NCBI GenBank assembly: GCA_964230645.1
Contig: CAXRHT010000001.1
Span: 640,001-704,000, forward strand
Reading direction: 5' to 3'
DNA from: Bdellovibrionales bacterium
Lineage (GTDB): Bacteria; Bdellovibrionota; Bdellovibrionia; Bdellovibrionales; JAGQZY01
DNA length: 64,000 nucleotides
Shown here: positions 1 to 64,000 of the stretch, one piece after another
How positions within the stretch are numbered: position 1 is the first letter of the stretch
How the letters are laid out: the number at the start of each line of letters is the position of its first letter
Program-made: the position numbers and the translations under genes
The notes under the pieces: model-generated
The model's database searches: none
What the model was told of the DNA's origin: nothing
The model's input: only the letters and a program-made list of their open reading frames with translations

Positions 1-2
1 AA

Positions 3-407
3 AGCTACTGGGTAGAATCAACGAGCAAACCCGCCCTTCTCCTCTCAAGCGAAGAACGGGAGGAATTAGAAGAAGACCTTGAAACTGTAGAAGATGAAGA
101 AGGTAACGAGCAGAAACCAGACCCACAAGGTTTTGTCACAGACAATGGAGTCATTAAAAAAGCTCCGGCTACCCTGCCCGATGGACTTTTTTTCCAGTCT
201 ATCGAAATCGATGGTGACCCTATAGAAAAAGTCGAAACAGGCCGCGTTTATATCTACTTTTTCCCCCAAGGCTATGTTCAGAAAAGTGCGATTCACCTGA
301 CAAACCGTGATACCCTGAACTGGACTCTTGTTATTTCAGGACTCACAGGACGGGTCGATATTTTTAACAAGGAAAGAGAACTCAAGGAATTCAAGGTGGA
401 AGACTGA
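3..407 (+). CDS. gspH: Type II secretion minor pseudopilin GspH, 3' part (truncated by window start)
   Basis: Frame 3 is open from base 3 (SYWVESTSKP...IYFFPQGYVQKSAIHL...ISGLTGRVDIF...VED*). FFPQG and LTGRV are GspH-type C-terminal motifs. TGA overlaps the gspI ATG. Confidence 0.75.
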   Translation, partial: SYWVESTSKPALLLSSEEREELEEDLETVEDEEGNEQKPDPQGFVTDNGVIKKAPATLPDGLFFQSIEIDGDPIEKVETGRVYIYFFPQGYVQKSAIHLTNRDTLNWTLVISGLTGRVDIFNKERELKEFKVED

Positions 408-934
408 TGAGATTGAAACTGGGTGAAAAAGGATTCTCACTTTTTGAAGTACTGATTGCCATGTCGATCATGTCGTCGGCCGCCATCCTTATGTATATGT
501 CTTGGCACGGTAACCAGGTTCGAGTGCAAAAAATGGCCATAAACAATAAAGCGGCTCTTCTATTAGACCAAATCATGTCACGCCTTGAAATCGAATACTC
601 TGAGAGAATCACGCAGCTTCCTGAAAATGATGGTGGAGAATTCGAAGGCAATCCCCGTTACAGCTGGAAAATGGAATCTCGCGATTTTGAAATGCCGGAT
701 TTAAGGTCGGTCTTGATTTCAGGAGATCAAGGGAATGAAGCCATGCTTCTCGTGGTGGATAAACTCACTGAATATCTGAATCAAAGTGTTAAAGAAATGA
801 AAGTCACAGTCTTTTACAAGCGCGGTAAACAAACAACCTCCTATACGGCCACCACTTTTCTTGTCGATTACAATCAAAGCATTCCTATTGGAGGAGGCAT
901 CCCTGGGGGAGCCGGGGGAGGTTTTGGGCAATGA
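407..934 (+). CDS. gspI: Type II secretion minor pseudopilin GspI
   Basis: Prepilin motif KG|FSLFEVLIAM; position between gspH and gspJ. Confidence 0.8.
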   Translation: MRLKLGEKGFSLFEVLIAMSIMSSAAILMYMSWHGNQVRVQKMAINNKAALLLDQIMSRLEIEYSERITQLPENDGGEFEGNPRYSWKMESRDFEMPDLRSVLISGDQGNEAMLLVVDKLTEYLNQSVKEMKVTVFYKRGKQTTSYTATTFLVDYNQSIPIGGGIPGGAGGGFGQ

Positions 935-2016
935 CCGGACTTCCTCGTTTGCTTTCGGGGGCCTGTCCAAGAGCCCTCAGCAATAAAATTCGCGAAGCTT
1001 TTCAAAGAGGCACGCACTCGGGTGCACTTCGTCTCCCGGATTGCACCACTTCGTGGCGCAACCCGAGATACGCAGCGCTCGCTGCTCGAGCCTCTTTGAA
1101 AAGCTTCGCGAATTTTATTGCTGAGATCTCCTGGCCAGTTTTTCAAGAGAAATACCGTAAGGGCTTTACCCTTATTGAAGTTATGATTTCTATGTTTATT
1201 ATGGCTATGTTGACCATTTTGGTTTCAACTTCCATTCGTACGGCTGTGCAAAACAAGAAGAAAATTGAGGATCGAGTTAAAACCGAGACTATTCTTTATG
1301 ATACTCTTCGAGTCTTGAAGCTTGATATTGAGCGGGCCTTTCATTACCAAGATGTTTTTTGGGAAATTGAGAATTTGGCCATACAACAACTTGAAAATGA
1401 GCAGCAGAATCCCGGAGGACAAGGTCAAGGGCAAGTACAGGGTGGTTTTCAGAGAACGCAGCAGCCGGCTTTTGGAGCCAATCCTAATGTGCAGCAACGC
1501 CAGCCTCCGGTTCAACTCACACAGTTTTTAGGGGAGAAAAACAGTCTGCATTTTACTTCTCTTAATAACTTTCGCACCAAGTACAATGCGCCTGAGAGTG
1601 ATCAAATGGAGGTGGGCTTTTACTTAGAGTCTTGTGAAAGACGAGACGGTAAAGGAAACACGCAATGTTTATGGAGACGGTCTTCTCCGCAAATTGATGA
1701 TGAAGTGGATAAAGGTGGTACAAAAGTTGTTGTGGCCGAGCACGTCCAAAAGTTTCAGCTTCGTTACCGTGATAAAAGAGAAGATGGCGAATGGGTGGAT
1801 CAGTGGCGCTCGGACAACAAGGGACGCTCTGATCATCGCAATAAATTTCCCCACTTTGTGGAAGTCGAAATTGAAATTGAAGATGAGGACGATAAAAGGT
1901 CCAGAAAAGTAAGCCAAACTATGGTGGTCTCTTTAGCTTTCCCCAATAATCAAACTCACATTCAACAGCAGCAGCAACAACAACAACTTCAACAGAACTC
2001 GGGGGCCTTTCAATGA
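931..2016 (+). CDS. gspJ: Type II secretion minor pseudopilin GspJ with an abnormally long (78 aa) leader containing a palindromic insert
   Basis: KG|FTLIEVMISM at residues 77-88; GspJ-like body; ATGA overlap with gspI stop; C-terminal poly-Q. Confidence 0.85.
   Translation: MTGLPRLLSGACPRALSNKIREAFQRGTHSGALRLPDCTTSWRNPRYAALAARASLKSFANFIAEISWPVFQEKYRKGFTLIEVMISMFIMAMLTILVSTSIRTAVQNKKKIEDRVKTETILYDTLRVLKLDIERAFHYQDVFWEIENLAIQQLENEQQNPGGQGQGQVQGGFQRTQQPAFGANPNVQQRQPPVQLTQFLGEKNSLHFTSLNNFRTKYNAPESDQMEVGFYLESCERRDGKGNTQCLWRRSSPQIDDEVDKGGTKVVVAEHVQKFQLRYRDKREDGEWVDQWRSDNKGRSDHRNKFPHFVEVEIEIEDEDDKRSRKVSQTMVVSLAFPNNQTHIQQQQQQQQLQQNSGAFQ
976..1125 (+). repeat. Palindromic element, family A copy 1: perfect 36-bp inverted arms around a 78-nt structured core
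   Basis: 976-1011 is the exact reverse complement of 1090-1125. Core 1012-1089 is 69/78 identical to the reverse complement of 53098-53175. Confidence 0.95.
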
Positions 2017-3326
2017 AGCTTATTGCCCTTTTAAGAAAAAAAACGGGTTCAGCCATTATGCTCGCTATTTTCACTGTGACCTTTGTTATTTTTTTGGCCA
2101 CAGAAATCTCTAAGCAAACGATTATGGAGTACCTCACCTCCTCAACTGAGGTCAAAAAAGTGCAAGCTCATTATATGGCTGAAGCTTGTTTGCGGCTTAA
2201 TCTTTTGAGAATCAAAGGCTATCAACAAGCCACAAGAGCTCTTGGAGACGCCATCCCCGATATGACGATGCTTGATATGATCTGGCAGTTTCCTCTGTCG
2301 TGGCCACCACAAGTACCCCAAGAGCTCAGTAATTTTGACAGCTCCACCATTAAGAAAACTGTGGGTGGATCGATTTTAAAAGGACAATTTGTTTCTTCCA
2401 TTACTTCTGAAGGTGGAAAGATTGATATCAATGACTTGGGCTCTTTGTCAGAAGCGCTTCGTGAGAAAACTAAGATTCAACTTCTCCAAAGATTCCAAGC
2501 GCGCATTCTCAATGGCGAGGATATCTTCTCGGAAAGATACGCCAATTTTAACTTTCAAGAGCTCATTAACAATATTGCCGACTGGGTCGATGGTGACCAA
2601 GAAAGTCTCAACGGAGGCAGTGAACAGGCCTATTATACTGACTATCGCAATGAGTTTATTCCTCCCAACCGACCTTTTAAAACCATGGAAGAGATTCATA
2701 TGGTTGCGGGCATGACCGATGAAATTTATGAGGAGCTCACAAAACACATCACTCTTTATGGGGTTAAAGGGATTAATGTGAACCAAGCCGAACGGGATGT
2801 TCTTCTTAGTCTTTTTAATAACTATTCTCCTGAAGTGGCTGATGAACTGGTGACAGAGATTTTGAAACGTCGTAGTGATCCGGACCTCGGAGGCCCCTTT
2901 CGTGATGAAAAGGAATTCGTTGGCTTTTTGGGTGGATACATTGATCCGCAATCATTCAACAATGAAGAAAATAAAGTGCCCTTGTTTTTTGGCGCCGAAC
3001 TCAATTTCCGTATCAATTGTATCGGAGTGATGGGCAATATGACCCGAGAGATTGATGCCGTTGTTTACGATGCCACCACCGTCAAAACTCGCTTGCAAGA
3101 AGCCCTTATGAAAGAACAAGAGGACGTGAACCAAAATCCTCAATGCCAAAATGAAACGGGCGAAGCTCTTTACGAATGTCTTTGTGAGAACGAAGAGAGT
3201 GAGGCCAAAAGGCAGCAGTGTATTACCAATAAAAAGAAAGCCGCCCAACAGAAAGAACAACAAACGAACCAACCCACTCCCCTACCCCCTGGCCCGCCTC
3301 GTATGATCATAAAAAGAGTGCGCTGA
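2013..3326 (+). CDS. gspK: Type II secretion protein GspK
   Basis: KTG|SAIMLAIF leader; EGGKIDIN, NIADWVDGD and PPNRPFKTMEEIHMVAGM motifs; INVNQA. Confidence 0.9.
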   Translation: MKLIALLRKKTGSAIMLAIFTVTFVIFLATEISKQTIMEYLTSSTEVKKVQAHYMAEACLRLNLLRIKGYQQATRALGDAIPDMTMLDMIWQFPLSWPPQVPQELSNFDSSTIKKTVGGSILKGQFVSSITSEGGKIDINDLGSLSEALREKTKIQLLQRFQARILNGEDIFSERYANFNFQELINNIADWVDGDQESLNGGSEQAYYTDYRNEFIPPNRPFKTMEEIHMVAGMTDEIYEELTKHITLYGVKGINVNQAERDVLLSLFNNYSPEVADELVTEILKRRSDPDLGGPFRDEKEFVGFLGGYIDPQSFNNEENKVPLFFGAELNFRINCIGVMGNMTREIDAVVYDATTVKTRLQEALMKEQEDVNQNPQCQNETGEALYECLCENEESEAKRQQCITNKKKAAQQKEQQTNQPTPLPPGPPRMIIKRVR

Positions 3327-3514
3327 TTTAGACCTTAGTCGGTGCTCGCTTCCTTGTTTGGCATAGACTGCCCTCTCTCACCTACGAGTGATTGATTTCT
3401 TCAGTATAGAAAGGCTTATATGGACAGCAAACTATTGATATCATAGAATGATTAAGCGGCAGAGCTTCAGTTTAAAAGCTAAAATTAGCTTTTGGTTTTT
3501 AAAAAAGGATTTTT

Positions 3515-5152
3515 ATGAGAAGTGTTGGAATTGATATTGGAAGAAACAGTATTAAGGTTGTGGAAGTTCTTGCCAGCAATCGCACCTACGAAATCACAAA
3601 AGCTAAAGAATACAAAATTCTCAATATGGAAAGCAGTGATCAAGAAATAGATATCCTGCAAACACTTCACACTATTTCCAAAGAATTTGATACTGAGTCT
3701 GCCAAAACAATTTGCTCGATCCGCCAACAGTATATTAGCTCTCGAAAGGTCTTTTTCCCTTTCAAAGAGCGCATGAAAATCCATAAAAGTTTAGCTTTCG
3801 AACTTGAAGACGACATCCCTCTGACGATTGATAAAGCCATCTACGATTCTAAAATTATTAAATTTCACGAAAAGTCAGCAGAAGTCGTTGCTATGGCCTG
3901 TGTGCGCGAGGAAATCGAAAAGACTTTAGATATCATGGAGAGAGGTCATATTGATCCTGATGTGATCACACCTGAGTTTTGTGCGATCGCTAATCTTTAT
4001 GAAAAATGGTACAAAGCGCCTGACGCTGTTACTGAGGAAACCAACGAATCCACAGAGCCTGATAAACTTGTCGTTCACATTGGGCATTCAAAGACTTTTG
4101 CAGGAGTTGTGAGTCGAGGCTATCTTGTTTGGGGGCGTAGTATTATGTGGGGGGCTGAAAAAGTGGCCGCCGCTATTTCCAATAGCTTTCAAGTCCCCTT
4201 TACCACCGCCCACGACATGATGCCAGACAAGGCCTTTGTACTTCTCAGCACAACTGACGCCAGTAAAGAGCATATCAAAATGTCGGAAGCCGTAACTAAA
4301 GCATTCGAACCATTGATTCAATCGTTAAGGCTTACGATCATGTTGGCAAATACTGACTACGGCACCAACGTTTCTGAAGTGGAGCTGATTGGCTCACCTA
4401 GTAAGATCAAAAATATTGCGCCCTATTTTACCCAAGAACTTGAGAAGTCTACCAACATCTCAAATCCCGCCCATCACTTTAGTGATCGTCACATTAAAAA
4501 TCATGAGCGCTTGGGGGACGCCTTTTTAATGGCCCTTGGTTTATGTATTGAAGGTTTAAGACGTCCCTTCAATCCTCCAGTCAACTTTCGACAAATGGAG
4601 TACGCTAAGAAGAACCTATCCTTTGAAAAATTTTGGGAAAAATGGGGGTATACGGCAAAGCTCATGGCCGCTGGTTATTTCTGCTATGTGGTCTACGCCG
4701 TCGCGATTGATACCGTCAGCACCCAGCTTGAACAGGCCTCTTATGATGTCATGATGAATCAAGCCAGTAAAATAGCGAAACTTAAGGGACGAAGTGCGAC
4801 GCCTGGTAAAATAAAGGCTTTTATTCGAGATAAAAATAAAGAGGCGGATTTGGTAAAAGTCTATGACCAACTTGATGAGATCAACTCGCCCATGAAATTC
4901 ATTAATGAAATTAGCCAAATTTTACCTCCAAATAAAAACAATGAGTCTTTTGATGTTAGGCGCATGATGATCAAAGATCGCCAAATCACTCTTCAAGGGG
5001 TGGCAAAATCCGATGAGATAATAAAATCCATCGACAAGGCTCTAAAGGGTGTCGCTCTCAATGGCAAGGTCTCAAAAGCGCCCGCTACGATTCCTGATGA
5101 GGCTGGCAAGAAAAAGTTTGGCTTTAAGTTTAATGTGAAGAGAAAGAATTGA
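3515..5152 (+). CDS. gspL: GspL-type assembly platform protein (PilM actin-like domain, TM helix and PilN-like domain)
   Basis: N-terminal SVGIDIGRNSIKVVE PilM/FtsA motif; VNFRQ followed by a TM helix; ITLQGVA; position after gspK. Confidence 0.75.
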   Translation: MRSVGIDIGRNSIKVVEVLASNRTYEITKAKEYKILNMESSDQEIDILQTLHTISKEFDTESAKTICSIRQQYISSRKVFFPFKERMKIHKSLAFELEDDIPLTIDKAIYDSKIIKFHEKSAEVVAMACVREEIEKTLDIMERGHIDPDVITPEFCAIANLYEKWYKAPDAVTEETNESTEPDKLVVHIGHSKTFAGVVSRGYLVWGRSIMWGAEKVAAAISNSFQVPFTTAHDMMPDKAFVLLSTTDASKEHIKMSEAVTKAFEPLIQSLRLTIMLANTDYGTNVSEVELIGSPSKIKNIAPYFTQELEKSTNISNPAHHFSDRHIKNHERLGDAFLMALGLCIEGLRRPFNPPVNFRQMEYAKKNLSFEKFWEKWGYTAKLMAAGYFCYVVYAVAIDTVSTQLEQASYDVMMNQASKIAKLKGRSATPGKIKAFIRDKNKEADLVKVYDQLDEINSPMKFINEISQILPPNKNNESFDVRRMMIKDRQITLQGVAKSDEIIKSIDKALKGVALNGKVSKAPATIPDEAGKKKFGFKFNVKRKN

Positions 5153-5153
5153 T

Positions 5154-5831
5154 ATGGATATTGAATCACTCAAAGAACAGTTTATTGAGCAATTTAAGAG
5201 TTATAAAAATCAAATTGAGGACTCTGAGTCCTATATTAAGCTCAAAGAGGGTTATGATAAACTCACACCCAATATTCAAGCTTTACTAAAGGCTTTCGGA
5301 GTTTTCTTAGTGCTCTACTTTTTTTACAGCATCCCGGCCTCTTACACTTCTTCGGCTGAGGAAAAGATGTCTCTGTTTGAAGAAAATCGAGAAATCACTA
5401 GAGACCTTATCCGAGCTGGAAGAATTGCTAAGACAACACAACTTCCACCGCCCGCGCCGAGCCCTCAGCAACTCACCTCCAACATTGAGAGAAACCTAAA
5501 GTCCCAACAGGTGCTTCCGGAACAAAAGCTTGGCATTACACCGATGCAAAATGTGGCTTCAAAATCTATTGTTCCAAAAAGTATCGAGCAATCGGGAATC
5601 AAAGCCAGTCTCAAAAAACTTAATTTAAGACAGGTTATAAAACTGGGCGAAGACATGAATGAAATCAATAGCTCACAACTCATGAATATGGTGATTCAAG
5701 CCGACAGTAAAGATCCTCATTACTATAATGTCGATTACGAAATCGCTTCATTCTCAGTTCCAAGGGACACGAAACCTGTTGGCAAGGATAAGAAAAGTCG
5801 TTCAAGATTTGGCAAAAAAAAGAAAAAGTAA
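5154..5831 (+). CDS. gspM: GspM-like inner-membrane platform protein
   Basis: Single TM helix after YDKLTP; coiled coil plus C-terminal alpha/beta domain; synteny. Confidence 0.6.
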   Translation: MDIESLKEQFIEQFKSYKNQIEDSESYIKLKEGYDKLTPNIQALLKAFGVFLVLYFFYSIPASYTSSAEEKMSLFEENREITRDLIRAGRIAKTTQLPPPAPSPQQLTSNIERNLKSQQVLPEQKLGITPMQNVASKSIVPKSIEQSGIKASLKKLNLRQVIKLGEDMNEINSSQLMNMVIQADSKDPHYYNVDYEIASFSVPRDTKPVGKDKKSRSRFGKKKKK

Positions 5832-5842
5832 GTTAGGATAAA

Positions 5843-6847
5843 ATGAACTCAAAACAAGTTTTACAATCCCTATTGAATGTTTTTAAGTACCACAAAAAAA
5901 AGATTTTCTTCTTTTTTGGCTCTGTTGTTTTCGGAATCATTGTTTTGTTTCCCTACGATGATTTGAGCGACTTCATTACTCAACAGGTGACCCAAGAAAC
6001 TCAAAGCAATGTCTATTTGCAATTTGACGGGCTTTCTTTTGGTCTCATGCCTCAGTTGGGTATTAAAATGGAAAACGTTTTAATCGAGACCGTTTACGCC
6101 CCGACTATGTCGGTCAAGACTCTTGGCTTTGCTCCCAAAATTTCCTCTCTACTCGGTTCGGCAGCAGGAAAGCTCGTTGCCTATGGTCTCTTTGACGGCG
6201 AAGCCTCTGTTGATTTTGGCCCAAGTAATGAACTCGACATTGAAGGCGAAGAGATGGGACTTGAGGTTGAGCTAGAAAATGTCGATCTCAAGGAACTGAC
6301 CAAATTTATCAATGAATCCAAGAAACTTCCTGTCACCATGAATGGAACCACGCAATTGGATTCTAGTTTTTATGTGGACCCAAGCTTTAAAGAACAGCCA
6401 AAGGGCACAGTCATTTTAGCTGTGAAAAACTTAGACATTCCATCCTCTACTCTCCCTATCAATATGAATGGGGTTCAAATGAGCCTTTCTCTTCCCGCTT
6501 TAAAACTCTCGGAGCTAAAGCTTGAAGGCAACCTCGATGATGGAAAGTTCTTTATTCGCGAGGGAAAAATTGGCGAAACTAAAAATGACCTTTACGGAAC
6601 TATTACTGGTGATGTCTTCTTCCAAATGGCCCCTGGGGGCCGCTTCCTTCCCGGTGGTTACGACTTAAAAGTGAACCTGAACATCAGTGAGAATTTGCAA
6701 AGACAGCTCAAACTTTTTCTGAGTGTTCTCGATATGCATGAAGGCATTGGTGATAAATACAAATTTAAAAGTCTTCGAGGCGTGCGCTATTCCATGCGCA
6801 TCTCTGCCCGCAACTTCAGCTCAGCCCCCCAAGTCAAATCCTACTAA
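5843..6847 (+). CDS. gspN: Type II secretion protein GspN (deltaproteobacterial type)
   Basis: N-terminal TM ending in LFPYDDLSDFI; beta-rich body; last gene of the cluster. Confidence 0.75.
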   Translation: MNSKQVLQSLLNVFKYHKKKIFFFFGSVVFGIIVLFPYDDLSDFITQQVTQETQSNVYLQFDGLSFGLMPQLGIKMENVLIETVYAPTMSVKTLGFAPKISSLLGSAAGKLVAYGLFDGEASVDFGPSNELDIEGEEMGLEVELENVDLKELTKFINESKKLPVTMNGTTQLDSSFYVDPSFKEQPKGTVILAVKNLDIPSSTLPINMNGVQMSLSLPALKLSELKLEGNLDDGKFFIREGKIGETKNDLYGTITGDVFFQMAPGGRFLPGGYDLKVNLNISENLQRQLKLFLSVLDMHEGIGDKYKFKSLRGVRYSMRISARNFSSAPQVKSY

Positions 6848-6965
6848 AAGGTACCAGGTTCTTTTTTCGGAAGCACAGTGACAATCTGTAGCTACTATCT
6901 ACTTAAAAGAGACCCGATACTTTAAAATTGGCGCTGCGCTTCCGAAAATAGAACCTGGTACCTTT
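6847..6965. mobile_element. MITE/REPIN-like element, family B copy 1 (39-bp imperfect terminal inverted repeats)
   Basis: 6847-6885 pairs with 6927-6965 (35/39). 6850-6877 is identical to the reverse complement of 41859-41886. Confidence 0.75.
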
Positions 6966-7049
6966 CATGGTGCGGTCCGGCAAATCCGGGATTCCTTTGC
7001 GACCTCTGGATAAAATCGGGTAATTTTCAAAGTTCTTCGGCTAGATCTA

Positions 7050-7065
7050 TGGCCAGGGGGATGCA
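7050..7065 (+). promoter_or_regulatory. Possible sigma-54 (-24/-12) promoter for ssb
   Basis: TGGCCAGGGGGATGCA has correct GG-N10-GC spacing, but is only a partial consensus match. Confidence 0.3.
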
Positions 7066-7104
7066 TTTCGCGTACAACAGAAACTCGAGAAGGGAGCTTG
7101 ATTT

Positions 7105-7536
7105 ATGTCAGGAGTTAACAAAGCAATTATTGTCGGACGCTTGGGTGCCGATCCAGAAGTGAAAACAGTTTCATCTGGGCAAACCGTTTGTCGTTTGAGT
7201 GTCGCCACAAGCGAAAACTGGACGGATCGTGATGGTCAAAAGCAAGAGCGCACCGAATGGCACCGAGTGGTTGTCTGGGGCCGAATGGCTGAGGTTTGCG
7301 GTCAGCACCTTGCCAAAGGACGCCAAGTCTATCTTGAAGGCCGTTTACAGACGCGTTCTTGGGAAGATCAACAAGGTGTTAAAAAGTACACAACGGAAAT
7401 CGTAGCAACGACCGTTCAGTTTCTTGGTTCCAATGATAGCCGTGGTCAATCCCAGAGTAGTAGCGGCGGAGGATCAGATTACCAAGATTTTGGTCCAGAA
7501 CCCTCTTTTGATAGTAATGAGGAAATTCCGTTCTAA
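7105..7536 (+). CDS. ssb: Single-stranded DNA-binding protein
   Basis: [25 protein letters not shown], acidic EEIPF tail. Confidence 0.98.
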
Positions 7537-7548
7537 ACCCTCTTTTAC

Positions 7549-7571
7549 GCCACCAATGTCCTTTTGGTGGC
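7549..7571 (+). terminator. Hairpin after ssb (possible terminator)
   Basis: GCCACCAA/TTGGTGGC stem; weak U tail. Confidence 0.45.
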
Positions 7572-7679
7572 TTAAGTTCTTGTAATAGCTAATCAATCGT
7601 CCACTTAGGACTTGGCCCATACTCGCAATTTCCTTATCATGAGAGAAGTATCAAAAAGGATGCTCATCAAGGAGTGAAA

Positions 7680-8558
7680 ATGCAGCCTCGAATTAGCTTT
7701 ATCAAATTTCTTTCACTTATAGCGGTCGCTCTTTTCGCCTTTCCCCAACAGTCTGAAGCCGGGAGAGTTGTGAAAACTAAGGGAAGAAAAGTCTTTATCA
7801 AATTGGATGCTGCCGAAGCCGGTGACATGGCCGAAGGCGACTATCTTTATATGACTTCAAAGTCCGGAAAAAAATACGGGATCGTAATAATCAGGAAAAA
7901 GAAGGGCCGCTTAGTTATCGCGAAACTGGGAAAAGGAAATGCCAAAAAAGGCATGTACACTCAACTGCGTAAATCTAATAAAAGTCGAAGCAAAAGCCGT
8001 CCGATGGAAACTGCTAGTGACGTAGCTCTCACCGAAAGTGTTGAAAAACGTTCAGACACAATGATCGGACTTCTTGGAAGTTTTGGAACGGCCACTCAAA
8101 ACGTCACCGGTGTGGCAGATATGTCTGGGTCTACGACAGGTTTTAAAGGTATTTTTGATTATGAACTTTTTAGCGACTTCGGAGTTCGTGCAAGATTAGG
8201 TCTTGATATGTTGTCGGTGGAAGGTTCAAGTGATAACGGAGATTTCGCAACCTCTATTTCCTACCTCACCATTGATTTATTATTACGATACTACCTCTAC
8301 CGAGACGACAGTTTCGGGTTTTTCTTAAATGGAGGAATGGGAATCTATTCACCAATGTCGACAGATTTGGGAACCAACCAAGCCTTACAAGAGGACTCGA
8401 TTTCTACAACAAGTCTTCTTATTTTTGGGGGTGGTGTCGCTATTCCTTTTGGAGGTTGGCAGATCTTTCTCGGGGGTGATTACCTCTATTTCCCTCCTTC
8501 AGAAGATGTGGATACTAGTGTGATCTCCGGTAAACTTGGCTTAATTTTTGAAATTTAA
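7680..8558 (+). CDS. Secreted outer-membrane beta-barrel protein with a basic N-terminal beta domain
   Basis: Signal peptide ending in SEA; amphipathic beta strands; C-terminal GLIFEI; start may be GTG 7674. Confidence 0.65.
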   Translation: MQPRISFIKFLSLIAVALFAFPQQSEAGRVVKTKGRKVFIKLDAAEAGDMAEGDYLYMTSKSGKKYGIVIIRKKKGRLVIAKLGKGNAKKGMYTQLRKSNKSRSKSRPMETASDVALTESVEKRSDTMIGLLGSFGTATQNVTGVADMSGSTTGFKGIFDYELFSDFGVRARLGLDMLSVEGSSDNGDFATSISYLTIDLLLRYYLYRDDSFGFFLNGGMGIYSPMSTDLGTNQALQEDSISTTSLLIFGGGVAIPFGGWQIFLGGDYLYFPPSEDVDTSVISGKLGLIFEI

Positions 8559-8568
8559 GGAGAAACTT

Positions 8569-9132
8569 GTGGCAAAGAGTTCAACAAAAGGTTTTTCGCT
8601 AATGGAGCTCATGGTCGCTGTAGCGATCATTGCCATCTTATCTCTGATGGCTGTCCCCGCCTATCAAGGGTTCCAAGCCCGAGCGAGACAAAAAGAAGGT
8701 TTCCATTTGGCAAATACCTTTTACACTGCGGCCCAAGCGACCCATACCGAGTTTGGTTTTTATCCAGGAGACTTCGTACAAACAGGTTTCCAACCCCAAG
8801 GAAGATTGGGCTACCGGCTTCGCACACAGAACGGAACTCTTATTCCATCTTTGCCGAATGATGATGGCTGCCTGAATACAGACCAGCCTTGCGACTGCGG
8901 GGGAGATTGCCCTAATTATAGAGAGTGGGAGGAAATTCCAGGAAACGTCGGCACCGAGACCCTCGGAGCAGTTGGATGTGATTGGGGAGCCTCCTGCGGC
9001 CCTCCTTTTGTCACTGACGATACTTTTCAAATTCTCGTTTGTGGATACGTAAACACTCGTTCTGCGTTGAGAGATCAATACGGCATGAATGAAAACAAAC
9101 AACTCACCATGTGTTTAGATGGATTGAAGTAA
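8569..9132 (+). CDS. Type IV pilin, Cys-rich
   Basis: AAGGAG RBS then GTG; KG|FSLMELMVAVAIIAILSLMAVPAY...RARQKE; 8 Cys in the head domain. Confidence 0.85.
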   Translation: MAKSSTKGFSLMELMVAVAIIAILSLMAVPAYQGFQARARQKEGFHLANTFYTAAQATHTEFGFYPGDFVQTGFQPQGRLGYRLRTQNGTLIPSLPNDDGCLNTDQPCDCGGDCPNYREWEEIPGNVGTETLGAVGCDWGASCGPPFVTDDTFQILVCGYVNTRSALRDQYGMNENKQLTMCLDGLK

Positions 9133-9165
9133 AAAAAAACGACCTGGTTTTGGGGAGCCAGGTCG
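9131..9165 (-). terminator. Rho-independent terminator (minus strand)
   Basis: Plus strand CGACCTGGTT/AGCCAGGTCG stem preceded by A9 (U9 on the minus strand). Confidence 0.8.
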
Positions 9166-9189
9166 AAAAAGGGGGATATGGGATCGTAC
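9131..9189 (-). ncRNA. Candidate ~59-nt sigma-54-dependent sRNA
   Basis: Lies between a -24/-12 promoter (9200-9216, minus strand) and an intrinsic terminator (stem 9140-9165 plus U9); no ORF. Confidence 0.5.
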
Positions 9190-9199
9190 CCCTATATGA

Positions 9200-9216
9200 A
9201 GCAATCCCTATGCCCA
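9200..9216 (-). promoter_or_regulatory. Sigma-54 promoter
   Basis: Minus strand TGGGCATAGGGATTGCT matches GGCA-N6-TTGC(W) with GG-N10-GC spacing. Confidence 0.6.
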
Positions 9217-9333
9217 AAAAAATCTTAGCCCCCTGAACCAAGTATCTAATAATATTAGTGACTTATCCAACCTCACGCGACTCTACTTGTGACAATTTTG
9301 GGCCCAGTAACAATTTTCCGCGCCCCAATTTTG

Positions 9334-10410
9334 TCACTGCGACCTTGGTAAAGGCCGTTTTCCCATCGCGATAAGATGGTGTTGATGGGCCTTTACAGCA
9401 GAAAATAGACTTGGAAATTCATGGTAATGGAAGTTGTGACTCTGACAGGCTCTTTTTAATATTGGACGAATCTGAGGGTAATGAGTGTGACTGTAATTGG
9501 GAAAGATATGGTGCTCAATTTGATGATTAAGACCTCCCAGGTACCAGGACAGGAATCTATTTTTGGTAGCGAAGTTCGCTGTTGTGGCTAATTGAAACTC
9601 CGCCCAATCACTAGAGGTCCCCTTTTTTGAGAATTGTTGAACGTTGCTGACATGGGCCAATTGAAACACCACTACCATAATAAATCCCATCAATCCGAAG
9701 CTCACAAGGTAGCCAGTCAATACTAGAAGTGGATCACCGATGGTCCAAAGAGGAAGGAGCAAGAACAAAGAAACGTGCCAGAGTTTAACGAACAAGGTTT
9801 CCCAAATTACTTTTTTTAGAACCTTTGGTTTTAGGCTATAAGTGTTGCCTTTGATGTCGCGAAAATCACCCCACCACACCCAGCTTAAAATAAATAGCGG
9901 ATAGAGAAACCAAGCATAGATATGTTGAAAGCGGTGATTGGAGTGGAAGTTCTGCTGTTCGCAAAGCCTCAACAAACCGTTGGTATTTATATCATGATCT
10001 TTTCCAGGCACGTTAGTGAAACTGTGGTGGGCCACGCAGTGCTGATGAACCCACAAGGTTGGGCTACCACCTAAAAAAGAAATAACGTTTAAGAAAAGAT
10101 TGTTGATTGAACTATTGTCACTTGTCGCTTTATGACTGGCATCATGCATGACGGACATTTGAATGGAAACCATAATCAGAGCCCAAGGCAAGGCCAACAA
10201 AATGTTTGCCCACAAACTCTCTCCTCCGAAAGTTAAATAAACACCATAACTACCCAGCCATAAAACAAAGAGGATTAGGGCTTTAGCCACAAGTCTTTTG
10301 ACATCTTTTTGGGGACGTTTCGAAGTTTTAAGAAGGTCATTCACTTCTCCTTTCATAAACTTATGAAAGCTTTTTTTATTTTTTGACACTATTGCTGATT
10401 GAGAACTCAT
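9334..10410 (-). CDS. Membrane fatty acid (acyl-CoA/acyl-lipid) desaturase
   Basis: His boxes MHDASH, HQHCVAHH and QIEHH; GGLNHQIEHHIFP. Confidence 0.92.
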   Translation of the reverse strand: MSSQSAIVSKNKKSFHKFMKGEVNDLLKTSKRPQKDVKRLVAKALILFVLWLGSYGVYLTFGGESLWANILLALPWALIMVSIQMSVMHDASHKATSDNSSINNLFLNVISFLGGSPTLWVHQHCVAHHSFTNVPGKDHDINTNGLLRLCEQQNFHSNHRFQHIYAWFLYPLFILSWVWWGDFRDIKGNTYSLKPKVLKKVIWETLFVKLWHVSLFLLLPLWTIGDPLLVLTGYLVSFGLMGFIMVVVFQLAHVSNVQQFSKKGTSSDWAEFQLATTANFATKNRFLSWYLGGLNHQIEHHIFPNYSHTHYPQIRPILKRACQSHNFHYHEFPSLFSAVKAHQHHLIAMGKRPLPRSQ

Positions 10411-10514
10411 TTGACCACCTTCAAGACAACTCAGTTACATGCTTATTCATATACGAAGAGTCAGACTCATCTTAACAGGAAGCGGGACGGTTTAGAGTAA
10501 AATAAAACAAAACT

Positions 10515-10530
10515 TAGACCATTTGGTCTT
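10515..10530. promoter_or_regulatory. Palindromic operator candidate (TetR type) upstream of the desaturase
   Basis: TAGACC-ATTT-GGTCTT. Confidence 0.4.
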
Positions 10531-10916
10531 TTTAGTACTAAACGGAGATTATATTTTCTCATCTGCTTCACACGCGTTCTAGCAGAAGTAATTAAATAGG
10601 AGAGAAGCTTAAGCTGTGTTACACTGAGGCTGGTTTTCTTGTTTTATGAGACTGGAATAGTATTCAACTGTCAATAGATTCTCTCTTTATTAAACAACAA
10701 AAATAATCAGCAGCCTTTAGGGTAAGTGCTATTCATTTCTTTTTACAGTTATGACTTAGCCATTGTGATTTTTTAATTGTTTCCAAAGACTCAAGGACCA
10801 AGAGATCGAAGGATTTTTAAATTATGTCATCGGGATCAAATCCGAAATGACATTTAAAAATCAATGAGAATATCTAGAAAAAATTTGATATTCCCTTTCA
10901 ACAAAAGGAGTACCTA

Positions 10917-11231
10917 TTGAAAAATCGAATTCGATTTAACAACCTTGTCGTATCCGCTGAAGAATTACCTGCCATTAAGAGAATTGTGCGACATCTATCA
11001 GAATGTGCCCCCTCTGATGCTTTTATCTCTGTAGACTTTCACAAAGCCAATCTTGGTTTTCAAGGAAGACTACAATTAAACTCTCCTAGTGAGAACTTTT
11101 CAGAGGAAGCTAATGGAGAATTATTGCTTTCTCTTATGCATAGCTTAGAAGATTTAACCATGCGTAGAATTGTTGAATGGCGTGAGAAAAGATTCTCCGT
11201 CATAGAGGAAGAAGAAAAGCTGACCTCTTAA
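10917..11231 (+). CDS. Small hypothetical protein, possibly HPF/RaiA-like fold
   Basis: AAGGAG RBS then TTG; size and predicted beta-alpha-beta-beta-beta-alpha pattern are compatible with HPF (inference). Confidence 0.5.
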   Translation: MKNRIRFNNLVVSAEELPAIKRIVRHLSECAPSDAFISVDFHKANLGFQGRLQLNSPSENFSEEANGELLLSLMHSLEDLTMRRIVEWREKRFSVIEEEEKLTS

Positions 11232-11428
11232 ATGCTGCCACCAATATCGGGCCTTATCCAATCCTTCAATTGAATCGTTTAGGATTGGATTCGGATCCCT
11301 GGTCTTAGAGAGGTTTACGCCCCCGCAATCTTTAGGACCTCTTAATTAGACTAGTGTCCCCTCTGCGTAAGTCTGGAAGTAGCGCCCCTCTCTCAAAGCC
11401 TATTCTGATTTATAGTAAAATGATTCTG

Positions 11429-12187
11429 ATGAAACTCGTAATATTTTTTGTCTTTAACCTTGTTATATTAAGCCCGTGTTATGCTTTCAAAGTGAGTATC
11501 GATCCTGGTCATGGAGGAGGTGATGACTCAGGGGCTATCTACGCTGGCATCAAGGAGTCTCATCTTGTTCTAAAAATATCTAAAAAACTATACACCCGTT
11601 TGAGGAAGGATCCTTTTTTCGATGTGCAACTCCTAAGACAAAGCGATGAGTCCTTGGCTCTGGAAGATAGAGTTAAAAATACAAAAAAGTTTTCTCCCGA
11701 TTTATTTTTATCGATCCACGCCAATGCCAATCCAAACAAAAGAGCCAGAGGGACTGAGTTCTATATTCAAAACCAGCTTCCTGTTGATGAAGAGGCTTTG
11801 TTTTTGGCTCACAATGAATTTTCTGGAGATCCACTCGAAGGACCAAAAAAGGCAGGAGACATTGAGAGTATCGTCTACGATCTTGAAAAATCTCACCGTA
11901 TTACTAAAAGTTATCAGATAAGCACGTACCTAAGGGAACACTGGAGCAGCAAAAAAAGAAAAATGATCCGCCAAGGACCCTTTTTTGTCCTTAGTCACAA
12001 TGACGTCCCCTCCATCCTTTTAGAAGTGGGCTATTTAAGTCACTCTAAAGAGAGACAAAAGCTTTTAAATCCTGCCTATCAAGATCGCATGGTCAAAAAA
12101 ATCCATAAAGCACTAAAGGACTATGCGACAAACATGGACAAACTTCCGCCCGGCATTCTAAAACCTCAGAATGCAAAGACACGATAA
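11429..12187 (+). CDS. N-acetylmuramoyl-L-alanine amidase (Amidase_3, catalytic domain only)
   Basis: IDPGHGG, FLSIHANA, PSILLEVGYLS; signal peptide; exact start uncertain (11420 or 11429). Confidence 0.9.
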   Translation: MKLVIFFVFNLVILSPCYAFKVSIDPGHGGGDDSGAIYAGIKESHLVLKISKKLYTRLRKDPFFDVQLLRQSDESLALEDRVKNTKKFSPDLFLSIHANANPNKRARGTEFYIQNQLPVDEEALFLAHNEFSGDPLEGPKKAGDIESIVYDLEKSHRITKSYQISTYLREHWSSKKRKMIRQGPFFVLSHNDVPSILLEVGYLSHSKERQKLLNPAYQDRMVKKIHKALKDYATNMDKLPPGILKPQNAKTR

Positions 12188-12890
12188 TAGAAAAAACGAT
12201 CAGTTAAGAGAAGTGATCATCACTCCCCGCTTTAATCGCTATGCCGAGGGAAGTGCTTTGATTGAATTTGGACATACCAAAGTGGCCTGCACGGCCAGTG
12301 TGGAGACCTCCATTCCCAAATGGCTTCAAGGCCAAGAGCAGGGTTGGGTGACCGCTGAATATGGCATGCTCCCTCGCAGTACTCATGACCGCATGAGGCG
12401 AGATAAAACCAGTCAGTCGGGGCGCTCGCAAGAGATCTCAAGACTCATCGCCCGGTCCCTTCGAAGCTGCGTTGATTTAAAAAAACTCAAAGATATTCAG
12501 ATTTCTGTGGATTGCGATGTTCTCCAAGCCGATGGAGGCACTCGCACAGCCGCTATCACAGGTGGTTTTGTAGCCCTAGCTTTGGCTGTCGAATACCTGA
12601 TGGAGAAGAAACTGGTTTTAGAAAATCCTATTCTTAATCAAGTTTCAGCTATCAGTGTGGGTATTCTTGAAAACCAACCCTTACTCGATCTCTGTTACAT
12701 CGAAGACAGCCAAGCCGAAACGGATTGCAACTTTGTTATAAACAACAAAGGCGGATTGGTGGAGATCCAAGGAACAGCTGAAGAAAACCAATTTACCAGA
12801 GATCAATTCAACCAAATGTTAGATTACGCTCTTGTTGGTTGTGAAAACCTTCATCAAATACAAGAGCAGTGTTTGTCTCAAAAAATATAG
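12171..12890 (+). CDS. rph: Ribonuclease PH
   Basis: AEGSALIEFG, WVTAEYGMLPRST, DCDVLQADGGTRTAAITG. Confidence 0.97.
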   Translation: MQRHDNRKNDQLREVIITPRFNRYAEGSALIEFGHTKVACTASVETSIPKWLQGQEQGWVTAEYGMLPRSTHDRMRRDKTSQSGRSQEISRLIARSLRSCVDLKKLKDIQISVDCDVLQADGGTRTAAITGGFVALALAVEYLMEKKLVLENPILNQVSAISVGILENQPLLDLCYIEDSQAETDCNFVINNKGGLVEIQGTAEENQFTRDQFNQMLDYALVGCENLHQIQEQCLSQKI

Positions 12891-12902
12891 AGGAGCTTTT
12901 TA

Positions 12903-13496
12903 ATGGAATTATGGTTAGCCACGGGCAACCCCGGAAAGGTCAATGAAATTGAAAAGCTTCTTGGAGATCTCGATCTTGAAGTTCACACCCAAAAGGAGTT
13001 GAGCTTTTTTTCTCAACCTCCAGAAGATGGGGATAGCTTTGAAGCCAATGCCAGAATCAAAGCTAAAGCACTGCACGCCATGAAGTCTGATTCTTGGGTT
13101 CTTGCCGACGACTCGGGCCTTGTGGTCGAGGGCCTTGGCGGTCTCCCTGGAATTCACTCCGCTCGATACGCCGGCCCCAAAGCTCAGCCCTCTGAAAACA
13201 ACGCCAAGCTTTTAAAAATGATGCAACTTCGAAGTGCAGCTAACCGCAAGGCGCATTTCCATTGCACACTTGTCGCCATTTCTCCGCAAGGAGAAGAGAA
13301 GGTTTTCACTGGTGACCTGCAAGGTGAGATTGCCAAATCAGCCCGGGGAGCAGGTGGCTTTGGCTACGATCCTGTCTTTGTTCCTGAGGGAGAGGAGAAA
13401 ACTCTGGGAGAGCTTCCGGCAAGCCACAAAAACCAAATTTCTCACCGCTCAAAAGCACTGAAGGCTTTTGTTGAATTTCTCAAGACGAGCCTATAA
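12903..13496 (+). CDS. rdgB: dITP/XTP pyrophosphatase (Ham1 family)
   Basis: ATGNPGK, LADDSGL, GFGYDPVF, SHR. Confidence 0.96.
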   Translation: MELWLATGNPGKVNEIEKLLGDLDLEVHTQKELSFFSQPPEDGDSFEANARIKAKALHAMKSDSWVLADDSGLVVEGLGGLPGIHSARYAGPKAQPSENNAKLLKMMQLRSAANRKAHFHCTLVAISPQGEEKVFTGDLQGEIAKSARGAGGFGYDPVFVPEGEEKTLGELPASHKNQISHRSKALKAFVEFLKTSL

Positions 13497-13564
13497 AAGA
13501 ATTACAAAAGAAAAAAGGACACAGTTGTTTACAACCCCTACCAACAGTGATAACAAGGTGAGTC

Positions 13565-14512
13565 ATGGCCCAAATAAAAATATTTTCAGGAACTTCCAAT
13601 CTCAACTTTGCCAAGAGTGTGGCGAAATCCGCTGGGGTCAAACTCGGTAGCTGTGAAATTACCAGATTTGCGGATGGAGAGGTTCAAGCCGAGATCCACG
13701 AAAGTGTTCGTGGCGACTCTGTTTTTGTCATCCAGAGCTGCTGTCCGCCTGTTAATGAAAATTACATGGAGCTTTTTATCATGCTGGATGCTTTGAAAAG
13801 AGCCTCAGCAAAAGAAGTCACGGCCGTTCTCCCCTACTATGGCTACGCTAGGCAAGACCGCAAAGTGGCTCCTAGAGCTCCTATTTCTGCAAAATGTATG
13901 GCCGATCTTCTGACGGCCGCCGGAGCTTCAAGAGTTGTTTGTGTGGATTTACATGCCGCTCAGATCCAGGGATTTTTTAACTGTCCTGTGGATCACCTTT
14001 TCGCCACCCCAACTTTGGCTCAACAATGGCGCGAGCGTTACGGCACAGGCCCTGAATTCGTGGTTGTGAGCCCTGATGCGGGAGGGGTAGAAAGAGCCCG
14101 CGCTTTTGCTAAGAAAATTGATTGTTCTATGGCCATTATTGATAAAAGACGATCCGGCCCCAATGAAGCCCGTGCTCTCCACCTTATCGGTGATGTGAAG
14201 GAAAAAACGGCGATCATTGTAGACGATATGTGTGATACTGCAGGAACTTTAACACAAGCTGTTGACAGTCTCCTTGATAATGGGGCAAAAAGGGTGTTCG
14301 CCGTAGCCACTCATGCGCTGTTTTCTGGTCCCGCTGTGGGCCGATTAAAGGAATCAGGTGTGGAAAAAGTCCTTGTGACAGACACCATCCCATTGAGTGA
14401 AGAAGCTGCGGCTTGTGGAAAAATGGAAGTCATTAGTATGGCTCCCGTTGTGGCTGAAGCCCTTCTTAGAATTTACGGAAATGCTTCAGTTTCATCACTT
14501 TTTGATGATTAA
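13565..14512 (+). CDS. prs: Ribose-phosphate pyrophosphokinase
   Basis: FADGE, PYYGYARQDRK, VSPDAGGVERAR, VDDMCDTAGTL. Confidence 0.98.
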   Translation: MAQIKIFSGTSNLNFAKSVAKSAGVKLGSCEITRFADGEVQAEIHESVRGDSVFVIQSCCPPVNENYMELFIMLDALKRASAKEVTAVLPYYGYARQDRKVAPRAPISAKCMADLLTAAGASRVVCVDLHAAQIQGFFNCPVDHLFATPTLAQQWRERYGTGPEFVVVSPDAGGVERARAFAKKIDCSMAIIDKRRSGPNEARALHLIGDVKEKTAIIVDDMCDTAGTLTQAVDSLLDNGAKRVFAVATHALFSGPAVGRLKESGVEKVLVTDTIPLSEEAAACGKMEVISMAPVVAEALLRIYGNASVSSLFDD

Positions 14513-14536
14513 AAAGGAATAAATAAGAGGTAGACG

Positions 14537-15238
14537 ATGGCTGGTAAACATACAGTATTTGAAGTTGAAGAAAGACAACCTGGAAAAGGTTTATCTGGAA
14601 AGTTTCGTAAAGAAAGAAAGATTCCTGCCGTTGTTTACGGTCCAAAAATGGAAAACCACAATTGCTTGATTGATGAAGTGTTTGTTCTTAAGCACAGCGG
14701 CTCCCGCCATGAGAGTTCGATCTTTCAAACAAAAAGTGATTCCAAGCCACTTAACTCTCTTAAAGTGATGCTTAAAAAGATCGATGTTCATCCTGTTTCT
14801 AAAAACCCAATCCACGTTGATCTTTACGCTCTTGATATGACATCAAAAATTAAAGTGAATGTGACAATCGAATTTGAAGGTGAGCCCGCTGTAGTGACTG
14901 ATGGAGAAGCCATCCTATCTGTGATCATGCGTGATATCGAAATTGAGTGTAACCCATCGGATATCCCAGATTCTGTTAAAGTTGACGTTTCCGGTCTTGA
15001 GCTCAATGATTCCGTTCACGTTTCTGATATGACTTTCCCTGAAGGGATCGTACCTGTTACAGCTCCTGAAAGAACGGTTTGTAACGTCACGATTCCCAAA
15101 GAAGAGCCGGCTGAACCTGCTGAAGGTGAAGAAATGGAAGCCGCTGCTACTGAAGGTGAAGAAGGAGCCGAGGGCGCTGACGGAGCGGCTGAAGGTGAAG
15201 CCGCAGAGGGCGAGAAAAAAGAAGGGGAAGAGTCCTAA
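14537..15238 (+). CDS. rplY: 50S ribosomal protein L25/Ctc
   Basis: KIPAVVYG, HVDLY, acidic C-terminal tail; prs-rplY-pth synteny. Confidence 0.95.
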   Translation: MAGKHTVFEVEERQPGKGLSGKFRKERKIPAVVYGPKMENHNCLIDEVFVLKHSGSRHESSIFQTKSDSKPLNSLKVMLKKIDVHPVSKNPIHVDLYALDMTSKIKVNVTIEFEGEPAVVTDGEAILSVIMRDIEIECNPSDIPDSVKVDVSGLELNDSVHVSDMTFPEGIVPVTAPERTVCNVTIPKEEPAEPAEGEEMEAAATEGEEGAEGADGAAEGEAAEGEKKEGEES

Positions 15239-15313
15239 GGACTTAACCCCAGAACTTTTTAGTTCTTCCTTTTTCAATTTGCATTCATTTTACGCCATAG
15301 AGGACTCTAAAAA

Positions 15314-15880
15314 ATGTGGTTAATCGCTGGCCTAGGAAATCCTGGAAAAAAATATCTTTTAACCAGGCACAACGTAGGATTCATGGCGATTGACTACTAC
15401 CTCAATAACATTGGCAATCCTCCCGAAAAAAAAGAACACAAATCACTGACCTACTCCTTCAGTATCGAGAGCGAAAAAGTCATTATGGCTAAACCACAAA
15501 CTTATATGAATGACTCAGGTGAGGCCATTCAAGCACTCTGCCATTATTACAAAGTGAAACCACAAAATGTATTAATTCTCCATGATGAAATCGAGCAACC
15601 TTTCGGACAAATGAAAATGCAATTTGCCCGTGGCCATGGTGGACAAAATGGTATTCGCGACATTCATCAAAAGTTGGGAAGCAACGAATACTATCGCCTA
15701 CGTATCGGTGTGGGACGCCCTGAGGGAAAGAAAGATGTCTCCGCCCATGTGCTTAGCCCCTTTTCGAAACAAGAGCAAAAAGATCTCCCCGATGTTCTCG
15801 AAAAAGTGAGCGATGGAATGGAAACACTCCTTTGTGAAGGCTTCCAAAAAGCAGCCACTCTCGTCAATCGTAAAGCTTGA
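15314..15880 (+). CDS. pth: Peptidyl-tRNA hydrolase
   Basis: GLGNPG, TRHNVGF, KPQTYMNDSG, GHGGQNG, RLRIGVGRP. Confidence 0.98.
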   Translation: MWLIAGLGNPGKKYLLTRHNVGFMAIDYYLNNIGNPPEKKEHKSLTYSFSIESEKVIMAKPQTYMNDSGEAIQALCHYYKVKPQNVLILHDEIEQPFGQMKMQFARGHGGQNGIRDIHQKLGSNEYYRLRIGVGRPEGKKDVSAHVLSPFSKQEQKDLPDVLEKVSDGMETLLCEGFQKAATLVNRKA

Positions 15881-15973
15881 TTGAGCCCCCCCAAAAAAAG
15901 CACGACCGTTTCTCTTATTTCCGATTATTAATGTCTCAAATAAATATATTGAGTCTTTTCTTTTGAGAATGTC

Positions 15974-16000
15974 TTAGGTTCACAGCCAATCTGCCGATAA
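15974..16000 (+). promoter_or_regulatory. Sigma-28 (FliA)-type promoter
   Basis: TTAG-N15-GCCGATAA, 40 nt upstream of the 16041 ATG. Confidence 0.55.
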
Positions 16001-16040
16001 AGATCATGGAGTGTTTGTTAACTTGAAAGGTTAACTAGGG

Positions 16041-17912
16041 ATGAATTGTTTCAGAATTTTTATTTTAATAGCAGTGACGTTGGTTTTAGGAGCTTGTTCG
16101 AAAAAAGACAGCTCTCATTCAAAGGTATCTATCCAGTTTGACGAGTCAATCTTTGCCAGCAAAGCTCATCAACTTTCATTGAAGCCTGACGGGAAAACTG
16201 TAAGGAAATCGGGACCTGATTGGGGTGTGCAGAACCCGACCCAAATCACTCAAATTGGCTGTTATGCTGTTTTTGTGGGTGGTCCTGAAGACAGTCTAAA
16301 ACAATCTTTTTGTGAGTTGGGCTCCGGTCAACGTTTTGCTTTTGGCCCGCGCGCCGGTTTTTTCAACATTCGCTCAAAGGGTTCCATTCAAGTCCCCGCA
16401 GGAGAAAATCGTCAAATTTATCTTTTCGGAATGGCCTCTGCCGATGGAACTTGTGAATCCGACTTCGCCGTCAACGCTGACATTGAGGCGAAAAATTACT
16501 CAGCCCCCTTTCTTCTGGGTAAAGCAAGAGCCAACTTGGCTAAATCTGAAGAAGTGGTAGAGATTAGACTGCAAGGAGATTTCTCGGAATCTAACCGAAT
16601 TACTACCTGTAATTTTATGGAAGATAAGAAGCTTGATATCATAGGTTACGATTCCGATCGAAAGTATTGGTTAGCCAGCAATGAAGTTCCTCGTACTATA
16701 CGAATTGAGCACGAAGGCCAAGAGGTTCGCTGTTCAAGGGATGGGGGCTCCACCTTTGAAAATTGCGACACTCCTAGTACCTTGATTTGGAGACAAGAAG
16801 ACTACAATCAACAGCATGTTGTCCAAACACGAATGCAAGATGGCAAATCCTATTTTAAAACCTTTACTCCTTCGGAAGTTTATCCAGATATCGAGTGGAT
16901 TACAGCTGGCTGTGACCATACAATATCAGCTGACGACTCGATCAACGATGTACAATCTTATTTTAGTTCTTCTAGCGCCACTCTCTGTATTGATCCCAAG
17001 GTCACAATTTCAGGGATATTGAACGCTGCGATTAACTTGGGCGGTGATCTTGTCGTCATCTCACCCCAGGCTGACGACCACTCTCGAGCTAGGATAGATG
17101 TCACGCCAATGTCAACAAGCTCCCTGTTTTACTTTGATCCCAACTTTGCAAATGCGTATTTTAAAATGATTGGTGTCGATGTGGAATATAGTTCCTCTGG
17201 TGAAGTTCTTTTTTACCTTTACAATGCCAGTGGAGCTCACGACTACTACGTTTACTTTGATGATTCTATTTTAACTAACAGAACCGGGGCTGAAGTACTA
17301 AGGGCCCGGAGCTCGGGAGGAACTAACATAACACACCTCAAAACTTTCCACTCTCGCTTTGTTTCGGATGATAGCTCTGACCCCGCCATCGATATTGAGC
17401 AGCAGCAATTTGATTTCACTTTAATAGACTCTTTTATTGAATCGGACTCCGAAGCGCTCACATCAAGAGCTGGATGGTTTACAATGGACGGCAGTGAAGT
17501 TTTTGGCTCAGGAGATAATGGTAATGATCCAACAATGAGTTTTTATGGCGGAGGGTCTGCAGAAATCAGAAATTCAAGAATCCAAGGCGCAAACAGTTCA
17601 GCCCTTCAAATGGATTGTCTCGGCTCAGGGAACTTTCTAAATTTTAACCTTTTCAATACTGAGATCATTAGGGAAGACGACGGGACAAATGGCAATGGAG
17701 CTGCGATTACAATAAACGAGCCCGGGTGCTCTATTTCGGTGAACTCGAATGAAGATTTCGCTGACAACCTAAGCCTGGCGCATAATAATCGAATTTGTGC
17801 AATCGATGGCTCAACAGCAACCTACAACTCTATTTTCGATACAGCTCCTAGTGGAGCGGGCACTTTCGATCCAGACCAGCTGAGTATTGGGATCTGTGAT
17901 TTTAGTGATTAA
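16041..17912 (+). CDS. Lipoprotein with a Cys-containing N-terminal domain and a predicted C-terminal right-handed beta-helix
   Basis: Lipobox LGAC; repetitive small-residue/Asn/Asp beta rungs (AEIRNSRIQG, FTLIDSFIES). Confidence 0.65.
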   Translation: MNCFRIFILIAVTLVLGACSKKDSSHSKVSIQFDESIFASKAHQLSLKPDGKTVRKSGPDWGVQNPTQITQIGCYAVFVGGPEDSLKQSFCELGSGQRFAFGPRAGFFNIRSKGSIQVPAGENRQIYLFGMASADGTCESDFAVNADIEAKNYSAPFLLGKARANLAKSEEVVEIRLQGDFSESNRITTCNFMEDKKLDIIGYDSDRKYWLASNEVPRTIRIEHEGQEVRCSRDGGSTFENCDTPSTLIWRQEDYNQQHVVQTRMQDGKSYFKTFTPSEVYPDIEWITAGCDHTISADDSINDVQSYFSSSSATLCIDPKVTISGILNAAINLGGDLVVISPQADDHSRARIDVTPMSTSSLFYFDPNFANAYFKMIGVDVEYSSSGEVLFYLYNASGAHDYYVYFDDSILTNRTGAEVLRARSSGGTNITHLKTFHSRFVSDDSSDPAIDIEQQQFDFTLIDSFIESDSEALTSRAGWFTMDGSEVFGSGDNGNDPTMSFYGGGSAEIRNSRIQGANSSALQMDCLGSGNFLNFNLFNTEIIREDDGTNGNGAAITINEPGCSISVNSNEDFADNLSLAHNNRICAIDGSTATYNSIFDTAPSGAGTFDPDQLSIGICDFSD

Positions 17913-18083
17913 ACTCCTCTTTTCTAAGTATGACTGGCTCTTGCAAGGCCAGTCCTTATCATTTCAACCAAAAAAAGCTTTTGTACGGCTCAATTTCGAG
18001 CCAGACAGGAGTTTCTCTTATCCAAAAAATATCGTATAGTCGGACTCTCAATTTTGACAAGACATGGCTCTAGGAGAATGATC

Positions 18084-19184
18084 ATGGCGTTGCAGTGTGG
18101 AATCGTTGGACTTCCTAACGTTGGAAAAAGTACCCTTTTTAATGCCCTTACGGCCGCCAAAGCCGAAGCAGCAAACTACCCTTTTTGTACGATTGACCCG
18201 AATGTCGGCGTGGTCACCGTGCCTGATCCCAGGCTCAAAAAAATTGTGGAACTCGTAAAGCCCCAAAAAGAAATCCCCACAGCGATGGAGTTTGTCGATA
18301 TTGCAGGGCTCGTGGCTGGAGCCAGTAAAGGTGAAGGGCTCGGAAACCAGTTTTTAGCTAACATTCGAGAAACCGATGCGATCATTCAAGTGGTTCGCTG
18401 TTTTGACGACTCCGATGTGGTGCATGTTTCTGGCTCTGTCGATCCTTTAAGAGACATTGATGTGATCAATACGGAGTTAATGCTGGCCGACCTTGAATCC
18501 ATTGAAAAAAGAAAACAGAAACTCGATAAGCAAGCACGTGCCACTAAAGATAAAAAGCTTCTCGGAGAGCTCGAAATTATTGAAAAAATCCATAAGGCCC
18601 TCTCCGATGGAAAAGCGGCTAGAACTGTGGAAGTTCCTAAAGAAGACAAAAAGTTTGTTAAAGAACTTCAGCTGCTTACTACGAAACCGACTCTTTATGT
18701 TTGCAACGTCAGTGAAGACGACTTTCTCAATGGCGGTAACGACTGGAGCAAACAGGTTGAAGAGTTCGCAAAGTCTGAAGGCAATAATTCTCTCCTCATT
18801 TGTAGTGCCATGGAAGCTGAGATCGCCCTTCTTGATAAAGAAGAACAGAGTGAATTTTTAGAGTCCATGGGAGTGAGTGAGCCAGGACTTCACCGTCTTA
18901 TCCAAGAGGCCTACAATCTTTTAGAACTTCAAACCTACTTCACTGCCGGTGAAAAAGAAGTCAGAGCCTGGACAATCAAAAAAGGCATGACGGCCCCGCA
19001 GGCGGCCGGTGTGATTCACTCGGATTTTGAAAAAGGCTTTATTCGCGCTGAGACCTATAACTGTGAGGATTTATTTAATCTCAAATCAGAACAGGCCGTG
19101 AAAGAGTCTGGTAAATATCGCCTGGAAGGTAAAGAGTATGTCGTCAAAGATGGTGATGTTCTTTTCTTTCGCTTTAACGTTTAA
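18084..19184 (+). CDS. ychF: Ribosome-binding ATPase YchF
   Basis: [41 protein letters not shown]. Confidence 0.98.
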
Positions 19185-19308
19185 TAGACTCTCCTAACCC
19201 TCCATCTTATTATGGTCCTCTTTATAAAGGTGGGCCTAAAAAATGGGGCCTCTTTCTCGTCTCAATTCGAGAAATTTGCAATCATTGCTATGGTTCTTAC
19301 CCGTTCTT

Positions 19309-19316
19309 ACCGATAA
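19309..19316 (+). promoter_or_regulatory. Sigma-28-like -10 box driving a near-leaderless gene
   Basis: ACCGATAA 6 nt before ATG 19323; weak -35 match. Confidence 0.4.
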
Positions 19317-19322
19317 TGAGGT

Positions 19323-19766
19323 ATGAGATTTTTTAAAGGTTTTTTCAAATTCGTTATTAATTCCCTATTCTTCTCCGCTGTTTTTTCTCTATCAGTGCAA
19401 GTCTTTGCTGAAGAGCTCTCCAAAGTGGACTCAGAAGCCCTACAAAAAACTGTGGACTTGATGAACAATCGCTCCCAGCGAAATGAAATGATTGAAAATA
19501 ATCCAGGAGCTAAAAAAGCCGATGATATGACAAGAAAACTTTTTGGAGATGGAGCCGAGCTTGATGCTGCTTACAAAGCGGCTGCACAAATTTTTCGAAA
19601 ACTGGCTGCGGAAAATAACGGTGATATCCAGAAGATGATGGAGCAGATCAATAATGGACAGAAAAATCCTGAAGCTTTTTACAAAAATTTAGGGCCCCAA
19701 GAAAGGCAGTTGATCAAGAACCTTTCCAAGGGGGTTGAAGATCGCACTAAAAACTCCAATCCCTAA
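19323..19766 (+). CDS. Secreted alpha-helical hypothetical protein
   Basis: Signal peptide ending in VFA; 147 aa; followed by a terminator. Confidence 0.75.
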   Translation: MRFFKGFFKFVINSLFFSAVFSLSVQVFAEELSKVDSEALQKTVDLMNNRSQRNEMIENNPGAKKADDMTRKLFGDGAELDAAYKAAAQIFRKLAAENNGDIQKMMEQINNGQKNPEAFYKNLGPQERQLIKNLSKGVEDRTKNSNP

Positions 19767-19788
19767 TTTTTAAATGCAAATATAAATA

Positions 19789-19819
19789 AAAAAAGGACTC
19801 TCATCTGGAGTCCTTTTTT
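19789..19819. terminator. Bidirectional intrinsic terminator
   Basis: AAAAAAGGACTC-TCATCTG-GAGTCCTTTTTT between convergent genes. Confidence 0.85.
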
Positions 19820-19841
19820 AGTTTCTAAAAGCTCGACTATT

Positions 19842-22007
19842 TTATAGATCGTAGTCTTCAAAGAGCTGCTCGATAAGAGACTTCTCTGTACTGTTGAGCT
19901 CCCTTGGATCCTCGTTATAAAGATTTCTGATCCACCACGGAGCCTCTAAGCGATAGTAGTTGCCATTGTATTCACTGGAGCTTCTTTCTGACTTGGCCTC
20001 ACCTCTTTGAGCAAGGTCTCCTGTGGTCCCCATCCACCAGCGGCTTGAGTAAGGCAGATCTTTACGAGGTATCACAAACATCGCTTCAAGATCTTCTGGA
20101 TTGAGTTTCACACCCATCACACTCGCCACACCGATCCAATTGGAAACATGGTCAAACTCTTTTGTCGGTTGATCCATTTCAATGACTTCTAAAATGTTGC
20201 CCCCTTCGGTTGACTTAAGCTCACTCGCCAAAGCTTGGGAAACCGGCCCCATAGCAAGAAGGGTTTTATCTCCCTTAAGTTGCTTTAATACAGCCTTAAG
20301 AGTTTTAACAGCACTCCTACCCTGGCTGTCTTCTGTTTTGGCCAAGGCTATTTTTTGCTCAGTTTCAATCCCTATAGTATCGACAGGTAGGGGTCTAAGA
20401 ATCAGGTAGGAATCGGCAGTCTCTAAGCCCACCTTCTGCAACCAGGTTTGTAAAGTTTGACCAGCCTCGCCTGTTAAAGCCCGAGTGGAAAACATATCTG
20501 TGTGACTCATTTGATCAGCAAGTATCACCACTTCAGGGTTCTCAAGATTTCCACGGTAGCTCGCGCCAAATCCAAAAGATTCATGATTAACGTAAGCTTC
20601 TGTATCGATCTCTTGAAAGTTAGGCCAACTCATAAGAGCCTCCGCCATCTTGGGATTGGTCGGTCCGGGATCAAATTGCTGCACATGCTCGAGATCCCCT
20701 TCTTCTTCGCCAAACTCCGAGTATCGAGGAGGCTCGTAGGGAACTTCGTTTTCTTTCATTCCGTACACTCGGCCCTCAGCCATATCTAAAAGTTGGGCTC
20801 GAGTCGCCTCTGGCGCGAAATAATCATTAAAGTCCATCACTCTTAAAGCATTGCTCGTCTTTGACTCTTCGTAATCGCCTTGCTCACTAAAAATTAAAAT
20901 CTGATCTTGGCCGTTTCGATTCGATGTTGTTCCTGCATGTCCCATTCTCCAATTGGTGGCAAAAGCAAAGTCGCGAAAGGGAACGGGAGCATAGCCGTAC
21001 TCGAAATAGCCAGTATTTAGCCTCTCCATTCTAGGACCACCGTAACATTGTGCAAACTTCTCTTCCTGAGGATCGGCTTTGAGCCAACCTGGATTATTTT
21101 CTATGTATTGAGCCACCGTTTTAGCCGCTCTCCCGAAAGAGGAGCGAACCATTTGAGCGCCCCCATCAAATTTTGCAGAGCCAGGATGAACAACTCCAAA
21201 CACAAGAATAGTTTCGTCTCCATCGAGCACACCTTGATCAGCAAAGTGTTTTACAAGTTTATCGGTTTTGCAATCTTCAAGAGCGTCTTTGTCACAAGCC
21301 ATATCTCCACTTCGAGAGTTGATCCAAGTGGCCAGTGAGTCTTTAGCTCCCCCACCCACGGCCATTATCAAAGCCAGAGATTCTGGGTTCTGCTTAACCA
21401 CATTATCAAAAAGTTGATGGCGGTACTGCACGATTGGACTATTGTAACCTTGCTCCATGGCAACGTAGTTGTCGTACTGTTCATCACTTCTCTCTGTCAC
21501 ACGTTGACCAAAGATTGTGTAAACAAAAGTGTTAAGAAACAAATAGCTCTCATAGATTCCCATGTGATTGAGAAACTTTTGCACATTAGTTCCTGTTGAG
21601 CCAGTGAACGCACGATTGGTAACATTTTCGTCTTGCGCTCCCTCTTGTCCAACCACAAATACTTTAACTTCGTTTTTTCCAAGTCGACCGCGATACCACA
21701 TCGGTCCCATCTGCCAACGAAACTTTTCATCCTCTCCGCCCATGATTTCTTTACCCACTTCACGGTAATTGGGAACTTGTCCAAAAAGTTTCAACCAAGA
21801 TTCACTTTCTTCCTGATAGGGGCCCGGATCAAATTCCGCAGGACTTCCTCTTCTCTCATCGTAAGCGAAACCATCAACCCAAGCGGCAGATAGAGTGCTT
21901 CCTCGGTAATAATAATCGTGACAAGATCTTTCCCCAAAATCGGCTTGCGAGATAGAGCTCACCAGCATAATCAAACCAATTAGGCAGATATTTAGAAACT
22001 GAATCAT
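19842..22007 (-). CDS. Secreted protein with two tandem uracil-DNA glycosylase-superfamily domains
   Basis: Signal peptide (SQA|D). Domain 1: YRGRL..VFVVGQEGAQDE..RAFTGSTG..YLFLNTF..VVHPGS. Domain 2: YRGNL..VVILADQ..RALTGEAG. FDPGP occurs twice. Confidence 0.7.
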   Translation of the reverse strand: MIQFLNICLIGLIMLVSSISQADFGERSCHDYYYRGSTLSAAWVDGFAYDERRGSPAEFDPGPYQEESESWLKLFGQVPNYREVGKEIMGGEDEKFRWQMGPMWYRGRLGKNEVKVFVVGQEGAQDENVTNRAFTGSTGTNVQKFLNHMGIYESYLFLNTFVYTIFGQRVTERSDEQYDNYVAMEQGYNSPIVQYRHQLFDNVVKQNPESLALIMAVGGGAKDSLATWINSRSGDMACDKDALEDCKTDKLVKHFADQGVLDGDETILVFGVVHPGSAKFDGGAQMVRSSFGRAAKTVAQYIENNPGWLKADPQEEKFAQCYGGPRMERLNTGYFEYGYAPVPFRDFAFATNWRMGHAGTTSNRNGQDQILIFSEQGDYEESKTSNALRVMDFNDYFAPEATRAQLLDMAEGRVYGMKENEVPYEPPRYSEFGEEEGDLEHVQQFDPGPTNPKMAEALMSWPNFQEIDTEAYVNHESFGFGASYRGNLENPEVVILADQMSHTDMFSTRALTGEAGQTLQTWLQKVGLETADSYLILRPLPVDTIGIETEQKIALAKTEDSQGRSAVKTLKAVLKQLKGDKTLLAMGPVSQALASELKSTEGGNILEVIEMDQPTKEFDHVSNWIGVASVMGVKLNPEDLEAMFVIPRKDLPYSSRWWMGTTGDLAQRGEAKSERSSSEYNGNYYRLEAPWWIRNLYNEDPRELNSTEKSLIEQLFEDYDL

Positions 22008-22068
22008 TTTATATTCTCCCGGGCTTGTTTTAAATTCGCCCTTATGTACTGCTGTCCGGTAGCTTGCC

Positions 22069-22168
22069 CAATGTCCTCCTGCGCAGCAAAGGATTCAATG
22101 TCCTCCTGAGCGTAGCGAAGGATCTTAGGTCTTTCGCTTCGCTCAAGACGACACGGCTCAAGACGACA
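22069..22168. repeat. Nested imperfect palindrome (family C)
   Basis: Hairpin 22099-22153 TGTCCTCCTGAGCGTAGCGAAGGATCT-T-AGGTCTTTCGCTTCGCTCAAGACGACA with partial duplicate arms on both sides. Confidence 0.8.
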
Positions 22169-22409
22169 TCTTTAAAGATCCACCGTATGGCAGTTGGCCT
22201 AAATTAGATAAGTTGAGGAATTACAGCAAGTTATCTACTCGTTTCTGAAAAGTTTATAAGAACTTAGTGAGTGGATTGTTCGCTAGTGCTTAAGTTTACC
22301 TGTGTTCAAGGGTTTAGAGAGCTTTCAACCTTAGGATTTGGTTTTAATTGTTAAGAATAACAAAAAAAGAATGGAACGTTCTTTTTTTTAGCAGAGAACT
22401 CACAGGCTA

Positions 22410-23288
22410 CTAAAGTTTCATTTTTGGATCGAAGGCATCTCTTAAACCATCACCCAGGAGCTGGAATGCCATGAGTGTAAAAAAGAGGGCTGCTCCTGGG
22501 AAGAGAATAAGATGAGGGTAGCTCTCCAGTAAATCGGCTCCATCTGAGGCTAAAACACCCCACGAGGAGTAAGGAGGTTGTAAGCCAAGACCAATAAAAC
22601 TCAGAAAACTTTCAAAGAGAATATTACCTGGAATTCTAAAGGTGAGCATAACGATAATGGGACCCAGAATGTTTGGAAACACATGACGCCACAACAGTTG
22701 AACATGACCAAATCCAAGAGCTTTTCCAGCCTCGATATAAGCCATTTGTCTGACTTGCAGAACCTGCCCTCGCACAAGACGGGCCAAACTCACCCAACCC
22801 ACAATACTAAGGGCAATTAAAGTTCCGGTAAGAGCTTTCAATTCTGGGTGAGAGAATAGATCAAGACTATCAAAAATAACCTTGATTAAAATCATAATAA
22901 CTAACGAAGGAATGGAATAAGCAATATCCACAGCCCTCATCATAAAACTATCAACCCAGCCACCAAACCAGCCGGAAAGTGCACCGTAGATCGCGCCAAA
23001 TATCAGAGAAATTACCGCTGTTATAATTCCAACGGCCATAGACATTCTCGCTCCATAAATAATGCGACTAAACAGGTCGCGGCCTAATTTATCCGTCCCT
23101 AACCAAAACTGTGAATTGGGAGATTCTAGTAGATGATCGATATGTTGTTCGTCGAAAGGATAGGGAGTGATCCATTTGGCGACCAAGGCTACAAAACAAA
23201 GAAAAACAATAAAGATCAGACAAACAAAGGCCACTTTATTTTTCTTTAAATTATAAAATCCTTCCACCAACCAATTGTCTGACTTCAT
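22410..23288 (-). CDS. oppC: Oligopeptide ABC transporter permease OppC
   Basis: LGTDKLGRDLFSR, ARLVRGQ, EAA-like loop, LGDGLRDAFDPK. Confidence 0.93.
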   Translation of the reverse strand: MKSDNWLVEGFYNLKKNKVAFVCLIFIVFLCFVALVAKWITPYPFDEQHIDHLLESPNSQFWLGTDKLGRDLFSRIIYGARMSMAVGIITAVISLIFGAIYGALSGWFGGWVDSFMMRAVDIAYSIPSLVIMILIKVIFDSLDLFSHPELKALTGTLIALSIVGWVSLARLVRGQVLQVRQMAYIEAGKALGFGHVQLLWRHVFPNILGPIIVMLTFRIPGNILFESFLSFIGLGLQPPYSSWGVLASDGADLLESYPHLILFPGAALFFTLMAFQLLGDGLRDAFDPKMKL

Positions 23289-24412
23289 GACACCTCAATC
23301 CTTGGGTCGACCACTTTATAGAGAATATCGACCACCATATTGGCGAAAATCAGCATTAATGAAAAAAGGAGTGTGAGAGCCATAATCAAAGGATAGTCTC
23401 GATTGAACACACTCTGTACGAAATATTTAGCGATACCTGGAATAGCAAAAATAATTTCTACGATGAAAGAGCCTGAGAGAATTCCCGCCACCAAAGGACC
23501 GGCGTAGGTCAACACTGGTACCAGAGAGTTTCTTAGGACATGATGATAAAGAACCACCTTTTCACTCAATCCTTTCGAGCGAGCCGTGCGAACAAAATCC
23601 GAATGGATCACATCAAGAACACTGGTTCTTGTGAGTCGAGCAATAAAGGCCGCCGGCCGCACTCCCAGAGTCACCACCGGCAAAATATAATGCCTCGGTG
23701 AGTGCCAGAGAGCGGCTGGCAGTAGAATATCGTTTTCAAAAAGCCATTGGTAAAGACTTGGGAAAAGGACATTAATAGGCCAACCAAAACTAAAGATATA
23801 AATTAGAATAGGTGCGACCAAAAAACTAGGAAGGGAAATTCCACTAATGGCCACAATCATGGCGCCACTGTCCCATTTGGTACCATGATTGGCCGCCGCC
23901 AGAAGGCCTAAGGGAACCCCAATCACAAAAGAAAGGATTAAGGCGTAAAATCCTAACTTAAAGGATACTGGAAAAGCATCTTTAATTATACTTACAACCT
24001 CTCTCCCCTCATATTTATAAGAATACCCGAGGTGTCCAGTGGCAATGCCAATCATATGATCGGCGTATTGCTCAATAAGAGGCTTATCAAGACCATACTT
24101 TTTCTCAATATTAGCTTTCACATGCTGAGGTAGAGCTTTTTCTTCATCAAAGGGGCCACCCGGTAGCAAACGCAAAAGAAGGAAAGTCATACTTGCAATG
24201 ACAAAGATGACAAACAAAGAGGAGAAAAGCCTTTTGATAAAGAACAAAGTCAGATCTTGCATAAAAATGCCGTAGAAAAGAGAAACGGCAAAAAGAAACC
24301 AAAAAGGGTAAAGTAAAAAATTGGGAACGTACATCATGCTAAGATCACAGAGCACTAAGCTTATTCCAAGAAGACTGGTAAACCAGAATAAAATGGGCCC
24401 GACAAGCTTCAT
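23285..24412 (-). CDS. oppB: Oligopeptide ABC transporter permease OppB with an N-terminal hydrophobic extension
   Basis: PGGPF, YGLDKP, FVRTARSKGL, NRDYPLI, VDPRI. Confidence 0.93.
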   Translation of the reverse strand: MKLVGPILFWFTSLLGISLVLCDLSMMYVPNFLLYPFWFLFAVSLFYGIFMQDLTLFFIKRLFSSLFVIFVIASMTFLLLRLLPGGPFDEEKALPQHVKANIEKKYGLDKPLIEQYADHMIGIATGHLGYSYKYEGREVVSIIKDAFPVSFKLGFYALILSFVIGVPLGLLAAANHGTKWDSGAMIVAISGISLPSFLVAPILIYIFSFGWPINVLFPSLYQWLFENDILLPAALWHSPRHYILPVVTLGVRPAAFIARLTRTSVLDVIHSDFVRTARSKGLSEKVVLYHHVLRNSLVPVLTYAGPLVAGILSGSFIVEIIFAIPGIAKYFVQSVFNRDYPLIMALTLLFSLMLIFANMVVDILYKVVDPRIEVS

Positions 24413-26019
24413 TTCTGAGCCTCCAAATCAAACAGAAAAAAATGATAAAGATCTAAAACGTTATTACTGAAATTCTTTATTCTCTGACTCACAAGCAGTT
24501 GGTTAACGTCAGTCATAAGAGGGATAACAGGAACTTCGTCTTCTACCAAAAGCTTTTGCGCTTTTCGATAGATCTCTAATCGTTTCTGCGCCTCGACTTC
24601 TTTAACCCCTTGTTCAACTAGCTTATCGTATTGCTTGTTTTCCCAGCCTGTACGGTTGTTCTCAGAGAAACTTGTCATGATCGCCATAAAATTATGGGGA
24701 TCCGCGTAGTCGGCCACCCAACCCAAGCGAAAAATAGAATAAGCCGAAGCACTTCTTAGACCGTTTAAAAAAGTTTTCCATTCCTCATTTTTTATTTCGA
24801 CTTTCACATCCAAATTTCTTTTCAATTGGGCCTGAATGTTTTCAGCCACACGTTTGTGTTTTTCCTCGGTGTTGAAACCAAGAACCAGTGTTGGAAAAGT
24901 GCTTCTATTTTTAAATCCAGCCTGATCTAAAAGTTCTCGGGCTTTTTGAGGATCAAAAGAAAGACCAATATCATCCTCGTGCCCGAACATCCCCTGAGGC
25001 ACCCAACTTGTCAGTGGCTTCTGCCCTCCTCCAAGAATTTTTACCACTTCTTTGCGATTAATTGCGTAGGAAAGGGCTCTTCGAACCAACTTATTACCAA
25101 GAGGCTTTTTACCAACTTTAATTCCATAGTAATAAAGTCGTAGACCGGGATGAGTTCGAAATTCCTCCCATTTACGAAGTCTGGGGATCTCTGAGCTGGG
25201 AAGATCGCGAATAAAATCTATTTTCCCCTGTTGAAACATTCTCAATGCGGTCGAGGGTTTTCCAATCATATAATAAACGATGAACTCAATGGAGGGCTTT
25301 TTACCCCAGTAATTTTCGTTTCTTCTTAGTACTATGCGGCTGTCATGGTGCCAATACACCAATTTGTAAGGTCCAAGAGTCACAATATTTTGAGGCTCGG
25401 TCCAAAGTGGGCCATGCTTTTTAATAACGTCTCGTCTTACAGGAAAGGTGGTGTGATGAGTGAGAAGCATCGGAAAAAAGGCCATGGGCTGTTTTAGGGT
25501 AAACTCCACTTGATAAGGGCCAAGGGCTTTGACTCCCACTTGGCTGAAGTCATTGAGTTTGCCTGAGTTGAAGGCACGCGCATTTTTAATGGGAAAAATA
25601 TTGTCGACGGCGATGGCGGCCGACTCTGGAGTCAGAATGTACTCAAAAGAATCAAGAACATGCTTAGAAGTAAATTCCACTCCGTCAGTCCAACGAACAT
25701 TTTCTCTTAACTGAAATACCCACTTCTGCCCCCCGTCTTTTTCCTGCCAACTTGTTGCAAGAGCGGGTTTTAATTCCAGTCCCGGTTTTGAAAGATCAAA
25801 ACGGACGAGTCCTTCCATTATGTTTTCTTGAATCCAGCTGGAGTCCGTATCAGAGGAAAGTAGCCAATCGAGTTTTGGAGGCTCAGAGGTGATAACCGTG
25901 GCTAGGGTTTTGTCATCTTGTAGTTTTACCCTTTCTCCACTGGGTAAAACAATGGAGGGAGTCCCTCCCCAGGTGCAGCCTGCTAGTATAAAAACCAATA
26001 CAATTATCCTAAAACTCAC
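24409..26019 (-). CDS. oppA: Oligopeptide ABC transporter substrate-binding lipoprotein OppA
   Basis: Lipobox LAGC; EGLV, PALATSW, WTDG, GPYKL, GWVADYADP. Confidence 0.93.
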   Translation of the reverse strand: MSFRIIVLVFILAGCTWGGTPSIVLPSGERVKLQDDKTLATVITSEPPKLDWLLSSDTDSSWIQENIMEGLVRFDLSKPGLELKPALATSWQEKDGGQKWVFQLRENVRWTDGVEFTSKHVLDSFEYILTPESAAIAVDNIFPIKNARAFNSGKLNDFSQVGVKALGPYQVEFTLKQPMAFFPMLLTHHTTFPVRRDVIKKHGPLWTEPQNIVTLGPYKLVYWHHDSRIVLRRNENYWGKKPSIEFIVYYMIGKPSTALRMFQQGKIDFIRDLPSSEIPRLRKWEEFRTHPGLRLYYYGIKVGKKPLGNKLVRRALSYAINRKEVVKILGGGQKPLTSWVPQGMFGHEDDIGLSFDPQKARELLDQAGFKNRSTFPTLVLGFNTEEKHKRVAENIQAQLKRNLDVKVEIKNEEWKTFLNGLRSASAYSIFRLGWVADYADPHNFMAIMTSFSENNRTGWENKQYDKLVEQGVKEVEAQKRLEIYRKAQKLLVEDEVPVIPLMTDVNQLLVSQRIKNFSNNVLDLYHFFLFDLEAQK

Positions 26020-26220
26020 ACTCTCAAGAGTGCTTCAAGCTCTCTTGTTAGGCAAGGATTTATTAAAATCTCTCCTTATTTTAGGTATTTACCTTTAAGG
26101 CAGGAGCACACTTTAGATGATTAATAAATATTATGAGAGTCTAATATAATGAATAATTTTCATTAATGTTAGGAAATCTGTATAACAACTCTATAACAAC
26201 TTCTTCCAAAGGGGGAGAGA

Positions 26221-26511
26221 ATGAAAGCACTTATTTTTACATTGATTATCGGACTTAGCTCACTGGCCCAAGCTCGTGAGGGCATTAATCCTGAGTTTAT
26301 GACGGCCCAGCAACAAATTCAGCTCCTCCAGGTACTTAATCAGTTGGAACCCGAAGTTCTTTCAAGCATGCTTTCTGATGAAGGCCTGGACTGGTACATT
26401 GCTCAATACAACCGCATGGCTGATGAGGGTGAAATCATCGTTGAGGAAGCTCATAGTCGTATCGACTTAGGAAGCAACCCCTACGACGATCCTAACGCTC
26501 CAAGCTTCTAA
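26221..26511 (+). CDS. Small secreted hypothetical protein
   Basis: GGGGGAG RBS; signal peptide ending in AQA; followed by a terminator. Confidence 0.75.
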   Translation: MKALIFTLIIGLSSLAQAREGINPEFMTAQQQIQLLQVLNQLEPEVLSSMLSDEGLDWYIAQYNRMADEGEIIVEEAHSRIDLGSNPYDDPNAPSF

Positions 26512-26538
26512 GCCTGAGATCAAAAAAATTTAATTTCT

Positions 26539-26570
26539 AAAAAAGCCTTTCATTAAGAAAGGCTTTTTTT
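26539..26570 (+). terminator. Intrinsic terminator
   Basis: AAAAAAGCCTTTC-ATTAA-GAAAGGCTTTTTTT. Confidence 0.85.
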
Positions 26571-26614
26571 ATTTGCTTCTTCACAAGCCTTCATTCCTCC
26601 GCTACCCTTTTTAT

Positions 26615-27619
26615 ATGAACGACATCTACGCACGCACCAATAATATTTGCTTGGTTTTTTTAACAATCGTCACAGGGACTGTGGCTCTGGTCTATATGAG
26701 ACCTATGCTGATCCCCTTAATCTTCGCCATTTTTGTCTATGCTATTCTCACTCCCCTTGTGCGCTGGATTCGAGTTAAGACAAGGCTACCTAAATCTTTA
26801 GCTGTACTTATCTCAATGGGGCTCTTCACTTTGGGTTTAACCATGATTGTATTTATCATCATTCAATCTGTTGAAAACTTTGTGGAAGGTGTGCCGAAGT
26901 ATAAAGAAAGTTTGAATACCGCAATTTACTTTGTTCAAACTCAGTTGGACCGCTTTGATGTGGATATCAATCTACAAAAAATCCAAGAACTCGTTAGAGG
27001 CTTACCCCTTTTTAATTATGCGCAAAGGTTGACCACACAACTCTTCTCCTTTTTAGGAAATCTTTTTCTCGTGTTTATTTTCACGGTTTTTATGATGACC
27101 GGAGAATCCCGAAGCACTCAGAAAGGTCCCTTTTTAAAAGAAGTGCTTCACAAAGTCTCCTCTTATGTGGTCTCCAAATTTTTTCTGTCATTGGCAACCG
27201 GTCTACTCGTAGGGATTGTTCTTTTAATTTTTCAAGTTGAGCTTGCTTTTATCTTTGCCTTACTCACTATTCTTCTCAACTTTATACCGAACATTGGATC
27301 CATTGTGGCCGTTCTTCTCCCCTTACCCATAGTATTTTTACAATACCAGTTTGGTTGGGTCTTCTGGGTGGTCTTAGCACTCTCAGGCCTAATTCAGTTT
27401 ACTGTTGGAAATGTGATTGAGCCCAAAATGATGGGTGATTCCATGGATCTTCACCCCATCACAGTTTTAATTTGTTTAATTTTTTGGGGAATGGTTTGGG
27501 GGATTGCCGGTATGTTTTTAGCTGTTCCCATTACAGCCGTTTTAAAAATTATCTTTACAAAGATTGAGGCCACACAAACCTTGGCTGAAATTTTAGCGGG
27601 CCGTTTACCTGAACGATAA
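26615..27619 (+). CDS. AI-2E family transporter
   Basis: Multiple TM helices; LNFIPNIGS, GNVIEPKMMG, WGIAGMFLAVPITA. Confidence 0.9.
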   Translation: MNDIYARTNNICLVFLTIVTGTVALVYMRPMLIPLIFAIFVYAILTPLVRWIRVKTRLPKSLAVLISMGLFTLGLTMIVFIIIQSVENFVEGVPKYKESLNTAIYFVQTQLDRFDVDINLQKIQELVRGLPLFNYAQRLTTQLFSFLGNLFLVFIFTVFMMTGESRSTQKGPFLKEVLHKVSSYVVSKFFLSLATGLLVGIVLLIFQVELAFIFALLTILLNFIPNIGSIVAVLLPLPIVFLQYQFGWVFWVVLALSGLIQFTVGNVIEPKMMGDSMDLHPITVLICLIFWGMVWGIAGMFLAVPITAVLKIIFTKIEATQTLAEILAGRLPER

Positions 27620-27648
27620 AAAAACCGCAGTGGTCACTGCGGTCCTTT
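27618..27648. terminator. Intrinsic terminator between convergent genes
   Basis: ACCGCAGTG-GT-CACTGCGGT with an upstream A run. Confidence 0.7.
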
Positions 27649-27668
27649 CAAAAATTCAACGAATAGCC

Positions 27669-28367
27669 TTAGGCTTCACACTCACTAGGAAAGTCGACAA
27701 AGCCATTGCGATAGTAATGCTGTTTAGATTCTCCTTTTGGAATCATCACCCACATTGCTCCAGAGTAGGCATCGTAGCTTTTAAAAAGTTCAAACTCCCG
27801 GACCATTCCCTCAACCTCAACGGAAACAATAATTACATGGGACTCGATGGTGACTTGAAAACTCCCTTCTACTTTATGCCACTGCCAATAAGGCTCAGAG
27901 TCTAGCAACTCAAGCCATTGGTATTCGACCTTGTTTCCCTCTTTAAAACGGTAAAAGGTTGTATTTCCATAAACACCAGGAGCGGGTCCCCACATTACTA
28001 CACGATTAAGAGCGTGCTCAAAGCTTGAAGGATCTCTTGGATCGAGCATATTCATAACGTCTTTAAGGAAAAGCGTATCCGCCAGAGTTTTCGTAACACT
28101 TGAGGGCAGAGTAAAAAGTCTTCCAACTTCATTGTTCCATTCTCTGTTGCTATCAAATGCGTAGCGAGCCTGTTGAACGAGTTTGGCGATCTCAGGGGTG
28201 TAAACTTCCACCACTCCTCCACAGGGGCCATCGGTTTGATGAATATCAGAAAGGTCTTCAGCCAACTGCAAGTAGGACTGTTCAATCTCAAGGACTTTGC
28301 TGTTTTTCTCGGACGCTTGAGCCTGGGTCATTACAAGTGAAGCTATTAAAATTATTAAAGTTTTCAT
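27669..28367 (-). CDS. Secreted hypothetical protein
   Basis: AAGGAG RBS; signal peptide ending in AQA; no recognisable family. Confidence 0.75.
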   Translation of the reverse strand: MKTLIILIASLVMTQAQASEKNSKVLEIEQSYLQLAEDLSDIHQTDGPCGGVVEVYTPEIAKLVQQARYAFDSNREWNNEVGRLFTLPSSVTKTLADTLFLKDVMNMLDPRDPSSFEHALNRVVMWGPAPGVYGNTTFYRFKEGNKVEYQWLELLDSEPYWQWHKVEGSFQVTIESHVIIVSVEVEGMVREFELFKSYDAYSGAMWVMIPKGESKQHYYRNGFVDFPSECEA

Positions 28368-28544
28368 GATTTCTCCTTTGTTAAGTTCAGGATTAATTTA
28401 CCTCTATTTTCCGATAAAAATAGATTTTTGAACTTAATTTCGGAGGTGTAAATTAATTATTTAGTTAATTAAACACTCTAAATTACTGAAATTAAAAAAA
28501 CGACACCCCCGCGCCCATGATATAAAGGAGGGCCAAACAATGTA

Positions 28545-29399
28545 TTAATTTAAAGAGTGCACATAGCGGGTGAGCACATCAAGACTGAAGATCTCCACGA
28601 ACTCTTCACCAAATGTGAAAGGAGCGCGAAAGCGAATATCAGTGCCTCGAGTGTATTCAAAGGGAGCCGATAGGATTTGGTTAGGATTATTGGGATCACT
28701 AAAAATAATTTTTTGTTTTTCTAAGTCAAAACCCAGTAGCACCATGGCGTGATAGTTTTCTCTTGAGAGACTTCCCCCCTCCACTGGATGCACCACCATA
28801 ATGCCGATGGAATCACCCCGAAGGTATCTCTGAATTCGATAAGGATAAAACTCAGAAGTGTAGCGGGCCACACTCAGACTTATTTCCTCAAAGGGATTAT
28901 TGAAAAAAAAGATATTTTTTAATTCTTGCCAACGCTGAGACACGATATCGGTGAGAATTGGAACATTGGCTCCAAGCCTTGCATCACGCCCTGTTGCAGC
29001 CTCATACCAATCGACCAACTGTTCTGTGGCATAGGGGGCACCGTGATAAATTTCCAAAAAATTTTCCTCTGTGGCCATCATGGCACCAAGGACATTGGTA
29101 ATAGAAGCTGAGGCGCACAGCCCGCCGTTGGGCACAAGGAGTCCCAGGTGACCGAGCCCCTCCTCGGATTGTTGCAGGAGCTTATCTCTGACAGCGTACT
29201 CCACAAAAACCCTTGAAGTGGTGTTTTCCGGAAAATCGTCCAAAGACAGCCCAAGTGGAAGAGCGGCCACGGAGGCCCGTTGTGGCATCGATGCTTCTGG
29301 AAAAGTTCTAAACACTTCACGACAAAGATTGGCTGAGCTCACACTTGAAATCAGCCATAATGCAAGAAGAAGGCCTAGAGGTCGGAAATTTGATAACAT
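28545..29399 (-). CDS. Secreted papain-like (C39-like) cysteine peptidase, putative
   Basis: Signal peptide; NGGLCASAS (Cys), YHAMVLLGFD (His), SDPNNP (Asp). Confidence 0.6.
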   Translation of the reverse strand: MLSNFRPLGLLLALWLISSVSSANLCREVFRTFPEASMPQRASVAALPLGLSLDDFPENTTSRVFVEYAVRDKLLQQSEEGLGHLGLLVPNGGLCASASITNVLGAMMATEENFLEIYHGAPYATEQLVDWYEAATGRDARLGANVPILTDIVSQRWQELKNIFFFNNPFEEISLSVARYTSEFYPYRIQRYLRGDSIGIMVVHPVEGGSLSRENYHAMVLLGFDLEKQKIIFSDPNNPNQILSAPFEYTRGTDIRFRAPFTFGEEFVEIFSLDVLTRYVHSLN

Positions 29400-29475
29400 A
29401 GTTATTTTTTGTGCAATATAAGTGCCCGCTCCTTCTCACCTTGCCAATTTTCTTATTCAGAGAGAGAATCTCTCC

Positions 29476-30399
29476 ATGTCAGCCATCTTAGAAATCAAAA
29501 ATGTATCCAAGGTCTACCAGGGTGGGTTTCAAGCTCTTAAGGACATCAATTTGGAAATCAAAAAAGGGGAGATTTTTGCCCTTCTTGGCCCTAATGGCGC
29601 TGGGAAAACCACCCTGATCAACTCTATCTGTGGTTTGGTCAATCCTACAACAGGCACAATTAAAGTGGATGGATTCGATCATCAAAAAGATTTTAGGAAA
29701 GCCAGAAATTTAATCGGTCTTGTGCCACAGGAGCTCACTACCGATGCCTTTGAAAAAGTGCACGATACTGTCAGTTTTAGCCGTGGACTATTTGGCTATA
29801 AAAAAAATAAAGCCTATATCGATGAAATTCTGGATAAGCTTTCTCTAGGGGACAAGAAAAACAACAAATTATTTACTCTTTCTGGTGGTATGAAAAGGCG
29901 AGTGATGATTGCCAAAGCTCTAAGCCACGAACCTCAAATTCTCTTTCTTGATGAGCCCACCGCAGGTGTCGATGTGCAACTCAGAGAATCCATGTGGGAA
30001 CAAGTGAGTGAACTCAAAAATATGGGGGTCACTATTATATTAACCACTCATTATATTGAAGAGGCCGAGACAATGGCCGACCGGATCGGCATCATCAACA
30101 AAGGATCCCTTGTGCAAGTTGATGAAAAATCCTCTTTGATCGAAAAACTGGGGAAAAGAAAACTAGTGCTTACTCTTGAGACTGACCTCTCGTCAGAAAA
30201 TAAAAAAGACTTCGAAAATCAATTTGATGTTCACTGGGGAGACAAACAAATGATTTACGAATACAGCAGTCACTCTAAAAAACCCCAGATACCTAATCTT
30301 TTCAAAATGCTGGTCAAAAAAGACATCCCCTTTAAAGAAGTAGAAACTCAACAGAGCAGTCTACAAGATATTTTCGTGGATATTGTGAGGGAAAAATGA
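29476..30399 (+). CDS. ABC-2 type transporter ATP-binding protein (YadG-like)
   Basis: [34 protein letters not shown]. Confidence 0.93.
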
Positions 30400-31157
30400 A
30401 TTACCGAGGTGCTTTAGCAATTTACAAGTTTGAAATGGCACGAATGTGGAGAACCCTTGGACAAAGTATCGCCTCCCCTGTTATTTCCACTTGCCTTTAC
30501 TTTGTGGTTTTTGGTTCAGCCCTTGGCTCAAGGATTAACGAAGTTGAGGGTATTGAATATGGATCTTTTATCGTTCCAGGGCTTGTTATGCTGACTGTGC
30601 TCACTCAGTGTATCTCCAACGCCTCGTTTGGAATTTATTTTCCAAAGTTTACCGGCACAATTTATGAAATCCTCTCAGCCCCCATTTCGGTGTTTGAAAT
30701 CGTTTTTGGTTACGTGGGAGCCGCGGCTTCAAAGTCCATTATCATTGCCACTGTGATCATGATCACCGCGACTTTTTTTGTAAAGCTTCAAATACTTCAT
30801 CCCTTGTGGATGCTCTTTTTTCTTTTTCTGACAGCTTTTACTTTTAGTCTTTTTGGATTCTTAATAGGAATATGGGCGGACGGATTTGAAAAGTTACAAA
30901 TATTTCCTTTGCTTGTTATTACACCGCTCACATTTTTGGGAGGCGCTTTTTATTCTATCCATATGCTCCCTCCCTTTTGGTACCAAGTTTCTCTCTTTAA
31001 CCCCATGGTTTATTTAATCAGTGGATTTCGCTGGTCTTTCTACGGACAGAGTGATGTCTCGGTTGGAATAAGCTTAGGTGTTATTGGAGTGGTTCTAAGT
31101 ATAACGGTCAGCCTGGTTTATTGGGTTTTCAAAACTGGTTACAAGCTTAAATCATAA
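30396..31157 (+). CDS. ABC-2 type permease (YadH-like)
   Basis: [35 protein letters not shown] overlap. Confidence 0.92.
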
Positions 31158-31994
31158 GAAATTGACAATTTCTTCTAGAAACACCTTGTATGATTCCTCC
31201 CCGAGTGTGGTTGGGTCAAAACACAAGTGATTGTAACGCCTAAAAGGTGCTTTTCTGTTATCAAGACTTTTAAACTTCCATTTTGTCTTTTTTAAAACCC
31301 AACGCTTAAGCTTCCAAAAACTTACCAATTCATCTCTGGGGTGAACTAAAACCAAAGCTTCAGAGTTCTTTGCAAGACTTTTATCTTTGAATTTATTTTG
31401 GGAGTAAATAGTAAAGAAGCTTGTGTAAATTTCTGCTGGCACCCCCATTTCATGATAGCGATACCTGGCTTCAAACTCTGGATTTCGGAGTGAAATAGAC
31501 GCCAAACGGTTGATGTGCGGTAAAAAGGGTTTAATAAGGGAGGTGTAACCGTGAAGTTTTAAGGCTGGGGCAATCAGTACCATTTTTTCAAAGGGGCATT
31601 CTTCAAAGTGATGCACTCCGATCAAGCCACCAAAGGAATAGCCCACAAAGAATATTTCGTCTCCGTACTTTTTTTTCAAATAATCATAGGCTTTCTTGTG
31701 AGCTTCAAGGTAGGATTCCGCACTCAGACTCCTATAATTTTCGTTACCGAAGTGTCCCGGTAAATGGAACAAGAAACAGCGAAAGCCCTCATCGTTGAGA
31801 TCTTTGAGCAAATACTTTAGAGCTTCTGGTTTTTGATTAAGACCATGAGCACATAATAGCACTTTCGAATTCTCAGTATGACTAGGAAGCTCCTCAAGAA
31901 AGGAGGGTTTGTTTAACTTGCTCTTTAAGGTCTCCAGACTCACTCCATTGGGGCCAATTGATATTTCCAACAAATAGACGAAGTATTTCTTCAT
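31152..31994 (-). CDS. Alpha/beta hydrolase (esterase/lipase)
   Basis: HGLN oxyanion motif, GYSFGG nucleophile elbow, D(ELV) and H(LCF); start uncertain because of overlap with the upstream gene. Confidence 0.75.
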
Positions 31995-33537
31995 CACGAC
32001 TCTTCTTAGTGTGCATGGCAAACTCGAATAAGAGTAGTCCAGCTAAACCATCGGCAAGGGCAAAGGAAAGAGTTCGAGCCCCTTTTTGAAGAATGTCTTG
32101 GTTCTGCCTATTTTTACTCAACCAAGCTTGAATTTCCCCAAAGAGTTTCTTAATTTTCCCAGCTTCTGGGCTCTCGTTAAGCGACCTCATTCTTTTTTCC
32201 AGATAGGTAAAACAATCCTTAGCATTGTCGCCCTGAGACAAGGCTCTTAACGTATCAAGGCTCATGATATTCGTTGTGCCCTCCCAAATAGAGAAGACCT
32301 GGGCGTCTCTTAAAAAACGAGGTATTTGAGTGTCTTCAATATACCCCGCTCCGCCAAAGCCCTCCACTAACTCACTGGTCGTATTCACCGATTTTTTGGC
32401 CGTCCACAGCTTGGCGACAGGAGTATAGACTCTCAGAAAAGCCAATTCTTCCTGATCGGCCTCGCCCACCTCTGAGCGCCCTAAGGCCTTTCCAAGTTGT
32501 GCGATGAAGTGAACGCAAGCTTTCGTATCCGCCTGAGCTTTCATAAGTGTTTGTTGGTGCAGAGGATGATCAATGAGCTTTTTACCAAAAGCCTCTCTCT
32601 TTTGAGAATAGTCTAAGAGCAAAGAATGGAGTCTATAAATCGTTCCGGTCGCACACACCGAATTATAAAGTCTTGAAATATTCAAAACTGTAGCAATATT
32701 TTTGACGCCGCTGCCAAGCTCTCCGATCAGTTCCCCCTCCACACCTTTCAGTTCTAATTCGGCGGTGGGCATGGCCTTTGTTCCCAATTTGTCTTTCAAC
32801 CTTAAGACTTCAATGTTGTTAAGGTCTCCGTTCTCATCTCGAATTTTTACCATAAATAAACTCAGACGCTTTTTACCATCGACTTCAGTTTGCGCTAATG
32901 TCATCGCTAATTGAGCCGTAATCGCTGAGGTGAACCACTTGGTTCCATACAAATAGTAGCGCCCGTCTTTTCGTTCGGCATAGGTTTCGGAGCGGGATAC
33001 ATCAGAGCCCCCTGCTTTTTCCGTCATCCACTGACCGGCTGTCCAAAACTCCTCAGGGTCCCGGTGAGTGAGATGTTTGAAAGCCGCTTTCCTTGAGTCT
33101 GTCATGTTGGTTTCTAGCACTCTCGCCGCTCCATCGGTCATCGCAAGAGGACAGCTATAAAATGCTGAAGAGGGGTGAAAGAGCATCAGTTTTAAAAACT
33201 GATGAAGACGAGAATCAGAACCGGACTCACGCTCATAGCCAATAGCCACAATCCCCTCGCGAGCAGCCACCTCATGCAATTGATCCCAGGCTGGATGCAT
33301 AACAATTTCATCCACTCTCTTGCCCCAGTGATCAAAAGCTTTATGAGTGGGTGGTTGCCCTTCGGCCTGCCACATCAATTCAAGAATCTCTCCCTTAGCG
33401 CGCTGGGAAAATTTTTTAAGATCTGTTTCAATTTTACCTGTGTGCTTCTTATCGCAATAAGCTTTTAGAACATCTGATAAATAAGTATTTTCCGAATAAA
33501 GATCTTTGTATTCGAAGTCCTCTTGTAGAAATTCCAA
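31894..33537 (-). CDS. Acyl-CoA dehydrogenase (AidB-like)
   Basis: CPLAMTDGA, GQWMTEKAGGSDV, LKDKLGT, GGAGYIE, IWEGTTN. Confidence 0.93.
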   Translation of the reverse strand: MEFLQEDFEYKDLYSENTYLSDVLKAYCDKKHTGKIETDLKKFSQRAKGEILELMWQAEGQPPTHKAFDHWGKRVDEIVMHPAWDQLHEVAAREGIVAIGYERESGSDSRLHQFLKLMLFHPSSAFYSCPLAMTDGAARVLETNMTDSRKAAFKHLTHRDPEEFWTAGQWMTEKAGGSDVSRSETYAERKDGRYYLYGTKWFTSAITAQLAMTLAQTEVDGKKRLSLFMVKIRDENGDLNNIEVLRLKDKLGTKAMPTAELELKGVEGELIGELGSGVKNIATVLNISRLYNSVCATGTIYRLHSLLLDYSQKREAFGKKLIDHPLHQQTLMKAQADTKACVHFIAQLGKALGRSEVGEADQEELAFLRVYTPVAKLWTAKKSVNTTSELVEGFGGAGYIEDTQIPRFLRDAQVFSIWEGTTNIMSLDTLRALSQGDNAKDCFTYLEKRMRSLNESPEAGKIKKLFGEIQAWLSKNRQNQDILQKGARTLSFALADGLAGLLLFEFAMHTKKSRDEEILRLFVGNINWPQWSESGDLKEQVKQTLLS

Positions 33538-33607
33538 AACACGCCTCCACCTATCTTCTCATTTTGAGTCATCAGATTCCCTCAGCAGAGCCAAAAAGTC
33601 CAGGAAT

Positions 33608-33634
33608 TTAGTCTCTTTGGTTTTTGGCCGATAA
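33608..33634 (+). promoter_or_regulatory. Sigma-28-type promoter
   Basis: GCCGATAA at 33627-33634 with a partial -35 (TTAGTCT). Confidence 0.5.
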
Positions 33635-33645
33635 GGCTCATGTAT

Positions 33646-33780
33646 GGGAAGTCAGAAACTCAAAGAAATAAAATTTTCGGTGGAACGCAAAGCCAAAAAC
33701 ACCCGCCGTGTGGATGTGTACTTATTCGTCCTGGCCGGCAGCTTTATACTGACTTTTCTCCTTTCCCAAATTCTATTGGG
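33646..33780 (+). ncRNA. Candidate structured RNA with partial c-di-GMP-I (GEMM) riboswitch similarity
   Basis: Closing stem 33646-33655/33749-33758; GTGGAACGCAAAGCC; starts just after the sigma-28 -10 box. Confidence 0.3.
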
Positions 33781-33916
33781 CGTCTATTACATCTAATTTT
33801 CTTTAAATTTAAGCCTCTTTCAAATGACCATTTTCATGAATCTAATGTGTAAATAAGTAAACTTTAAAATACTAATTCTCTGCTTTAGAATCCCCCACAC
33901 AACAAGGGAGAAATCT

Positions 33917-34444
33917 ATGATGAGACCAAATTCAAAAGCGCCAGAGCTTAAGATTAAAACAACGGAATCGGATCAATGGAATTTAGCCGATCAATCGCCA
34001 GAAAAGTACACCATGGTGGTTTTTTACAGAGGGCTTCATTGCCCAGTTTGCAAGAGCTACTTACAGTCTCTAAACCAAAATTTCGAAAAATTTAAAGATC
34101 AGGGTGTCACCTCAATGATCGCCATCAGTGGAGACACAGAGGAAAAGGCACGTGAAGCTAAAAAAGGCTGGGAACTCACTAACCTAGAAATTGGCTTTGA
34201 GCAAACGACCGATCAAATGAAGGACTGGGGTCTTTTTATTTCCTCAGGAATCAAAGAAAGTGAACCGAAGTATTTTGGCGAGCCGGGACTTTTCCTGATC
34301 AACAGTAAAAATGAACTCTTTTATTGTGCAACCAACAGTATGCCCTTTGGTCGCCCACAATTTGACGATATGTTAAGTGCGTTGAAATTTATCAATAAAG
34401 AAAACTATCCTAGTCGCGGACAAGTTTCTTACGATGATGTCTAA
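33917..34444 (+). CDS. Peroxiredoxin-like AhpC/TSA family protein
   Basis: FYRGLHCPVC, FGEPGLFLI, SMPFGRP, NYPSRG. Confidence 0.9.
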   Translation: MMRPNSKAPELKIKTTESDQWNLADQSPEKYTMVVFYRGLHCPVCKSYLQSLNQNFEKFKDQGVTSMIAISGDTEEKAREAKKGWELTNLEIGFEQTTDQMKDWGLFISSGIKESEPKYFGEPGLFLINSKNELFYCATNSMPFGRPQFDDMLSALKFINKENYPSRGQVSYDDV

Positions 34445-34450
34445 AAGCAA

Positions 34451-34476
34451 TAAAGGGAGCTTAAAAGCTCCCTTTA
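34451..34476. terminator. Bidirectional terminator hairpin
   Basis: TAAAGGGAGCTT-AA-AAGCTCCCTTTA. Confidence 0.75.
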
Positions 34477-34683
34477 GTTTCCTTTACTAACAACCCGGAC
34501 CTCTGTGGCCACGGGCCCCTTCTTACCTTCTTTTATCACAAATTCAACTTCATCGCCTGGTTCTACTGGCTCTGAGAGTTGACTGACATGAACAAAGACA
34601 TCATCACCATTTAGAATTTCTATGAAACCAAACCCCTTGTCCTCTCGAAACCACTTCACCTTGCCTTTTTGAACTCCACTCAT
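34474..34683 (-). CDS. Cold-shock domain protein
   Basis: GKVKWF, KGFGFI (RNP1), DVFVH (RNP2); ATG overlaps the slt stop (ATGA). Confidence 0.93.
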   Translation of the reverse strand: MSGVQKGKVKWFREDKGFGFIEILNGDDVFVHVSQLSEPVEPGDEVEFVIKEGKKGPVATEVRVVSKGN

Positions 34684-37085
34684 AAAACTTCCCAAGTTTC
34701 CTTAGTCGGCGGAGTTCCTTCCAGATACACATTGACGTTTTCAGCAAGCCAAGAGGAAGCATTGGCGTCTTTATTATAAAGAAGGTTGTAAAGCGTATAG
34801 TAGCGAGTCACTTTTTTCACATATTTCCGAGTTTCACTGAAGGGAATATGCTCGATAAACTCGTCCATATCAAGTCTTCCAAATTGATAAAGCCATTTAT
34901 GCACTCTATGGGGACCGCCATTGTAAGCGGCGGCGGCCAAAGGAATTTTTCCTTTAAACTTTTTCAAGTTCCTTTGCAAATAGCGCGCTCCAATCTCTAC
35001 ACTTACCGGAGGCTCAAAAAGATCGGGTCCCTCTATTTTTTTTCCGATCATAGCAGCCACTTTTCTTCCTGTATGAGTCATGACCTGCATAAGGCCTCGA
35101 GCACCAACAGGAGACATGGCGTCGGGCCTAAAATTAGTTTCCGCCTTCATGATGCTCCAAATGAATTCAGCAGGAACATTGTATTTTCTCGCGTTGGCTA
35201 AAACTTCACTTTCAAAAGCTCTTGGGTAAACGTACTGCCAAAGAGCCGCTCCAATATGAAGACCCAGATGAGTCCGGTCGCCTGCAAAGTGACGGGTGCC
35301 AATGTAGGCGGAGCGATGATAGATATCATTTCTGAAATATTCAAACATTAGGGTTTTCAAATAATCTTCGTTACGTGTTCTTCCCTCAATACTGTAGAGC
35401 TCCCACTTGGCAAGCTCCTTCATTCCCATAAGTGCTAAGTCTTTGGCTCGCGCAATGTGACGACGGAACTCCGGCTCGCTCACGGTGGCGTATATTTCTG
35501 TGGGTTTACCAAGGTTCACGTACTCTCTCATATAGGGAAGTTTTTCCCATTCCGCGTGAAAAACATCATTGGTCTTTTCCACTGTTGAAACTTCGGCTTG
35601 CTCGAGATGGCCCGGTGAGACCTGACCATCGGTAAAATGAGGAAGCCAGTTTTCGTGAAGGGTGATGGCATCATTATGTTGAACACTCGCAAGGGCTCTT
35701 GAGCCGATCATACCTTTGAGTCTTTGAACAGAAGCAATGGAATAATAATCAATGTACTCGTCTTGAGAGAGTTCTAAAAAGATATCTTTAGCAGCTTCTC
35801 TATTGCCAAGTCTCTTGAGGCTCATTGCCATCCAGTATTTAATTTTTTCTTTTGAAACTGAACGGTGAAGCTTACGACGTCTATTTTTTAGAGCCCACTT
35901 CCATTTGTCGTAGGCCTTTTGATAATGCCCTTTTAAATAATAAACCCATGGAATATACCAGTTAGACTGTTTTCCATAATAGGTAAAAGAATACTTTTTT
36001 GCTAAAATTTCAAACTGTCTTAGAGCACTGTCGTAATCCTGATTTTGATAACTTAAGAACCCAGCTCTAAAAAGATAGCTTCTACCTTTATGCCCTGGGA
36101 ATGTTTCGCTGGCTTTTAGAAAAATTCCGGCGGCCGTCTGATACTCTCCAGCTCTCGCTGCAGCCTTTCCAAAAAGGCTAATGTAGTCATCGTCTTTTAG
36201 CTTCTTATGATCTTTATAATAAACCTTGAGGCGATCGAATGCTTCTTGAACCATCCCTTCGTTCACTAAATACTCAGCCATGGTCATATCTTTTGTGAAC
36301 TGATCCTCTTTAGACTTTTGAAACTCCTGCAACTCAGTGTAGGCTTTTTCGCTGGCACCCATCCACTGTAAGCGCTTAATTCGGTCTTGTTGGTCATCAA
36401 GAGTGTCTTTGCAAGCTAGAGCCTTACCATCCACCAGATTTCCCTGCCAGCGCAGTCCCCAGTGAGAGATTGGTTCATAGATTGGATATTTTTTATAAAG
36501 CTTTCTTGCCCAGTAGCAAGCATCCAACCTTCTTTTCTTGATATGATTGATTTTTAGAAGAGACCAAAGAATATCGGGATAAACTTCCGTATTGCGCATT
36601 TTGCGCTCAAGTTTTTTGTAGAGATCCTTTGCTTCATTATACTTTTGAGTCTCAAACAAGATTTCGGCAATTTTAAAATCTGTTTTTTCCTCGAGAATCT
36701 GTGAGGGATCTTTCTTATGCACTTTTTTGAAGGCACTTAAGGCTTCCTCAGAATTGTTCAATTCTAAATAGGAAAGGCCGCGATAATACTGGGCCACGTC
36801 TTCAAGCCTGGTTCCAATTTTGAGGGACTTATCCAGGTGACGAATGGCAAAATTAAAGTTTTTTTGTTCAAAGAAAATAATCCCTCGAAAAAATTCAATC
36901 AAAGACAGACGATTGGGGTCAAGCTGGTCCAGAGGGATATTATTAAGCTGGGCGTGAGCCTCTTTGTACTTTTGCTGATTAAAGAACTTTTTTGCCTCAT
37001 CCAGATTGGAGGTATTTGCCACCGCTCCTTGAGTAAAAATTAATAGGAATGAAAAAAGCGCTGAGCATATCAGCGCTTTTTTCAT
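34680..37085 (-). CDS. slt: Slt70-like soluble lytic murein transglycosylase with TPR superhelix
   Basis: Signal peptide; TPR-like repeats; IMKAETNF, GARGLMQVM, AAYNGGP, ETRKYVKKV. Confidence 0.9.
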   Translation of the reverse strand: MKKALICSALFSFLLIFTQGAVANTSNLDEAKKFFNQQKYKEAHAQLNNIPLDQLDPNRLSLIEFFRGIIFFEQKNFNFAIRHLDKSLKIGTRLEDVAQYYRGLSYLELNNSEEALSAFKKVHKKDPSQILEEKTDFKIAEILFETQKYNEAKDLYKKLERKMRNTEVYPDILWSLLKINHIKKRRLDACYWARKLYKKYPIYEPISHWGLRWQGNLVDGKALACKDTLDDQQDRIKRLQWMGASEKAYTELQEFQKSKEDQFTKDMTMAEYLVNEGMVQEAFDRLKVYYKDHKKLKDDDYISLFGKAAARAGEYQTAAGIFLKASETFPGHKGRSYLFRAGFLSYQNQDYDSALRQFEILAKKYSFTYYGKQSNWYIPWVYYLKGHYQKAYDKWKWALKNRRRKLHRSVSKEKIKYWMAMSLKRLGNREAAKDIFLELSQDEYIDYYSIASVQRLKGMIGSRALASVQHNDAITLHENWLPHFTDGQVSPGHLEQAEVSTVEKTNDVFHAEWEKLPYMREYVNLGKPTEIYATVSEPEFRRHIARAKDLALMGMKELAKWELYSIEGRTRNEDYLKTLMFEYFRNDIYHRSAYIGTRHFAGDRTHLGLHIGAALWQYVYPRAFESEVLANARKYNVPAEFIWSIMKAETNFRPDAMSPVGARGLMQVMTHTGRKVAAMIGKKIEGPDLFEPPVSVEIGARYLQRNLKKFKGKIPLAAAAYNGGPHRVHKWLYQFGRLDMDEFIEHIPFSETRKYVKKVTRYYTLYNLLYNKDANASSWLAENVNVYLEGTPPTKETWEVL

Positions 37086-37232
37086 CAGTCTTTCATCGGA
37101 ATTTTTCAGGTAAAGTCTCATCCTTTCAATCATAACGATTCTCAGGGCAAACGCTAAGGCCAGATCGCAATTGCTCTCTTAAAGTTGTGCTTGCTGCTTA
37201 AAAGCCTTGCTGGCACTAGACTTTAGTCTACA

Positions 37233-38744
37233 TTACCTTACAGACTGATAGTAAGCCTGCATGCTGTCTACCGCTTTGTGCCAGCGTTTAAGCCTTTTCG
37301 CTCTTTCAGTGGCCGATGAGCGGTGCTTAAAAGGTTTATCCACCTGGTCCATTTTTTTAAGATCTTTTTTGTCGGACCAAACACCTTCGGCGAGTCCTGC
37401 CATGAGGGCCGCTCCAAGAGAGGTGGTTTCTACATTTTTAGGGCGCACGACCCCCACCCCGAGGTAATCGGCCTGCAGCTGCATAAGAAGATTATTAGCG
37501 GCCGCTCCCCCGTCGACACGAACTGTTTTTAATTTTACTTTCGATTCACCCACCATTGTGTTCATTATGTCCACATTCTGTAGCGCCATGGCCTCGAGTG
37601 TGGCTCTGGCAATGTGCTCGTTGGTCGTTCCACGTGTTAAACCGAACATGGTTCCTCTCACCAAAGGATCCCAGTGAGGGGCTCCAAGCCCTGAAAAGGC
37701 TGGGACAAATTCCACGCCGCCTGAGTCCTCGACTTTTTTGGCGAGCTTTTCAATATCGGGACTGTTATGAATGAGATGCATATTGTCTCTGAGCCACTGC
37801 ACGGCGGCTCCACAAATAAATGCTCCCCCCTCAAGGGCGTAGCTAGCTTCTTTAGCTCCCGGCCACTGCCAACCCACAGTGGTGAGAAGTCCTTTTTGAC
37901 TCATCACTTTTTTGCTGCCGGTATTCATCAACAAAAAACTACCCGTTCCGAAGGTAATCTTAGCCTCACCTTTTTCAAAGCAGTACTGACCAAATAAGGC
38001 ACTCTGCTGATCTCCTAGAACACCTGTTATGGGAATGCCACTGGGAAGACCGGCCACACGGACGGTTTTTCCAAAGTGACCACCAGAGGCCTTGATCTGA
38101 GGGAGCATGTTTTCTTTTAGAGAGAAAAGTTTTAACAGGCCCGGATCGTAAGAAAGAGTGTCTAAAGACATGAGCTGTGTTCTGGAAGCGTTGGTGACGT
38201 CAGTCATAAAACTTTTCCCGCCAGTGAGCTTCCAAATCAAATAGGCGTCTATGGTTCCAAGGGCGAGCTGATTTTTCTTAGCCAAAGCTTTGGCCTCCGG
38301 ATTGTTTTTTAAAATCCAGTGCATTTTTGTCCCCGAAAAGTAAGGATCAAGAACAAGCCCTGTGGTTTTTTGTAAGCTTTTTTCCACACCTTTCTTTTTT
38401 AGCTTTTCACAAAACTCAGTGGTTCTACGACACTGCCAAACAATGGCGTTTCCAACGGTCTCCCCTGTTTTTTTATCCCAGGCGACTACGGTTTCTCTTT
38501 GATTGGTGATTCCTATTGCAATCACACTCTTAGGATCTACTTTAGATTTTTCAAAGACCTCTTTGATGGAAAGACGCAGAGATTTCCAGATATCTTTAGG
38601 ATCATGCTCCACCCAACCCGGTTTTGGAAAAATTTGCCGAAACTCCCGGTTTCCCTTTACTTTTAACTGCCCCTTCGTGTTGATTAGAGAGACTGTGGTT
38701 CCCGTGGTACCCTGGTCGATGGATAATAAGTATTGTTGCTTCAT
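37233..38744 (-). CDS. glpK: Glycerol kinase
   Basis: IDQGTTGT, GITNQRET, DPYFSGTK, GDQQSALFG, DGGAAAN. Confidence 0.97.
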   Translation of the reverse strand: MKQQYLLSIDQGTTGTTVSLINTKGQLKVKGNREFRQIFPKPGWVEHDPKDIWKSLRLSIKEVFEKSKVDPKSVIAIGITNQRETVVAWDKKTGETVGNAIVWQCRRTTEFCEKLKKKGVEKSLQKTTGLVLDPYFSGTKMHWILKNNPEAKALAKKNQLALGTIDAYLIWKLTGGKSFMTDVTNASRTQLMSLDTLSYDPGLLKLFSLKENMLPQIKASGGHFGKTVRVAGLPSGIPITGVLGDQQSALFGQYCFEKGEAKITFGTGSFLLMNTGSKKVMSQKGLLTTVGWQWPGAKEASYALEGGAFICGAAVQWLRDNMHLIHNSPDIEKLAKKVEDSGGVEFVPAFSGLGAPHWDPLVRGTMFGLTRGTTNEHIARATLEAMALQNVDIMNTMVGESKVKLKTVRVDGGAAANNLLMQLQADYLGVGVVRPKNVETTSLGAALMAGLAEGVWSDKKDLKKMDQVDKPFKHRSSATERAKRLKRWHKAVDSMQAYYQSVR

Positions 38745-38767
38745 GTTTTTTCCTCAAAGGATGATCT

Positions 38768-39535
38768 ATGGGTTGGTTTTTCAAAGATAACCAAAAAACA
38801 TTCAACCTTAAAGAACTTGACCCACAAAGGTTAATGTATCGAGTCATGCCTCATTGGCTCGGTGAGATCATGACCAAGTATTTTCGTATCACTATCGAGG
38901 GAGAAGAGAATATCCCACGAAAAGGCCCAGCCCTCATCACGCCCAATCATTCTGGCTATATGGGTTTTGATGCTTTTTTATTGGGGCACCATATTCATCA
39001 GGCCACCCAAAGAAAAGCCCGCATTCTCACCCATAAGCTCTGGTTTATTAACCCCACAACGGCGATACCTATGAAGCGCCTAGGCTTTATTGAAGCTACC
39101 AAAACCAATGGCACGAAAGCTCTCGGTAAAAATAAACTTGTGGTTTTGTTTCCTGAAGGAGAGTACGGCAATTTTAAGCCATCTAGTAAAGCCTATCATT
39201 TGCAAGAGTTTCGTCGTGGATTTATTCGAATGGCCATCACTCAACAGGCCCCTATTGTTCCTACACTTATATTAGGAGCAGAAGAGACTCATATAAATCT
39301 CGCTCGCCTCAAATTTAGTAAATATCTTCGGGGGACCGTTTTGCCCCTACCACTCAATATTCTTCCACTGCCTGCTAAGTGGCATATTATTTTTATGGAA
39401 CCCATCCATCTGCCCTACACACCGTCGCAAGTGAGCGACCGGGAGCTAATAAAAGATTTGGCTCAAGACATTAGAGAGCGAATGCAAAAGCGCCTGAGTC
39501 ATGAAGTGAATAAAAGAAAGAATTTATACTTTTAA
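38768..39535 (+). CDS. PlsC-family lysophospholipid acyltransferase
   Basis: NHSGYMGFD (HxxxxD), FPEG, FRRGF. Confidence 0.88.
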   Translation: MGWFFKDNQKTFNLKELDPQRLMYRVMPHWLGEIMTKYFRITIEGEENIPRKGPALITPNHSGYMGFDAFLLGHHIHQATQRKARILTHKLWFINPTTAIPMKRLGFIEATKTNGTKALGKNKLVVLFPEGEYGNFKPSSKAYHLQEFRRGFIRMAITQQAPIVPTLILGAEETHINLARLKFSKYLRGTVLPLPLNILPLPAKWHIIFMEPIHLPYTPSQVSDRELIKDLAQDIRERMQKRLSHEVNKRKNLYF

Positions 39536-39536
39536 A

Positions 39537-39776
39537 TTAGTCGCCAAGGTCGTTACCGACCAGCTGTAAAAGCTGAGACCATTTGGTGATAACAACACCA
39601 TTGTTCCCTTCACCCCGACCTACCAAACCTTTGGTAAGGAGCGCACAGGCCGATACAGCCACAAACATTAAGAGGATATACTCCACCACAAGCTGGCCTT
39701 TATTTTGACGCAAACTCGACTTTACTGTAGGCTTTTCTTGTGTCTCAAAATGATACTGATCCCGGTGATCTTTCAT
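39537..39776 (-). CDS. Flp/TadE-like small pilin
   Basis: KG|QLVVEYILL motif followed by a hydrophobic helix; true start probably downstream of 39776. Confidence 0.6.
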   Translation of the reverse strand: MKDHRDQYHFETQEKPTVKSSLRQNKGQLVVEYILLMFVAVSACALLTKGLVGRGEGNNGVVITKWSQLLQLVGNDLGD

Positions 39777-40291
39777 CTCAACGCCTTCCTTTATGGGCCC
39801 AACTGAGCCTTGGTCTTGCTTTCCTCGTTCTCGTTTATATTACAGCTGTGACCTCTACCACCTATATATCGGCATGGGACAGAGAGGACTCAAATTATTA
39901 TACCAATGCTTTAGAGGGACTGAAAGTAAAAGGAATCAACCCCTCAGCTCCTACCCTCATTGCGTTTTGGGAACAGGGCTGTGAGGACTGCCGTAAAAAC
40001 ATCCGTTTCTTCTCAAAACTGCCTAGCTCCATTCGGCCTTACGCCATCCACCTTTATGATAAGAATCTCAAAGAGAGTGACCTTCGACAGCAGTGGGTTA
40101 GCTTAAACCCAGGTGTTGCTCAGCTTGTTTATGATGAAACAGAACTTCTTCAGACAAGTTTTAGAGTAAGGGGTGGTGCTATGGTGTTTTTGATCTTACC
40201 AAAAGATAAAGCGCTTTATAGCTATTGGGGAGAAATTGAAGACAATTACGAAAGACTCTCTGAAATCATCAAAGAGTCTTATCACAGATAA
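39740..40291 (+). CDS. Membrane-anchored thioredoxin-fold protein (TlpA/ResA-like)
   Basis: TM helix then AFWEQGCEDC (CxxC); start uncertain. Confidence 0.6.
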   Translation: MSQNDTDPGDLSSQRLPLWAQLSLGLAFLVLVYITAVTSTTYISAWDREDSNYYTNALEGLKVKGINPSAPTLIAFWEQGCEDCRKNIRFFSKLPSSIRPYAIHLYDKNLKESDLRQQWVSLNPGVAQLVYDETELLQTSFRVRGGAMVFLILPKDKALYSYWGEIEDNYERLSEIIKESYHR

Positions 40292-40297
40292 AAAATT

Positions 40298-40684
40298 TTA
40301 GGCTTGAGCGATCGGCTCTTCATCAAAACCGATTTGCTTATCGATATCAGCAAAAAAGTGATCGACGGTTTCTGGAGTCATAGGCCCCTGGATTCCAAAG
40401 ATTAAATCCTCACCCATTTCACCTGGAGCAAAAGTGTTGGCCTCACTTGCGAAGCGTGACTGGAACTCATCTGAGTTATTGTAGAGCATTATATAGCAGT
40501 AATTATCCGTGCCCTTTTTTCTCAAAAACTGCTCCCACTGATTTTTGCGGCTTTGAATTTTAAAATAAATCTCAAGAGCTTGTGATTCCTGTTCGTTTGA
40601 AAAGTAAATACGAATTGGGTCAGAAAAAATAGCTGTGTTAAAATCAGAAGAGAAGTATTTAGTTTTGGTTATGTAACGATCCAT
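40298..40684 (-). CDS. Hypothetical protein
   Basis: GGGGG RBS then ATG; 128-aa ORF (KYFSSDFNTAIFSDPIRIYF). Confidence 0.65.
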   Translation of the reverse strand: MDRYITKTKYFSSDFNTAIFSDPIRIYFSNEQESQALEIYFKIQSRKNQWEQFLRKKGTDNYCYIMLYNNSDEFQSRFASEANTFAPGEMGEDLIFGIQGPMTPETVDHFFADIDKQIGFDEEPIAQA

Positions 40685-41030
40685 GTTTATAACCCCCGTT
40701 TGTGAGTTCAAGGCTAGAACTGTTAAAAACACTAAGTCTATTATTTTTTGCCTTTTAAACAAGGCGTTAACAAAAAGCCAGACCTTTCAGTAAACAATCG
40801 AAAATATTGCTATTTTCCTTTGCGCGTTCGGATTTTTTTGTGGTTAAATCTTGGGTCTTTTCATACCCACGACAGGCTTGGTTTTTTTCTTCATTCCACC
40901 TCTTTTATAAATTTATACTACAAAAAAGTAGGTCTTGAATTGACCCCAAAAAGAATGTGCAATTGTAGACAAGAAATCTTCTCGATTGCTCCATGCTCAA
41001 AATTAAAGTGCGATGTAGAGTGAAGACTTT

Positions 41031-41681
41031 ATGAGGGGCAAAATGAAATTTACGACCGTGGTTTTAATCATGAGTTTATCCATTATTTTTTTAGGCTGCT
41101 CGGTCTTTGGTGTTCGCTCAGCCCCCACACCTGATTACCAAGTACTCGTTGAAGATAAAGATAAGCAAATCAGAGAATACGACGAATATATTGTAGCCAA
41201 AACAACCGTCTCAGAATCTAATTACGATGATGCCCAGAACAAAGCCTTTAGACGTCTGGCGGATTATATTTTTGGAAAAAATAAAACGAATACCGAAATG
41301 AAAATGACAACTCCTGTGACACAAAAAAATAATTCCAGTGAAACATTAGAAATGACAGCTCCCGTTTTGCAGTCTGAGGGTGAAAACTCTCGGACCATGA
41401 GCTTCATTATGCCAAAAGAATATACGATGGAGTCTTTACCTGCACCCAAAGACTCTCGAATCGAATTTGAAAAGGTCCCAAAAAGAACCATGGCCGCTAT
41501 CCGCTACACTTGGTCAGAAAATAAAGAGCGCAATCAAAAAAAAGCTCAAGAACTTTTAGATTGGCTTAAAAAGCAACCTAAATACAAACAAGTCGCGTCC
41601 CCAGTGTATGCCGGCTACGATCCCCCTTGGACTCTCCCCTTTTTACGTAGAAATGAAATGCTTATTGAAGTTAAAAAGTAA
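41031..41681 (+). CDS. SOUL heme-binding family lipoprotein
   Basis: Lipobox FLGC; AFRRLADYIFG, MTAPV, YDPPWTLPFLRRNE. Confidence 0.92.
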   Translation: MRGKMKFTTVVLIMSLSIIFLGCSVFGVRSAPTPDYQVLVEDKDKQIREYDEYIVAKTTVSESNYDDAQNKAFRRLADYIFGKNKTNTEMKMTTPVTQKNNSSETLEMTAPVLQSEGENSRTMSFIMPKEYTMESLPAPKDSRIEFEKVPKRTMAAIRYTWSENKERNQKKAQELLDWLKKQPKYKQVASPVYAGYDPPWTLPFLRRNEMLIEVKK

Positions 41682-41698
41682 ATTGAAAGTACCTTGAA

Positions 41699-41886
41699 AG
41701 TACCTGGTTCTTTTTTCGTATGCGTGGTGTTAATGCCGACGAGTCCTCACTGAAAATTCAAGTCTGGTGTTGGTTCTCCCTAATAGCCAGGCTTCGGAAA
41801 CAGAAATGGCAATCCAAATTCACTACCGGGACAATGATGTTAAAAGCAATCTTGACGTTGTGCTTCCGAAAAAAGAACCTGGTACC
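41699..41886. mobile_element. MITE/REPIN-like element, family B copy 2
   Basis: GTACCTGGTTCTTTTTTCG...CGAAAAAAGAACCTGGTAC arms; 28-nt identity with the copy at 6850-6877; interior unrelated to copy 1. Confidence 0.75.
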
Positions 41887-41888
41887 CT

Positions 41889-43118
41889 CTAGGGTTTTAC
41901 TGCTTTTCCTTTTATATAGGTTTTTTCGGCCTGATGATTTTCCATCGAGTAGAAGAAGTTTTGCCAGGGTTTTTCTGTGATGAAGAAGTCGGCTTGTTTT
42001 CCTAGGGTGAGTGATCCTCTTTGGTTTTCTAGACCGAGAGCGCAGGCGCCATTGTAGGTGAGTGCTGCGAAGACTTCGGGTAGAGACATTTTCATTTTTA
42101 ATCTTGCAAGAAGACCGACAAAGCTTATGTTCTGAGTGGGACTAGAGCCTGGGTTATGGTCAGTGGCTAGAGCCACTCTTCCGCCTTGATCAATGAGAGC
42201 TCTGGCATCAGGGTAATCGCATTGAAGGTAAAAGTCGGCGGCTGGAAGAAGGACGGCTACTGTTTGAGACTGAGCGAGAGTTTTTTTGCCTTTTTTATCA
42301 AGGCAGATCACATGGTCAGCCGATTGCGCCTTTAACTCGACAGCCAAATCACTACCACCGGTGAGATTGAGTTGATCGGCGTGAATGGTGACCTTAAAGC
42401 CCATTTCTATGGCTGTGTTCAGATAGTCTTTGGCTTTTTCTTTTGAGAAATAATTCTTTTCAACGAAGATATCCACTCGGTCGGCAAGCTTGTTTTTCTT
42501 TATTATTTTTAAGTCTTCTTTGAGAGTTTCAAGGTAGCTTTCCTCATTCATTTCTTTGGGAATGGCGTGCGCCCCTAGGTAAGTGGTAACCACTTGGATA
42601 CCTTTCAGGGCTCTGGCGGCTTTGAGCATTTTTTTTTCGGTCTTTAAATTGAGGCCGTAGCCACTTTTTATTTCAACTGTTGTAACACCTTGTTTGAGAT
42701 GCTCCTTCACCCTTTGTTGAGCGAGTTCGGTGAGCTTTTTCTCACTGGCCTTGCGAGTGGACTCGACTGTAAATAAAATCCCTCCGCCTTTATTGGCGAT
42801 TTCTTGATAGCTGGTTCCCTGATTTCGAAGTTCAAACTCGTGCTTTCTATCGCCAGCGAAAACAAAATGGGTATGGCAATCGATAAATCCCGGAAAGACG
42901 TTTTTCTTTTTTAAGTCTACCTCTTTCAAAGCTTTGTAAGCTTTAGGGATTTTATCATTGTTTCCAATCCAAGAGATTTTACCGTCCTCTACAGCGAAAG
43001 CTTTTTTCTTCACAACACCGAGATCCTCTTTTAAAGGCTTTCGGCCCTGCTTTTGGAGGACTCCTGAGAGAGTCATCAACTCCCCTGCATTTCGAAAGAT
43101 GGTTCCCTTTTTAGCCAA
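41889..43118 (-). CDS. hutI: Imidazolonepropionase
   Basis: PGFIDCHTH, EIKSGYGL, HADQL, SADH, ALATDHNPGS. Confidence 0.95.
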   Translation of the reverse strand: MAKKGTIFRNAGELMTLSGVLQKQGRKPLKEDLGVVKKKAFAVEDGKISWIGNNDKIPKAYKALKEVDLKKKNVFPGFIDCHTHFVFAGDRKHEFELRNQGTSYQEIANKGGGILFTVESTRKASEKKLTELAQQRVKEHLKQGVTTVEIKSGYGLNLKTEKKMLKAARALKGIQVVTTYLGAHAIPKEMNEESYLETLKEDLKIIKKNKLADRVDIFVEKNYFSKEKAKDYLNTAIEMGFKVTIHADQLNLTGGSDLAVELKAQSADHVICLDKKGKKTLAQSQTVAVLLPAADFYLQCDYPDARALIDQGGRVALATDHNPGSSPTQNISFVGLLARLKMKMSLPEVFAALTYNGACALGLENQRGSLTLGKQADFFITEKPWQNFFYSMENHQAEKTYIKGKAVKP

Positions 43119-43305
43119 TGCGCCTCCCCCATTTGTGTACGATCTTTAAAATTTAATCGGATGAGGCCTTTTTAATTACTTTAAATGATTCATTTTTTCA
43201 TCTCTCGGGAAATGACGCACCTTTCCTCGTTGCTCACCCCTCAGAAGTCGCCTAAAAAAGGCCATGGAAGTAGAGAGGTCATTACTTAATCTGGGGGGAT
43301 TATAT

Positions 43306-44472
43306 ATGAAAAACCACATCCGTTTCTCACGTCTATTTTTGCTTTTAGGTCTGTCATTTCTAATCACCCACTGTGGGTCTTCAGAATCAGAGGATAACAC
43401 CAACAAACGCTTAGGCTTTGGCCCCACCGCTTATGATATTGGTGACTGCAGCCAATCCCCTCTTGATGGACGAGACTACGAAACCATTAACTTCCAAGGG
43501 GCTACGCAAGCAACAGGCTATTTTAATAAGAGTTTTACAGCCACAGCTTTTAACGAGGCCCTCACTACCAATAGTTACTCGATTGTCGATGCTCTTTATT
43601 TTAATCAAAATGTGAATGTCTACCGCATCCCCGACAGCCGCCAAGGCCGCTGCCAGTATTTTGATTTTATTTTTGAAGCCCCTTTAGCTTTTGAACAGAA
43701 GTGGAATGAAGTGCAAGGTCAATCCCCCACAGGAGGAAGACTTCTTGGGCTTTTCTCGACAATCTATGAAAAGAATACGGCCTCCCTCCAGGTTCAACTC
43801 ACCCAACCCACAATTCTTCTTCGTGGCGATACTGAAAAATGGACCCTTATTCACGAAATGACTCACTACCTTTTTGCTAAAAACAGAGCCACCCAACTTG
43901 ATATGCCCTTTCCACGGGATCTTCAAATGCAGGCGCTACAGTTTAAACAACAGGCTAGAGAGGCGAAGGAAAAATTTGATAACAGACCTCGCCCCCGTTT
44001 AGCCCAAGAGCTCGTACAAGCTCACCAGAGTTATTGGCAGGCGAACCTAAGCCTTGATGAACAAACAGCGCTTGAAGAGTTTACTATTGAATCCTTATTG
44101 GTAGAAAAACTTCGGGCTGGAGAGATCACTGGAGTGAATCCAAGTCTTAATATGCAGCAGGCTTACTTTTACATGAGTTTTAGTGCGCGTGAAGTGACAA
44201 GGTCCTATCGAAGGTTTCTTCAGGAGCTTGAAACATTAGATCTTAGTAACTTTCCAGGAGCCAATAGAAAGTTAACCAGCCTAAAAAGAGAGATCCGTCA
44301 GACTCTTCGATTTATTCAGGAAAAGTTAGAGCTCGTCACCCCCACTCATCAACCCTTTATTTCCTCTGCAAGCTTTACGGAGGAGGAAGAAAGCTTTGAG
44401 CCTGACCTTTATTTTCACTATGACATTGAGGCTTTTAGAAAGCGTCACGAACTCATGAGAAATTGGGACTGA
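43306..44472 (+). CDS. Lipoprotein, putative zincin metallopeptidase
   Basis: Lipobox ITHC; TLIHEMTHYL (HExxH); downstream EEFTIE candidate third ligand. Confidence 0.65.
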   Translation: MKNHIRFSRLFLLLGLSFLITHCGSSESEDNTNKRLGFGPTAYDIGDCSQSPLDGRDYETINFQGATQATGYFNKSFTATAFNEALTTNSYSIVDALYFNQNVNVYRIPDSRQGRCQYFDFIFEAPLAFEQKWNEVQGQSPTGGRLLGLFSTIYEKNTASLQVQLTQPTILLRGDTEKWTLIHEMTHYLFAKNRATQLDMPFPRDLQMQALQFKQQAREAKEKFDNRPRPRLAQELVQAHQSYWQANLSLDEQTALEEFTIESLLVEKLRAGEITGVNPSLNMQQAYFYMSFSAREVTRSYRRFLQELETLDLSNFPGANRKLTSLKREIRQTLRFIQEKLELVTPTHQPFISSASFTEEEESFEPDLYFHYDIEAFRKRHELMRNWD

Positions 44473-44475
44473 TTT

Positions 44476-45936
44476 TTAGGACACTTTCTTAAGATTATAG
44501 AAAGTGCTCGACTCAGAAACAGGCTCAATAAAACCTTGGTCCTCTAAATTTTTAAAAGCCCGGTACCACTGGTGCTGGCTCAGAGGAATAATGCCAAAGG
44601 CATCTTTGGCCCTAAACCGATGGGAAAGGCCGTTCTGGTAAAGAAGATGGGCCAAGAACTGCTCTCTTGATGAGAAAATCATTTCTCGGTGCATTTTAAA
44701 AACACAACCCGGTGTTGGCCTCAGCCGATAGCCCCCGGAGGTTGTTTCAAGTGTGAGGTGCATTTTCTCTTTTTTAATAAGCTGGCCGAGTTGCTCCACC
44801 AAACGATAAACCTTTTTGATACTGGTGTTCGGATCAAAAAGCTCTTCTGGGAAAAGACTATTGAAAATTCTAACAACAGACCAAGGCTGATAGAAGTCAG
44901 CACTTAAAAGCATTAAGAGGCGATGAATGGACTTTCCATAGGAAACTGGCACATCCTTCATCTTGTAAAAATCAAAAGTTTGACTCTCCCCTTGCCAGGG
45001 CCTGCCGTCTTTCCAATCGAAGATGATGGGGAAGGTGGCTTTTCCCCACTGTTTGAGCATATGCTCTCTAAAATGAGGAAATGGAGTTCCAAAAAAGACA
45101 TGGTTCATTTGCTCATGGTTTTCAGTGATGAGAGCCAGTTGCCAGGTGAAGTCTCGAATCACTTCCCACATGCCGTTGTCTCTTGAATTTTTAAAGAAGG
45201 CCTTTACTTCTAAAGACTCCGGGGTGATTTTACCTTGTTTTAATTTGGCTAATAAAAGCCACTTTTCAATAAAGAAGCTTGTCTGAGCCACCTGCTGGCC
45301 GGTTTGCTTTTTGAGTTCTTCAAGTAAACTCGTCGCTTCATCGAGCTTGCCGGTTTTATAGAAAATTTGCCCACGAGTTTCTTTAAGATTTAAAAGAAGG
45401 TGAGGACTGTTTTTTTCACACTCCTCTTCTAACTCCACGAGAAGTTTTAGAGCTCTGTCGTACTCTTGGTTTTCCACTAAGCATACGACCAAATTAATAT
45501 TTCCAACCAGCTTGTCTTTGGTGGCAAGTTCTTCGTGGTTTAAAAACTTTTCAAGCTCACTCTGAGCCTTTTTGTAGTTCCAGTAGTGGATATGGCAGAA
45601 GGCTCGATTAAGATGAGTTTTCGGGTATTCAGGCGCTCTTTCCAAAAGAATCAAAGCTTGGTTGATTAAGCCTAGCTTTCTCACCGAACTGGCGTATTCA
45701 ATCAGGTCGTCATACTCAGGTCTTCCCGCTCCAAAAACATTGGGCTGGAGAATTTTTATGGCAAGTTTTAACTCTCCACTTCTTCTTGCCAGAGATGCCA
45801 TTTGTGCACGATCTTTTTTCGGAATTTTTGAGGCGTCTAATTTTGTGAGTCGCTGTCTGGCCTCTTCGATTTGAAAAGAGTTAATAAGAGCATCGATCTC
45901 TTTGAAAATGTCGGAATAAAGTAGGGCCTCGGACAT
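44476..45936 (-). CDS. TPR-repeat protein with probable C-terminal winged-helix DNA-binding domain(s)
   Basis: TPR-like helices; C-terminal ..LFPEELFDP..KKVYRLV..GGYRL (OmpR/SARP-like wHTH pattern) plus a second short helical HTH-like segment. Confidence 0.6.
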   Translation of the reverse strand: MSEALLYSDIFKEIDALINSFQIEEARQRLTKLDASKIPKKDRAQMASLARRSGELKLAIKILQPNVFGAGRPEYDDLIEYASSVRKLGLINQALILLERAPEYPKTHLNRAFCHIHYWNYKKAQSELEKFLNHEELATKDKLVGNINLVVCLVENQEYDRALKLLVELEEECEKNSPHLLLNLKETRGQIFYKTGKLDEATSLLEELKKQTGQQVAQTSFFIEKWLLLAKLKQGKITPESLEVKAFFKNSRDNGMWEVIRDFTWQLALITENHEQMNHVFFGTPFPHFREHMLKQWGKATFPIIFDWKDGRPWQGESQTFDFYKMKDVPVSYGKSIHRLLMLLSADFYQPWSVVRIFNSLFPEELFDPNTSIKKVYRLVEQLGQLIKKEKMHLTLETTSGGYRLRPTPGCVFKMHREMIFSSREQFLAHLLYQNGLSHRFRAKDAFGIIPLSQHQWYRAFKNLEDQGFIEPVSESSTFYNLKKVS

Positions 45937-46119
45937 ATGTCTTTTTCGGCATTGAGGACCGAAAATCTTAGCAAAAGCCTCGCCTGTCTCAATTTGTGAC
46001 AATACTATAGTCATTCTCTCAGTAACTCATTGGAATATTTTTACAAAACCGGATCTTCATTGCGCTCGTCAGTCTTAAGTTGTTTATATAACTCAAGCAA
46101 AACCTAGAAGGAGACTTTA

Positions 46120-46881
46120 ATGAAACACCTATTTTTCGTTTTCGCTCTTACACTCACTTTTGGAGCCCAGGCTTCGGAGAAAGTGGTCTGTCAGAGTACG
46201 CAAACAAGTTACACCTATGTATTTGATATTACTAATAATACTGTTGATATCACCTCAGCCAATGATTCTTTTTCAGCCAACGCTGAGGTCACATACACGC
46301 CTGGACAAGGAGAAGACATTCTCTACACGATCAGTCAGGGTGAGTATCAAGTGGGTGTGATCAACGGTGAAGAGGGCTTAAGAGCCAATTTTGACCATGG
46401 AATTTTTGAATCAAACCTCATGGACACCGGTCTTGAGTGCGAATCAGTCAGTGATGAAAACCAAGTGATGTGGAATGAGGAAGGAGACAGTTGTGCTGTC
46501 GATGCTTACGTTTTTGAATCCAGCGTGGGCGAGCAAGACTATATTTCTTTAAACATCAACTCCGATGTTTCCAATGGTCACTACCTTATGGATACAAATG
46601 TTTATCAAACCTTGTTCGTTGAGAAAAAAGAAGCACAGTTTGAAACCGACTGGAACTCAATTAAGTATGTCGGTAAAAAAACGGACGGAGGCTATGAAAT
46701 TAAAATCACCAGCAGTCACCTTTTAAACAGAAGGTACAAAAACTTTTTGGAATCTAGCTACACTTTCACTTTTAATCAAAATGGCAGCATTGCTTCCATT
46801 GCCATTAAAACTCACGAAAAGTGGCCTTTTCCTAGTAATATTATCTTTAATGACAAAGAATCATTAACCTGTCAGTTCTAA
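46120..46881 (+). CDS. Secreted beta-rich hypothetical protein
   Basis: AAGGAG RBS; signal peptide ending in AQA; 4 Cys; ends in TCQF. Confidence 0.75.
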   Translation: MKHLFFVFALTLTFGAQASEKVVCQSTQTSYTYVFDITNNTVDITSANDSFSANAEVTYTPGQGEDILYTISQGEYQVGVINGEEGLRANFDHGIFESNLMDTGLECESVSDENQVMWNEEGDSCAVDAYVFESSVGEQDYISLNINSDVSNGHYLMDTNVYQTLFVEKKEAQFETDWNSIKYVGKKTDGGYEIKITSSHLLNRRYKNFLESSYTFTFNQNGSIASIAIKTHEKWPFPSNIIFNDKESLTCQF

Positions 46882-46902
46882 TTTTTTAAGAACAGAACAT
46901 AT

Positions 46903-46932
46903 AAGCCTTTCGCTTTGAGAAAGGCTTTTTTT
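46903..46932 (+). terminator. Intrinsic terminator
   Basis: AAGCCTTTC-GCTTTGA-GAAAGGCTT followed by a T run. Confidence 0.8.
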
Positions 46933-46946
46933 ATGCCTTTAAAAGA

Positions 46947-48245
46947 TTAAGGCTTCAAACGAAGAAATAAAGTGGTGCCCTGAGGGGATGTTTGAACATC
47001 AAGACTCCCTCCCCACACCTCTAGACTCCTCTTAGCGTGAGCTAAACCCATTCCTGATCCGGAATCTTTGCCATAAGTAAAACCCTGGTCAAAAATCTGA
47101 GGAAGGACCTGTTCTGGGATCCCAGGGCCATTGTCTGAAATTTTGATAAGATATTCCGAGGTTTCTTTTTCGAGCACTACCTTGATTCTGGCCTTCTCCT
47201 CGTTCACAGCTTCAATTCCATTATTAATAATATTTGAGATCACACGTGTGAACTCCTTTGCATCTAACAACAAAGGGGCTTGGGGGATATTCGCCACGAA
47301 GTCGATAATCACCGATCGATTTTTATACTCCATGGTTTTCTCATCGATGATTGAGCCGAGTAGTTTTACCAAATCGATGTTTTCAACCTTTGAAGTTGTT
47401 ACGAAATCGTCTGGATCTTTCACTTTTAAGTCTTCAGCGATCGTCTTAATACGCTCGGCCGCCCGTTCGATCAAACTTTTATGTTTTTCAGTTCCTGCTG
47501 GCAGAGAAGATACGGCCATCTTTAAAGCCCCTAGAGGAGACTGGATATCGTGGTTTACCTGCCGACTCAAACGATTCAAAGCTTTGAGAACTTCGAAGTC
47601 TTTGAGCTTTGTTTGTTGCAAAGAGATTTCAGAGAGTAGCTGGGTGAGGGTGTTTTTGAAATCCTCTGTTTCTTTAAAACGGGTCCCCTGCGAATAGTGC
47701 TTAAAATCAATTTCATCCAAGGACTTTATTTCTTCGAAACGAAGATCTTGACTCAAAGCCTCGACAGGTCTTGAAAAATAGACGGCTGTTGAGACAAGAA
47801 CTTTTCTCATTAATAAAAAGAAGAGAAGACTGATCAGTAAAGAAAGCGCCAAGGCATTAACTAAAAAGAAATAAGAAATACTGTAAGCATACGAGAGATG
47901 CCAAGGGCTATCAGAATTCGATCCCAATACAAAATGGTCTTGCACACGAATTCCGGAGGACTTAAGCGTAAAGCTCCCCTCAAAGGAGTCTTTAGGGGCG
48001 TTATCGGAGGGATAAAAGCTGATCCACTCCTGGTCTGCGGAATTTCTAATTCCAGCCTCAGTCACGATTTCAGAATCCACAAAAGCGACAACGTATTTGG
48101 TAATAAAAAACAGATCCCCAATTTTTAGGGAATTCACCAAAAAGTCTTTATCAACCTCGAGCTTTTTTTCGATGGCATAGCGCTTCTGTTGGAACTGGAA
48201 GCTGAAGAAAAGAAGGGATAAAATCAAAAAGGCAAACACACTCAT
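46947..48245 (-). CDS. Orphan sensor histidine kinase
   Basis: Two TM helices; NHDIQSPL (H box), NIINNGIEA (N box), DNGPGI, GSGMGL. Confidence 0.92.
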   Translation of the reverse strand: MSVFAFLILSLLFFSFQFQQKRYAIEKKLEVDKDFLVNSLKIGDLFFITKYVVAFVDSEIVTEAGIRNSADQEWISFYPSDNAPKDSFEGSFTLKSSGIRVQDHFVLGSNSDSPWHLSYAYSISYFFLVNALALSLLISLLFFLLMRKVLVSTAVYFSRPVEALSQDLRFEEIKSLDEIDFKHYSQGTRFKETEDFKNTLTQLLSEISLQQTKLKDFEVLKALNRLSRQVNHDIQSPLGALKMAVSSLPAGTEKHKSLIERAAERIKTIAEDLKVKDPDDFVTTSKVENIDLVKLLGSIIDEKTMEYKNRSVIIDFVANIPQAPLLLDAKEFTRVISNIINNGIEAVNEEKARIKVVLEKETSEYLIKISDNGPGIPEQVLPQIFDQGFTYGKDSGSGMGLAHAKRSLEVWGGSLDVQTSPQGTTLFLRLKP

Positions 48246-48326
48246 CTTTATTGATAAGTTGAAGGTTTTTGAATGAGCCTCTTTTATGATCGACTTTTGA
48301 ATAAGCCCTTCCCTTTTTAATTGTCT

Positions 48327-50576
48327 TTAAATTTGGGTCATTCGAGTCACACCCAAGATCCCCTTGATCTTTGATAAATTTTGAATGGCTTTGGTGAGCT
48401 GTGAGGTGTCCTTTACGGCCACATCAAACATACAAACGGCCTTCTTATCTTTAGTGGTCCTGATTTGAGCGTTAAAGATATTGATGCCAAGGCTGGCAAA
48501 GGCTTCACTCATCAAACGCAGTAAGCCGGGAATATCTTGGGCTACCACTCGGACTCTGACGATTCTCTCCGTTCCTTCAGGCGCTGATTTTACCGTCCAC
48601 TCCACATCCACTTCACGGTTATTATCAATGGCAAAAATTTTCTCGCAATCAGCTTTATGAATCGTTATTCCGCGACCTCTTGAAATGAAACCTTTAATGG
48701 GGTCTCCAGGAATCGGAGAGCAGCACTTGGCAAACCGCACCAAGATATCATCCATGCCATCAACTGTAATAATAGACCGGGCTTTCTTTTTTCTCTGAAC
48801 AGCCGACTTATAGGCTTTTGTTAAAAAGCTTTCCTCCGCTTTTTTCTCATCTATAGTCTTAGCTTCAGGCTCAAGAGCTCGAACAATATGTTTAGGTAAA
48901 ATTTTTCCGTATCCCACCCGGACATAAAGGTCCTCAACGTCGTTAGCTCCTGACTTTCGAAGCTCATCGTTTTCCATGATAACATTGTCATTTAAAGCCT
49001 TATTGACGCTCATACCGTATTTTCTGAACTCTTTTTCCAGGAGATCCGCACCAATTTCTCTGGCGCGTTTTCTTTCCTCTTCTTGTACAAAAGCTCTAAT
49101 TCTTGATTTCGCTTTTGATGTCACGCAGTACTTGAGCCAATCTTTTGAGGGCGTTTTATTTTTTGCGGTTAAAACCTCTATGGTGTCTCCACTTTTCATG
49201 CGTGTACGCAGTGGAACCATTTTTCCATTGATCCTAGCAGCCACACAAGAATTCCCAACATCCGTATGAATGGAGTAGGCAAAATCAATAGGAGTGGCTC
49301 CCTCACGAAATTCACGCACTTCCCCTTTTGGGGTAAAAACATAAATATGGGAATCAAAAAGGTCTGTTTTTACGTTTTCAAGAAACTCGCCCGAGCTTCC
49401 CGCTTGTTGATGAAGGCTCACTAGTTCTTGTAGCCACTCCATCTGCTCTTCGAGCTTAATATCGACTTTTCCAGAGTTTTTATACTTCCAATGGGCTGCG
49501 ATCCCCTGCTCAGCCACAAGATGCATTTCCTGGGTGCGAATCTGAATTTCAATTCTTTCCGCTCCCGGACCAATCACTGTGGTGTGAAGACTTTGATAAT
49601 TGTTGGCTTTAGGAATGGCGATGTAATCTTTAAATCGACCAGGAATCGGCTTCCAAAGGGTATGGATATGACCTAAAACTTCATAACACTGGGGAATGGT
49701 GTCGACCAATACTCTAAAAGCGAGAATGTCGTAAACCTGTTCGTAATCAAGATTAGAAGCCGCCATTTTTTTATAAATCGAATAAAAGTGCTTTGGTCTT
49801 CCTTGAATATCAATGGCCCCACGAAAGCGTCCGCCAAGTTCATTGTCGAGAACTTTTTTAACCTCTTCAATGTACTTCTCTCTTTCTTTTTTCTTTTTGG
49901 CGACCTTTTGAACCAGTTCGTAATAAAAGTCCGGTTGAGTGTAGCGAAAACTTAAGTCTTCAAGCTCTACCTTAATAGAGCTAATCCCAAGACGACTCGC
50001 CAGAGGCGCATAGATGTCGAGAGTTTCTTGTCCAATACGAATTTGTTTTTCGTATTTCATATGATTAAGAGTGCGCATATTGTGAAGACGATCGGCAAGC
50101 TTTACTAAAATCACCCGAACATCTTTTCCCATTGCGACGATCATTTTACGAACGTTTTCACTTTGTTTTTCATGGGTGTTTCTAAAACTCAATTGCGTGA
50201 TTTTCGTGACCCCATCAACAAGTTCAGCCACAACAGAGCCAAAGTTTTTCTCAATATCTTCAAGAGTCACATCTGTGTCCTCCACCGTATCGTGAAGAAG
50301 TCCTGTCATAATACTCGGAAGGTCTAGTTTTAATTCCGCCAAAATTTCAGAAACACCCACGGGGTGAGAAATATAGGGTTCACCACTGCGACGGAACTGG
50401 CCCTCATGGGCTTTTTTTGAGAATAAAAAGGCTTTTTGAATGAGACCGATATCGGCCTTTGAATAGTACTCTAGAATTTTCTCGCACAGTGGCTTAACTT
50501 CCAAACACTCCTCTGGAAAGTCCGCCAAAGTTGCTTTATCCACTTTGCTCTCAGACATAAAAGTCTTTGTCTCCAT
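48327..50576 (-). CDS. spoT: Bifunctional (p)ppGpp synthetase/hydrolase Rel/SpoT
   Basis: Intact HD (LLHDTVED), GRPKH, YQSLHT, EIQIRT, TGS and ACT domains. Confidence 0.96.
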   Translation of the reverse strand: METKTFMSESKVDKATLADFPEECLEVKPLCEKILEYYSKADIGLIQKAFLFSKKAHEGQFRRSGEPYISHPVGVSEILAELKLDLPSIMTGLLHDTVEDTDVTLEDIEKNFGSVVAELVDGVTKITQLSFRNTHEKQSENVRKMIVAMGKDVRVILVKLADRLHNMRTLNHMKYEKQIRIGQETLDIYAPLASRLGISSIKVELEDLSFRYTQPDFYYELVQKVAKKKKEREKYIEEVKKVLDNELGGRFRGAIDIQGRPKHFYSIYKKMAASNLDYEQVYDILAFRVLVDTIPQCYEVLGHIHTLWKPIPGRFKDYIAIPKANNYQSLHTTVIGPGAERIEIQIRTQEMHLVAEQGIAAHWKYKNSGKVDIKLEEQMEWLQELVSLHQQAGSSGEFLENVKTDLFDSHIYVFTPKGEVREFREGATPIDFAYSIHTDVGNSCVAARINGKMVPLRTRMKSGDTIEVLTAKNKTPSKDWLKYCVTSKAKSRIRAFVQEEERKRAREIGADLLEKEFRKYGMSVNKALNDNVIMENDELRKSGANDVEDLYVRVGYGKILPKHIVRALEPEAKTIDEKKAEESFLTKAYKSAVQRKKKARSIITVDGMDDILVRFAKCCSPIPGDPIKGFISRGRGITIHKADCEKIFAIDNNREVDVEWTVKSAPEGTERIVRVRVVAQDIPGLLRLMSEAFASLGINIFNAQIRTTKDKKAVCMFDVAVKDTSQLTKAIQNLSKIKGILGVTRMTQI

Positions 50577-50665
50577 TCCTCAACCGACATTCAAATACGA
50601 ATGCGGGTCGACGATTATCCAATAAAAACCCTTAGTGGGTTTTACTGACTTTTGCCAATACTATT

Positions 50666-50692
50666 TTATCGGAAAATCGCAGAAATTGTTGA
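50666..50692 (-). promoter_or_regulatory. Sigma-28-type promoter upstream of spoT
   Basis: Minus strand TCAA-N15-TCCGATAA. Confidence 0.5.
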
Positions 50693-50851
50693 GAAATCCT
50701 GCTTCTTTTTTGCACTTAGATACTGCTTAAAGGAGGAATCAGAGGAAATTTCTGGAAACAAGGGAGGTTTTAATAGTAAGAAGTCACTTTTAACCTGGAC
50801 CAAGCTTTAGGTTTAAAGCCCCCAAGTGCTTGGTCTTCGCCTTAAAAAGCT

Positions 50852-51097
50852 TTAGTGGAGGTTGTCTCTTTCGCGATTGAGATCCTCTTCCACACGGGAA
50901 ATATCAGTCTCAGAATCAAATTTAACCAAGCCGGCTGCCACTTCTCTGAGGGAAGTCACAACATATTTGTTCTTCACTTTGGAAATTACAGGCTGATCTC
51001 CTTTAAGGAGTTGTTTGGCTCTTTTAGATACCAAATGAACCAATGCAAATCGGTTATCCACTCTTTTTAGACAATCTTCTACGGTCACTCGTGCCAT
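50852..51097 (-). CDS. rpoZ: RNA polymerase omega subunit
   Basis: [22 protein letters not shown]; gmk-rpoZ-spoT synteny. Confidence 0.97.
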
Positions 51098-51120
51098 AAT
51101 TCACCTCTCAGGTCGTTAAA

Positions 51121-51687
51121 CTATTCAAATGACAGCAATTCTTCAAGAATTTTCTTAAAGCGTGCATAAGATTCCTCAAAATCGTCGTTCACCACCTGGT
51201 AGTCAAACTGATGGGCCTTCTCGATTTCAAGTTTGGCGTTTTCCAATCTCAGCTCTAAATTATCGGGCGCTTTCTTATCTCTTGAAAGAATTCGCCGCTT
51301 TAGCTCCTCAATGGATGGTGGCAGGATAAAAAGGCTGATAGCATCGGCGTAGATTTTGGTAAATTTCTCCACCCCCTGAACGTCGATATCCATAATGGCC
51401 ACTCTTCCCTCAGCCCAGGCGTCTCCCAGGCTTTGGTGCGATGTCCCATAAAGGGAGTCGTGCACTGGAGACCATTCCACAAAGAATCCTTGATCAATTT
51501 TTTTCTCAAAGTCTTCTCTGGTTATGAAGTGATAAGGGTCCCCCTGAACCTCGCCGTGGCGCATGGACCTTGTGGTGTAGGTGATGATATCTTTAAGCAC
51601 AGGAAAGTCCCGCATGGCTCTTTCCATGAAACTGTTTTTTCCTGCTCCGCTGGGAGCTGCAATAAGAATCATGCGGATCTTATTCAT
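51121..51687 (-). CDS. gmk: Guanylate kinase
   Basis: APSGAGK, YTTR, YGT, DIDVQG, FILPPS. Confidence 0.96.
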   Translation of the reverse strand: MNKIRMILIAAPSGAGKNSFMERAMRDFPVLKDIITYTTRSMRHGEVQGDPYHFITREDFEKKIDQGFFVEWSPVHDSLYGTSHQSLGDAWAEGRVAIMDIDVQGVEKFTKIYADAISLFILPPSIEELKRRILSRDKKAPDNLELRLENAKLEIEKAHQFDYQVVNDDFEESYARFKKILEELLSFE

Positions 51688-52556
51688 TCGACGTTTTGAA
51701 CCTGCTCTCTGTATTTTTCAATGGCTCCTTTGGCCTCAACAACAAATTGGGTCAGTTCCGAGGTCGTGCTTTTTGAACCAATGGTGTTCACTTCCCTTAA
51801 AAGCTCTTGGGCATAAAAATCAAGTTTCTTGCCGATACTCCCGTCAGAGTTGATGAGATCACTTAAAGCCTCAAGGTGAGCTTTGAGTCTTTGGATCTCT
51901 TCACTAATGTCACTTTTATCAATAAGGATGACCACCTCTTGCGCCATTCGCTGCTCGTCCACCTCACCGGGTATATTGAGTTTTTCAAGGCGTTGTTGGT
52001 ATTTTTTCTGCAAGTCTTTAGCCGTTTGTCCTCTGAGTTTTTCAATTTTCACTGAGAGTTTCTTCAGAAGATCGATATGCTTTTTAAGATCTTTTTGAAC
52101 ACTGGCTCCCTCGTCTTCGCGCACTTTGGCACAAGACTCAGCGGCTTTAAGAACAGTTTCAAAAAACACCTTTTTTTCTTTGGGAGTAATGGAACCCGCT
52201 TCTTCCACTTTGATAAGCTCTGGGCCTTGCAGAAGAATATCAGCACTTTGACTAGGTTCAAGACCTAATTTTTTAGCCATGGATTGAAAACCATCGAGCC
52301 ATTTTTTGGCGAGCTTTTCATTGAAGAGAAGAGTTTCCGAACCATTAAAGACTTTGCGATTGACGTAAACATCGAGTGTGCCGCGCTTAAAATATTTTGA
52401 TAATTTCTTACGAATTTCTGATTCATAAGCGTTATAAATCTTGGGACCATGAACTTTGATCTCCAAATAACGCCCATTCACCGCTTTCACCGAAACATCG
52501 AGAAGAAACTCCGAGGACTGGCTTGCGGCCTTTCCAAAACCTGTCATGCTTTTCAT
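51684..52556 (-). CDS. yicC: YicC/YloC family endoribonuclease
   Basis: MKSMTGFG, VNGRYLE, GKKLDFYAQELLREVNTIGSK, REQVQNVE. Confidence 0.95.
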   Translation of the reverse strand: MKSMTGFGKAASQSSEFLLDVSVKAVNGRYLEIKVHGPKIYNAYESEIRKKLSKYFKRGTLDVYVNRKVFNGSETLLFNEKLAKKWLDGFQSMAKKLGLEPSQSADILLQGPELIKVEEAGSITPKEKKVFFETVLKAAESCAKVREDEGASVQKDLKKHIDLLKKLSVKIEKLRGQTAKDLQKKYQQRLEKLNIPGEVDEQRMAQEVVILIDKSDISEEIQRLKAHLEALSDLINSDGSIGKKLDFYAQELLREVNTIGSKSTTSELTQFVVEAKGAIEKYREQVQNVE

Positions 52557-52607
52557 TCTCCCATCATACGCGGAAGTGAAAAACAGTCAATAATTTCAAT
52601 ACCTTTT

Positions 52608-53003
52608 CTATTTCCAAGAGCGGTACTTAGACTCCGGCCCTGCAGGAGCAAAAACCTGTAGAACTTTAAGTGGTTTGGCACCATTCTCAAAGCGCACCTT
52701 AGCCCCTGCGGGCATAAAAACCAGATCATCTTTTTTTATGGAATGCTTTTCCCCATTAATAAAAATCACCCCACCACCCTCAAGAACATAAAGGTACTCC
52801 TCAGACTCATCTTGATGAAGAGGCACTTTCCCCCCAGCCGGCACAGTCAGATGTCCAATAAAAGCCGATTCATTGCCATGCACATTAGGCACTGCAAGTG
52901 CCCTAATCTCAGCCCCCTTCTCATGCCTCTTAACCGAAGCCTCCTCTAAACTCTGCACCCCAGCAAAAACAAAAGAAACCAAACCAAAAAACAAAAACCC
53001 CAT
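52608..53003 (-). CDS. Cupin domain protein with an N-terminal hydrophobic/signal segment
   Basis: AGGAGGA RBS before ATG 53003; PLHQD..EEYLYVLEG; DLVFMPAG. Confidence 0.8.
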   Translation of the reverse strand: MGFLFFGLVSFVFAGVQSLEEASVKRHEKGAEIRALAVPNVHGNESAFIGHLTVPAGGKVPLHQDESEEYLYVLEGGGVIFINGEKHSIKKDDLVFMPAGAKVRFENGAKPLKVLQVFAPAGPESKYRSWK

Positions 53004-53047
53004 AACTCCTCCTAAATAAACCCCACAAACCATGACTATCGCGAAAA

Positions 53048-53225
53048 GCATGACAATACCGCTAGCTCGAAAGCTTCGGGCGGCTCGCAAGACAGGCTCA
53101 AGCAACGAGCGCTGCGTATCTCGGGTCGCGACATGAAATGGCGCGATCCGGGAGACGAAGTGCACCCGGGTGCGTGCCTGGCTTGCGAGCCGCCCGAAGC
53201 TTTCGAGCTAGCGGTATTGTCATGC
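53048..53225 (-). repeat. Palindromic element, family A copy 2: 44-bp perfect arms (+1 mismatch +5 bp) around the same 78-nt core
   Basis: 53048-53091 is the exact reverse complement of 53182-53225; core 53098-53175. Confidence 0.95.
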
Positions 53226-53379
53226 GCCCCAAGCCCCGCGGAATGGTCATACAATCGACATGTAGATTTTTCAAACTCTGAATAATTAACAGCAACTTAA
53301 GTATTAATATCCCCTGAAGAATTTATATAATAAAACAGACGTTAGATTTGGGATGGGGAGCCAATGTTGGGGACGTTTA

Positions 53380-54519
53380 ATGAAAAAAAATGGGATCACC
53401 CTCCTATCTTTACTAGGATTTGTTTTGCTATTGTGGAGTCCATCCTACGGACGTCCCCAGTCAGAAATAAAAACTAAAAAAATTGCAAAAGCCGAAAAGA
53501 AATTCAACTTGCTCACCGACTTTTATATGGGAGCTTTTGGTTTCCAAGAGGGGCAAGACGACTCCCAACTGATTTATCTTTCTGCTAGACCTTATGGCTC
53601 TTACTTTCTAACCGAGTCTTTCGGTGTACAGGGTGACATTCAGTTAAACCTTACCACGGGTCGATCGCAAACTCGTTTTCAGAATCCGAACTTCAATAGT
53701 GTGAACATTCGTGAGCTTGTGGCGCATTTCAAACCAGGGTCTTACCTTGGTGTGAAAGGCGGAGCGATCAACCAAAACTTTCTTGGCAATCCCATGTTGA
53801 TCGCTGATCGTGGCTTCCCAGGAGTGTATGTGCAATCAGGCTATCAAAGTGAGGTTTTCTCTGTTCTTCCGAAAGTTCAATACTCTATTCCCACTTCCAC
53901 AAGTTATGAGTCTCAAAGAACGGAAGCCGAAGCTCTTCCGGCTTTGAAAACTTTTGGATTGGCTTTAGAAGTGAAACCATTGGAGTGGTTGCAACTCTCC
54001 AGTGACATACATCATTTTGAGTACAATCAACTCCCCGCTGTTGTAGCTGCTCAAAGTAACCGCTTTGGTAACTCTGTAGTTGGTGTGGACTCTGAATCCT
54101 CTTTTCGCTATCAGTTTGAAGGGCTGAGCCAGTTTTACACTCTGAAAACTCAATACACCTCTTTTCTTTCCCAAAGTTTTCAGGTGGGAATGGTTGATAA
54201 CTTCGAGGCTCCCCAAGACCGCAGGCGCTCTCAGTGGGTAGGAACAGGTTTTAACTGGACAACCGCTGATTTTAATATCTCCCCAAGTTTTGCCAGCTTC
54301 TTTGCTGAGTCTGACTCAGTTCCGGCCATTTACAGTGAGTTTGAACTAGGACGAAACAATCGTCAGGGACAAATGGTTCGGCTGGCTGTAGAGATTAAAA
54401 AATGGAATCTTATTATTCGATCCCGCTACGTGGAATCTCAACTCATTGAACAGCGTCCCCTACAAGCAGACATGAAAATTTTTGATCTTGGATTGGAGTT
54501 TACGAATGTGTTCCTCTAA
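53380..54519 (+). CDS. Outer-membrane beta-barrel protein (porin/translocator-like)
   Basis: Signal peptide; many amphipathic beta strands with aromatic ends; C-terminal GLEFTNVFL. Confidence 0.7.
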   Translation: MKKNGITLLSLLGFVLLLWSPSYGRPQSEIKTKKIAKAEKKFNLLTDFYMGAFGFQEGQDDSQLIYLSARPYGSYFLTESFGVQGDIQLNLTTGRSQTRFQNPNFNSVNIRELVAHFKPGSYLGVKGGAINQNFLGNPMLIADRGFPGVYVQSGYQSEVFSVLPKVQYSIPTSTSYESQRTEAEALPALKTFGLALEVKPLEWLQLSSDIHHFEYNQLPAVVAAQSNRFGNSVVGVDSESSFRYQFEGLSQFYTLKTQYTSFLSQSFQVGMVDNFEAPQDRRRSQWVGTGFNWTTADFNISPSFASFFAESDSVPAIYSEFELGRNNRQGQMVRLAVEIKKWNLIIRSRYVESQLIEQRPLQADMKIFDLGLEFTNVFL

Positions 54520-57500
54520 GAAATTGCGCTCTTTTTGTATTGTTATTTCAAACTTGGCCTTGGCGTTTTCACTGTCTTCTTGTCTGCGCTCAGCCTCTGA
54601 CCCCACCAGTCCTGGAGTGACCGAAGATGTGACTGGAGATTTTAAAGCTCTTGTGATCGATGGCTCCTCTGTTGAGAGTTCAAGAAATCCTCACTGGCAA
54701 CTTCCCACCGAGAAAACCTACGATTACAGAGTGTGCTTGATCAGTCGTATGACCGAAGCTCCCCTACCCATCGGACAGTCTTTCCATCTTAAAAATCCGC
54801 AAGGGGAAGTTAAAGAACTAACGACTGATAACTTAGGATGCATCAACTGGACAGAAACGATTCCCTTTAATTTTATGAGTGACGCCTTTTTTATCGAAAA
54901 AAAGAGAACTCTTATTGGGATGGGAACCTATCGAGGCTCATCTATCCTTCGCTATGCAATCAATCCATGGTTAAGCTATCACGGTAACAGTGGTAAAGAG
55001 GTTGTCGACTTAGAACGCGGAAATAACAATATTCCGTCAGCTCGCTTAATCCCAGAGCAGGCCGAAGATGATTCTTTGGCGGGGCTTTTTAGCCACCGCA
55101 ATAGCCGTAATCTTCTTGTGGAAAGGAACATTTCCTATCAAATGATTCCGACTGGTGACCACGAGAGCGGTAAATATTTTAACCTCAACGTACAGCTTCG
55201 CCCCTTTATCGAGCCTAGAAACATGAACAATGACCGCACGAAGATTCCTCTAAATACCGGAAGGTTTCGAGTGTTCGTACAATTGGTGGGAAGTTATATT
55301 GGAGAAAGTCAGAATCCACAAAAAGTCATACTGACCCCAGAGCTTGCACCGCAAGAAATCAATATTCAATCTGAGTCGACTTTACAGTTTCGACAGAACA
55401 ATGTTCCTTTGAGTCGTCAGATCACAACTGGACAAGTGCAATTGGCCATCCGTGTGGTTCCCATCGATCCGCCTTTTGCGATGAATGAATTTGAGGGCCT
55501 TTATAATATTGGGAATTTTAATCAGATCTTTCAATCAACTTCTCTTTCACAAGTCCAGGGTTCCCAAGATCAAGACACCTTCAGTTATTCTGATCTTCTC
55601 AATGACACTGAGAATTTTGAAGAGCTCTCTCAAGCTGGTTGGGTTCATGATCTTCCCCCTGTGGAGTACTCAAATCTTGAACCACGCTTCGTACAGGTTA
55701 AACCGGGTGAGACTTCAACAGAGCGAACCATTATTTACCGGGTGGCGACCCAAGTAACAGACAGTGTGGATGGCTCTCCAATTATTAAACAACCTTTCAC
55801 CATTGTGCACCCTAAAGAAAGTTGCCAAGAGGCAACAGTTAGAGAGGTTATGGATCGTCTCAATCAAGATGGTACCTGTGAAGAGGATATGGAGACAGAC
55901 CATAGGGGCTACCTCTATTGGAGAGATGAACTCACTCACCTTTATTATGAGCGAGAGCACCGTATTCTTCAGGATTTTAAAATCATCCACAAACGCTCAA
56001 ATCGCAGTGACACTTATACTTTGGCTCTAAATCCCTGGGATGAAGGGTGGACATTTGGTGGCGATCTTCGAAGTCGTATCGTTGAAAAAGACTACGATTT
56101 TGACATGGCAGAAGCCAAACCCAACTTACTAATGATCGATGCTTTCCGCTATCAAACCATTCGATTTCGATATGTGATTGACGAATTTTTAACTCTCAAC
56201 GTGAAAAAAGCCGTTGTTATGGCTCTAGATCCTCTTGTGCAAAGAGACACTCTTTATCGCGGTCGTATCTTTGAACCACTAAGAGATGGGGTTTATTTAG
56301 TTAAAATTGCTCTGGTGAAATACTACATCGATCCTTTCCAAAATGGCCTACATCTTCATAAAAAAGATTGCAAGGAAGGTGATTCCTCCGAGAACTGCTA
56401 CCAGGTGCAACCTGTCTCTGCTGGTGGTGAAGCCAGAAAAGGTCAGTACACCACGGTTATTAAAAAACTTTTAAGGGTTCAGGCTGGGAGAATTACAACT
56501 CCTCTAGAGTTTTCCATGCGTGATCTTCGTATGATGAGTATTCGTTCGAACATTATGGTGCAGCTTGAAACCATTGATGAAAAAAGGCTCCTTCGCGACA
56601 ATCTTGTTAACGAACGATTAATGGAGCTTGAAAGAGAATATTTTGAATTCAATCCTGAGACCATGACCGATGAGGATCGAGAATTTTTCCAAGCTCGATA
56701 TGGTTATCTTCCTGAAGAAATGTCAGAAGAGCAAAAAGCCAGATTTCTGGCTGAAAGAGCGCAGGAATTTGAAGAAGAAAAGGATAAATTCTTAGAATTT
56801 ATCCGAGAGTCTCGCGAAGACCTAGAAGCCACAAGAGCTGAACAAAGAGAAGTCCAGAGAAGACGTTTTGAGTTAGTCGATCAGATTGAAAGAGAACTGA
56901 CTCAAGGCTCCGCTCAAAGAGAGTACGAGAGACCCGATCCATTGATCAGTCTTCCGCGCGGAGAATTTGATGAAATTATAGAAAGAGCTCGCAGCAATAT
57001 TGGTCGCATGGAACTCGACATGAAAGAACATTGGTCTCAGTGGGATGAAAACTGGGAAGATGTGATGAGTTCTTACGAACACGGCGAGTACATCGTTGAG
57101 GACCGCAGCTTTCGTCGTACCTATTTTGACTACCTAGCTATGATGCAAACTTTCTTACTTGATTACGGTATTGATCAAGTGGTCACAGAGTCTGATAGAA
57201 ACCGTTTGATGTTAAACAATTACACTCAAAATCCTGTGGCGCCTATAGTGGACCTTAATTTCTATCGAAATAAGTCAGGACTTAAAAGAAGAACCTTTAT
57301 TGGACCATGTACACTTGTCGAAAACGAGAATATGTCAGAGATGAGACCAACAGATACTGTGGACGAGAAGTACTGTGACCGTATCGACTGCGGTGAAACT
57401 CTTTACGAGCCACGCTTTCCTCTCCCTGATAATTCTGAGTTTGAAAACTCAGCTCATCATGACTCCCTTAAACCCTTTGCCAATATGCACGTGGATGAGG

Positions 57501-59086
57501 TCATTGATATCCACAGGGAAAATGAACGTCGTTACGAAATGGAAATGGACGCTCTTTCTCAAATGGGCAATTACACCAAATCTTTTAATCTTGAGTATGT
57601 CAGTCTTGATGATAAAGAGCCTTTGACAGTTTTCAAGCAAGGTTGCTCTTTTGAAGAGGGCGAAGACTGCTTTCCAAGGACAACCAGAGGTGTGACTCCC
57701 TCTGATCAGTTTATTACAGAACTTAATAGAGAACCTTTGGTTCGACTCCTTCAAAAATACTATTACCTCAACTCGAAGTCGGAATTAGAGCGAGTGAATG
57801 CGGAGGTTGAAAGCCGCTCGGATCTTTCAAGACGAGACCAATTACAGCCACTTTGGAATCGTTCGACCGAAGACAGCGGGCTTCTTTTTTCTTTCCTAGG
57901 AAAAATTGATACAGCGTTGCCTCCCATGGGTTTTCGGGATCGTGGTATTGGCAACCAGTACCTCCGTTCTGGAAGAGAGTACGTCGAGGAAAACTACGGT
58001 CCCGGCAGCGACCCTGTAGTGAATACCGAAGATGTCAGTTCTTGGTTAAAAAACGGCATGGATTCCATGAAATTAGAAGACGCCCTTCGAATCTGTACCC
58101 TACTTGCAGGCCAGTCCGCAAAGATGCTTAAAGAAAAGGACCTCGTTGATCAGGACTATAGTGCTTGGAGCGGTGGGCCTGAGCACAGTATGGAAGAGCA
58201 ACTTCAGTTAAGATGTTTTAACCGCATTAAATACCTACCAAACTCTAAAGAAGTCTTCTTTGATGGTATCCATTTTGATCGACGTTATAAGATTTTAGAA
58301 ACCGGGTCGTACGAGCATATTGCTGGTATGAATATGAACATCAATGTCGGCATTAACTTTGGAATCAGCTCCTACGATGATGTTAGTACGGCTTCCTCCC
58401 TTGGGCTCAATGATTCCGCAGTCCTTGGTCTTCCCGCAGCCGGGATCGGTCTCGGTCTCGCGATGGCCGGAGCGGCCGCTCCTGTAGCCGTTGCTGGAGG
58501 AGCTTTTGTTGCGGCCAGTGGTGGACTTCTGGTGGCTTCAAGGGCTTCTACAGAGGCTGACGGTGTCAATCAAGCCACCACCACAGCTGTCGACGCGGCC
58601 ACCTTCTTAGTGGTCCAAAAAGCCGACTTTGATATTAAGATCAAACGCCATATCAAGTGTGTAACCTTGAAGTTTGGAGCCGAATTTTTAGAATCACTGA
58701 ACGCGAGACACCTGGAACTAAAAGAGGATGTAAAGGTCACCGACTTTAAGGTCCAAGAGGCTCTCACCCGAGGTTATATGATTTGTGACAACAAAGAAAC
58801 CGACGAGGTAGAGACGATCCGCGAGAGCTACTATTATGTGACTCAACATTTCACCGCCGGTGACATGCTCGACGATGTAAATTTACTTAACCATATTTGG
58901 CTTCTTTCTCTGCGTGGAAAAAGAGACTTCAACGAATTTATTCGAATCTTGAAATCGAAAAAAATCGATAAAAATGGAGAGGTCATTGAGGGTGATGAGA
59001 TTTATGATTATGCTCTCTCAAGGCTTGGACGTGTTTATAAGCAGGTCGTCCCTACCTTCCCAGGGCTCTACTCCGCTCAAGAGTAA
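54506..59086 (+). CDS. Giant (1,526 aa) lipoprotein of unknown function
   Basis: GGAG RBS then ATG 54506; lipobox LSSC; internal repeat; coiled coil; Gly/Ala-rich hydrophobic segment near the C-terminus. Confidence 0.8.
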   Translation: MCSSKKLRSFCIVISNLALAFSLSSCLRSASDPTSPGVTEDVTGDFKALVIDGSSVESSRNPHWQLPTEKTYDYRVCLISRMTEAPLPIGQSFHLKNPQGEVKELTTDNLGCINWTETIPFNFMSDAFFIEKKRTLIGMGTYRGSSILRYAINPWLSYHGNSGKEVVDLERGNNNIPSARLIPEQAEDDSLAGLFSHRNSRNLLVERNISYQMIPTGDHESGKYFNLNVQLRPFIEPRNMNNDRTKIPLNTGRFRVFVQLVGSYIGESQNPQKVILTPELAPQEINIQSESTLQFRQNNVPLSRQITTGQVQLAIRVVPIDPPFAMNEFEGLYNIGNFNQIFQSTSLSQVQGSQDQDTFSYSDLLNDTENFEELSQAGWVHDLPPVEYSNLEPRFVQVKPGETSTERTIIYRVATQVTDSVDGSPIIKQPFTIVHPKESCQEATVREVMDRLNQDGTCEEDMETDHRGYLYWRDELTHLYYEREHRILQDFKIIHKRSNRSDTYTLALNPWDEGWTFGGDLRSRIVEKDYDFDMAEAKPNLLMIDAFRYQTIRFRYVIDEFLTLNVKKAVVMALDPLVQRDTLYRGRIFEPLRDGVYLVKIALVKYYIDPFQNGLHLHKKDCKEGDSSENCYQVQPVSAGGEARKGQYTTVIKKLLRVQAGRITTPLEFSMRDLRMMSIRSNIMVQLETIDEKRLLRDNLVNERLMELEREYFEFNPETMTDEDREFFQARYGYLPEEMSEEQKARFLAERAQEFEEEKDKFLEFIRESREDLEATRAEQREVQRRRFELVDQIERELTQGSAQREYERPDPLISLPRGEFDEIIERARSNIGRMELDMKEHWSQWDENWEDVMSSYEHGEYIVEDRSFRRTYFDYLAMMQTFLLDYGIDQVVTESDRNRLMLNNYTQNPVAPIVDLNFYRNKSGLKRRTFIGPCTLVENENMSEMRPTDTVDEKYCDRIDCGETLYEPRFPLPDNSEFENSAHHDSLKPFANMHVDEVIDIHRENERRYEMEMDALSQMGNYTKSFNLEYVSLDDKEPLTVFKQGCSFEEGEDCFPRTTRGVTPSDQFITELNREPLVRLLQKYYYLNSKSELERVNAEVESRSDLSRRDQLQPLWNRSTEDSGLLFSFLGKIDTALPPMGFRDRGIGNQYLRSGREYVEENYGPGSDPVVNTEDVSSWLKNGMDSMKLEDALRICTLLAGQSAKMLKEKDLVDQDYSAWSGGPEHSMEEQLQLRCFNRIKYLPNSKEVFFDGIHFDRRYKILETGSYEHIAGMNMNINVGINFGISSYDDVSTASSLGLNDSAVLGLPAAGIGLGLAMAGAAAPVAVAGGAFVAASGGLLVASRASTEADGVNQATTTAVDAATFLVVQKADFDIKIKRHIKCVTLKFGAEFLESLNARHLELKEDVKVTDFKVQEALTRGYMICDNKETDEVETIRESYYYVTQHFTAGDMLDDVNLLNHIWLLSLRGKRDFNEFIRILKSKKIDKNGEVIEGDEIYDYALSRLGRVYKQVVPTFPGLYSAQE

Positions 59087-60018
59087 TTGCGGATATAATC
59101 GTGAACCACTTGTAAGGCGACCTCTTGTTCTGAGAGGTCGAACCAGCGAATCTCCTCATCTCTTTTAAACCAGGTCATCTGTTTTTTGATAAGCTGCATA
59201 GTTGAGGTGACGATTTTGTCCTCAAGGGAAGTCCAGGGGAGCTCGCCTTTAAGATATGCGACCACTTCTTTATAACCCACACTTTTCATAGGGGGCCAGT
59301 CTTGAAGCCCCTGGGCCATTAAAGACTCGACTTCTTTTACAAAACCTTCTGAGATCATTCTTTGAGTTCTTAGATGCACTCTTTCACGCAAAACAGATTT
59401 TTCAGCTTTCAGGCCAATCTTTAACTTTTGGTGCGGAGGAAGGATAGAGTAATTCTTTTTTTTCATTTCCTCTTTAAGTTCGGTCATTGATTTATTTTGA
59501 GTCATCATGACCTGAACCGAACGTCTTATGCGGTAGTGATCATTGATACTGATTTTTCTTGCGAAGTCAGGATCTTTTTCTTGCATCCAGTGGTAGAGGG
59601 CCTCAAAGCCATCTTCGTCGATCCACTTTTTAACTTTAGCTTCAACCTTCTCGGAAACCTTAGAGTCAGGATAAAGCCCTTTTTCAAGAGCTTGAATATA
59701 AAAACCACTTCCTCCGACAAAGAGCCCTTTTTCAAGTTCATTTGTCTCAAGGCAATTTTGTACTTCTTTAAGATAATCGGCGGCTGTTAGCGTCTCGGGA
59801 GGCTCTACGAAATCATAGAGATAGTGAGGCAGAGAGTCTCTTTCTTGGAGGCTGGGTTTCGCTGTACCGATATCTAATTTTTTATAAACCTGAAGACTGT
59901 CGCAATTGATTAGAGGCCAGTCATGCTTGGCTGCAACCTCCATGGCAAAACGGGATTTCCCTGCAGCGGTGGGCCCCAGTATAAAAACGAAGAGGTGCTT
60001 TTTTTGATTTTCTGACAA
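59077..60018 (-). CDS. miaA: tRNA dimethylallyltransferase
   Basis: GPTAAGKS, DSLQVY, IGTAKP, VGGSGFY, KKQMTWF; follows mutL. Confidence 0.97.
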   Translation of the reverse strand: MSENQKKHLFVFILGPTAAGKSRFAMEVAAKHDWPLINCDSLQVYKKLDIGTAKPSLQERDSLPHYLYDFVEPPETLTAADYLKEVQNCLETNELEKGLFVGGSGFYIQALEKGLYPDSKVSEKVEAKVKKWIDEDGFEALYHWMQEKDPDFARKISINDHYRIRRSVQVMMTQNKSMTELKEEMKKKNYSILPPHQKLKIGLKAEKSVLRERVHLRTQRMISEGFVKEVESLMAQGLQDWPPMKSVGYKEVVAYLKGELPWTSLEDKIVTSTMQLIKKQMTWFKRDEEIRWFDLSEQEVALQVVHDYIRNYS

Positions 60019-60020
60019 GT

Positions 60021-61856
60021 TTATACCCTACGACCAAAATCTTTTTCTATTTGTGAAAAAGGAAATTCAATGGCGACAGAGCGGCCATGGGGACAAAAAC
60101 CAGAGAGAGGAAACTCATCCATATCCTCGAGTAATTGCTCCATTTCGTTCTGACTTAAGGATTGTCCAGCGCGAATAACAGAATGGCAAGCCATAGTTGC
60201 AAAGAGATCTCCGATTTTGGTCTCTAGAGCAAAACTTCCACCCTTAGCAAGCACTTCTCTAGCCAACTCCCCTAAAACTTCAACAAGAGCTTTTTCGGTA
60301 ATAAGACTTGGCAGAGTGCTGACCGCTAAACTCGCAGGCCCCTCTTGCTCGATGGTGATCCCCATTTTTCCTAGATCTTCCTGGAGTCCTAAAAGAGCTT
60401 CCACCTCTGTTTCTTCAAGGTCGATGGTTAAAGGAAGAAGAAGGGACTGGATCTCTAATCCGCCCTCTTTAAAACCTTTCATTAGTCGCTCAAAGGCGAC
60501 TCTCTCGTGAGCGGCGTGCTGATCGACAAGTATCATTTTCCCGTCGGCTTGAGTCACAATATAGGTGAGATCCATTTGACCAATCACTTGTAACCTCGCC
60601 CAGGTTTTTGCTTTTGCTTCGGCTGAAGACTCTTCACTGGGAAACACTCCCTCTTCTAGAGTCGTTTCCAGAGCTTGGAACTCTTCGCCTCGGTCGCCGG
60701 CTTCTTGTAGGTTTTGAAAACTCGGCATGGGTTCAGGTGCCTTTTCTTGAAAGCTAAAATTCTTTTTTTGGTACTGAACTTTCTCAAAGCTATGGTCTTG
60801 AAAACTTTCGTTACGCTCTTCGCGCTGAGGGGGGCGAAGAGAAGCTGAGCCCTTATTGGCTGAAAAGCCCTGTTCGTTCCATGGCGCCTTTTCAATAGCT
60901 TCCCTCAATGCGTAATGAACCACACGGAAAGCTTTTTTGGCGTCGACAAATTTGACCTGAGATTTGGTGGGATGAATATTCACATCCACCTCATCGGTTG
61001 GGCATTCTACGGAGACAAAACAAATGGGATACTGTCCATGCATCAGTAAGCTTCGATAAGCTTCCATTACGGCCGCTTGCAAGCCCCTATCCTGAACCCA
61101 TCGATTTTGTACGAATGTCCAAATCTGTCTTGAGACTCTGACCACCGTCGATGGGTCAGAGAAAATAACGTGGGATTTAAAGCCCTCGTATTCGAAATAG
61201 TTTTCAAAAAGTCTTTCGGTTTCTAAAACCTTTTTCACTCGCTCTATGGGTTTTTCTTCGGCCGGCCAAAAGTAGACCATTTTACCTTTGTTCTTAAATT
61301 TAATTTCTACCTGTGGGTACTGTAATGCCATGGCTTTGATGACATTTTTTATTTGAGTGACCTCGGCAGAATCCGATTTTAAAAATTTAAGGCGGGCTGG
61401 AATATTTGAGAAAAGGTCCTGCACATGAACTTGAGTCCCCTCTTGGAAAGAGGTTTCAAAGGTCTCACCAACATTGCCAAAGTCACAGGTCACTTTGTAG
61501 GCCTTGTCGGCCCCCTTTCTCCGACTGACAAAATCGAGGCGACTCACTGAGGAGATACTCGCCAAAGCTTCCCCTCGAAAACCAAAAGTGTGGAGATTCC
61601 ATAAATCATCCGATTTTTGAATTTTGCTGGTAGCGTGCCTTGCAAAAACCAGAGGGATCTCTTCTTTTAAAACCCCTTTGCCATTATCAGTGACACATAT
61701 GTCTTTTCCACCTTCAAATACTTCCACACTCAATTCTGTGGCGCCAGCGTCGATGCTGTTTTCCAGTAACTCTTTTAAAAGATGGCTTGGGCGTTCAACG
61801 ACTTCTCCGGCCGCGATCTTATCCACAACATCGGATTTTAGCTTTTGAATTTCCAT
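60021..61856 (-). CDS. mutL: DNA mismatch repair endonuclease MutL
   Basis: IAAGEVVERP, GFRGEAL, DQHAAHERV (endonuclease motif), ACH, CPHGR. Confidence 0.98.
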   Translation of the reverse strand: MEIQKLKSDVVDKIAAGEVVERPSHLLKELLENSIDAGATELSVEVFEGGKDICVTDNGKGVLKEEIPLVFARHATSKIQKSDDLWNLHTFGFRGEALASISSVSRLDFVSRRKGADKAYKVTCDFGNVGETFETSFQEGTQVHVQDLFSNIPARLKFLKSDSAEVTQIKNVIKAMALQYPQVEIKFKNKGKMVYFWPAEEKPIERVKKVLETERLFENYFEYEGFKSHVIFSDPSTVVRVSRQIWTFVQNRWVQDRGLQAAVMEAYRSLLMHGQYPICFVSVECPTDEVDVNIHPTKSQVKFVDAKKAFRVVHYALREAIEKAPWNEQGFSANKGSASLRPPQREERNESFQDHSFEKVQYQKKNFSFQEKAPEPMPSFQNLQEAGDRGEEFQALETTLEEGVFPSEESSAEAKAKTWARLQVIGQMDLTYIVTQADGKMILVDQHAAHERVAFERLMKGFKEGGLEIQSLLLPLTIDLEETEVEALLGLQEDLGKMGITIEQEGPASLAVSTLPSLITEKALVEVLGELAREVLAKGGSFALETKIGDLFATMACHSVIRAGQSLSQNEMEQLLEDMDEFPLSGFCPHGRSVAIEFPFSQIEKDFGRRV

Positions 61857-61891
61857 AGCTCTCCCCTTTTAAAAAACAGCTCACCAGCCGA

Positions 61892-62590
61892 TCAAACTAA
61901 AAAGCGGATCTGCCAAACACGGTAAAAAGCTTCGATCACAATTTTTAAGCTCATTTTGCTGGCTCCTTCTCGTCTTTCATCAAATAGAATGGGAACCTCT
62001 TCGACCTTAAAATTCCTTTTTAATCCGCGGAACTTCATTTCGATTTGAAAACTATAACCTTCCGAACGAACGTCTTCGAGCTTTAAGGCCTTTAGCACTC
62101 GAATGTTCCAAGCATTAAATCCCCCCGTCCAATCGTGAACCGGGTACCCAAGGATCATACGTGAATAAAAACTTCCAAAAAGACTGATGGCTTTTCGATA
62201 CCAGGCCCAGTTGGAAGTGCCACCGCCTGTGACATACCGAGAACCTATCACGAAATCACTGCGATCAAGAGCTGCGATAAGGTTTTTTATATCTTGAGGA
62301 CGATGGGAAAAATCGGCATCCATCTGAATGCAGGCATCAAAGCCCTCTTTGATCCCATAGGCAAAGCCTTGCAAGTAGGCTTTACCAAGTCCGCCTTTGC
62401 CTTTATTTTCAATGAGATGAACCTGATTGTTGGTTTCAGCCTGCTTTTTTACAAAGGCACCAGTGCCATCGGGAGAGCCATCATCGACCACCAGAATATG
62501 GATATCCGGATGCTCAGTGAAAACAGCTTCCATGATCGGACCAATGTTTTCGATTTCGTTGTATGTCGGAATAATTATGAGCCTTTTCAT
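61892..62590 (-). CDS. Polyprenol-phosphate mannose synthase-like GT2 glycosyltransferase
   Basis: IIPTYNE, VDDGSPDGT, QMDADFSH, GSRY, GYSFQIEM. Confidence 0.92.
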   Translation of the reverse strand: MKRLIIIPTYNEIENIGPIMEAVFTEHPDIHILVVDDGSPDGTGAFVKKQAETNNQVHLIENKGKGGLGKAYLQGFAYGIKEGFDACIQMDADFSHRPQDIKNLIAALDRSDFVIGSRYVTGGGTSNWAWYRKAISLFGSFYSRMILGYPVHDWTGGFNAWNIRVLKALKLEDVRSEGYSFQIEMKFRGLKRNFKVEEVPILFDERREGASKMSLKIVIEAFYRVWQIRFLV

Positions 62591-62677
62591 AGGCCCTCCT
62601 TCTAACTGAGAATAGGCCTTGAGAAAAGGATTTCAGGGCTTTTTTTAGCCATTTAAGGGTAGGACGAGTATATGATG

Positions 62678-62713
62678 AAAAAAGAGGCGGTCCATATTTG
62701 GCCGCCTCTTTTT
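62678..62713. terminator. Intrinsic terminator
   Basis: AAAAAAGAGGCGGTC-CATATTT-GGCCGCCTCTTTTT. Confidence 0.8.
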
Positions 62714-62770
62714 AATGAGTCATTCCTTTTTTGGATTAGGAATCCCATTTTTCTGCTGTAATCCTCTGAT

Positions 62771-64000
62771 TTAATTCACCTTTTGCAGATTTACAGGTCT
62801 TCCAATCCCTTGACCACCGACAACAACAAAACCAGTAAGCTGAGTTTCATCATCTTCCAACTGTTTTAGGCGCAAGTGGATAAAAGAACGGGCTCGGGTT
62901 TGACCCGAGGTGAGATAGATAAACCCAAGTCCTCCTTGAGTTCCTTGCTGAAGCTCTACCTGAGTCTTTCCTCCATCAATGACCAAACGACCAATGGAGT
63001 AGTCGCGGAAATTTTGCACAAAAAGAGTGACGTCTTTTTCACGCCCACGAGGAAGCTGAATGCGCCCACGGTACTCTCCAGTGATGTAGGTGGCATCGGA
63101 CTTATTGATCGTAAAAAAGTCAGGATAATCCTCCACTTTTTGACCACTCAATTCTTTTCTTGAATCATCAGTGGCGAAAGGCAATTCCATCTGAATTTCT
63201 TTTTCCTTTGAGATTTGAAAGCGAGCCACGAAGTTAGGAAAAGGATTATCATCAGGGACAAAATCACTGGCCAAGTACTCATTACCGTCGATGGAATAAG
63301 TCACATTGAAAAGACTTTGATAGAGAACTCCATCTCTAAGCCCCAATGTGGCTAAGAGGCGATCCTCAGTGGCTCTTACTAATGTCAGAGTCCAAGAATT
63401 ACCCTCTCCATCTCTTAAACGGTAAGTCCCTTCATGATTCTCCGCTGTGGCAATCGCTGCAGCCATTCGGGTTTCAATTTTCTCATTGAGGTCTTGAGCA
63501 AGGTCCATCAAGCCTCGGCTACGAAGTTCACTTGAAACCAATCGAATGGTTTCTAAATAGTCGATTATGTAAGCAGAAGGCGGCATATTGCGCGCATCGA
63601 TGAGACGATAGACCACTCCTTGCAAATAAACAGAGCTTAATTGGGTGATAGAATTTTTAAGAGCCTCTTCCTCAAGAGGAGTCGCTGATTCAAGAGCTTT
63701 TCCGAGAAACTCCACAAAGATATCACCGTAAATATTTGTGACACCCGTGGGAAGAGTGTTTGAAATATTTTGCAAATGGGAGCCTGTCTCTAGAACTTGG
63801 AAGCTTATTCTGTCCATCTGCTCAGGGGAAGCTTGCAGCACCTGTGAATAGAGAAAAAGTAAATAGTTTTCTACAAAGCGAACCTGCTCAAGACCACTAA
63901 GCCATTTGGTATAGTCTTCACCTTGCATTTCCGGATTATTGGTTAATACTTTTTCCGAAAGACTGGATAACAGAACTTTTGTTTTACCAATAAGAACAAG
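62771..64000 (-). CDS. Hypothetical protein, 3' part (frame open to the window edge)
   Basis: Frame stays open for 24 codons upstream of the track's ATG at 63928; helical region followed by two beta-rich modules (GTYR.., GEYRG..). Confidence 0.75.
   Translation of the reverse strand, partial: LVLIGKTKVLLSSLSEKVLTNNPEMQGEDYTKWLSGLEQVRFVENYLLFLYSQVLQASPEQMDRISFQVLETGSHLQNISNTLPTGVTNIYGDIFVEFLGKALESATPLEEEALKNSITQLSSVYLQGVVYRLIDARNMPPSAYIIDYLETIRLVSSELRSRGLMDLAQDLNEKIETRMAAAIATAENHEGTYRLRDGEGNSWTLTLVRATEDRLLATLGLRDGVLYQSLFNVTYSIDGNEYLASDFVPDDNPFPNFVARFQISKEKEIQMELPFATDDSRKELSGQKVEDYPDFFTINKSDATYITGEYRGRIQLPRGREKDVTLFVQNFRDYSIGRLVIDGGKTQVELQQGTQGGLGFIYLTSGQTRARSFIHLRLKQLEDDETQLTGFVVVGGQGIGRPVNLQKVN

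Follow-up and report, generated by a model that had tools for sequence, protein, structure and literature searches.

A dispersed palindromic element of Bdellovibrionales with a conserved core and copy-specific arms, one copy of which lies in frame in the leader of gspJ

How can a gspJ gene carry a long palindrome within its coding sequence, and what kind of element is that palindrome? The question arises in the window analysed here, a stretch of 64,000 nucleotides from a Bdellovibrionales genome (the source genome, G000), in which the open reading frame at 931–2016 matches T2SSJ and, at residues 74–98, N_methyl. Its product agrees with the type 4 prepilin definition given in PMC10191384, namely a hydrophilic leader ending in G followed by a hydrophobic helix with E5. 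The following features are referred to below:

407–934, plus strand: gspI-type pseudopilin gene, whose TGA overlaps the gspJ ATG
917–921, plus strand: GGAGG, ribosome-binding-like by its sequence, 9 nt upstream of the ATG at 931
931–2016, plus strand: gspJ open reading frame, 361 aa, with a leader of 78 aa (931–1164) and the cleavage site between G78 and F79
935–1147, no strand assigned: approximate inserted segment, 213 nt assuming the ancestral leader M-K-Y-R-K-G, with estimated ends
957–962, plus strand: G-run bordering the left arm on its outer side, as is usual for copies in the source genome
963–1011, plus strand: left arm, 49 bp, perfect at 976–1011, with a sequence particular to the gspJ copy
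1012–1089, minus strand: conserved family-A core, 78 nt, a long irregular hairpin on the minus strand capped by a GNA triloop
1090–1138, plus strand: right arm, 49 bp, perfect at 1090–1125
1139–1143, plus strand: T-run, 3′ of the right arm
53048–53225, plus strand: second family-A copy, core 53098–53175 with the plus strand as folding strand, intergenic and upstream of a cupin gene

An earlier sequence-only reading had described a 150-bp palindromic element here, and much of its account of the reading frame was borne out: the frame begins in the ATGA that it shares with gspI and runs through the palindrome without a stop, and the leader ends at G78 and F79 after 78 aa, compared with 9 aa in GspI. 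Its statement that a TTG buried in the stem is the only other in-frame start was mistaken, since a second TTG, at codon 7 (949), is not part of the stem; the first lies at codon 56. The leader contains 13 K/R and 4 D/E (net charge +9), and no hydrophobic stretch resembling a pilin helix was found within its 78 aa. Prepilin leaders, as described in PMC10191384, are variable in length, cytoplasmic and removed by cleavage, and a prepilin peptidase was found in G000. Because the leader is positively charged and free of a pilin-like helix, and because prepilin leaders vary and are cleaved off, this is a plausibly harmless landing place.

GspJ was matched in 11 of 12 genomes of the same genus, with the start covered in 10. 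Aligning these orthologs, a check that had been proposed with the first reading, revealed an empty site in all 10, with leaders of 4–10 aa and no palindrome; the gspJ start overlaps or abuts the upstream gene in every one. Relative to them the insertion measures 204–222 nt (68–74 codons). The proposal of an inserted non-autonomous element in a neutral safe harbour is therefore upheld as far as insertion, multiple copies (see below) and non-coding character are concerned, and harmless landing in the leader appears plausible from the sequence. Stop-free frames are common in this element (45 of 156 reading frames through 26 copies), which makes the in-frame placement in gspJ unremarkable, and by our own estimate an in-frame, stop-free outcome is expected for roughly one insertion in ten. 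In the simplest reading, the gspJ location is probably a tolerated accident: translation would begin at the ATG at 931, the insertion would have kept the frame and merely lengthened the leader, and prepilin peptidase would remove that leader.

The hairpin might instead have been retained as a regulator, with ribosomes on the leader masking the left arm and so blocking termination or RNase III cleavage, which would couple transcription of gspJKLMN to translation. The RNA fold on the mRNA strand, at about −110 kcal/mol and followed by a run of five T, is in line with such a role; the restriction of the insertion to the source lineage (0 of 10 orthologs), an anatomy identical to that of intergenic copies and the frequency of stop-free frames make it very unlikely. 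Taken alone, the gspJ copy is an ordinary tolerated insertion that offers a natural test of maximal prepilin leader length.

Positions 976–1011 are the exact reverse complement of 1090–1125 (36/36), and the core between them is 78 nt long, as first described. The length of exactly 150 nt, or 50 codons, is correct for the stretch of perfect pairing and marks nothing more than its end, because the arms run on to 49 bp with 4 mismatches (963–1011/1090–1138) and the element is larger. An assembly artefact, which had been named as a possible objection, is countered by a contig from an independent sample that runs from the right arm into gspJ and shows 0 differences, no contig spanning the whole element. 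The second copy in the window has the same core between 50-bp arms (49/50 paired) that are unrelated to the gspJ arms. At 54482–59086 the window holds a 1534-aa open reading frame with an N-terminus lipoprotein-like in appearance.

A genome-wide search with the core, likewise suggested at the outset, identified 28 copies in G000 (27 by BLAST and one divergent copy by nhmmer). According to a crude ORF caller, 27 of these are apparently intergenic and the gspJ copy is the one in a gene; by hand tally, the neighbours of the 27 are arranged in tandem in 14 cases, convergently in eight and divergently in five. The arms of the 26 regular copies, statistics from which C3:486939 with its 40-nt insert in the core was excluded, are 43–62 bp long, and the outer bases are biased toward G before the left arm (152/260) and T after the right arm (129/260). 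Between copies, identity is 82% in the core versus 34% in the arms (325 pairs) and 26% in the outside flank, and within each copy the two arms match nearly perfectly despite this divergence. Core and arm identity are uncorrelated (rho 0.08), and copy pairs with 97% identical cores have arms that are 37–50% identical. The main feature of the element is this family architecture, a conserved core between copy-specific, co-corrected and flipping arms, rather than its position in gspJ. Repeat finders that seek conserved ends would overlook such elements.

Members of the family are dispersed beyond the source genome. A core-derived pattern matched 18 GTDB loci, 16 of them titled Bdellovibrionales, Bdellovibrionaceae or Pseudobdellovibrionaceae; arms are present at all 16 and absent at the other two. 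The same pattern matched 18 metagenomic loci (12 with arms) and returned 0 matches in viral contigs. A covariance model of the core had hits in 24 of 151 genomes of the order, with a patchy spread and, in several genomes, at least 28 candidates; three of these genomes are weak matches, and arms are absent in the two weak ones that were checked. Long arms were found at 61 of 69 distinct loci outside G000, counted after removal of 11 duplicate loci, versus 0 of 300 trials at random genome positions, so the pairing of the arms is not a product of chance. Across the dispersed family, arms of 23–134 bp enclose a core of 60–100 nt. In the variant cores L098 and L100 (G043 and G032) the bracketing motifs are kept and the central stem has few pairs or about 60 nt. 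The best Rfam match had an E value of 0.82 and all were far below the gathering score, and a literature search whose coverage left out most subscription journals returned no description of the family or its architecture. A promoter and terminator scan gave nothing tied to the element. The possibility that the arms are guides or spacers was rejected, their genome matches being only 14–23 nt, which is chance level.

What is conserved in the core is a fold. One strand, at gspJ the minus strand, gives the better fold in 26 of 26 copies as DNA and 25 of 26 as RNA, with a z-score of −4.4 on the folding strand versus −2.0. When 35 cores were aligned, 92.7% of cells paired and 11 of 20 pairs had changed on both sides; this covariation score was unreached in 500 shuffles, and slid controls paired at 29–47%, relatedness being able to inflate such counts. 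A cloverleaf was rejected because covariation backs the long hairpin. In 25 of 27 copies the hairpin ends in a G-N-A apical loop, a count limited to G000 since the search pattern forced a GNA loop in the other collections. Among 56 arm mismatches, 45 contain G on the folding strand and six contain C without G, and they are concentrated in the inner 13 bp (39/338 vs 17/780). GNA triloops and mismatches involving G mark single-stranded DNA. The preference for a single strand and the GNA triloops of the modelled structure suggest a single-stranded DNA fold.

Covariation of this kind (11 of 20 pairs, 0 of 500 shuffles) could also reflect a domesticated structured RNA, either cut free of the paired arms by RNase III or active in 3′ untranslated regions, for which the arms need only pair. 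The core is conserved at orthologous loci (see below), many copies lie directly after stop codons with a T-run 3′ of the stem, and the minus strand is also the better one as RNA (25/26). Set against this, the strand that folds varies in its orientation to the adjacent genes and the core can be flipped, the GNA triloops (25/27) are better suited to DNA, and the distribution is patchy and multi-copy with no Rfam match near the gathering score. We therefore regard an RNA function as unlikely, and the single-stranded DNA fold is retained in what follows.

The arms were compared at three orthologous pairs with both flanks in common, and the core is flipped in two of them. At L031/L037 the core differs at 1 of 88 positions and is inverted relative to the genes, the arms differ at 12 of 70 positions plus indels, each genome has 0–1 arm mismatch, and fourfold sites diverge by 26–34%. 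At L024/L036 the orientation is the same and the core differs at 0 of 78 positions; the arms are unalignable (fourfold sites 40/76). The core at L059/L107 is inverted; over 77 positions it has eight changes and one gap, most of which fall in the variable stem (fourfold sites 56/112). In a related strain, represented by one low-depth contig with one arm visible, 13 of 49 arm positions and no more than 1 of 78 core positions are unlike G000. Hypermutation of the arms was rejected, as arm divergence does not exceed that of fourfold sites.

The last codons of dapB (L036), oppC (L040) and a rhomboid gene (L029) are present in both arms of the adjacent copies. Arms are also common to different loci, as in L055/L058/L060 (about 80%), L032/L037 and six copies of G095; the latter are 88% identical in the outer arm, 59% in the inner arm and 95% in the core. 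A REP-like GGTAC motif forms the outer arm in these six copies and in L031/L032/L037. The G095 copies L144–L163 have T-poor arms of 71% GC versus 48% locally and arms in AT-rich hosts have 22–26% GC, so that arm composition exaggerates host bias. In one metagenome contig (L050) the core connects the left flank of a G095-type copy to the right flank of a second one (L146, L150), which is either a misassembly or real recombination. In G000, shared ancestry of the arms is barely detectable (best score 35, shuffled maximum 33), and because these arms keep so little kinship, the case for movement together with the arms draws on copies in other genomes and on the empty sites of distant relatives. 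Filled and empty alleles were compared at three orthologous sites: gspI/J, engB-kdsB, where both arms are absent in 5 of 5 relatives, and uvrA-ABC, where 0–14 nt separate the genes in five relatives versus about 250 nt in G000. The empty sites are too diverged for a target-site duplication to be defined. Contigs from one population contained no joints indicating excision or an empty allele, and none of them spans the element.

The copied gene ends at L036, L040 and L029, together with arm GC that tracks the host, would also be expected if insertion itself had created the arms by duplicating target DNA in inverted orientation. The empty sites at three G000 loci hold no arm-like sequence, two of them having far less than the 49 bp of room required, and arms are common to different loci; such an origin is accordingly improbable in our judgement, an assessment that is not final because the relatives are distant (70–78% DNA identity).

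Template switching is described as homogenising arms and inverting spacers (PMC8604942), perfecting bacterial repeats (PMC5941160) and expanding arms (PMC13100816). A slowly changing core, fast and co-changing arms, a flipped core and copied gene ends are all explained by template switching between the arms. Fold-back at the replication fork would copy one arm onto the other; this copying would erase each mutation or fix it in both arms, invert the core and extend the arms into the flanks. The folded core could be recognised in trans by an enzyme processing single-stranded DNA that spreads the element. We consider it reasonably probable, with real room for doubt, that the element as a whole is a dispersed non-coding one that moves as a unit of 200–250 nt, with a single-stranded DNA hairpin as core and arms kept matched by template switching. 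The L059/L107 pair is less extreme than the other ortholog pairs and weighs against this explanation, and a purely selfish element does not account for conservation of the core at orthologous loci.

The search for a mobilising partner covered the neighbours of the copies and candidate families in the genome. None of 117 neighbouring proteins matched a transposase, integrase or reverse transcriptase family (35 had no Pfam match), and the core was found at 0 of 38 Y1 or tyrosine-recombinase loci. An IS91 Y2 profile gave no match, as did its control. A GIY-YIG candidate was discarded as a single match within a 635-aa open reading frame, and a weak tblastn match near C1:574 kb lies inside an unrelated large one. 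A 179-aa tyrosine recombinase consisting of the catalytic domain only (C2:155405–155944, L143) occurs in 118 of 151 genomes of the order and was rejected as a specific partner, being order-wide and absent from two model-positive genomes. SbcCD has a role in whether a background is permissive for palindromes. SbcD was detected in 16 of 151 genomes, in none of the 24 model-positive ones and not in G000; because 15 of the 16 belong to one family without model hits, this distribution is only compatible with a permissive background.

Two RAYTs are encoded in G000, which raises the possibility of an inside-out REPIN spread by a host RAYT (Y1 HUH) transposase. REPIN spacers are likewise copy-specific yet self-complementary (PMC3337134), GGTAC REP-like outer arms occur in the six G095 copies and L031/L032/L037, and a further family (D, below) adjoins TGTC-type REPs. 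The repeat on either side of both RAYT genes is another one, the core is at none of the 38 recombinase loci just mentioned, and the family-A copies of G000 have no conserved REP ends. Moreover, PF01797 was not found in G041 and G138 (99% complete), which are rich in the element, whereas genomes free of the element do contain it, so that its distribution does not track the element and co-occurrence was rejected. A RAYT is not required, and spread by one is quite unlikely. The window also contains GGTACC-type REP doublets at 6847–6965, abutting the gspN stop codon, and 41692–41893, which resemble those flanking both RAYT genes, and a TGTC-type REP pattern has 171 matches across G000, with no adjacent Y1 transposase found.

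A retron- or UG27-like route, in which an arm-closed plus-strand RNA templates a cDNA hairpin that reinserts, would suit the observations that the complementary strand folds best as DNA and that the central stem is variable and lies between conserved motifs, an arrangement described for UG27 units (bioRxiv 10.64898/2026.09.22.753630). RVT_1 (PF00078) had no match in the 99.6% complete G000, where a very divergent reverse transcriptase could escape the profile, none was present among the 117 neighbours, viral contigs gave no hits, and the copies are dispersed rather than arrayed beside a reverse transcriptase. This route is extremely improbable, and template switching around a single-stranded DNA core remains our preferred account.

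A scan of G000 for long inverted repeats revealed further cores of like plan, families B (11 copies), C (4), D (9) and E (1), exemplified by C1:356956, C1:255795, C1:766621 and C3:715970, with cores of 44–62 nt and arms that pair almost perfectly and differ from copy to copy, family D being the least variable. In 9 of 9 cases family D follows a gene of the same orientation, and it adjoins TGTC-type REPs. A nested palindrome of about 40 nt is common to the family-A core at C3:486939 and the family-D cores at C1:142857, C1:733460 and C3:591738. A replichore bias of family A (20/28, p 0.036) was set aside as weak, because families B–D give 4/11, 1/4 and 6/9.

More tentatively, and with considerable doubt, these elements may form an undescribed, widespread inside-out class in which a single-stranded DNA core recruits a non-transposase host enzyme that disperses the element and rewrites and flips its arms, the core being selected at each site as a means of defusing or exploiting a harmful palindrome; several unrelated cores (A–E) would then share one plan. 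The family provides natural, many-fold replicated evidence that long inverted repeats in bacteria undergo concerted evolution, inversion and growth on either side of a conserved site. Its 78-nt core is moreover a defined substrate with which to seek the enzyme that disperses palindromic repeats lacking a transposase of their own, such as CGTC-type REPs, for which no dedicated transposase is known (PMC10969869; PMC3733652), and Rickettsia palindromic elements (RPEs).

Membership in each known system compared fails on a defining feature. RPEs (PMC10969869) and intragenic REPs (PMC3733652) similarly comprise palindromes of about 150 nt in frame within genes. RPEs had been named as the precedent, which is apt for an in-frame palindrome in a gene and less so for the family, with one of 28 copies genic here: nearly half of RPEs (three families) are in open reading frames with a conserved peptide (PMC10969869), and there is no conserved peptide here because the arms are unconserved. 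MITEs such as Correia, ERIC and RUP are alike in size, non-autonomy, gene-adjacent location and strong stem-loop (PMC10969869; PMC3733652), whereas their terminal repeats are the conserved part and here the ends are the least conserved. UG27 non-coding RNA units share a variable basal stem and conserved internal-loop motifs around a central hairpin (bioRxiv 10.64898/2026.09.22.753630); they are arrayed beside a reverse transcriptase in prophages, and neither reverse transcriptase nor array was found here. Quasi-palindromes undergoing template switching resemble the element in arm homogenisation, spacer inversion and arm growth (PMC8604942; PMC5941160), although those cases are short repeats with short spacers, unlike the long arms and dispersed-family core described here. 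REPINs and REPs are, like the element, non-coding, intergenic, multi-copy and patchy hairpins with a copy-specific self-complementary stem and a likely single-stranded DNA substrate (PMC3337134; PMC6006769; PMC2718517). A REPIN has a cognate RAYT flanked by its repeat, none of which was found here, and its ends are conserved and its middle variable, in contrast to the conserved middle and varying ends (arms 34%) of the present family. The element thus works most like a REPIN turned inside out.
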